64,000 nucleotides of DNA, taken from contig CM074515.1 of the NCBI GenBank assembly GCA_037379345.1, forward strand, positions 15,252,001 through 15,316,000, read 5' to 3'. How positions within the stretch are numbered: the stretch's first letter is position 1; every line of letters begins with the position of its first letter. Of this stretch, positions 1 to 64,000 are shown piece by piece. The position numbers and the translations under genes are program-made. Below the pieces are notes generated by a model. It was given only the letters and a program-made list of their open reading frames with translations. It did no database searches and was not told the origin of the DNA. This DNA comes from Perna viridis (Eukaryota).

Positions 1-480
1 AATATCACAAATACCTATAAATCTATAAATCAAATTCAATGGGATGCACCAAGTAACATATCAGTAAAGTTTAATTATATTTCAGGAAATATACCTTATT
101 CCTTCAGAAATACTGAACAAGGAAACTTGATAATCCCCAAAATTAAAACTGAACTTTTCAGAAAATCATTCATATATTCTGAGTCTGTCCTGTGTAATAA
201 GTTACCCAAACATTTACGTAATCAAGCCACTACTAACACATTCGAAATCGATATAAAGAAGAACCTAAAGACTTCTGAAAAGAGTATCATAAAAGAGAAT
301 TCTTAATGTTCACAGTTTTTAATGTTCCAAATTTGATTTTAAGTGCTTTGATATTGTCAGAACAGCTTTAGTTTATTTGTGTGTGTTTTATCAGTAATAG
401 TTTGGTGTGTGAGGGGCTCAGTGAAGATTAGCTTGTAAACTGTGTAACCCTCTCGAAAAACATAAAAAAAAGTATACCAC
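1..480 (+). mobile_element. Degenerate 3' end of a CR1/L2-type non-LTR retrotransposon
   Basis: Frame near 130-270 reads IPKIKTELFRKSFIYSESVLCNKLPKHLRNQATTNTFEIDIKKNL. This resembles the C-terminus of L2/CR1-group ORF2 (T..F..SF.Y.G..LWN.LP..LR....FK..LK). An A-rich end follows at ~455-472. Confidence 0.55.
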
Positions 481-548
481 TGAATGGAATTGTTTGAAAA
501 TTTCACAGAGTCTTGATTACATGTTCCCATTATGCACTTCTTGTTTAA

Positions 549-1277
549 AGCTGCATTAGCTGCCAAATTTGTTCAGTTTTGATTCTACTGAAATTTGCTG
601 ATTCAATGAAATAAATTTGTAGAAAGGCAGTTGAAGCAATAAATGTCAATAATACCTATAGAATATTGTGATTACGTTTTTTTAATTAGAGAAGATCAAT
701 AGCTCTGGTCTAATTATTTTTCGCCATTACTTCCGGAGATTGTCGACAGGTCATACAGCTGGGTTAAAAATACTTTAATCTCGGTAAAAAAAAATAGCCA
801 TAACGGATACCCAGGTGAGCACGTGTCTTGTTTTCATTTCACTTCATCTATTTCCTGATTAGTTTTCAAAAAAAATAATGACATATTTGAGCCACATTAT
901 ATCACAATACGTAAATTCAAATGGAATCTTGCATTATTTTCGAACTTTTACCTTTTACGGATTGAATCCGTCGGTCTTCCTTGCCGTTAAATAACCACTT
1001 TCGCTTTGCAATCATATTTGTCACTAAAGAAGCGACCCTTATAGCACATGCGCGGATTAAGGTCACCAGAAGTCACATGCATACGAATTTATCTAGGTCG
1101 ATTTTTTGTCTTGTAAGGCAATAAATATATAGACACCTGCTTCATGTATTTAATGCATTTTATTTGTGGATATCAAATGAAATTATACAGGAAAAGTGCA
1201 ATTTAGTAGAAATAATTCAAAGTTAACGCATATTCCAACAGAAACAAAAAATTACGAAAATGACAGCTAATTCAGCT
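549..1277. mobile_element. Non-autonomous Kolobok-like DNA transposon
   Basis: 17-bp TIRs agctgcattagctgcca / tgacagctaattcagct (2 mismatches). TTAA on both sides (545-548, 1278-1281). AG...CT termini with a TTAA TSD fit Kolobok. No coding capacity. Confidence 0.75.
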
Positions 1278-1693
1278 TTAAGATTTTGATCGGAATCAAT
1301 TTGGTGATCAAAGGTGCATATTATCAAATGGGTTAGTAAAGGTATCAAGTTAGTGAGCATTACTCGCAATTTTTCTAATTTAGAATTTATTTCAATGGTC
1401 TATTCTGGACTCCAATTTTTAATAATTCCGTAAGAAGATATATATATATTGTCTTTCTGAACACAATATGTTTATTATCATTTAGTCCGCACTTCCCTTT
1501 CTACAATAGAAAAAACGTACAAATGTATTCTTGTATTTCATAATTTCACAGAGACTCACTAATGCCCTGATTTTTTGTTTAATATTTCCATTTTTTGACC
1601 GCTATTGTACACTGAACATTTTGGTTTTAAAATACTGCCCTAGTAAGCAAACCTTGCACTAAGTTATATTTCAATTCACATTCTTAAAAATAG

Positions 1694-1789
1694 ATAGAGG
1701 AGGCTGAAGAGGCAAAGCCAGAAGGGAAAGAGAAACCCGAGTCTCCAAAGGAAGAAAGTAAAGGAGTGACAGATGAAAGCAAGCAGTAA
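1694..1789 (+). CDS. Probable last coding exon of a gene starting upstream of the window (IEEAEEAKPEGKEKPESPKEESKGVTDESKQ*)
   Basis: TAG acceptor at 1691-1693, then a purine-rich open frame of 31 codons ending in TAA, then long AT-rich UTR-like sequence. Product not identifiable. Confidence 0.5.
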   Translation: MEEAEEAKPEGKEKPESPKEESKGVTDESKQ

Positions 1790-3816
1790 TCGGGAAAAAT
1801 GTCTTAAACAGCCTTTTGTTCTTAACATTTACAATAAAAACATTTCAATTTCTGGATATCAAACGTGTTCCAAGAAAAACATAAGGTCAGAGAACTCACA
1901 GAAGAAGACATTTCGAAGGAGGAAGTTATTTTGACCTATTGTATCATTGTTATTTTAAAGCGAATGATTTCCGAATATTATTTTGAATAGTATTGGTTAA
2001 ACGTTTTCTGTACATGTTGTTTTGAAAGTTACGTAATTTTTGTATGTTTTAGTCGATAAACCTTTATCCCCATGGACTGTCCATGTAAACATTCCATCAG
2101 AATTTCTTAAATGAAATCCTATATGCGATGAAATAGTTTATGAAAATTAGCGAAATAACCACAAAACCATCTGTAAACTTTCAGGAAAGCAACAATTGAT
2201 TATGCAAGTATAAAAGTATTGTAAAATACTTATATCAGTTGTAAATTTAATTTGATTGAAGAAATGAATTTGAAATTTGGTGTAATTTGATACTGATACC
2301 TTAATGACAATCTTGGAAAAATAGTGAACAATAAAATAATCTCAGTGTTCGTTGGTTATAGGCAGTAATTATGTAAATTTGGTTACTTGTAATATTTTTG
2401 TTTGTTCTTAAGATGAATAAAATTGATTCGCTGCATGATTCTATTTTATTATTTAAATTACTGATCAAACTTGATTTCTTTCATGTATCTTCTTTTAAAA
2501 AAATACAATGCAAAGATACTTTAGATGCTAATGATACAATAATCGATAGGATTATCCTTTACTATTTTCAATACTCCCGTGAAAAATTTCGCAGAACTTG
2601 TTTTTCAAAACTGCTTGGGAAGCCTATCAAAAAACATAACAGTATGACATTTTAACGCCCGTGAAATGAGCAGGTTTCGATAAATCATGTTCTGCGAAAG
2701 TATGCACTATTACCAGTCTTGACTGTTATTGGCAACTTCGTTTTTCCAAACATGCAATCTGTATTGTTTACTGTTGTTATTTGAAATGTTTTAAAATTTT
2801 GGTCAGTCTATTGTAGTGTTGTAAGATTAGGGACCAAGTTCCTGTATAATAATATCTATAGCTTCCATGTGCAGCATCTTTGTAATATTAAGTAATGATG
2901 TAAAATTTTGTGCATGTTAAATTGACATTTTAATAATTTACTCATTATATTTCACGTCTGTTCTTCTCTATTCAGAAAAATGTTCATTGAAATACATACA
3001 GTTCATTAAGTCGGGACTATTACGCCTAGTTTACCTTACTCGCTTTGTAATTAGCTGTTTACTGGAGTTAAACCACGTGCAGTTGAAGAAATTCAAAATT
3101 CGGTACGGTATTTTTTGTTCCTTTGCAAAAACATTTAGGAAGGGAAGCTGTATTTTAGAAATATTCAGGGCTCTGTTCAAATGTGATGCACCATTTATAC
3201 TCAAGGTAAATCATCTATCATTTTCTAGTTATGTTTTTCCTAATGTTATATGTTTTGATTATATTATTTTTATACATGTATACCTCATAACTCACCATAC
3301 TCTGGCCAGATGAAAATTAAATATGATATATTCCATTGATACGAGATTTGTTACCATAATTTAAATACAGATATAATTGGTTTGTTTATGAAGCTTTTAT
3401 TGTTTTTATGTGAAAAATGGCGTTTTATCAAATTATTTTGGAATATTATCGGATGTTTTTTTTACTTATGACTACCATTAGTCACAAGAGGAAACATTTT
3501 ACTTTCATCTGGACCATGTTCATAGTTTGTGCTTTGTAATATATTAATGCATTTATTGATATCAAGGTCTTTGTTAAGTGTTCAATATGTTGTGAAATTT
3601 AGTATGCTTAGAAGCTGACAGTATTTTAAGAGTATGTTTTCATATACAGACTTCATTTAATTAAATGCATTTAAAAAAATCTGTGAAAGAATATACAAGA
3701 GATATTTATACATATATGAATTGTCACAAATACACTTTTGCAATGATGAGATAATCATTTAATTGTATAATTGTCAATCAACTGGAATTTAAAGTAGTAA
3801 ATACAATATAATAACC

Positions 3817-3961
3817 ATTGATTAAAAAACCAACACATTTTCCTGCTTACTGATTGATTTATTATATGGGTTTAATGCTGCTCGGGCGTTAAACCCCAAT
3901 AATCAATAAATCAATCAGTAAGACAGTACAAACAGGAAAATATGTTGGTTTTTTAATCAAT
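3817..3961. repeat. ~145-bp hairpin/palindrome, probably two opposed SINE-type 3' ends
   Basis: Left arm attgattaaaaaaccaacacattttcctg-cttactgattgatttatt...gggtttaatgc pairs with right arm gcgttaaaccc...aataaatcaatcagtaag...caggaaaatatgttggttttttaatcaat. Loop tgctcgg. Confidence 0.75.
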
Positions 3962-5480
3962 CGATATCATATTGCATTTAAACGATACTTTCAGGGTAAA
4001 ACGGGATAATACGGCTATACAAAAATGTAAAACATGGAGAAATATTCTGTAAATATTAGTCAGATTTGTTGTCCATTTCATTGTCAGATTATAGGCATTC
4101 GGGAATGGAATGTGATAGATGTGAGAGTCAGGATTTTTATTGAATGGTTTTGTATTTGCCGTCTTGCTCAATATTTCAGGGTATATATATATATAGATTT
4201 CCTAACAAAATTTATTGGATAGAATACTCAAACTAAAAATACTTACAGGAAAACAAAATTTACATAGGCATTTTTATTTCATAGATAGGGTTAGAATAAG
4301 AAAATTTAAATATACGCATTATAAAAATGCGATTTAAACTAGTATGTTGAATAGATAAAGAATGCAATAAAAATAAAGTTATACTCAAATTACTGCCATT
4401 TCACATAATTATTGCGTTTATAATTTTACTGATAGTGCTTTTTAAACAAATGTGCCATATTAGTAATTTGCTGATAATTTTACTATAGAGCTAGTATCTT
4501 CGGGAAAGGCAACTTTTTCATAAAACAGACGAATAATTTTAAAATTATTGAAAAATTACATCAAATTGGTTTACCCTAACTTACCATTCAACATTCATAG
4601 GCAATACTTAAAAGAAAATAATACTAAGGTTTATTTCATTTCGCGTGTTAAGAATTGTGATATTGTTTGGTTGTGACTAGTTAATTTATTAAATAATAGA
4701 AATCCCAAACACTAATATTTATGTCGGCGAGCATTCCTTAACAAATGAATAAACAGCTTAATTATAATTGAATAAGCTAATTAAACACGAGTTTCTGTAT
4801 AGTTTTGTATTTTATTCCATTTTCTAATTTGAATGTCAGGATTTTTTTCAGCTGAAAAAGATGATCACTATTTTTGTTTAAATCAAAAATTAGAAAAAGT
4901 TATGATACATTACGAATGAAAAATGATTTTACATGTACATAAAAGCAATAAGTCTATGAATCTAGCTTTAATACCGAAGACAAACTGTGACATAACTTTC
5001 GATTCAACAATGTCTGTGGTTTATTTTCGATATTTAATCAGCATATTGTACCAAGAGAGACGGCCAGCACCTTGGTTTAAATGTTGTAGATAGATAGTGG
5101 TGCTTCCAAGCATAGAGTCGCTTACATTGTAATTATTTCTATTTTATGATCACATTTTGTATGTGTTGTGTGTAATAAAAAAAATTGAAAAATGTTTTGA
5201 TTCGGCTTTTTTCTGAATGAAATGAAGGAATTAGAGACATCTTTTTAAAATATAAATGAAAGTAGAAAATCGTTGAAATACAGAAAAAAGAAATTATAAT
5301 TACAAATAAGTACACGTTAAACATTTACTGAAATTAACGATAATACAAATGTAAAAAGAGAAACACGTGCATCATTACATAGTACAAATATCTTTGCTGC
5401 TGATGAGAGGTTACTTCTTGTGTAACGTGTGTAAAACATATTGAACTTCGGAATATATTTGATTTGAATTTTTGTATTTA

Positions 5481-5830
5481 ACCACCGGGTCGATGCCACT
5501 GATGGTGGACCAAAGGTCCCAAAGGGTATTCACCAACCCAGTAATCAGACTTGTCTGACCCCGAATCATATTATATTTTATCTATCATATTTATCCAAAT
5601 TTGCAGAAATACAAATTTCAAAATACCGAAAACACGGAGACTCCAATCTTTGTACTGTAATGGTAGACCCTCTTAGTGGTGGAACTGACGTCTTATTTCG
5701 ATAGTTTTGGTTTAAGTGCTTATTGTTTTCAAGTAATTTTTGGATTTATATCTTCTTATATATTTTATTTCAATGTTGCTGAAGAAATATTACTCCTTGA
5801 AACACGTATTCATCATATGATTGGTAATTT
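5481..5830 (+). mobile_element. Degenerate PLE-associated non-coding segment with a structured motif and a decayed hammerhead-like core
   Basis: Nested complementary segments at 5481-5545. ctgaaga...gaaac spacing at 5779-5803. Lies just upstream of the Naiad cluster. Confidence 0.35.
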
Positions 5831-6024
5831 TGTATTTATACTGACACACTTATGAAACAACAGATGTATATGAAACACAACTTATATTAAGATGATTTTT
5901 GTATTATTACCAGTACCAGTCTAAAGCGAAAAAACATAAGATCTTAATAATCTGTTACTTAATTCTATCAACGGAGTGTTGGTAATATGATAACCAAACG
6001 ATATCGTAGTCTGTTACTTGTTCA

Positions 6025-6205
6025 TCGTGTAAAAGTTTTCCTGTCCTCTTTCGTCCACCCGGACTTGATCTTTAATGAGCAACTCGGCAGGTGTTTCTAG
6101 AAAAGCAGAGGACGGTTACCCTACCTGGTCCATGCTCCCAGTTTTTAGTGGAGTCTGAGTTACTCATTTGCTTTTCCCTTGGTTCGTTCCCTTGATAGAT
6201 CTTTA
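6025..6205 (+). mobile_element. Naiad-type PLE 3'-UTR fragment
   Basis: Matches the repeated ccggacttga...atgagcaactcggc...ggttcccttgat 3' region of the other copies. Confidence 0.8.
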
Positions 6206-6339
6206 ACGTTGTCATCTTCTATTTTTTGTATTTAAATGTAATTATGTACGGACAGCATGTCTGCTTTGTGATCTTCACGATGGCCTGTAAAGACCGCTTT
6301 GACATTTTGAAGAACCTTTACTCCTTGGAATTTCTCTTA

Positions 6340-7172
6340 AGATTCCTTCACTCTTATGAGGCTGACTTTATATCTGATCTGATTCAAAAGAATGAACATC
6401 GTTTGGTTAGATCCTTTTATCTCAGTTTCCGCTATACAGATGACATATTATCATTAAACAATCCTAGTTTCGGGGATTTGATACATCTACCCCAAAAGAC
6501 CTTGAGATAAAGGATACAACAGACGCTATCAAGCCAGCCTCAAATATTAACTTACACTTAGAGAAATCGATGGTTAAGGAAAACTATTGACAAAACTATA
6601 CGACAAACGCGGGGACCTTTCATTCTGTATTGTCAAATTTCATTTCGTCTGTGGCAACATCCATTCAGCACCTGCGTATGGAGTTTTCATATCACAACTC
6701 ATACGTTATACCAGAGCTTGCCGTAAATAAGCAGCCTTTTTGTATCGCGCTAGACATCTTACAATTAGGCTTCTGGAACAGGGTTATGTTACTCCAAAAT
6801 TGATGTCATTATTACAGAAGTTTTGTGGTCGTCATCATGAACTCGTGGACCGTAACGTTGTATCCATCTGCACCATGAAAACTGATTTGTTCAGCGTGTC
6901 ATAGTTTCCCTTTCCTCTTTCGTCTACCCCGGACTGGACTTTTTATGAGCAATTCGGCGGGTGTTTCTAGAAAAGCAGAGGACTTTTACCCTACTGGTTC
7001 ACCTGTTCCATGCTCCCAGTTTTTAGTACAGTCCGAGTTGTTCATTTTTGTTACTTTGTATGTATTATTTTGGTTATTTCATGTTCTTTGTTGTGTGTGT
7101 CCATGTCTGGTCCTGATCCCTGGATTACATTCTTTTGATTACCGCTATAACCTTGGTTCCCTTGATTATTCT
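6340..7172 (+). mobile_element. 5'-truncated Naiad-type Penelope-like element (degenerate RT C-terminus plus 3' UTR)
   Basis: FLHSYEADFI...FRYTDDILSLNNPSF, then a frameshifted thumb region. The shared 3' UTR ends cttggttcccttgattattct. Confidence 0.85.
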
Positions 7173-7525
7173 TAAGTAAAAGGAAAATAGAAATTCGCTG
7201 CAAAGACTTTTTTAAACATTTTTTTGCGTTTAGAGAGATAGTATTTAAAAAAAAACATAATTTCCTTAGCACTGGGCTTATAAATGATTTTTCTTTTGTA
7301 GTGATAAACATCTACATCTGAAACCTTTTCTAATTGTACCAAGAAACAAATTCTTACATAATAAAAGCATATAAACAGGAATTTAAATCATATAAATTAA
7401 ATGAACATTAATTCAGGTGGTGTCAATTAATTAAAGCTTTAAATTTGTTTTTCCTGTTCTTTCCTTTTCAGTCATATTGCAATTAAGACAATTTATGAAA
7501 AGAATAATTTACAAATAATTGCAAT

Positions 7526-8268
7526 GCTTCCGCTATATAGATGACGTATTATCTTTAAACAATCCGAATTTCGGGGATTTGATACATCGGATATACCCAA
7601 AAGAACTTGAGATAAAGGATACTACAGACACTGTAAAGTCAGCCTCATATCTTGACCTACACTTAGAAATCGATGGCAAAGGAAAACTATTGACCAAACT
7701 TTACGATAAACGTGATGACTTTTCATTCAGAATTGTCAACTTTCCTTTCATCTGTGGCAACATCCCTTCAGCTCCTTCGTATGGAGTGTTCATATCACAA
7801 CTCATACGTTATGCAAGAGCTTGCCGAAACTGCGCAGACTTTTTGTATCGCGCTAGCACTCTAACAAATAGGCTTCTGGAACAGGGTTATGTTGCTACAA
7901 GATTGAAGTCATCACTACAGAAGTTTTATGGTCGTCATCATGAACTCGTGGATCGTTATGGTGTATCCATCAGCACCATGAAAACTGATTTATTCAACGG
8001 GTCATAGTTTTCCTTTCCTCGTTTGTCTACCCCGGACTTGACTATTTATGAGCAACTCGGCAGAGGACGCTTACCCTACCGGTGGACCTGGTCCACGCTC
8101 CCAGTTTTTAGTGGAGTCCGGATTGCTCATTTACTTTTGTTACTTTGTATGTATGATTTTAGTTACTTTGTGTTGTTTGTTGTGTATGTCTGTTTTTAAT
8201 GTCTGGTCTTTGTCCCTGGATTACATTCTTTTGATTACCGGTATAACCTTGGTTCCCTTGATTACTTT
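7526..8268 (+). mobile_element. 5'-truncated Naiad-type PLE with an intact RT catalytic-to-thumb frame
   Basis: ORF 7519-8007: FRYIDDVL, SASYLDL, TKLYDKRDDF, NFP, SQLIRYARAC, KFYGRH. The stop comes right after the thumb with no C-terminal GIY-YIG, as in N-terminal-EN PLEs. The 3' UTR follows. Confidence 0.9.
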
Positions 8269-8287
8269 TTAAAAGAAAGGATAGGCA

Positions 8288-9400
8288 AGGTGGTGTCCAA
8301 CCCGAACCTTCAGGTGGTGTCAAACCCGAACCTTCAGATGGTATCAAACTCAAATTCTCAGGTGGTGTGAAACCCGAACCTTCAAACTGGTGTCAAACCC
8401 GGACCTTCACAAGGTGTCAAACCTGAACCTTCAGAATGGTGTCAAACCAGAAACTTCATGTGTTGTCAAACCCGAACCTTCAGACTGGTGTCAAACCAGA
8501 AACTTCAGGTGTTGTCAAACCGAACCTTCAGGAGGTGTCAAATCCAAACCTTCAGGTGGGTGATGTCAAACCTAAACCTTTAGACCGGTGTCTAACCCAA
8601 ACCTTCAGATCGGTGTCAAAACCGAAACTTCTTGTGGTGTGAAACTTTCATTATGCCGCAAAAGAAGGTATGAATAGAATGATGTCAAACACGAAACTTC
8701 ATAAAGAATTGGTAGGATGGTATCAAACCCAGACCTTCATATTGTCAAAATAGAACGAATGAGTAGGATGGAATAAAAAACCGAATCTTCATAAAGGATA
8801 AAATAGATGGTGTCAAACCCGAACGTTCTAAAGAATGACTAGGATGGTATCAAACCCGAATCTTCATAAAGGATGAAATAGATTGTGTCAAATCCGAATA
8901 TTCTTAAGAATGAGTAGATGGTATCAAACCCGAATCTTCATAAATGATGAAATAGATGGTGTAAAATCCAAATATTCATTTTCGAACCTTCATAAAGGAT
9001 AAGTAGGGTGGTGTCAAACCCGTACTTTCATATTGTTAAAATGTACCGGATGAGTAGGATGGTATTCTACCCGAATTTCATAAATGATAAGTAGAGTGGT
9101 GTCAAACCCGAACCTTCATATTGTTAAAATGGAAAGAATGAGTAGGATGGTGTCGAACTCGAACCTTCATAAAGGATGAACAAGATGGTGTCAAACACAA
9201 ACATTCATATTGTCAAAATAGAACAAAAGGATGAGTCGGATGGTGTCAAACCTTATTCTTCCTATTGTTAAATGTACCGGAAGCTTCATAAAGGGTAAGT
9301 AGGATGGTATCAAACTTGAACCTTCATAAAGAATGAACAAGATGGTGTCAAACTCGAACCTTCATCTTGTTAAAATGTACCGAAAGAGTAGGATGGAACT
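8288..9400. repeat. Compound minisatellite with core GGTGTCAAACCCGAACCTTCA
   Basis: About 15 near-contiguous 24-25-bp units (8288-8650). The same core then recurs separated by related linkers (taaaggatgagtaggat, or tattgttaaaatg...gagtaggat) to ~9400. Confidence 0.9.
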
Positions 9401-9470
9401 TCAAGCATTGTTTGAGATGGGTAAATTTATTTAACTCTCACCTTGTGAAACTATAACCGTCCTTTATGAC

Positions 9471-9605
9471 AGAGTAATCAAGGGAACCAAGGTTATAGCG
9501 GTAATAAAAAGAATGTAATCCAGGGACAAAGACCAGACAAGGAAAACAGACATACACAACAACAAAAATAAAGTAAATAAAATCATATATACAAAGTAAC
9601 AAACC
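9471..9605 (-). mobile_element. Naiad-type PLE 3' terminus, inverted
   Basis: agagtaatcaagggaaccaaggttatagcggtaat...caaagtaacaa is the reverse complement of the shared 3' end. Confidence 0.85.
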
Positions 9606-10589
9606 AATCGACATTTACAAGAGTATAGTATTTCTGGCTTCTTTAACCATGTTTTGTTGTGTCAATAACGTCATCTGATTCCTAAATCAAGGCAAAGAAC
9701 TACAATGATTGTTTAAATCGTATATAAAACCATTTCTTTTGCTTTTTTAGCTCAAAATGTTTCATGGGTCACCATGTGTATATGTACTCGAGATTGTCTA
9801 TGGAAATAAATATCATTTTATTCTAGTCTTGTTTCCTACTATCAGCAAGAAAAACATAGGATAGGTAGGTGGGTGGGAAAATTATTTTATTTTTCAAAAA
9901 ACATTTTACACTGAGTTAATGGGGAAACAATTTAACGGTGCTTTAGCCAAAATGGTCATAAAAATTTAGGCTAAGTATCGTAGCAGGAAACAGACATATT
10001 ATTTCGTTTTTCGCCTTATATCCGAATTTTATCATTGGTGAATAGAATGTTCTCTAAGAGCGAAAATTGTATTCTCTAACCATTGAAATCTTACGGTCCA
10101 TTTGTTGATGAAGACTACCACTGGATACATAAAAATAATAATGTACAACTCTTTACATTATCTGACTTCTATAACAAAAACCTCATACATGGTCGATAGT
10201 AACGTGATGTAAACAAGGAAACATTTATGTTTTTCTCTACAAATATCTGTATCGGCTTTGATTGATTTTTTCCCGCCTTAATGTGCCATCACCATAGGAA
10301 ATCTGTAACCATATTTGTGGATAAGACACAACAGACTTTGTATATTCTAGCAATAATTGAGAAATACATCGGACTAACTGCAACAAAGGACGGTTTTTTC
10401 TGGAATATATACTAAAGATCCATAGAAAAAATCGACCAAGTTCAATCGATTGGAAACTTCTCTCATAAGACTTAAAATTTCTAGGGAACAAGAGAGATAA
10501 CTCAAGCTCAATGCTTATTAAAGTACTTGGGTAGAATGAAATGGTTTAATTTGGTGCAAGGGAAATCAAGAAAACAGGATTCGAATGGT

Positions 10590-10870
10590 AATCAAAAGGA
10601 TGAATTAAAACCAAAGGATGAACATTAGACAGGAAAAACACACACAATCCGGACTCCATTGAACATTGGGTGCATTGGCCAGGTGCAAAGTAAAGGAAGC
10701 GTTTACTGCTTTTCTGGAAACACCCGGCAAGTTGCTAATAGAATGTCACGTCCGCGGTAGACGAATTAGTAAAGGAAATCTATGACAGGACGGTTCTTAT
10801 GGCGCGGATGGATACATCATAATAATCAACGGTGACGAAAATAAATTGTAGTGATAACTTCAACCTGACA
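10590..10870 (-). mobile_element. Old, diverged Naiad-type PLE 3' fragment
   Basis: ggactcca...ccaggtgc...ctgcttttctggaaacacccg...gttgct...ggaaatctatgac...gatggatacatca matches the reverse complement of the 3' UTR and thumb. Confidence 0.65.
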
Positions 10871-11048
10871 ATATTATCTGCTTCGTCGTATCCCATGATA
10901 CGAATTATTTCACAATTTTATTATAAGTTTGATTTTACCGACAATCTAATACCACATACAGTGCACAATTTGAACACGCTATGAATTTGAAAAAAAAATC
11001 ATGATTTACGAAACATGTTTTTAAATTTGACAATATAATTTCGGAGGG

Positions 11049-11518
11049 GGTATGGTCTCACTAACCACTTCTAACGTTTCCATTACTTTACATGTTAAAA
11101 AATAATTTTCAAAGTCTCACTGTGAATTCCCAGGACAAATGACATCTTAAAGCTGCATACCGTTGCGAAGCTTGGAAAAAAAGGCTTCCAAAATCATTAT
11201 ACTAATGGTACGATGATAGTAGAAATTCTTCACAAAATTTACTTGAATAAATAATACTGAAAATCCACATTTTTACCTGTTCTGCTAACTGACAGCATGG
11301 AGGCAAATTACTCACACATGTAAACAATATTCATACACTTTTGTAGTTAATTACATATATGATTTTAAAGTACACATTCTCAGCTTCATTTTGACTACTT
11401 TTAATCATAATACACACAAATAATGCACTTACAATGCATATGTCTAGGTTCAGTGTGTTTTTGGTACTACATAGGGGGGTGACCATTTGACCCGGAAGTG
11501 GTTAGTGAGACCTATACC
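11049..11518. mobile_element. MITE / non-autonomous DNA transposon
   Basis: ~23-bp TIRs ggtatggtctcactaaccacttc / gaagtggttagtgagacctatacc. TTAA on the right flank only. Confidence 0.6.
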
Positions 11519-14467
11519 TTAAATAGTAAAATTTGCACACAGTTTTTCTAGTATCCTTTTATTTCTATTTCGTTACATCCTGCTTAATAAATCTCAAATC
11601 TATTTGAATATATAGTTAAAGACTATGCCGAAATTTATAAGTATTCTCACAGAAAGTTTTAATACTTCAAAAGTTTTTTTAAAACCTTATTAATTTGTAT
11701 ACATTATGAATAACATGAAATAACATACTGTATGGTTGTTTATAGAAAGTAAAATCGAGAAAAAAAACTTGGTATCAGCAAAACCAGAAACCCAAACGCT
11801 AAGGGATAAAGACTTAACCGAAAAAACAACAAACAAACAAACACACAAACAAAATCAAAAATTGGAACAGAAAAAACCATTAGAGAAACCGCGAAAATAA
11901 GACACATAAAACAAATATTGTGGTCGGCTGCCATGGCTATATTTCAATTTTGACAAGATCAGTAAGGAAGGTTTTTTTTTGTACTTATTACTAATGAGAC
12001 CCTGGCGCAATTTTCGTGAATATCATAATCCATAATCCAAAACAACCCGGATATACAAATGTTTGTAATATGCACAGTTTTTATAGTATTTAAGTACATC
12101 TGAGATCTATGCAAAGAAGTTGACTCTTTTGCTGTGAAACAACATTACAGAACTGAGCCATACAGGGTTCTCGTCTGTATATTTTAAGGGCGCTTGTTAT
12201 TTTGTATATTAACAACTGATTCTTCAAAGCTGGTATGATCTTGATCAGTGATTGTAGTCCTCTGTTAACGTCCATAAGCGTCACTCATAAGTAATCTAAA
12301 CCACTGAATGAACATAAGTTACAAAAGCGAAATAGAAATATTTGTTTCGCAAGCAGGATGTTCAAATTGTTATCATTAATGATTAAATATTAACGATCAC
12401 ACTTTTGACATTCATACAATTGATGATTTGAAATTAACTTCTGATTAATTGTGTCGATATATACAATATAATATTTCCATAGTATAAAATTTGATACCAG
12501 CGACCCTATCAGTATGTTATTCAGAGACAAAGGAACGATTTGTATCAACGTCACTTCACTGCCTGAATATAAAGCAAACAATGTCATAACAAAAATTACA
12601 ATTCTATCAAGTCCATCTTTGATCAAACACTTTATCAATAATTTACTCACTGTGGTATTACATTTAGTAATATTGAATAAAGTCGAGAGCTTTACATTTC
12701 TGTTAAAACTATAACTCGAAGGATTTTTACGACAAAATGATTGTTGAAATTGAAAAATAATAATAATATACATGTAGGATAAATTTATCAAAGGTAAGAG
12801 GGTTATATTATCTTTGAAATAATCATTATATACGCTTTGAACATAACAAAACTGGTCATCCAAAAGAATGAATTTTTGGAAATAGTTCTTCATAAAAGGC
12901 ACATAAAACAGAGCATTGCTCGCCCTTGAGAAATGAATTGATGTTAACTTTGATCTTTCTCTATATTTTTGTCGTTTTATCTACTTCTTGGACGGCTGGA
13001 TATTTTCCAATATCACATCATCGATGTGATATGAACCAGTAATATGAAAATTTCGTCGTTGTGATTGGTTGTTCGTGACAATAATGTTCAATTGGTCAAA
13101 AAGCGACGTTATGAGTTTTGTTACATTGTTTTCTCGCAAACCCTAGTTATAAATGACAAATGCTAAAATTTCCGTCATGGCAAATGCAGAATGTCGAGCG
13201 GAATTGCTGACGAATCATAGAGAAAAAGATTATATAACTTGTAAACTTTGAATATCAACCCGCTTTATTTAATTTTACCAGCATAACAAAATCGCACAGA
13301 AGACATGTTTGTCACAGATTTCCTCTTACAAAAAAGTTGGTAAATAGATACATTTAAGCAAACGATCTTTCTGATGGGTATTGAAAAAAATCAGGTTTAT
13401 CCTTCTTAATTTTTGGTTTTGTGTATAACTCCTTTATGATAACTAGAACAATAAGTATCCGTTACAGGTACCATTATATAATGCATGCTTATAGATATAG
13501 ATCTAAATCTTCATTCATCATATATTGATCTAATCTAAACACACTGTAACACTATAGTTCTTAACAATAATCCCGAGGCGTGTCACACGTTAGAAAAATA
13601 GTATCACAAGTGCGTTTTATAGACAATACAAACATACATGAATTGAAAAATTCAAGATTATACAGAAATCACTTCTTATCATATAAAGGTATTAGCTTCT
13701 CTCGGACAACAATGTATTCACAAAAGCATGTAGTATTTTACAATTTGATCCGTAACTTAGATTATATAAAGTGGTTTCAAAAATAAATTATTCCTCTGTT
13801 GTAAATCATATATCTTATTTAATCTTCTGATGTAAATGATAAGATACTCAAACTTAATAACCACATGGTGGCGAATGGAAGCATTGGAGTACTTCATACG
13901 GTATGAAATTAACTCTATCAAATTTATTAAATTTTAAACAGTTGTATGTAGCTTTAAAACAAACATATTATGCCCTTGTTGCGCTGCCCTTTTTGAGTTT
14001 TCTATATTTTTATATTTTTGTGTTAGTTTTGGTTCCAGTTGTTTGGTTTTGGTTTTTGACATGTGCATTTGCTATTATATTTTGTTTTTTGGTTCATTCA
14101 CATAAGCTCTCATAATCATGTCAATTAATATTCCAATACATAAAAGTTCCATGAAAGATAAATCAGACTTGTTATAGCGTTACAACTGGTGATGCATGGT
14201 AAGTATCTTACTGACTTCATAAAATATCCTTATAACAATGGAAGATGTTACGGTGAACACTGCATTGGGGATATTGGAAAACTATCTGTCAGACAATATG
14301 AAGGTCAGTTTTATTCTACATGATAGTTTGTAGTATAAATCATTAACATCTTAACTATCCTACATGTATGTTGTTAATTAATATATGTAGTTTTAGTGCT
14401 ATGGAGTACGCGTTTAGTGATGAATTTCGAAGTAAAATTAATGGACCGTTGTCAGTGCATTAAACTA

Positions 14468-14645
14468 AGAGAACGAAAGACGAAACGTTCTAATACCATA
14501 GGACAGTCTTGTTAATGGTTTCTCGAGAGAGAACGAAAGACGAAACGTTCTAATTCCATAGGACAGTCTTGTTAATGGTTTCTTGAGAGAGAACGAAACA
14601 CGAAACATTATAAATACATAGGGCAGTCATGTTATTAGTTCTTGA
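14468..14645. repeat. 60-bp tandem repeat x3
   Basis: gagaacgaaagacgaaacgttctaat(a/t)ccataggacagtcttgttaatggtttct recurs at a 60-bp period. Confidence 0.9.
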
Positions 14646-16299
14646 GTTTGATTTTCATATGATAAACAAACGATCTGTGATCCTTGCACTTTTCTGTATT
14701 TCACTTATTTTTCTCTGTCACTTGACAATTTAACTTTAATCTAACTCCATTAATTGATATTTAGCAGATAATAGCAAATTATTGTTGGTCAAAACGTCAA
14801 ATAAAATTGGACGAAACAGCAATCTTCATACCATTACTCTACTTAAGATTCTGTTTGTATTTTAATTACTTTACTGCACGTTATTTTTAAATTTGCAACA
14901 TCAAAGAAAGAATAATAATACAATTATAAAATGTTAAACATCATTAAATTGTCGTTTAAATATATATGGTAGATATAAAACATCTCAATAACAATTAATA
15001 TTAGAAATTCATCTCTCATAGTCACTATGATGAAAATTCAAAGTTACCAACTCATTGTAATTTAATGTGATGTATTGTAATATACAGCCCATTGATCGTA
15101 AAAGGCAGAGAGGAAATCGTGGGATGGGTTTCTACATATCACGATATCAACGTAAATGATTGTCTGATGTTGATAAGAGTATCTTATATCTTTTTAAAGT
15201 CTACTTATCACTTTTGTAGCATAGTAATCCACTTAAGGGAGAAATTCTATGAAAATTTCCATATTTTGGATTAATTCAAGATCATTGAAAATAATACACT
15301 ACATATTCATCAACAACAAAAATTCTCGAAGTAGAAAATACAAAAAACACCACGTATATTATAATTGCAAATGCCGGTATGATGTAAACGTGTTTAAATG
15401 TTTGACCTCTCATCATCAACATTATAACAAAATAAATAGATCTTAATAAAAAACAAATTATATACCAGATTTACTCAAAACCACAAATTATGAAAAAGGG
15501 AGCCAAATCCAGCAACGATAAGTCCTACTAATACAAGTGTAATATGGGAAATAAATCCTCACTTAATGCATTCATTCTTCGGCTAATAAAACAAAATAAG
15601 AATATACTGAAAAATCGAGAAGCTTTTGAATGAATACTTTATAATGATTTCTGTATATATTCATTGTTCAAGAGGGTGAAAGTGTCATGTCGACCCAAAA
15701 TTACGTAGTTCTGTATTGGACTAAGGGATTAATGATCCATTGGATGGTTATGGCACTGTACAGATTGTTAATTTTATTGTGGAACAAAGGGGAAACTATA
15801 TAAAGCACAATGAAAGCTAATGTGTTATCTAATCAACACTTAGGCATTTATACCTGCATTTAGAAACTATATGTATATTTTGACACCGAGTGAAAATGTG
15901 ATATGCTTGTTATAATTGTTGTTTGAGTGATGGATACTACTATTTTATTGACTTACCTGGTGAAATGTTTTACATGTATTTGCTTAACATGAGAAAATAA
16001 TTACTTGTTTTAAAAATTCATATCAATAATGTTGAATTATTTTATGATATTTTGTGGATCATGGTTTGTCAATCACAAAGGAAAAAGGTAAGTTGTCTCT
16101 TAGGGAATTATTTCAATGTTCAATGTATGAGAATAAATACAATTAATATTTTGTTATTAACACATCTAAAATGACATAAAGATTTCTTTAAGTCTGCAGG
16201 AAGATCTATCGAATATTTTTCTTCGAAATAATGGTTTCTTTAAAGAAAATTATAATTGATACATTTATGTGATACATACATAGAAATACACCATTTATG

Positions 16300-18720
16300 C
16301 TTACATTGCTCACATAATCTCATCTAGATTCACATATTTAGATGCATTTTGAGTAAACCAATATTCAGAACAACCACATTCATTTAGAGTATATCCATTA
16401 AGAATGGTACATATTTCTGTTATGCATGGTGCATAACAATTTATGCAAAATGGATGAAATCCAATCTTGCTTACTGCACATGAATCTTATATATATATCA
16501 ATAGGAAAGAGTAATCAAGGGAACCAAGGTTAAAGCGGTAATCAAAAGAATGCAACTCGGTGGGTGTTACTAGAAAAGCAGGAGACGCTTATCTAAACGG
16601 TGCAACTGGATTATGCTCCCAGATTTTAGTGGAGTCCGAGTTGCTAATTTACTTTTTTACTTTGTATGTATCAGTTTGGTTAGTTTATGTTCTTTGTTGT
16701 ATTAGTCTGTTTTCCATGTGTGGACTTTGTCCCTGGATTATATTCTTTTGATTTCCGATGGAATCTTGGTTCTCTTTATTATTCCTTTACAACCGTATAA
16801 AATATAGGTGCTACCATTGTGTCAACATATATAATTGCAAGTCAATAGGTAATCCTGAACTTCTTCATTTTCTACCTTGTTCTTACGGTTTATCCTGGTA
16901 ATTTTTAAATGAACCAATATACATGAGTATTATACCTAAACAAGCAAATGCATCAACAATTTTCAAATACTCCCCATTCAGCTTTGAAACAGGTTTATCG
17001 GGATACTTACGTTTTCTTAATATAACAGCATTAATTTATAGTTTCCATGTTTTACCATATAAATACATTGAATTAAGTGCAGATTGTTATTCAGTATCAG
17101 CATAGATACAATCTTAAATAAACAGAAATTCCACCTGCATCAAAGCATCTGAACAGCATTATAAATATTAAATATATGATAACCTGTTATATTGATTAGA
17201 TATAAACTGATCTAAATAATTAAGTAACAATAAAAAGTGCAGGAGACATGTTTTCTCCCTGTCTAATACCAACATTACTTTGGAAATAATCTGACACTTT
17301 TTACTACCCTGTCGTATACAAGATTTATCATTACCTTACATTGCATGTACAGTAGTAAACATTTTATCATCAATACATTTTGGCAGTAACTTATTGCATA
17401 AAACTGTTTTATTTATGGAATCGAAAACCTAACGATAATCAATAAAGGCACAAAACAATGATTTGTTCTTGAGGAAGTACAAATCTATTGATCATTTAAG
17501 ATTCAATATACGATCGTTCATTCCACATTTCTTTCTTAAACCTACCTGCTTTTCACAGAGAACATTCATATTTTCAAGATAAAAATTAAGTGTGTTATCT
17601 AGTACAGCAGTAAAAAGTGTCGATATAACAACTAAGTATAGTAAGCCCTGTAATTTTAATTGCATTTCTAACCTCTTGTTCAGTGATAACAGCATTAACA
17701 TTATTATTTAGATGAGTAACAGTATTTCTACCAAACTCTACAAAATCACAATCATCATCCTCTTATGCATTGTTTAACTTCTTAAAATGCTATAATAAAA
17801 CCATTTAGTCGACATTTTCAAGTACTTTATTCTTGACCTATTTAACAACGACAGTAAGACATTCTGACTTGGATTTGGGACCCAAGTATAACATTTGTCT
17901 TGGTGATATTAAATTTTTATTTTACAATCTGCTTTAAACTATAATTTATTAACCTTACATTTTGTTTTTTCTACAACTTTTCTCAGAAAAAATTGTTTTC
18001 GTAACAAATTACTATCAGTAAAAGCATGAATAATAATATCATTACAAAACTCTAAATGGGAATTTCCAATTCCATCGAAAAAAAAATTAAATAATTTTAC
18101 AATGTATGAAGATTATCCAAAAGAGATAAAACAATTTATAGAATGCGGTACATTAACGAAAGGTTACAAAGTGTCAAATATATCAATTTTGAGAACAGTA
18201 TTTGAGTTTTAATAATCACATAAAATTGATTTCCCATTAGCCAATTGAAATTAATAACCAGAGGCACTGCTTGCTTGTCTGTCTTTCCAGAATCATGGTA
18301 CTCAAACATTTAATAAGGCGGTTTATAAAAGGTGTAAACTTGCCCAAAACCAGATTATTGAGTATAACCTGTTCAAAAATAAGATACATTCCTTATAATT
18401 AAATTTCTAATAAACGACAGTCTAGATATTAAAAATACTCTATACGCTCATAATACCTAATTATATAATATAATATATGATATTACCCAAAACGGACACT
18501 TGGTTTTAACACATTACAAATAACATTCATGTTGTTAACCAAAACATCTGCAATTTACATATCTTCAAAAAATGCATAACTTAACTGGAAAAAGTGACTC
18601 ATAAAATAATGACAATATGAAATACAATCACTAATAATAATCTGCATACTCAATCATGGGGGACCTAGGCAGCCATGAAAACTCCATTTTATTAGGGAAG
18701 AGGAAACATGTGTCCGAATC
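16300..18720 (-). mobile_element. Degenerate non-LTR (L2/CR1-group) retrotransposon RT pseudogene; boundaries approximate
   Basis: Minus-strand remnants EKQVGLRK, CAFIDYR*VFDSIN, VGIRQGENMSPALF and a YAD-type motif near 17100. Multiple stops and frameshifts. Interrupted by a Naiad fragment at 16508-16785. Confidence 0.7.
16508..16785 (+). mobile_element. Naiad-type PLE 3' fragment preceded by an inverted copy of its own terminus
   Basis: 16508-16552 is the reverse complement of the 3' end. 16552-16785 is the forward 3' UTR. Confidence 0.8.
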
Positions 18721-18980
18721 CAATGCGAGAACCGTGTTAAGAGATATACCCGTACTGTATATTATGCAAAAATGATACCTAGAAATAAATCTTAGGAACT
18801 CAAGTTGCGTTTAGCTAAAAAGTGACCACTGGGAAAATTCCCACTAAAACTTTCGACATCGTCCTGTGACCAAAATTTATACACCAGTACCGTAAATGCA
18901 ATAATTTCTCACTATACTAGCGAAACGTGAAAAATAAAACTTATTCTTAATCAAAATGTAATTTTGTTTGGGGCTAATTG

Positions 18981-19062
18981 AATCGGGAGAGTATAGGGAC
19001 TAATCGGCGTTACTGAGGTCAAATCGGGAGAGTATAGGGACTAATCGGCGTTAATGACGTCA
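18981..19062. repeat. ~40-bp tandem duplication
   Basis: aatcgggagagtatagggactaatcggcgtta occurs twice in tandem. Confidence 0.85.
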
Positions 19063-19260
19063 TAGTAACAAGCCAGATTATACAGAATAACCTGGTTTGC
19101 TCAAAAGGAACCAAACAATCAGAAAGTATGTTTCAAACATAAATTAACTTATATAACATATGTACAGTACTATATAACTAATATGTGCTCACGTCTATAT
19201 CAGAGAGATTTCTGGATGTTGGTATAGAACCTTATTATACACGACTTTCGTCTTCAAGTA

Positions 19261-19889
19261 AATGAAAAGATATAAAATAAAAGGCTGTATACGTGTGATA
19301 TCTGTTCATTTGAACAGATAACAGTTTTAAATATTAAAATCAATTAGGATACAAATTCATGCTTAGAGAGTACTTTATATCAGTAAATAATATTGTACTA
19401 CTTTCGGTGGAGATTCATAGCAGTTTACAACAGTTTTAATAACTGAATATAATAACATATTCTTTAAATATTTACAGTCTACAATGAAAATATATAAAAT
19501 AAAAAGCTTTATACGTGTGATATCTGTTCATTTGAACAGATAACATTTTTAAAGATGATATTAGCTGTATTCGTTCTACATTTACATGATGAAAGTAAAT
19601 TTCATTTTTAAGTATTTACACAAACCCTTGTATGAGCCTGTGTTGGATTTAATTTGAAAGATTATTTGAATATTGTACAACAGTGATCACTTCATGCAAA
19701 TAAATGGCAGTGTTGATTACTATTATTACGACCCATTTATTACAGGCTCTTAACCAACATGTAGAAATAAATTTAGTTATTAAAACTGTTGTCAACTGTT
19801 ACGAATCTCCACCGAAAGTCGTACAATATCATTTACTGGTATAAAGTACTCTCTAAACATGAATTTGTATCCAAATTGATTTTAATCTT
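19261..19889. repeat. Interleaved ~70-bp direct repeat and ~118-bp inverted repeat
   Basis: Direct: 19261-19331 vs 19483-19553. Inverted: 19331-19448 vs 19771-19889. Confidence 0.85.
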
Positions 19890-20140
19890 ACTTTCAAGTT
19901 TTGATTTTTCTTGATTTCACTTGTTACATATTTGTTCATTTTAACGAAAAAGGGGTTGTTATTAAGACGTGGGTTAAAATAAACATCGTACGTATTAAAA
20001 TCAAGATTGTTTTACATAAGTATGTAGTTAATTAGTTAAATAACTGTGAGTATGTGTTAGTTTTAACAATCAAGCCCCAAACGTTATTCTTTTTTTTTGG
20101 AGAAGCACTGTTTTCAAAAAATTTATCTTTTTTTTTACAG

Positions 20141-21076
20141 AAACAAGTGAAATTTATCTGTGGTGACAACAGCAGTAATTCTGACAACAAAGCATGTTTA
20201 CCACTACGTAATAACAATTTGGAAGTTGCTTTACAAACACTGGATGAGAGGAGAATGGAACAACCGTCACTTCGTTCAACGAAACGGGCTTCTTCTGAAT
20301 CGAGCCTAATACGTCTACGTAGGAGAGATAAACTTCCATTAACAAAGGCATATGATTTTCCATCTGTTGAAAATGCAGTAAAACATTTTAAAAGAAAACT
20401 AGATGGAGAGGGATTAGTTGCTGTATCCGTTCCTTTAAATCACAGATCTAGTTTTTTAGATATTGGTGATGAACATCGATTGAAATATCATCATCGAAGT
20501 GTAGACGAAATAGAGAAAATGTCATACAATTCAGAACGATTGAGAACAGTGTTAGACGAGGAGATAGATTTGGACTATATTGACATCGTTTACGAGGCCA
20601 ACAAGCCAACAAAACAGAGATACATGTCGTTATCATGTGCACCCCCAATTAAGCCGAATTACTTTCCACGAACTATAAAGCTCCAACAGCGATCAGATTC
20701 AAGAGAATCACGTGGTAGAGGTAGGGATGATAACGAGGCAATGTTGAATAGTTTTCAAGGAGAGTGTAGTAATGAAACTAAAATGAAAAGTGAACATGTT
20801 AGCAGGCGAGGTTTGGATGCTCTTGGGTTGTACAAAAATAACACACCATTGAATTCAAGTATGACAAAATTGATCGAAACACGCGGTAGCGATAGGTCAT
20901 TCCGATCAGAACATATACCTGATCATCCAAATAAAGCTCACAGACTGTCGTATTTGAGAAAGACAAATGGCATTATAGGGGCTGTAAATAGAGCAAATAC
21001 TAGGGAAATGCAAAGAGTTCTCAGATACAGTAAATATGTGAACGAGGCATTCAGGGTAAACGGTAATAACGTATAG
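20141..21076 (+). CDS. Uncharacterised protein, large terminal coding exon (paralogue A)
   Basis: Long stop-free frame in AT-rich DNA. Polypyrimidine/CAG acceptor ends at 20140. First internal ATG is at 20255 (273 aa); phase-0 upstream exon candidates at 14238-14303 and 16061-16087. Clear protein similarity to 27987-28874. Confidence 0.8.
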   Translation, partial: KQVKFICGDNSSNSDNKACLPLRNNNLEVALQTLDERRMEQPSLRSTKRASSESSLIRLRRRDKLPLTKAYDFPSVENAVKHFKRKLDGEGLVAVSVPLNHRSSFLDIGDEHRLKYHHRSVDEIEKMSYNSERLRTVLDEEIDLDYIDIVYEANKPTKQRYMSLSCAPPIKPNYFPRTIKLQQRSDSRESRGRGRDDNEAMLNSFQGECSNETKMKSEHVSRRGLDALGLYKNNTPLNSSMTKLIETRGSDRSFRSEHIPDHPNKAHRLSYLRKTNGIIGAVNRANTREMQRVLRYSKYVNEAFRVNGNNV

Positions 21077-21721
21077 AATGCAAACATTCAGTTTTGTTTC
21101 GAAACCAGGATTAAAGTGATTAAACAGTGAAATTATGTAAAATCATTAATTGCTAACTTGTCATTTGTACTGGCACCGGTGAGTTGGTTTTAACCACAAG
21201 TGCAATCAGCCCTTGTCATATCCGATTTATTTCAGTCGGTTATTACATTGTGAAAAATATCTCCTGGTACGAGAAAAATATGCGCTATTAAACTGCCAAA
21301 AAGTTTAATGGGAACATTGTCTGAATGAAATACATGTTGTTACAAAGAAAAGTTGTTAAAAACATCAATTTTTTTTAAGATAGGATTTTTTTCAATCGTT
21401 ATATCAATAATTGAGATGCTGAACAATATAACTTATTGTAAATCATAAAACAATTTGAGTGTATTTTTAAGTAAATGTTAAGCACCGAATTGCACGTGAT
21501 TTATTTAGAATAACAAAGTTATGCATACAAAAAAAATACCGGTAGTTGGTAACAATGAAGGAAATAGTATACGGTTGGTTGTGTTCTGATCTTTCCCTTG
21601 CATCCATAAACTACAAATTTTAGCGTTTTTTCTATTAGTTCAAACGCAAAGGTATAAACGCAACGTCCGAAGAAAAATGTTTGCGTATGGTCTATTGCTC
21701 TTTGGCTCTATGTCTGTCTGA

Positions 21722-21870
21722 AAGAGTAATCAAGGGAACCAAGATGCTAGCGGAAATCAAATTAATGTAATCCAGGAACAAAGACCAGACATGGAAAACA
21801 GACAATCACAACAAAAACATAAAGTAATTAAAATAATACATACAAAGTAACAAAAGTAAATTAGCGACTG
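21722..21870 (-). mobile_element. Naiad-type PLE 3' terminus, inverted
   Basis: aagagtaatcaagggaaccaag...caaagtaacaaaagtaaat matches the reverse complement of the shared 3' end. Confidence 0.85.
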
Positions 21871-22524
21871 GCTGAAAATAATGAATTGATGCATCATTTT
21901 GCCACGAAACAACATTTTGTAGACTATTTCTCATGAGATTTGTTTCAGGTTCATCACGTAATGAATCCATTACAAGCCATCAAATAGTGGGTTTACTTTA
22001 CTCAAAGACGTGCAACGGTTAAAGATGGCCTTACTGAAATATTCATAAACTTCATCAAAGGCCTCCGATCATCACAAAGGTTTAATGACTTTATATTAAT
22101 ATAACCGCACGATTAATCAAACTTGCTGAAATGATGAAACAACACATAGCTGATGAGCCTTATAAAATTAGCTTACGGGAGTTAACTCTAGACGTGTTTG
22201 TTCAATAATAGAATTGTAGCTGATTTATATATCAGTGAATGCTATATTGTATCATTTAACGACTACTTATACATAAAATGAAATACCCAATACAATATTG
22301 GGCAATAAAAAAGTATGTCTGGTATGGTAATTGTAAATGATAAAGTGCTGTCAAGTTACACAATGAACTTATATAGATATGAATTTTCTATATTTTTTAT
22401 GACTATTTTTTATTCCTTCCAACTTTACTAAACAAACTTACATAATGAAATTGAAAATGAAATACAACAAATATATTTCAACTTGATAGTTCTCTTAGTT
22501 GATGTTTTGTGCTCATAATAAGTA

Positions 22525-23310
22525 ATATTCATCAAGTGTGGATTCTCAAGAATTCAAAAGACCCACAAAAGTGTCTTTTTTCCAGTAATCTTACCTTTTG
22601 TAACAGTATACAAACTTTTGATTTTCCTACCTTGTACATCACAATTAAAGTCAGTTCTACGAGATATTTTTATACAAAGCATGGAACTAAAGATATGCTT
22701 ATCTAGCATATGTATTAGAAAGAGAAAGGGCTTATTTGTGGAGAACCATAAACAATCCAACAAAAAGTGTTCCGAGTCTGACGTTAAAATGCTGGAAATT
22801 CTGGTCTACAACATTTTTGTATGCCAACAGAACTTTTGGAACGAATTGTATGCTACTTTTGGTCGATATTAAACGTTCATACATTCGTATGAAGCCAGAT
22901 TTATAAAACGGCTACTACATAAAAAGAGAAGCGAGCAGCCCACTCCTTTAATTTCACTTTCCGTTATATAAAAGGTGTATTATCTCTGAAAAAAGGTTTA
23001 AAGGCTTATCAAATGAACTTGAAATTAAAGAGACAACTGATACACCTTTTATCTGCCTCATACGTAGTCCTTAACTTGTACATATATAATACAGGACGTT
23101 TAAAATTAAAACTTTATGATGTGATGATGTTAACTTCCCAATTGTATACTTCCCCTCCTAAGTTGCAATTTACCTACATTCCTAGCCTGTGGAGTTTCAC
23201 AGCTGATCCGTTATGGTCGTGGCTGTGATCGGTACATGGACATTTTCTGTAAAGCTTGGATATTGTCAAATCAAAATTTTAAACAGGGGTACGTTCAGCC
23301 TCCGTAAATA
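22525..23310 (+). mobile_element. Old, diverged Naiad-type PLE RT remnant
   Basis: WILKNSKD, SIQTFDFPTLY, SASYVVLNLY, LKLKLYD and QGYV remnants in colinear order. Confidence 0.75.
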
Positions 23311-23314
23311 CCAT

Positions 23315-24030
23315 ATATCGGGGATTTGATACATCGCATCTACCCCAAACAACTTGAGATACTACAGACATTGTGAAGTCATCCTCATATATTGACGTAC
23401 ACTTAGAGATCGATGGTAATGGAAAACTGTTTACAAAACTATACGACGAACGCGTTGACTTTTCATCCCGTATTGTCAACTTTCCTTTCATCTGTTGCAA
23501 CAAGCCCTCTGCACCTGCGTTTGGAGTTTTCAAATCACATCTCAAACGTTATTCAAAAGCTTGTTGTAACTACACAGACTACTTGTATCGCGCTAGACTT
23601 CTTGCAATTAGGCTTCTGGAACAGGGTTATGTTGCTATAAGATTAAAGTCATCACTACAGAAGTTTTATGGTCGTCATTATGAACTAGTCGATCATTATG
23701 GTGTATCCATTGGACACAATGTGAACTAATTTTTTACCATGTCATAGTTTTCCTTTCCTCTTTTGTCTACCCTGGACTTGACTTTATATGAGCAAATTGG
23801 CGGGTGTTTCTAGAAAAGCAGAGGACGCTTACCCTACCGGTACACGTTGTCCATGCTTCCAGTAAATTTTAGTGGAGTCCGAGTTGCTCATTTTTTTTGT
23901 TACTTTGTATGCATCATTTTGGTTATTTAATGTTCTTTGTTGTGTGGGTCTGGTTTCCATATCTGGTCTTCGTCCCTTGATTATATTCTTCTGATTTCCG
24001 CTAGAATCTTGGTTCCCTTAATTTCTCTTT
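23315..24030 (+). mobile_element. Younger Naiad-type PLE (thumb plus 3' UTR) inserted in or after the older copy
   Basis: ORF 23373-23729 is very similar to 7519-8007. Complete 3' UTR ending ggttcccttaatttctct. Confidence 0.88.
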
Positions 24031-24689
24031 CAATCTGATTCCACTTCTTACCGAATTGACACCCTACCGAACTTGACACTTACTATATGCAGTAGTGTAG
24101 CTCTTTTGACAGAGCTGTATTGGAACAAGTCAATGGAGCAAGTCAAGTTCATATAATTCACTACATTATTGTCTCAATTGCAGTTATTAAATACATTACC
24201 ATCATGCGAGGGTGTTAAAATAATGCAGAAATACAATTTCATTTCCTTTGAAATCCTCTACAAAATTCTTGACACGATGTCAGTTTTTTCGTATGTTTTA
24301 TAGTCATGTTATATCAAATTCACGATCAAATGTTCCGACGTTTTTACATATGTAGTTGATATTTGTCATGCTTTATGGTGACTTTTGATATTCTTAATCT
24401 AATTTGTCCATATTCGCATTACATGTATTTACTTTATTTACCTCATGATGCTTTATATGTAATTTCATTCCGTTCGCTACCTTGTTTATGTGGTTATCGT
24501 CTTTGTCTCCAGCTCTCATTGGATTATGACGTCACTTGTCCTTATATTGGCGCTTCGGTATTTTTGCCGATTTTAAGTACATTTGCACGTCTTACGTTCA
24601 TCTATAGTGTGACACAATGTAATGTTACTTTTTTGTAAGATGTATTCATTAATGTATGTAATATCTTGTTGGAAAGGGAAAAACTGTCT

Positions 24690-38300: not shown

Positions 38301-39077
38301 AAACTTCCCTCATTTAACAAATAATCCCAGCCCTCTCCTTGAGACGAAAATGGCCCTTGCCATTAAAAGTGTTTATATATTTAAGTCACTGATTCATGAA
38401 TGATTAATTAGAAAATATACTTGCCTGTGATATTTTTGTATAAAAAAAAAAAATATTCCAAATTTTAGGAAAACAATTTATGCCCAGCCATTGGGAGAAA
38501 AAAATGTAATTCAATATTTCCTCCCATTTTTTATCAATGTACATTTTCATATACAAAATTAACTTTGGCTGCTGCTTAAAAAAAACAAGTGACTTTTGTA
38601 CTTTTATGTATAAACTTTCCTCATTTTACCAAAAAAATCTTAGCCCTTCCCTTGAGACAAAAATGGCCTGTGCCATTAAATGTGTTAATGTATTAAAGTC
38701 AGCAAAGTTTTTATATGATTTCATGAATGATTAATTAGATTTGTTTCGAAGGTGAAAAAAATATTATAGATTTACACTTTAATTTTTGCATAATGCAATA
38801 TTCATTTTTGATCTATTGCTAAAGTAAGAGTTTTTATTACTAGTTTTTATTACTCTAAATGTACTTAAAATGAAACTTTCATCAGGAAAAATGTTGTCTA
38901 TAATCAGTTATGGACAAAATAAGGCATATGATTCTCCATCCAGTATTTGATGCTATTTTTGCTAAAATAAGTTATCTCCCTTTGTAGAATCTGTAAGCAT
39001 TCTGGTTTTTTTTTACTATTTTAGACAAGGCCTTACCAGCAAATATGGTATGTGGCTTACAAGATCCAGTCAAATGA
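32316..39077 (+). CDS. ETHE1: Persulfide dioxygenase ETHE1, mitochondrial (metallo-beta-lactamase fold); 7 exons, 307 aa
   Basis: Exons 32316-32555, 33197-33341, 35567-35752, 36493-36585, 37108-37197, 37721-37837, 39025-39077. All GT-AG and phase-consistent (924 nt). Motifs [90 protein letters not shown]. The basic N-terminus resembles a mitochondrial presequence. Confidence 0.97.
35238..35454. mobile_element. MITE in ETHE1 intron 2
   Basis: TIRs cagtgttctaggatt / aatcctagaacgctg, flanked by a direct aacat repeat. Confidence 0.65.
37891..38098. mobile_element. TA-targeting MITE (CTGT...ACAG termini) in ETHE1 intron 6
   Basis: ta|ctgtgaaagta ... tactttcacag|ta. Confidence 0.75.
38130..38737. 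repeat. ~300-bp tandem duplication in ETHE1 intron 6
   Basis: aaaatattccaaattt...cagccatt...atcaatgtacattttcat...cttgagac.aaaatggcc...catgaatgattaattaga occurs twice (38130-38412, 38435-38737). Confidence 0.85.
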
Positions 39078-40054
39078 AAGGAAAGACCGAGATACACTGA
39101 TACACTGTTTGTAAACTCATCAAACATCATTTTACAAGAAAAAAAAATCACAGTTAATGTGCATTCCAGGAATGAACTGTGGTACTGGAAACTTGATATT
39201 TTTGTACTTATACTTTGATTTTACAAAGCCAACCTTTCATTTTCATGTACATGTATTGATATATACTGGTACAATGTTATTATTTTCTATATCTATACTC
39301 AGAGGAAGATACTATGACCTTGTTATGCACTTGATATATTATTATGTTGCCTATGAATTTTCTCCATTGTTAGATAGGGCTGTTTGAAAGGAACTAAGGC
39401 TTAATAGAACATGTCCTCATTCCAAACTGTCTGTTAGTTACAATTTCCCTGGTCCTGGTATAAGAAATACTACTACAACCTAAGAGATTGGAAGTCCATT
39501 AATCCATACCAAATCAGAAAACAGCTTGCCAGACAACCTCTATCATTGCTGGAGTACAGATATCCCAATATAATGTACTCAGTGGTATATTTTTTCTTAT
39601 ATGATAAATCTAGTATTGAATAGATATTTTTTATTGAATTTTTAATCTCCAATAGAAGCATCCAATTTCCTATTGCCTCTCCATATTTTTGCTATGCTTC
39701 TCCATTGCCAGGTTACTACTAGTTATGTGTCACACAATCAATGAGCCTCATGATCAAAAACTACAAGTCAACCATTTGGTTGAAAATAGACTGTGTGTAA
39801 GATATACCTATATGCTGGGCCCAGTCATAGTGGGACTAAAATTTTTGTAGACCTCTGTTAAGAACAGATGTAATTTATGAATTGGTGTGTTTCCTGCATG
39901 TTATGTTTTGAACATGACTTGAGTTGTGCTCACTAGTTTTTTATTTACTAATATATTATATACAAAAATGAAAAAAAATATAGAAATACATGCATAAAGT
40001 GTTTATTTTAAAGCCTTTGCTTAACTTTTCTCTGTCTATTGTAGCTTTAAAAAA

Positions 40055-41165
40055 AAAACCGTCATTTTTCATCTTTCAAGGGCATTAACTCTTATAATGA
40101 GTCGCCTGACAACTTTGATCCCAGAAGACTTTTGAAGGCCCTATAATAAGGGTCATTTCAGCAATTGAAATAATTTTGCTAACCCTAACGGTTTTGGATA
40201 TATATGGGAAAAACTACTGTCTGACCCCTTTGTTCTGTTTTTAGTAATGGTGGCCATGTTTTTCAATGGATCAAAAATCCCCTCATCAGTACTATGTAGG
40301 ATACCCCAAGGAACATTCATACCAAGTTTGGTTCCAATTGGTCAAGTAGTGTCAGAGGATAAGATTTTTGACAGAAATAATAATAATAATAATAATATTC
40401 TTTATTGGCACAAACACAATTACAATAATTGATATATAAAAGAGTAACATATATAGTAGCGGTATACATGTAAATAGAATATTAATCAAATGTTATGAGA
40501 AGAGATATTTGTTATGAAATAATTTTTTTTCTGATAGAAAAAACAATATCTAAAAAATTAGTGATAATCTTTAGTATAGTATATGAATCACTGAATAGAC
40601 ATTGTTTCGGTGTGTAGTAATTAATTGAATCAATATCTTTTTTGAGGATATTTGATAATTTGGACATAAATTGACTTCTAACTTTGGAGTATTTTTCTTA
40701 TTTTAGCAAAAAATGTAATTCATCTTCAACCTCCCCAGAGTTGCAAACTTACATAATCTCTCGTTTGCAGGAATTGATAGATGACGGCCTTTTTCTATTT
40801 CCAAATTATGGCTACTGATAACATTAAAAATAGCAAAAATTGTGGAAAACGGGCAATAACTCCAACTTGGCTTAAAAGATTACATATGAAAATTTAACCT
40901 TAGATATATCTCATCATACGGAACACTTTTACCCCATCTCAGAATTTGGCTAAACTTAACGGTTTTGGAGATATATGCAAAAACTACTGTCTGACCCCTA
41001 TGTTCTATTTTCAGTAACGGCGGCCATATTTTTCGACGGATCAAACCCCTCACATCAATTCTATGCAGGATACCCCAAAGAACATTCATACCAAGTTTGG
41101 TTCCAATTGGTCAAGTAGTGTCAGAGGGAATGAGTTTTGAAAAATTGTTAACGACGACGACGAGC
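40055..41165. mobile_element. Helentron-associated (HINE-like) element fragments with an internal repeat, split by a LINE 3' end
   Basis: The block aaactactgtctgacccct...ataccccaa.gaacattcataccaagtttggttccaattggtcaagtagtgtcagagg is duplicated at ~40210-40360 and ~40980-41128. It carries gggcaataactc motifs shared with 52481-53618. Confidence 0.6.
40375..40780 (-). mobile_element. CR1/L2-type LINE 3' end with (TTA)n tail
   Basis: Minus strand reads PANERLCK.(C)NSGEVEDELHF, the C-terminal Cys motif of CR1/L2-group ORF2. AATAAA and a trinucleotide tail at 40377-40406. Confidence 0.7.
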
Positions 41166-42204
41166 GGGAAGTATATAGTGATCATGATGGCTGTAGATTT
41201 ATTCCCAGTTCTAAAAGACGACTTTCACATTTGCCGAATCTGGTGGAAAATGGTTTACGGTTTTATACCAGACAAAGAAATAATATCGGATTCAAAGGCT
41301 AAGAACAGTAACAGTGATGTGGAAATACGTCTCCGAACATCAAAATATGGGAAATGCCTCTATAATATATGTATCATTTAAATATTCATGACAGTAATCG
41401 AATCAAGGTTCTGGTCCCTTGGCTTCCATTGCAATGTCATCCAATCTTTCGCCTGCTGGCCCCATTTGACCTCGATATTTTTTAAGAACTTTCCCGGAAT
41501 GGAAGTGAATGTGAAGTCATCTATGGAGTAGGATGAAGCTTGACTAATTCTTTTTCACATGATGCCATAGTGCATCTCTTGTTATGTTTTTCCTACATTT
41601 TTGGGGTTTCCTGATGCAAAATATTGAGATATCACTCTCTAGTTTTAACTTGTGGTTCGTTTTTATTTGGATGTCAGGGTCAATGTTACTAAATAAATAG
41701 ATCTCCAGAACATAATTGAAGATATCACCTTTTGCTTGGTGGTAGTATGAGTGTAATGTAGTACTTTGGTTATTTTTTACTTGACCAAGTCATATTTCAC
41801 CTCTATTAATTATGTAATGGTACTTTACCCACTATATCTACTCATTCTTTTAAGCTGAGTTATACATTTGAATAAACTGAGCATTAGGGGTGCTGGTAAC
41901 AGCAAACTATTTGATATGACGAGTTAATAGTGGCAGGCCAAGAGATTTACTAAAGAGTGTCTCAAATCTGGACCCCAGTTCCAAAGAAAAATATGCACCA
42001 TATTAACTTTTACTACAGATACAAATCCTGAATAATGTCATTGCATTTTGCTTGATTGTTTATTGAATTACATTGCTTTATGACTATATTTTAATGTTGT
42101 AACATAAACAAATTAACATTTAAAAAATCTCTCAACCAAAAGGAAAATGTCCCCTTTTGGATCTGCCTATGCAATCATATATAAATATACATGTACATAC
42201 TATA

Positions 42205-43833
42205 TTAGAAGAAGAACATTATACATTGGAATATAGAATTTCCATTCTTATTAATATCAAAGTACAATTTCTTTGTATCTTCAGGATCTTCCCATGCATA
42301 TACATCCAAGAATTCACCTTCTAAAGCTTCACCATAGTAATGCAATTGAACACACGACAGACCATTTTTATAGTTTTCTTCAAAATGTTTAAGCGTTCCC
42401 TTTTTACTGCAGAGATGTGCACAATCAATAGCATACCTTGCATAACTTGTCCAGTTAGCATGATTGTAAGCATCTGTAAACGTCCATGTTACCTGAAATC
42501 GTTGACAGCCTATATTTGGTGGTCGTTCAAATTTATCAATTTTAAGTGATGGCATTCCTCTGGCGGATTCTGCATATTTAGTTTTCCACCATTCGGGTAG
42601 AGCTGAAGGTTTCCGTGTATTCGGATCGATATAGACTACTTGGTTAACATTTGTCATGATTTCTTCATCACTTGATTCCAGACAGACGGACGTATGGGCA
42701 TTTAAGGATGTGTTTCCGATGTAACCACCCTTCACTTTCACCAACATTGGTTCATTAATGTTTGATAGATCATATAACGGTTTGAAAAACTTTAATTGGC
42801 CTGTGATTAAAAACGTCATATGGTTTTTAGTGAGTTCCTGAAAATCACGGAATGTTTCCCCAGATTCGTTCATTTTTGCATGATGGATAAATATTCTAGT
42901 ACTGGAACAGAGGGACATCAATTCCCATAGTTTAGGCTTTCCTGAAAATAATTTGTAAAATGTGGTAAACAATAATATTCCAATAATAATCAAGACAAAT
43001 CGGTAAGGACATCAGTTGTAAAGAAAAACTAACATTAAAGTACACAAGAAACAAGTACAAGTCTGATTTGCCTTTTAGTTGCGAATCAATGGTCTTTCGT
43101 GGAATTATCCATAAATATAAAGCTTAACAGAAGTATCATTACGATCCTTTATCTGTATGAACACTCAATTGATTAACAAAAAGAACGCACATTGTTTCCG
43201 ATAATTTAATATGCAATATGCCAAAAAGAAAAAAAATGCTTCGTGGGGTACAGCTTCTGTTCGGGCATATACATATAGACACTAATTTCAAGTGAAAAAC
43301 GTTTCCAAAATCTCATTGCGATAGCATATACAGATGCCAAAAATATTTAATACTTACAATTAAACATCACTGTCTGAAATCGGACGAGATATATAATCAC
43401 GTTATAAAATCGGTCATAAGCAAGTTATACAAAGTTTTATAAATAGTTCGATTTGCTGTCTTGTTTGGAGATGATTGTATCATTTGGTCCTTAATTTTAA
43501 TACGATTTGGACCACGACCAACAAAACTAATCCTTTTTTTACGGTGTATAACGATTACATTAATATGTACATGTATATATTCGCTGCAACATGGGTTTGC
43601 TGCAACTATCAAATATACAGCCTATAGTCTTAAATATACACAGACTACCCGGGCTGCATTTGATTGTGGGATTAAGAAGCTGAACATTACGCTCATCAAA
43701 AGTGACTAATAAAAGTACCATTTTTATCAAAGTCTCTAAAACTGAGTCCAGGGTGTCTCATTGTGGCCTTAACAGTATTGTTGTCTGCAGATAATAACTT
43801 CCAGTCTTTCCGCTCAATGAATTCCGGAGGCAT
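42205..43833 (-). CDS. Double-hotdog-fold thioesterase-like protein (acyl-ACP thioesterase/4HBT-like), 283 aa
   Basis: Coding exons 43833-43719 (MPPEF...PGLSFRDFDKN) and 42941-42205 (GKPKLWEL...QCIMFFF*), phase-1 GT-AG intron, 852 nt. Acceptor at 43838 implies a 5' UTR exon further upstream. Motifs IGNTS, VYIDPNTRKPSALP, TDAYNHANWTSY, YYGEALEGE. AATAAA (minus strand) at 42059-42064. Confidence 0.85.
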
Positions 43834-44354
43834 TCTTCTGCAAATAATGAAACTAAATAATAACAACACTGACTAAAATACAAAAAAAGAACTGCATTTG
43901 ATTACATGATTAATCCATTTTCCTTTATATACCCCCACAAACAAAGTTTGGGGGTATGATACATGTATTTAGAAATCACCTCAACTGTCTGTTTCCATTC
44001 GACTGTTCACATTTCTTGCAACAACTCAAGGGAATTCAATAACAAAAAAAATCGAAGGTTGGGCATTATATTATGGAAGAAAAAATGGAAATCAGCGAGA
44101 AAAAAAAAACAAAAAATTGTACCCAAAAAATTAAAATCTGTTCAAGCGTTTTTAAGCTATCGACGTAAACGGACAACAGCCAATGGCATGCTATAATACG
44201 ACAGGGCGTGTCGTATAATTCTGGGTCCGGCCGGATACAAAATGTAAAGATTTTGGGCCCGCCGCTGCCTATAATTTTGGGTCCGTCCTGCATATGAGTG
44301 GGTATATATTTTATTAATGTATTAAAAATATTTTTACTCAGCTTAACAAGACAA

Positions 44355-45993
44355 GACCACATCTCCATCACAAAAACTTTACCAACAAAATTCCCCCATA
44401 TTTCAAAGATAAATCCATACCAATTATTTCATATTCCTATACTTCACCCATTGCATCCAAAATTTTCAATTATAAAAGGCTATCGCAGAACCTCGAGATT
44501 GAGGACTTCAAGGCTAAACTACCTGACTGTTCTTGCAAAAGCTCTCCAATCAAATATGGTCTTTCTGGTCACGTCGTTACGGGAGATTTAACCATCATCG
44601 AAAACGAATCTCTGTATAATATTCTTTTTCTAAAGGCCCCAAGTACCGCGAACCATGCTCCATAAATTGGAATTACAACTTTAAAGTTCTTATGGATGGC
44701 GTCGAGGACTATGCAAGAAAATGGATAAATCGAGAACAAGACATTGATTCCCTGTCAGAGTGGTTAAAGGCCGTGAAACGAATGAGAGTTTTAAGTAGGT
44801 CAATGAGTGCCAAGGCTACAAGACCCCGATGTAGCAAAAACATTGTCTACTATACATGAAAAGTATGTTGTCGTACCAGCAGACAAAGCACAAAACAACA
44901 TTGTTTTTTGTCTGCAAAACGTTTTACATCCAATGTTTATTCTCAGAGGTAGACGTAGAAAATAATAGCAGTGATAAGACTTATACTGCTACCACACTGT
45001 CCAAAGAAGAGATTGTGGAAAACCATAAATCTGTGCTATCCTCTTTTGGTCTCTCTACCAAGGACGATGATTGTGATTTACCGTCTATGTACTGGATTCC
45101 TAAACTCTACAAGAGTCCATACAAACAACGTCTCATATCTGGATCTGCAAAATGTACCACCAAACCTCTTTCAAAACTTTTAACTTCTATACTCAAAACT
45201 GTCAGAGAGGGTCTGCAGTCCTACCACAACACTTGTAACTCCCGTAGTGGTATTAATTCAATGTGGATCCTGAAAAATTCGAAAGATCTTTTGGAGACTA
45301 TCAATTCAAGACTATTTTCTGAATATAATAGCATTATGATTTTTCAACACTGTATACTTCTATTCCCCATACTCAGTTAAAATCGCGACTTAAAAACATA
45401 CATCGTTGTTATCAAATTTCAAATTATCTTCAAAATATACAGAGGAAGATGTTTACAAAATGCTGGAAATTTTAATCACCAACAAATTTGTCCAGTGTGG
45501 TGGACGTGTTTTTTCAACAAACGGTCGGCATTCCAATGGGAACAAATTGTGCTCCTTTACTTGCTGACCTATTCCTTCACTCTGATGAGGTTGAGTTTAT
45601 CTGATGATCTGATCCGAAAGAAAGAATATCGTTTGGCTAGATCCTTAAATCTCGGTTTCCGCTATATAGATAACGTATTATCTTTAAATAATCCAAATTT
45701 CGGGGATTTGATACATCGCATCTACCCCAAAGAACTTGAGATAAAAGATACTACAGACACTGTGAAGTCAGCCTCATACCTTACCTTGACCTACACTTAG
45801 AAATCGATGGTAAAGGAAAACTACTGACCAAACTTTACGACAAACGTGATGACTTTTCATTCAGAATTGTCAACTTTCCTTTCATCTGTAGCAACATCCC
45901 TTCAGCACCTGCGTATGGAATTTTCATATCACAACTAATACGTTATGCCAGAGCTTGCCGAAACTACGCACACTTTTTGCATCGCGCTAGCAC
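44355..45993 (+). mobile_element. Longest Naiad-type Penelope-like element in the window (CxC linker plus RT; frameshifted)
   Basis: Colinear remnants: IPPYFKDKSIPIISYSYTSPIASKIFNY, PDCSCKSS...GHVVTGDL (CxC at 44528-44536), KGPKYREP, VVVPADKAQNN, LPSMYWIPKL, MWILKNS, YDFSTLYTSIPH, GIPMGTNCAPLLADLFL, FRYIDNVL, KLYDKRDDF. The CxC linker upstream of RT is characteristic of N-terminal-EN (Naiad) PLEs. Confidence 0.88.
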
Positions 45994-47513
45994 TGAAACC
46001 TGAAGATTTTTTAATTTACCTACTTGCGACAACCATGAAATACATCGATGAAAGTACCATGAGGTAAACGTCTGTGAACAATACAGGAATATTATGCAAT
46101 AAAATATGCATGTAAAATCTTAGTAAGAAAGTGGAACAAAAAGATCAAAACACGGACCATTAACACGTACAAGGTGACCGCCACCCCTTGTCTCGCCCAC
46201 CTGTACCTATATAATTCAAAAGACGCGAAAATCTAATGTCACAGTAGATATGCAGAATACAGGACATTTTAGTAGCTAGAAGTAAACATATTTCCAAGTC
46301 GGACAATGGCTTGTATACTACAAGTATATAGTTCAAGACGGAAATAATGGAGTCCGTTAAAAGTCTTGTTGGATAGTTTAATTGATGAAACTAAATTGAT
46401 ACAGACCTATTCTTTTATAATCCAAATGAAACCGTTTGAAGCATTATGTTTAAGAGTTAGTGGTGAGGTTTTCGTTTTTTTTTTTTCGACTTCGGATATT
46501 ATAGGGTGGAATGATAGAAATGGACAAATGCCCCAGAGTAAAACCTAAATACAAAATAGTTGATACTTTCATAGATCACCAAAAGGTCTTCAACAAGTGT
46601 AAGCACACCTTTGAGTAATTATACTCTGAAAAGTAATAAAATCAAGGTAACAGAACGACGACACTTCTTCAAAATAAACAAAAAAGTTAAATGTGGACAA
46701 TCGCACGTCTGCTCTGTGGTCAAACTTTTTATTTATAAGGCCTTAACCACATTCTTTAATGTAGGTAAAAATGGAACCAAAACAAAAAAAACACATTATG
46801 AAATTCACTAAATAATACATCTTATTCTTTCCATGGAATATCTCAATATATATCATTAATTATGACCATATTATGACAGAGTACACAAGAAGGTATCCAC
46901 TTACAGAAAGCTAACTAGCTCAGAACATGTTGAAGAATTGCAATACCATCAAAACTACCAGCAGGAATAAAGGCTGACTAAACGTTGGAAACCCCACTCG
47001 TGATAACATTCTTATAGATACAATGTAAATTTAAACTCAGAGGATCATATATAGTTGGATATAGAAAAATACACTCATTGTACTATGAAATCAGGGCGGC
47101 CAATAGTTCAGATTATATTTTAAAATAGTATCGAAAGTCAGTTTAGTTCTATAACATGAATCCATGCATGTTCTGTTTATCTTCCAGTCAAAATTTAATG
47201 TCTATCTGTAAGCAAAATATGAATATCTTATAAAAAACATGAAAGATAAATACTAAAATGTGAGGTTTTATGTAGATCTAAGATATAAAGTATTTTGATG
47301 GGTAAAACCCAAAACATGAAGTAGTAAGTCTTAAATTCATATTAGTTTGTTTATTGTGCACGTGTTTTCATAATAAATGTCTATGTGCACACAATATTAG
47401 ATGTTCCCTGACAATTAAGCTACTTTCTGTTTAAGTGCATCTTCACAATGTCAGGGCTCCTGTGTTCACTTGTGTCTGAGCCCTGACATTGTGAGGAGGA
47501 GGAGTGTGTATAG

Positions 47514-47985
47514 AAGAGTAATCAAGGGAACCTAGGTTATAGCAGTAATCAAAAGAATGTAATCCAGGGACAAAGACCAGACATGGAGAACAGACATACA
47601 CAACAAAGAACACAAAGTAACTAAAACCATACATACAAAGTAACAAAAGCAAATGAACAACTAGGACTCCACTAAAAACTGGGAGCATGGACCAGGTGCA
47701 CCGGTAGGGTAAGTGTCCTCTGCTTTTCTAGAAACACCCGCCGAGTTGCTCATAAAAAGTCAAGTCCAGGGTAGACAAACGAGGATAGGAAAACTATGAC
47801 CCGTTGAATAAATCAGTTTTCATAGTGCAGATGGATACACCATAACGATCCACGAGTTCATGATGACGACCATAAAACTTCTGTAGTGATGACTTCAATA
47901 CCCTGTTCCAGAAGCCTATTTGTTAGAGTTCTAGCGCGATACAAAAAGTCTGCGTAGTTTCGGCAAGCTCTGGCATAACGTATGA
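47514..47985 (-). mobile_element. Naiad-type PLE thumb plus complete 3' UTR, inverted
   Basis: Reverse complement of the region from ..IRYARAC to the terminal gattactct. Confidence 0.9.
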
Positions 47986-48047
47986 AGCATTCCGTAAAGG
48001 ACTTGATGGATATCAAACAAAGTTAACAGAACTGCATGCGCTATGAG

Positions 48048-48144
48048 TACTCCAACAACGTAAGAGGTTGGAATTCCGTTCCTCCACACCCCAACACCAA
48101 GTCAGAAAATAGCTTGCCAGACAACCTCTAGCATTGCTGGAGTA
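48048..48144. mobile_element. ~95-bp mini-MITE; related copy at 39471-39556
   Basis: Imperfect TIRs tactccaacaacgtaagaggttg / caacctctagcattgctggagta. The internal cagaaaa.agcttgccagacaacctcta is shared with the copy downstream of the ETHE1 stop. Confidence 0.6.
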
Positions 48145-48331
48145 GTACTATGATGTAGGTCGCCCTATATCTCCAATGGTCAAGGAGTAGTTCTCAACAA
48201 TTCTCGCCAACCAATTTTTCGTCTTTTCCTGTCAAACAAGTTTATGTTCGGAATTTAAGACAAATCGTCTTACAGATTGCTGAAATTTAACCACAAAAAA
48301 TGAGCTAGAATACAACGATTTTCATTGAGGA

Positions 48332-49075
48332 AATAATCCCTTTTGGGATTCAGTGTCCGGAGCTATTTTCTGATGTGGCCGCCCACTGAATCCCTTACCA
48401 ACGCCGCAAATTTCATTCTGGAAAATTGGAAAATTTTACCAGACCTCGGAACTGAACGTTTTACATCACATTCTTCACTGGGCACACTCAAACAAGTAGG
48501 GGCTCGATTTTATATACATTTTTCTCTTTGAATCATCTTGGTTTATGATGTTTACTGCCATATTTCAGCAGATACAGCCAAAAGTTTTAGCGATATCGTT
48601 TCGTTTCAATCGGGCGCCGCCATTTTTTGTTTCTATAAGGCAGGTGATCTACTTTCAATACAAACAAAAAATGGCTGCGCTCGATTGAAACGAAACGATA
48701 TCACTAAAACTTTTGGCTGTATCTGCTGAAATATGGCAATAAACATCATTGAAAGTAGATCACCTGCCTTATATAAACAAAAAATGGCGGCGCCCGATTG
48801 AAACGAAACGATATCACAAAAACTTTTGGCTGCATCAGCTGAAATATGGCAATTAACATCATAAACCAAGATGATTCAAAGAGAAAAATGTATATAAAAT
48901 CGAGCCCCTACCTTGTTTGAGTGTGCCCAGTGAAGAATGTGATGTAAAACGTTCTGTTTCGAGGTCTGGTAAAATTTTCCAATTTTCCAGAATGAAATTT
49001 GCGGCGTTGATAAGGGATTCAGTGAGCGCCACATCAGAAAATAGCTCCGGACACTGAATCCCAAAAGGGATTATT
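48332..49075. repeat. ~740-bp foldback palindrome (arms ~330 bp)
   Basis: 48332-48659 is the near-exact reverse complement of 48748-49075. The ~90-bp spacer is itself a third copy of part of the arm. Confidence 0.92.
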
Positions 49076-51502
49076 GTGGGATAAAATGTTAGTGATCAGA
49101 TCAGCGAGTATTTCTTCTGTCTCGGCGAGATCTATTCTCTGGCCAGTAAACTCTGAACATTTTGTTAGTAATTTTGTTATAAAGTAATAACTTAACATCA
49201 CGTTTCGTATATATAGAATAAAATCACCCACTTAACTTCCCTTTACAGTGCCCGTGTATAGAATAGCACTTAACTCACAAATATCCAGTTGAGTTTTTCT
49301 CTACCATTGTCTTTTCCATTCGAATAAAGGTCTTCAAAAACAACTGAGTAGTCGTAGAATTGTGGATGTCATAAAATATGACCTTTCCCCACATGATTTG
49401 TGTTAGTAAACAAATTTGAGACGGTCCTTTCAAAAGGCGTCCGGGAGCGCCTGGAGGGTGTAAAAAGCGCTTGTAAACAAAAAGATAATTATGTTTGTTT
49501 CATACTAAATTTGGTTCTTGATATAGGACTTGAAAATGAGAACCATGCTTATGTATATTTGCACTTGGATACGCATTCTAGGACGTCATTCATGCTTATA
49601 AATGAATCCACTTGTTTGTTAAAACTGAGTCACAATTTTTGTTTATGTTAACTGTGAGAAACCAATGCTTGCAATACAAATTGAATTTATCAAGTTTATT
49701 TTTATTTTGAAATCCTTTTGCATATGCTGACAACACTACTACACCGTCTGCATGTAAAGACTATGTAGTAAAATCTTCCCATAAACTGGAACTGGGTTCT
49801 TTTTTTTCTTTTTTTTTTTAGATAAATAGTAAATAGTACCTTTCTTTGATTTAAAATAAGCTTTTTAAAAGAAGAATGTTTAAAAAATTCAAAAATTCAT
49901 TTTCAGCACAGGAAGAATACTCAGAATATACTTAAGTTCTCCCGGATCCATGAATTATATAAATAGGCTTTGAAAGCTTATTTTAAAGTATAGAAAGACT
50001 TTTTATCCCTCAATTCAAATATCGAGTATCCATATTTTTGATCACACAGTTAAACCTATTTATTGTTGTGTGGAAGTGATATTTGGGGTATGTTCAATCC
50101 ATTTAGTGTTAAATGCAAAACTGAGAATCCATCTCTTGATTAATATTTCCCCTGGATTATTTTGTGACAAACTTCATTTAATTAAAGTTTTGCCATTGTT
50201 TCCTTGGTGAACACAAAAAGACATGCAATAGTACGTTTTATCATATCTTTGAAAATTTCCACTACCGTTCAACATCATCAAAAGATCGAATGTTACTTAA
50301 TTGGTATCGCTTGGGGAACATGAGAACTAATTCGCATCTACTCATCTTTTGACAAAAACAATTATCATAGTTTGGATTAACAGATTTCAGTTTAAAAAAT
50401 AGAACTGTTATAGGGGAAAATGTCAGTTGTCAAAAAACAGTATAAATATTATATAATGTAGAATAGAATTAACAAATAAATCAGTTTTCCGATGGTAACT
50501 AAAAATAACTAATTTTAGTTCTAAAAAAAATTTGACACTGGTCAAAAATGAAATAAGAAGTTTTACAAGAATGCGTACTACTAATCTACTGATACCAGGG
50601 TAGTACCCGACACAACAGATTGTGTACAAAGTGTTCTTTGAGTGAAACTCATTTTCTATTTGAATGTTCAAAATAACAGGAAGATAGAGACTATATATTG
50701 TCATAAGTAAATATTATATCTGGCAACTCTAAGAAATATACAAACAAAAACATATTTATTTGTTTAACTCTGAAAATACAGAATTATTGTAATGTCTATG
50801 TAAATTTGTTTTGAAGAATCGCCCTTAAAAAGAGATTTTCAACTAACTCAGTCACTGCGGCGTTTTCAAATTATAAATAATCCTACGCTTCGAATTTTTT
50901 GTATCTGAAATATCTCTTTGATAGCTTCTTATGATAGTTCAACATGCACTTCCTTATGGCACCGTCCCATGGTGTTTGTATTGAAGTTACCAATGATTAC
51001 TTTTTTTTGATTAAGCTTAGAAAGGATATTCAAATGTAGGCTAATTTTCATACATCTATTTTTTCTGATAATTATTTTATTATAGTGACCTGTGTATACA
51101 TATATATGATAACTATGTTACATTGAATATGTATAAAGTATCGAACACCCGGCCCTTAGGACCTATAAGTCACCTTATATTTAAATCATTTTTTAAAAAT
51201 AAGATAATCACGTATTGTCAATAGAACATCTTTAACGTAATGACAAAAAAAGAAAAAAAAAAGGATTTGAAAATAGAAGTGTGTGTGCTTGTCAAATTAC
51301 TATAAATGTGCATAATTATTCATGCCTTTTTGGGGGCACTTAATTGAATAATAAAAAAAATCTTTTTCTTCTTTTTTTTTCCTCGGAGTGTTCTTTCAAG
51401 TAGGACACATATGTGATGATTCTTATAGTGCAGTACAATTTGTCAGGATAATAAGCAAATTGACTTTTTTCAATAAACTGGGTCTAGGAATAAAAGTAAT
51501 GA

Positions 51503-52000
51503 AAGAGTAATCAAGGGAACCAAGATTTGAGCGGTAATAAAAAATATTTCAAGGACAAAAAACCAGTCAAAGAAAACGGAAAACATCGCGTCAGCACAAA
51601 AATACGTACAAAGAAAAAATAAATGAGCAACCCTAACTCCACTAAAATCAGGGAGCATGGACCAGGTGTACCGGTAGGGTAAGCACCTGCTTTTCTAGAA
51701 TGATAGTAAAATGTAATGTATTGATAGACGAAAAAGCAAAGGATTACTACTACACTGTGAATAGTTCGGTTCTTATGGTGCAGATGGATACATCATAACA
51801 TTCCACAAGTTCAAGAATACGACCATAAAACTTTTGTAGCGATGGCTTTATCTTGTAGCAACATAAGCCTGTTCCAAAAGCCAAAGCATGGTACAAAAAA
51901 AGTCATCGTACGTTTGGCAAGCTCTGGCAAAACATATGAGTTGTGATACGAAAACTACACGTAGGTGCTAAAGGGATGTTGCCATAGATGAAGGAAAGTT
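51503..52000 (-). mobile_element. Diverged Naiad-type PLE 3' fragment, inverted
   Basis: aagagtaatcaagggaacc...atgagcaac...gggagcatggaccaggtg...gaccataaaactt...ggcaagctctggc. Confidence 0.8.
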
Positions 52001-52090
52001 GTAAATAAGGAATGAGAAGTCATTCAAGAAGAAATTCACGTTATAAAATATCTTTAAAATCAATTTTATCAGGACTCTAGTAGTCACTAG

Positions 52091-52442
52091 ACAGGGCCGG
52101 AACCAGACACTTTGAAAAGAAGGGGTGCCAGTCGAGGTTCCTTGGAAAAATGGGGGTGCCATTATTCGCCACCAAAAAAGTGGGAAATTCATCGTTTTTA
52201 ACAATTATTTACAAGTTCTGTAATTTTTAAAATTTGCCATTTTCCGCAATTTTTACCCTCCCCCGAAATTCACAAATATACCATACCATACCATAGTATA
52301 TGTAAATTACAGGGGAGGGTCAAAATTGCGGAAAATGGCAAATTTTCGTCAGAACTTGCTAATATTGGTTAAAAACGATGAATTTTCCACTTTCTTGGGG
52401 GGGGGGGTTTAAAATTTAAAAATTCTGGATCCATGTGCCTGT
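52091..52442. mobile_element. Foldback MITE-like element
   Basis: Inverted arms at 52177-52264 and 52312-52393. Termini acagg...ggaaccaga / tctggatcc...cctgt. Confidence 0.6.
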
Positions 52443-52480
52443 GATTTCATAGATAAAATCAGATTACCCAATATTTGAGT

Positions 52481-53618
52481 AAACAAGAGGCTCCCAGCAT
52501 CCTGAATTGTTCACCGTGTTCAATTTTTGCCCTTCAAATGCAATAACTCTAACAAGGAATCGTCGTACAACCTTGATGACCTTATCTTTTACCAATCAAT
52601 AGTTATGTTCTCATCTATCATAGTTTTCAAGATATTGGCCAAAAACTGCAAAAAAAAAGTTTTCGTCTTTCAAAGACAATGACTCTAGCAAGGAGTCAAC
52701 CAACAACTTCAACCTAAAAGACTTGTAGGCTTTATCATAAAAATCATTTCATCAATTGAAGTTTTTTTTCTACCTATCATACTTTTCTAGACAAATCGCA
52801 GAAACTGCAAAAACTATCAAATTTTAGCCTTTTAAGAGTAATAACTCTAACAAGGGGTTGTCAGACAATTTAACTTGAAGAAAACTTTTTTAGTACTTAT
52901 CATAAAGACTGTTTCATCAATTGAATATCTATATTATAGTTTTTGAGATATTGGCTGAAAACTGCAAAGAACATGGTATTTTGCATTTCAAGGGCAATAA
53001 CTCTAACAAGGAGTTGTCAGACAATTTTGACATTAGTAGGCCTTATCATTAAGACCATTTCTTCAATTGCAATTTTTTTGTTATTGGAGTTTTCAAGACT
53101 CTCCTGAAAAACTGTAAAAACTGTCATTTTTCATGTTTGAAGGGCAATAAGTCTTAACAAGGAGTTGTCGTAAAATTTTGATTTAAGATTTTGTAAGATT
53201 GAAATTTTTTTTCTTCCTATTATGGGTTTCTAGATATTGGCTAAAAATTGTAAAAATGTCATTTTTTTGCCTTTCAAAGGCAATAACTCTTAACAAATAG
53301 TTGTCCAACAATTTTCACCCAAATAATACTTTTGTAGGACTTATCATAAATATCATTTAGTCAATTGAAAGTTTTCTTCTATCTATTATAGTTTTCAAGA
53401 TATTGGCTGAAAAAGCTACAAATACTCATTTTTAGCCTTTCAAGGGCAATAACTCTAACAAGCAGTCGTCTGAAAATTTTGACTTGATTAAGACTTGTAG
53501 GATTTGTTATAAGGATTATTACTTCAATCGAAAGTTATGTTCTATCTATTGTAGTCGATGATAGACGCCAAGTAATGACAAAAGCTCACACTGCCTTTAA
53601 GCTCAGGTGAGCTAAAAA
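52481..53618 (-). mobile_element. Helentron-associated non-autonomous element (HINE/DINE-1-like) carrying ~7 copies of a ~150-bp satellite monomer
   Basis: One end has the subterminal inverted repeat aaagctcac...aggtgagctaaaaa; the other end reads aaacaagaggc...ttgttcacc. Internal tandem units gggcaataactctaacaaggagt...caattgaa...tattatagttttcaagatattggc. Confidence 0.75.
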
Positions 53619-54262
53619 CTACATTAAGTTGTTTTTTAAAGACAAGTAAAAGGAAATCTTGTGTTTCTGTACTATTAACACATTAAGTGCATTCAGAATA
53701 CTACAATGGTAGGGTTACTGAGTAGTTTAACTTATCGACATATATTAATCATGATGTATTGTGCTAGTACACAGGTACGAATGGTTTTATCCTAAAGAAT
53801 GAGACCATGTTGCATTTAAGGATAGCATGTCATGAATTACATAAATATGTAACTGAACACCAAAACATATTTATTCATTAACAACCAGTAGAAATATAAT
53901 TTACAATATTGTATCCTTCAAATTAAGAATCTTATTAAAAATTTCAATAGTCATGATTGTTTACAACAGATGGCAACCTTACCAAAAAAAACCTGGTATT
54001 TAAAGTCATTACATAGTAACAAATACTTAATAAAAGTCAGCATTGTTTTATAACACAGCAGTATAGTATATATATCATATCTTATTCTCTGTTAACATAC
54101 CACATGCAAATATAAAATTTATAAACTCAATCATTGTTCGGTTTCCTTAAGCAGAATTTTGACTCATTCTTGCATCAAAAGAAAACAGATTGAACTTTGT
54201 AAAAACAAAGTAATAAATTAGCCAGTATATATAGCTGCTGAATGAAGGTGATTGTCTCTTAT

Positions 54263-57200
54263 TCATGTTTTGATGAAGTTCATACAGTGATGCAGAATCT
54301 CTATTCCATGAAGCTCTCTTAACTTTTCTAAATGTCTGCAACAGATAAAAAAGATATCTTTTAAATTTTATATATCAAGTGCTATATTATTCATAATATG
54401 GTCATTACATTTACTGTAATATGTTCTAATTACATAGGATAATCAGCTTCATAGATGTTTCATGACTCAACAAAACACATGATCTACCTATTTATATAGG
54501 ACATTCCCAATTTTACAGGTCTACTTTTATTATCATTGTGCATTGCCTATTTTCTATGTATATTTAAGAATAGATTAAAAAGAAAAAAAAAAAAATATCT
54601 AAAATAATCAAAATTGAGTGATTGATTTTTATTGTATCATTGGCATGTAAATGTGTTGACAAGTTACACATTAAGGACTTGAAGCACTAGTGTAATGCTT
54701 TTACACACCAATAAAACATCGAAAATGAAACATTTAATTCTAAACACTGTAATAAGTATCACAAATCTGTGGTTAAGATTTTTGTTAATTTTCTGCTTCC
54801 ACAAGAAAGTTTGCAACAAAATTGAACACAACAGAAACCAACAAAAATTAACATTCAAACTTTCCCAGGAATAAAAAATGACACAAGAATCGTACCTTAT
54901 GCTACATAGCAAGCTTTTATGACTATCTGATATTTCAGTATACCAAATTTTTGCACTACTTCACAGCCAAAAATATTTTTTAGTGCTAACATATGATATC
55001 CATGCACAGATACCCCACAAATTTACATACAAGTACATGTACCAGTATCTTATGAATTATCATATAACTCACTCATGATTCTTACACAAAAGTAAATCAA
55101 GCCATATATGATTTTCTCTGAAACCTGGTATCTCCATGAGCCAGGTTATCTACTTCGTTTTAAACACCAAGAGCTAGAGAAGCCTTAAGTGTATACTAAC
55201 CTGGTATCTCCCTGAGCCAGTTTAGCTATCAGTATAGCACAATTTTTCTGTAATGTTGGTCTTTTTCCATCCCTAGCCAGCACCAGCAGATCTTTCATAA
55301 TTTCTGTCTTAGTAAGAGCAGCACAGACCTTGGGTATGTGTGTACAATGACTTAAACATAATGCTGCATTCCCTATAACACTCTCATCCATACTTTTAAT
55401 GGACTTTACTAATGTTCCAAGACCTGCAATCACATGCATGCAATAAAACATATTTAATTTACAACATTCAAGTGATTAAAAAACAATAAACTTAAGATAA
55501 TGGAATTATTTGTCATCCATAATTGATTACCAAATACCTAAAGTGCCAAAAAAACTACAAAAACTTTGAGCAATGTTCAATAAATCTATACCCCTACTCC
55601 CCCAAAATGACCTTAAACACAGAAATCTTAATTGTAAGCTAGGTGCAGAACCAAAAAAAAGAAAAAAAAATTTTGGGGATTAAAAATGTCAATGAAGTTC
55701 TAATATTTTTCCCTAGTTGGGCCATTGTCTCTTTGACATATTATCAAAATCCATTCTTGTTATATTCAAAAGTGCTATGTACATGTGACATTTGAAGTGT
55801 TTAAGGATGCTTGAATGTCCACAGTGGCTTCATGGTTTCTTGCTAATATCAGCAATTCTGAATAAATTCAACAATATGTTATACAAAGCTGTAATCTGTA
55901 TATAGAAATATCTTAAAAGCTCATCCAATCACTATATCACCAAACATCTAATCATTCCTTCTAATGGGTGCTGAGACATCTGGGACAGAAAATATTCCAA
56001 TACCTTAGATCTTAAGTCTCCAGGAAAACAGGATGTAGATGACCTAGAAAGCTGAAAAGGGGAGACACAGTAGAAGTCTTTCATGCTTGAGCCATACACC
56101 AAAAACCTATTCACTCCTTTGAATGGGTGCTGAGAAATATTTGACAGAAAATTTCCCAATACCAAAGAAGTAAAATTTAAGTCCCTCAGAAAACAGGAAG
56201 AAGGTGACCTAAAAATCTGAAAAGGGGAGACATGTTACAGGTCATCATGCATAAGCCATATACCTAATTTCTAATCATTCCCACCAGTAGAAGCCAAGAA
56301 ATCTGTGACAGAGTTATTTGTTAAGGACAGAATAGCAGACAGACACCCAATCACTATATACCCCCACTTAAAAAGTGAGGGGTATAAAAAATATAAAGAT
56401 ACCTATTTAAACTACGGTACCCATCAGAAAGACATGCCATAATTTAAGCTATAAAGGTTTACACAACTTTTACTAACATTCATTTCAACTGAATGCAAAT
56501 TACAGAATCAATCAAAATGGTGGTGTCATTTAGAAGTTTTTTTTAGAAGAAAACATAAGAAGTTATCAACATACCGTATAAAATATTGATTGATTATTAA
56601 TTAACATCTGATGGCAATTATTTCATGCATTTCAGGACGAGAACAACTGGCCAATCAAAATACACTGCTTTGTAACTAGCATGACAAGCTGAATCTGACC
56701 TTTTTTGTGCTAGCTCACAAAAGCTACAACCTACAGGTAGGCATGTAACCCTAATCAGAAACATTATTCTGACTTAGAGCAAGTCAGTCATTACTCTATC
56801 CCCTCGAATACAGTGTGGCTGGTGTAGGTGCAGTGATTACCAATTTTTAAGTCTTTAGTGGGACTTTGTCTGGGATCAAACCTAGGACTTCCTGGAGGTG
56901 AGCATACTCATCTTAGACCACAAAGGTGGTCCGAAGAAAAATCATACATTTCTAGGACAGACATAAAATCAAATGAAGTTGAGCACTTATGACAGATAAT
57001 GTTTTGTATTTCTTGACAAATTAGCTGCTGAAAGTGTTACCTTTATGATCTACAATAAATATCCTGGCTTGATCATTAATCTGTGTACATCCTGCTAGAC
57101 CTTTCAGTGCAGACTTTTTATTCTCTTCACTTTCTTCTTCATTCTAAAATTATTTAAAATTTCTACCTTACAAAATGAAATAAAGGTTAACCAGATTAAA

Positions 57201-60200
57201 AATTAAGAACCTTGCCATAGTCAAAGCAACATAGTCTGACTTAATGAGAACTGATGTTTTTTGGAAATATTTTAATCAAGTTTAACATACTGAGTGACAA
57301 TAAAGGTAGAAACTACTTAACTTTCAGGAAAATTAAAATCAACATAACTAAAGATTTAAACAATGAAAATTTACACCTAACTATCCATTTTATTAAAAAA
57401 TATGACTGCTATAAATACTTTAATGCATCTAAGTAATAATCTCAAAACATAAAGGTCAAAAATTTAATCTCGAACTTTACCTTTATACAGTACACTAATA
57501 CTTCATGTCCAGCACTCTCACAGAACCAGTCCACTGATGGTATGGAATGAGGCAAGATATGACCAAGTATTGTAAATGATCTTTTCACTATTAGTTTGTA
57601 ATGTTTAAACTTTGAACACAATTCTAGGCAATGTTTACAAATTCCAAGGCTAAATTCTTTCATATTTTGTGAAGGTTCAAAGGTCATATTGGCCAACATT
57701 CCAAGACAGGCTTCTACTAATTCGATACTGACTGGTTCTTTTAACTTTTCCTTATGCACAGCCTGAAATCAAAATAATAATTAATGTAATTACAGGGCCA
57801 ACATCTGTTAGCATTCTAATTTATAGTATAAAAGCATCAAATGTGTCCTGTTAGTGATTTGAGAACCAATAAAAGTAAAGAGGTTGGAAATTGAATTAAC
57901 TTTATATGGTGATCTGGGGTGAAAAACTCCTATGGGGAATATTTTGTAATACTGTAAACAGACTAATTTTTGCTAGCGATTTATTTTCGCTCATCTCACC
58001 AGCACCAACCTTTCACGGAATTAAATCTCTGCAAAAATGCTGATCTTAATAATTTTCATTGTAAAAATATCTAATTTCATTTATAATTGTGAAAATATGT
58101 TGTTGCGAACTTGCACATCACTCTGATTGGAATTAATGTAGTCACAAAAAATAAGTAGATTTACAGTATAATTCAACTAGGCTGTTTTGACTAATTTTAT
58201 TACTCTCCTCACTTAAATACAATTGGCATTTAAATCATAAACAAGACTTTCTAAAAGACTTAAAGGTTTTAATAGAAAGTTTGCAAAAACGTTTGCCTTT
58301 TATTCTGCCTTATCACCCATTATTTGTGAACCTTTACTTATGATGTGCTTGTTGATCATGGCAGAAATCCTCTTACAAAGTAACAAAATTGTGCCAAGAT
58401 TACATGGACTGGTTAATGGATCAACTAACATTCTCATTTCTTCACATTTAATTTACAGACTTTTTAAATCAGAAAAAACATGCAAATTTTTTTTTCATAG
58501 TAAAGTCAGCCATTTAATTTTACTTTGAAACCAGTCTAAACCAATCCCCTTACATACTATATAATGTGTTCAGTTTGGACAGGTGTTTGGTTTTTCCAGG
58601 TTCAAAATACATTTCAATTGATATAAAAACTGTTAAAAGTATCTTGTTTAGACAGGTTTACAGATAATATCAGAGGTTAACAGATCATTCAGTTTGGTTT
58701 AGACAGGTTAACAGATTATCAGAGGTTAACATATCATTCAGAGTTTGGTTTAGACAGTTAACAGATTACATCAGAGGTTAACAGATCATTCTGAGTTTGG
58801 TTTAGACAGATTAATGGATTATATCAGAGGTTAACAGATCATTCACAGTTTGGTTTAGACAGGTTAACAGATTACATCAGAGGTTAACAGATCATTCTGA
58901 GTTTGGTTTAGACAGGTTAACAGATTATATCAGAGGTTAACACATTGTTCAGTTTTCTTTAGACAGGTTTACAGATCATTCAGAGATAGGTTTTGACAGT
59001 TTTACATATCGTTCAGATTTTTCTTTAGACAGGTTAACATACCAGTATTATTCAGAGTTCAGTTTAGATAGGTCAACTGTATAGCTATGTCTATAAATGG
59101 GTCCAAATCATGACCTTTTTTTGCATTTTTAGCTAGTTCTTTACAATAGTATTATTACTTACTAATAAATCGATGACTGTTTTCCAAAATTCTTTTCTGT
59201 TTGTTATTTTATTTCTGATATGTGGATCTAAACATAGATTCATAATGGTTGTGATACATGAAGGGACAACATTCAAATGACTTGATCCATCTTTCTGAAA
59301 TTCAAGAAAAATTAACTTATAGGTTAAAATGCAACTTAGACGGCACACACATACCAAGTCAATAATAATGCTTTAGACAAATCTGTGGATGAGTCATAAG
59401 TTTGACAAATTGAAATCAAAATTTCATTATGATTTTCTAACATAGAGGAACTTCGAGGATTCCAAAGTAGAAATATCAATCTGCTGCATTTGTTGATCTC
59501 CCTTTTCTACCATATGCAATGAATACCATTTTATTAAGCTTGTTTAAATTTTCTGCATATTAAGTGTTTTTTTTTCTTTAAAACGAAACCAAATAGCAAA
59601 GAAAAGGAAAAGAACAATGGAGGAATATACCCTTAAATTACTTACAGAAAACATGATTTTACAAGGTCTACCAAGTCGAAATTGGCAAAATTGGAAGTAA
59701 GTATAAATAAACAGTAAGAAAAGAATCATAATAGTAAAATCCAGATTAGAATCAGCAAAATTCCACTTTATGGAAAAATAAATTGAAGTGATGAAGTCAT
59801 GTTGTGTTTGTGCTGAAATAGAAATGTGCTTACTGTCCTGCTTTCGGTCATGTAACCAACATGAGTTCAAGTTATTTCCAGGAGTATGTTAAATTACATT
59901 ACAGGTAGAATTTTGTTCCAGCATCAGGTATACAAAATGTTATATCTCAAATGTATTTACCGGTGCTTTCCTTTCTCCAGTTCAGTCCACTTGGACCACA
60001 GATTCATGTCCCATTACTGGTTTGTCTCAAGACAACTTACCATGTGGACCAGAAGTAGAATTAGTTGGTCCATACCGGATAATGGAAAACAAGCTATGTC
60101 TATGAACAAATAGAATTGAGGTTGTTTGTAAATAATTAAATCTGAATTCTATAAACATCTTCTCTTCCGATTACATACCAATAGTGTTTCAAAAGAAGGA

Positions 60201-63200
60201 AGGATTTCATCCATTTTGTCTTTAATTTGCTGCTTAAACCTGAAAATATAGCAGAATTGAAAGTATCTGAGACATTAACTATCTCATTAGAACTTTAACA
60301 AAGACACTTCAGATGGTTGGGCCATCAGTTAAGAATGGCAAATGGAAGATTGCCAAACATAGCTCTGTGTTTGACATCACCTGAGGAGATGGCAGACCTT
60401 GTACCTCAGGGATGAGAACAGTTCAGTTTGAGCTGCAAATAAATAGGATACACCTTGGGACAAAAACAAAACATGACTAAGGACAGACTGAAATGGAAAG
60501 AACTTTTTGGTGCCTTATGCCCCGCATGTGATGAAGAGGTACCGGTATATATCTATGATGATCTTTTTCTCAATAGATGAATGGTCTTTATTTTTCCACT
60601 ACAATAGTTTACCTTTTATCTAACGCCAAATTATTTAAAATGTATCCTGATCTAACAGCTAAACTGTGATTTGCTCTTATCATGTCATATAGTAGTCCTA
60701 ATAACCTGAAAAAGGAAAAAGAATTTTATCTAAAAAATTAAGATCTGAGTTTGACTAGACAAAATTTTTTTTCTTTGCACAAAATCATTTATTAATAGAC
60801 AGAGATCTGCATAAAGTCTTCTAAAGACAACTTACTGAAAGACTGACACTGGTATGTTGAAATGTCTTTGAGAAAAGGTTATAAAAGTGCAATTACAAAT
60901 GCAGCTCTTGGACTGAAGATACATTAAAACAAACTATATTATACTTATTTACTGTCAACTTACTTTGGCATATTAAATGTGAGTATTATTGTAGACCTGC
61001 CCAGTTCTGTCATGGTTACAGTATACAGGAAGTTGACACAGGCAGACTTCAACACTTTACCATTGCCTTTGATCTTCACCTCTAAAAACCTCAGAAATTT
61101 GGTTGGAAACCCATTTGATGTTATCAAAAGCTGCTGATTAGTTTCTGAAAGGAAAATTGAAGCAGCATTAAACATACTACTCTTATATATAACTTTGTAA
61201 TGAAGTGATTATTGGCAAACTTTGATGATTTTTAAATTGTATATTGCACAATTTGAACTGTACATAAAATAAAAAATGATATTTTCCCTCTGAATCACCA
61301 GACCTAGGTAGTTGTGAAATACACAATCAGATTTATATAAAACAATTACGACAGTCTATTTTATATGCAAACAGGAATAAAATTTTCGTGTAAGCCTTCG
61401 TCAGTTTAAATGACAGTGGTCACCATTGTACAACCCTATAAAAATAGTAAATACTTCCAGAGATCACCAAAAGGTCTTCAATAGGTGTAAACACACCTTA
61501 AAGTAAGCTCTGAAAATCCCAATAAACAAAAGTAATAAAATCCACCTTAACAGAAGGATGATACTCCTTCAAAATAAAATAAAAAGTGAAATAACGCCAA
61601 AAAGACAAATTAAAGACTAACATTTACATTAGGGTGAAATCATTCATTTCAAATATTGTGATGCAAGTGCAGCAGACAACTTCGAAATAGAGGGCAAACA
61701 TCTAAAATTGACAAAATTACATTAAGGCAACGGAAAATCACAAATAATATCTCTTCAGGTAGGACACCATAAAAAATGTTATTAAAATCAGAAAACCAAT
61801 CACCAACAGATATTATAGATATATATATAAAAATGACACTAGTACAAATAACTTGTGTCCCAAAAAAAAATATTTTGTAACTACTTGAAAATATACAGAA
61901 TCAAAGAACATAATAATATCTGTGATTACACAAAAATGAAAACTGAAGTTTGGAACATAAATTATTCCAATTCTCTAAAAAGGAACTAAAGAACTGATAT
62001 TTCAAGGAAACAAAGACAATAGTTCATTTCAAAGTTGTCAAATAAAAATTAGAAGTAGTGTATTATTTACACCATGAAAATTAATCATACCACTATCATA
62101 AGCTGCTTTTTCAAACATATTAAAGGCAGCAGTCAGCATATCTAGTTCTTCCTGAGATAAACTTCTTGGAGAAGCAGCAAAAAATCTGGAAAAAATATAG
62201 AATTAAATATACAAATATTCCTATATTAGCATAGCATATTATCACATGTCTACTTGGTGTATTATGATTGGTTGTTCACCTTCTACAGTCTCTGACAATT
62301 TGTCATACACAAAAATGGCTACCATCATTTCGACCACAGATAAAGCCAATTTAAGGCCATGAAACAGTATTATCTGCTTTATTTTTGACAATCTTTAGAG
62401 AATATGGTTATCAGTATCCCCTATAAGATACTCAAAAGCAAAAAAAAAGTTATGTGAATTCACTTGAAAATTAAAGCTGCCTTAATTGTCGTGCATATTC
62501 TGAGTAGAGGGCTACAAGTAATCATAGAAGAGTTTTCACTTTTTTGAAGGAATCTCAATTTACCATATCTATACCAAGTACTGTAAATGTAATAATTTTC
62601 ATGGTTTCTGAAAAGTCAACATAATAGTGGGTATTAATTTTCGCAGTTTTCAAGGTTGAAGAAAAAATAAAGTTTTTTAATAGCTCACCAGTGTGTGATT
62701 CCTGTAATGATCTTACTTTTACAATTAATATTTCAATAAATTAATAATGGCCATTAATACAACATTAACAAATTGACAAGTCCACATATATAGTTTCCTA
62801 TGGCCATTTTAATCCAACAGTGTACATATTCTTCCAAAACTAAAAAGAACTCACTTAATTGCCCAAGCCATAGCTAATTGTAGGGATTAACTTCTGAAAG
62901 TTTAATGGCATTTTTACGGATTAACTTTTTATTGGCAGATCCCGGTGTGTGTATTTAACAGTAACCTTTTATCGGTGATTACCTGTAAAGTGTGTTTGAT
63001 GCTTACATTTTGTTCTTTGATGTGACAGGTGCTCTATGGCCAACAAGATTATGAATGAATAAATTATAACCCACATGCTTTTACCGTATATGTTTATATA
63101 ATAGACTTAGTATAAATTCATACTTGATTGCATTGAATGATACGACCCTTACACAAAACGATGTTTCTATTCAAAATTGTGGAAACCATGATTATAACGG

Positions 63201-63396
63201 TCAAAAGACTTGGTAATGTGAATATATTTTTGTGGGTACTAATTTTCGCTTTCTTGAGGCAACCGCAAAAACAGCTAAAATTACTACACCGTGAAAATTA
63301 ATATGTTTACAGTATTGTATACTCACTTGAAAAAGTAAGGATGTTCTTCTATTAACCTTAATCCTCCCTTGGTTCTAAACAGTGTTCTCTCTTCAC
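54263..63396 (-). CDS. TTC12: Tetratricopeptide repeat protein 12, C-terminal ARM-repeat region; 5' exons lie beyond the window end
   Basis: Ten phase-consistent GT-AG exons: 63396-63327, 62185-62091, 61144-60964, 60705-60613, 60239-60179, 59294-59163, 57762-57481, 57143-57041, 55423-55201, 54335-54263 (TGA). Peptides ERTLFRTKGG, GNAALCLSHC, QKNCAILIAKL and LRELHGIEILHHCMNF match the TTC12 C-terminus as I recall it. AATAAA (minus strand) at ~53870. Confidence 0.88.
55900..56390. mobile_element. HINE-like element fragment with ~155-bp internal repeats
   Basis: Repeated ctaatcattcct...gggtgctgaga.at.tg.gacagaaaat and gacctaaaaa.ctgaaaaggggagaca. Ends with cagacagac and a tatacccc...ggggtataaaaa hairpin. 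Confidence 0.6.
56585..56931 (-). mobile_element. tRNA-derived SINE (MetaSINE-like) in a TTC12 intron
   Basis: Minus-strand head has an A-box-like tggtctaagatg and a B-box-like ggtttgatccc. Central aaagacttaaaaattggta...gctctaagtcagaataatgt. (aatc)n-type tail at 56585-56597. Confidence 0.65.
57952..58166. mobile_element. TA-targeting MITE (CTGT...ACAG)
   Basis: ta|ctgtaaac ... gatttacag|ta. Confidence 0.6.
58635..59075. repeat. ~52-53-bp minisatellite in a TTC12 intron
   Basis: gtttggtttagacaggttaacagattatatcagaggttaacagatcattc repeated. Each unit has two aggttaacagat sub-repeats. Confidence 0.9.
60305..60540 (+). mobile_element. RTE-clade LINE 3' fragment
   Basis: Remnant RWLGH..R......P..AL...PE......P...R..V...L...G.T.G......KDR..WK....ALC....EE. 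Confidence 0.55.
62581..63312. mobile_element. TA-targeting non-autonomous DNA transposon (CTGT...ACAG)
   Basis: ta|ctgtaaatgtaataattttcatggt ... accgtgaaaattaatatgtttacag|ta. Internal gtgggta.taattttcgc repeated. Confidence 0.65.
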
Positions 63397-63704
63397 CTAA
63401 AAATCAATGGAATTGAATTAGTCAAACATTTAGTAGAATTTAGATTTTTTTCTACTGTGATCAGTGGAGAAACCATGGGGCTTCATGGTTTTATCAAAGA
63501 AAAATTGTAATTAATTTGTTCATTATATCATTATGACTTAAACAATAATGGGTAAACATACCATGAATCTAATTCTGTAAATGTTCAATATAAAATAACA
63601 AGTAAACTCGGAACTAAAGTAATATTTCAATGAATATAAGTAATTAAAAGAAAAATTAATTGCCACAAGTCATGCCCTGGAAACCAATTTCAGTCAGACC
63701 GAAG

Positions 63705-63750
63705 ATGGACAAACAGACAGACTGACAGACAGACAGACAGACAGACAGAT
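63705..63750. repeat. (ACAG)n microsatellite, probably part of a HINE-like element running to the window end
   Basis: gacaaacagacagactgacagacagacagacagacagacagat. Confidence 0.85.
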
Positions 63751-64000
63751 GGAAACAGAATTCTTTACTCCCCTGCTTACCTCATAAGCTTTCAACTGTG
63801 TAAGTCTGATGAAACACCAATTTTTGGCCACAAAATTCTACCATGTGTGACCTTGATCTTTGACCTACCTACCCCAAAATCAAAAAATGTCTCCTGTATC
63901 TCATAAGACTTCAACTATTAAAGTTTGATAGGCAGGGGAGAAAAATCTGATATATAATTACAATAAGGCTTGTAAGTCTCATCACATGACCCTATGAATC

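What the first reader, a model, noticed from the sequence alone, without database searches (positions are those of the whole stretch)
23788..23891. Recurring ~100-nt multi-helix RNA element in the Naiad 3' UTR (candidate new ribozyme or RT-recognition RNA)
Seen in at least 8 copies (6076, 6945, 8048, 16552, 23788, 31004, and minus-strand 47652, 51623). Hand-built consensus: AUGAGCAACUCGG-CGGGUG-UUUCUAGAA-AAGC-AGA-GGAC-GCUU-ACCCUACCGGUG-CACCUG-GUCC-AU-GCUCC-CAGUUUUUAGU-GGAGU-CCGAGUUGCUCAU. It has a perfect 13-bp closing stem, plus CGGGUG/CACCUG, AAGC/GCUU and GCUCC/GGAGU helices, and a crossing GGAC/GUCC pairing (pseudoknot). It is a GC-rich island ~40 nt after the RT stop in an otherwise U-rich UTR. 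Known: canonical PLEs use hammerheads, whereas Naiads are reported to lack canonical ones. Inference: this fold may replace that function (self-cleavage or RT docking). GGGUGU/GCACCU followed by GG, with an adjacent ACC/GGU helix, partly recalls HDV P1/P3/P1.1, but I see no convincing P2 or catalytic C.
Basis: partly seen in the sequence, partly recalled or inferred. Interest (0 to 1): 0.7.

Follow-up and report, generated by a model that had tools for sequence, protein, structure and literature searches.

The report
Self-pairing knotted RNA of Naiad transposons
Thousands of copies of a jumping gene end in a knotted RNA fold, shared by relatives from jellyfish-like animals to acorn worms and matching no catalogued RNA family, whose two self-complementary stretches are predicted to join two copies into a pair that likely cuts itself, though cutting is untested.

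Summary
The motif is real: 9 copies in the window and 8,375 exact core matches in the genome, in the 3' UTR of a Naiad Penelope-like element (PLE), about 140 nt before its fixed 3' end. The same core occurs in 12 published Naiad consensus sequences and in metagenome Naiads with RTs only about 34% identical. The 5-bp pseudoknot covaries strongly. A hairpin cannot form those pairs, so two copies are inferred to pair through two intermolecular helices. There is no Rfam match. Hammerhead, HDV and twister features are absent; one pistol-like sub-motif is present, but pistol membership fails. This family has no hammerhead or twister core, and sister Naiads hold a palindrome-armed twister-like RNA in the same slot. 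Best reading: an undescribed, dimer-dependent self-cleaving ribozyme (0.6). Main rival: a non-catalytic RNA dimer module (0.25). Cleavage is untested and leaves no footprint in genomic ends.

The parts
23788..23891 (+). Named copy of the motif (decayed)
23788..23800 (+). Closing stem P1, 5' strand (pairs with 23879-23891); sequence variable across families
23801..23806 (+). Conserved G-rich strand b; pairs with h (core helix P2) and could also pair with the 3' part of f
23807..23816 (+). Palindrome c (10 nt), predicted intermolecular helix
23817..23834 (+). Conserved junction: two purines, CAG (23819-23821), pseudoknot strand e (23822-23826), conserved strand f (23827-23834); holds the pistol-like purine-G-[pseudoknot]-G-C sub-motif
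23835..23842 (+). Palindrome g (6-8 nt), predicted second intermolecular helix
23843..23853 (+). Strand h (23843-23848, two changes in this copy) and pseudoknot strand i (23849-23853)
23855..23878 (+). Variable hairpin P6
23315..24027 (+). Host element: 5'-truncated Naiad copy (RT C-terminus and 3' UTR up to the fixed 3' end)
6075..6167 (+). Motif copy with 8-nt deletion (element 6018-6175)
6945..7045 (+). Motif copy (element 6342-7171)
8048..8130 (+). Motif copy with 18-nt deletion (element 7528-8266; RT frame 7519-8007)
10640..10739 (-).
16548..16648 (+). Motif copy (element 16552-16784, with a 47-nt inverted 3' end in front)
31004..31095 (+). Motif copy with 9-nt deletion (element 30727-31230)
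47653..47753 (-). Best-scoring copy in the window (element 47516-47985)
51623..51716 (-). Diverged motif copy (element 51505-52023)

Best explanation
The motif is a conserved, pseudoknotted fold in the 3' UTR of a subset of Naiad retrotransposons whose two palindromes are predicted to pair two copies of the RNA, and the pair likely acts as a self-cleaving ribozyme of an undescribed class. Shown: the conserved core, the covarying 5-bp pseudoknot, two palindromes that covary to the central pair, a position about 140 nt before the fixed 3' end, and two same-sense copies in many full-length insertions. Inferred: each 10-nt palindrome pairs with its twin and each 6-8-nt palindrome with its twin, so the junction strand of one copy would dock on the core helix of the other. 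Inferred: as proposed for PLE hammerheads, this would restrict cutting to transcripts that hold two copies (pLTR-ORF-pLTR or tandem arrays) and release a unit-length RNA that could circularise and be copied from the internal start site. Speculative: the G that follows the pseudoknot strand would be the general base, by analogy with pistol G40.
For: Structure: 10 of 11 clusters picked only by having a Naiad RT upstream show pseudoknot plus both palindromes, against 1 of 29 matches of the same pattern in prokaryote genomes (Fisher p 1.4e-7; that one is a 407-bp contig that looks like a Naiad 3' end). In 25 hand-picked families: pseudoknot 119 of 125 pairs, inner two pairs of palindrome c 43 of 50 (fixed register), inner two of g 50 of 50 (register chosen per family), all above 10,000 of 10,000 cross-family swaps; 22 G-U against 5 A-C departures point to the sense RNA strand. 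MAFFT-based count: 92% of cells paired against 70% shuffled and 32-46% slid. Median homoduplex energies -13.0 and -9.0 kcal/mol; best g hairpins are +0.8 to +6.0. Slot logic: no hammerhead or twister core and no Rfam ribozyme hit in a whole 3.4-kb unit; sister Naiads carry a twister-like RNA with two palindromes at a similar distance from the 3' end. The core is unchanged between RTs 33-35% identical, while the twister-type Naiad fragments group inside that range. 37 of 75 mapped junction-bearing insertions keep a whole upstream copy, and a head-to-tail array of 17 motif-bearing units exists. PLE hammerheads are reported to cleave as palindrome-joined dimers (PMC4209133, PMC6765202 passages).
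Against: No cleavage was observed. Genomic 5' ends show no peak in the motif: 12 of 75 upstream pLTR ends fall in it, at most 3 within 3 nt, and ends of ordinary copies are also spread. The same silence is reported for the active PAc hammerhead (PMC11167929), so it does not refute, but it gives no support. No known catalytic core is matched in full. The conserved letters were fixed by my search pattern, so their invariance in the metagenome set is circular; it rests independently only on the window family and the published consensus sequences read by eye (one of 12 changes the last C of strand f). One measure (pairs with a change on both sides, 13 against 11.6) did not beat the shuffles (115 of 500). 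Inserted copies show no clear purifying selection on the motif (substitutions 0.070 against 0.079-0.093). The twister-type RT fragments in the tree are two decayed pieces on long branches.
Confidence: 0.6

Rival explanations
1. Non-catalytic RNA dimer module: the two palindromes clamp the 5' and 3' pLTR copies of one transcript (or two transcripts) so that RT, after internal initiation, can transfer strands and rebuild the pLTR; the conserved core is bound by the Naiad protein, whose PLE relative is predicted to be a dimer.
For: Uses all the dimer evidence. RT passes through the motif without a break. In PAc, hammerhead cleavage is not needed for insertion in vitro and the protein is modelled as a dimer (PMC11167929).
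Against: A protein-bound site would be expected to drift with the protein, but the core is unchanged at 33-35% RT identity and is replaced by a twister-like RNA in closer relatives. A separate hairpin sits at the RT start site.
Confidence: 0.25
2. Stability or translation element (exonuclease block or triple helix) that protects Naiad RNA.
For: Compact pseudoknot next to a three-way junction in a UTR.
Against: Does not explain two covarying palindromes; no pile-up of 5' ends at the motif's 5' edge.
Confidence: 0.07
3. A far-rearranged member of a known class (pistol or HDV-like) rather than a new class.
For: Purine-G-[pseudoknot strand]-G-C recalls pistol P32-G33 and G40-C41 (PMC6795133); the stack core helix / pseudoknot / hairpin recalls HDV P1-P1.1-P4 (recalled, from no call).
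Against: Pseudoknot 5 bp rather than 6, U where pistol has G42, partner strand not in a hairpin loop, no 2-nt junction between the flanking stems in the covarying model; no J4/2 segment for HDV; no Rfam hit at E up to 10.
Confidence: 0.05
4. The palindromes act in double-stranded DNA as sites for a dimeric protein (endonuclease or transcription factor).
For: Palindromes are typical of such sites.
Against: 24 different c and 15 different g sequences in 25 families; G-U excess on the sense strand; embedded in covarying RNA-type helices.
Confidence: 0.03

Closest known systems
[quoted passage not shown]
   Same: Same kind of element, same slot upstream of the internal RT start, palindromes that need a second copy.
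   Different: No hammerhead core here (0 of 25 families; none in a whole unit); two palindromes and a pseudoknot instead of one palindromic stem III; activity untested.
Pistol ribozyme (Rfam; Harris et al. 2015, PMC4604425; PMC6795133)
   Same: A conserved purine-G before, and G-C after, a strand wholly used for a pseudoknot, in the junction between two stems.
   Different: Strand order, 5-bp pseudoknot, U at the G42 place, no P1 hairpin loop as partner, no 2-nt cleavage junction in the covarying model, animal retrotransposon rather than bacteria and phages, predicted dimer.
Twister, type-P5 layout, as seen in sister Naiads
   Same: Same slot and the same two-palindrome design.
   Different: The window motif has none of the L4/T1/T2 arrangement.
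HDV-like ribozymes
   Same: Core helix followed directly by a pseudoknot strand and a hairpin (comparison recalled).
   Different: No segment that could carry the catalytic C before the closing pseudoknot strand; the supposed P3 is a loopless palindrome.
Naiad clade of PLEs (Craig et al. 2021, PMC8557442)
   Same: Host element is a Naiad: N-terminal GIY-YIG, CxC, DKA, C-terminal RT, pLTRs.
   Different: The passages read report only the lack of canonical hammerheads and some hammerhead cores; this motif is in their consensus file but was not mentioned in those passages.

Membership tests
Naiad PLE (host element) | N-terminal GIY-YIG endonuclease | tested here: met
   GIY-YIG-type segment upstream of RT in a near full-length copy, read by eye from the translation
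Naiad PLE (host element) | CxC motif and DKA motif before a C-terminal RT | tested here: met
   L031 ORF; features named in PMC8557442
Naiad PLE (host element) | pLTR / partial tandem structure | tested here: met
   195 junction matches; 75 of 77 examined mapped
Hammerhead (any permutation) | CUGANGA core | tested here: not met
   Core followed by GAAA in 0 of 25 families; no CUGANGA at all in a whole 3.4-kb unit
HDV-like | J4/2 strand with catalytic C between P4 and the closing P2 strand | tested here: not met
   The pseudoknot strand follows the core helix with no spacer in all aligned families; feature list recalled
HDV-like | P3 hairpin with 7-8-nt L3 before the P1 3' strand | tested here: not met
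   That place holds a loopless palindrome; feature recalled
Pistol | Purine-G ... G-C around the pseudoknot strand (P32, G33-C41 pair, G40) | tested here: met
   Present in all families, but fixed by the search pattern
Pistol | 6-bp pseudoknot with the loop of hairpin P1; G42 | tested here: not met
   5 bp, partner lies in a three-way junction, U at that place
Pistol | Strict 2-nt cleavage junction between P3 and P2 | tested here: inconclusive
   Absent in the covarying model; could arise if strand b paired only partly with strand f
Twister | P4/L4 with T1 and T2 pseudoknots | tested here: not met
   No such core in the unit; no Rfam hit
Twister-sister | No pseudoknot; cleavage in an internal loop | tested here: not met
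   The motif has a strongly covarying pseudoknot; class described as lacking one
Self-cleaving ribozyme (function) | Site-specific cleavage giving 2',3'-cyclic phosphate and 5'-OH | not testable with these tools
   Needs a bench assay
Any Rfam 15 family | Score at gathering threshold | tested here: not met
   0 in the window; only sub-threshold unrelated hits in 11 homolog loci and in one unit

The most novel reading that the evidence does not exclude
A new class of natural self-cleaving ribozyme that exists only as a domain-swapped homodimer held by two intermolecular helices, spread by Naiad retrotransposons from cnidarians to deuterostomes, and interchangeable in the same slot with palindrome-armed twisters and hammerheads: a built-in counter that cuts only transcripts holding two element ends.
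Probability: 0.45. Interest if true: 0.92.

Novelty: categorically new. Interest (0 to 1): 0.8.

Why it matters
[quoted passage not shown] An RNA built to pair with its twin through two separate palindromes would be an unusual architecture and a natural two-copy switch. It also bears on an open point in PLE biology: Naiads were reported to thrive without canonical hammerheads, which suggested the ribozyme is dispensable. If unrelated folds with the same dimer design keep replacing each other in this slot, the function is likely required. The label 'categorically new' refers to the fold, which failed every membership test; the proposed role parallels PLE hammerheads and is untested.

Tried and rejected
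Rfam: nothing. Viral contigs: no RT relative and no motif match. Sequencing runs: no RNA holder listed; only assembled contigs, which cannot show RNA ends, so no evidence either way on expression or cleavage. Hot spot of 5' ends: two pLTRs starting at the first C of strand h suggested a cut site, but 75 further mapped pLTRs showed a smooth spread; rejected. Deletions concentrated in the motif: not enriched. The 17-unit array as proof of rolling-circle copying: rejected, since units share a broken ORF and the last unit differs, which fits later DNA amplification. Palindromes c and g pairing with each other: median -1.6 kcal/mol, no. Hairpin reading of the palindromes: does not need the central pairs, which covary. 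Searching this genome with a distant RT returned hits that largely overlap the main family; not examined further. The clam-type pattern of the second motif has 0 matches here. Pfam hardly sees the Naiad RT. Motif copies with no RT upstream (12 of 17 AT-rich clusters intact) could not be tied to any other element type; truncation or long UTRs explain them as well.

Full report
OBSERVATION. Each is the 3' part of a 5'-truncated retrotransposon copy. A core pattern has 8,375 exact matches in the 723-Mb genome and 0 for the reversed control. The named copy is decayed (z -2.1); an intact copy, L031, folds at z -3.3, and its reverse strand at -3.7. Rfam finds nothing at threshold in the window.

HOST ELEMENT. 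Near full-length copies have a GIY-YIG-type segment before the RT and the CxC and DKA motifs, the features given for Naiads in PMC8557442 (passages). In 864 kb sampled, 110 of 171 alignments end in the last 10 nt of the reference, 88 at one base, 137 nt after the motif; three more T residues follow in most copies. In tandem junctions (195 matches) the sequence runs on into the 5' UTR of the next unit, which forms a hairpin (z -3.0). This fits the internal RT start described for the Poseidon element PAc, downstream of its hammerhead (PMC11167929, parts 1-2 of 4 read). The motif therefore sits in the hammerhead's slot, not at the start site.

HOMOLOGS. Text searches of the Naiad consensus file of PMC8557442 (read by eye, sensitive to line breaks) showed the core in 12 of 54 consensus sequences: two Clytia, three oysters, Tegillarca, Pinctada, four hemichordate and one last-listed fish entry (two of these assignments inferred from file order). 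The RTs linked to the motif range down to 33-35% identity.

STRUCTURE. Order of parts: closing stem P1, conserved strand b, segment c, two purines and CAG, strand e, conserved strand f, segment g, conserved strand h, strand i, hairpin P6, P1. Strand b pairs with h, with one G-U that is G-C in 3 of 24. Strands e and i form a 5-bp pseudoknot: 119 of 125 pairs in 25 families, 24 different sequence pairs. A P1 helix abutted the core helix in 19 of 25 constrained folds. Segments c and g are palindromes. In a fixed 10-nt register c gives 109 of 125 self-pairs against 57 +/- 6 for cross-family swaps, and its two innermost pairs 43 of 50 against 22; g gives 50 of 50 for the two innermost pairs against 23, with the register chosen per family. 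Those 25 families (24 metagenome loci and L031) were picked by me as intact, dropping decayed and GC-rich matches, so they overstate the rate. The unbiased test is: all three features, none of which was in the pattern, occur in 10 of 11 RT-linked clusters, 12 of 17 AT-rich clusters without RT, 0 of 10 GC-rich clusters and 1 of 29 prokaryote-genome matches. By eye, all 12 published consensus sequences keep both palindromes and at least 4 of 5 pseudoknot pairs. Innermost pairs cannot form in a hairpin; homoduplexes are stable (medians -13.0 and -9.0 kcal/mol) and family-specific (about -2 across families). Departures from Watson-Crick pairing are 22 G-U against 5 A-C, though 8 of the G-U are one shared terminal pair. 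Inference: the sense RNA forms a homodimer through two intermolecular helices; as each strand leaves such a helix at its far end, the junction strand of one copy would meet the core helix of the other. Unresolved: the 3' part of f is also complementary to b in 25 of 25 families (constrained by the pattern), so b may switch partners.

FUNCTION. The direct tests available were blank or neutral. No raw RNA reads were offered. Of 77 junction-bearing insertions, 75 mapped; their upstream pLTR ends are spread smoothly, 12 inside the motif, 37 keeping a whole upstream copy. Inserted copies decay about neutrally, so the constraint acts on source elements. The case for catalysis is contextual. (a) A whole 3.4-kb unit has no hammerhead or twister core and no Rfam ribozyme hit. 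(b) Published mytilid and clam Naiads seen lack this motif in the 3' ends shown and hold another RNA with two palindromes; an older family in this genome has it too (18 matches; Naiad RT upstream in 2 of 12 loci). By eye it fits the twister P4/L4/T1/T2 arrangement described in PMC5408937 (passages), although Rfam does not score it. I saw this before reading earlier AI notes that say the same for other genomes; those notes, and notes on rearranged hammerheads in other Naiads, are leads, not support. (c) The twister-type RT fragments are 39-48% identical to the main motif-bearing group and 22-25% to the two distant motif-bearing RTs, and group with the former at 100 support (14 rows, two decayed), so the slot's content appears to have been swapped. 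(d) PLE hammerheads are reported to work as palindrome-joined dimers, weakly in vitro (PMC4209133, PMC6765202; passages), and the active PAc hammerhead also leaves no trace in RNA ends and needs protein. (e) The junction carries a purine-G-[pseudoknot]-G-C arrangement like pistol's P32-G33 and G40-C41 (PMC6795133 passages), with 4 nt between palindrome c and that G in 21 of 25 families.

KNOWN CLASSES. Hammerhead, twister, twister-sister and HDV fail on defining features; pistol meets one and fails others (HDV features recalled). Ten full-text searches found no description of this motif, including a search for four short core motifs (0 papers). Term searches in a 2026 retrozyme preprint, a 2026 ribozyme-discovery preprint (no mention of PLEs or palindromes), a twister survey and a permutation paper showed nothing on it. 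Limits: subscription journals, Lunse et al. 2017, Repbase and Dfam were not seen, nor the supplements of bioRxiv preprints, where the roughly 150 proposed classes of the 2026 preprint may be listed. Look-ups in this scan's earlier notes by sequence and by the first word set returned nothing.

VERDICT. Real, conserved, structurally well supported and not found in print. The dimer is a strong inference; self-cleavage is the likeliest function (0.6) but untested. Interest 0.8.

Noticed in passing
L436-L447 (G000), also L168, L172, L180, L198: An older Naiad family carries a twister-like RNA with two palindromes in place of P1, about 130-145 nt before its 3' end; not scored by Rfam.
   Followed up: partly
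L372-L379 (G000:C3, about 46.03-46.08 Mb); L380-L381 (G000:C5, about 25.03 Mb): Head-to-tail arrays of Naiad units: 17 motif-bearing units of 3,409 bp, 99.85-100% alike among those compared, with a broken ORF; and 4 units of 2,943 bp.
   Followed up: partly
L298:1505-1575: Hairpin just after the RT start site at the tandem junction; its sequence recurs by eye at the 5' ends of published Naiads with and without the window motif. Candidate RT-binding element.
   Followed up: partly
L382-L386, L243, L261 (G000): Older families of the window-type motif in the same genome, with different palindromes and pseudoknot.
   Followed up: partly
L399:1-407: A 407-bp contig in a bacterial genome record holds a Naiad 3' end nearly identical by eye to a published pearl-oyster consensus; likely contamination.
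   Followed up: no
PMC8557442 File S5, near parts 9-10: A third conserved GC-rich motif in several Clytia Naiad 3' UTRs, upstream of the window-type motif.
   Followed up: no
L048:235-910; L099:24-345 and 1023-1308: Intact motif downstream of a C2H2-finger ORF fragment with no Naiad RT in 1.2 kb (L048), and a roughly 1-kb direct repeat containing the motif's 3' part (L099); possible non-autonomous or non-Naiad carriers.
   Followed up: partly
window 48332-49075: A 750-bp self-inverted (palindromic) repeat; tandem repeat blocks also at 8290-9396, 52540-53555 and 58646-59039.
   Followed up: no
window 20036-21076 (+), 27750-28874 (+), 42205-43011 (-): Three long open frames, probably host exons; the first two share a short similar segment, the third looks thioesterase-like by eye.
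   Followed up: no
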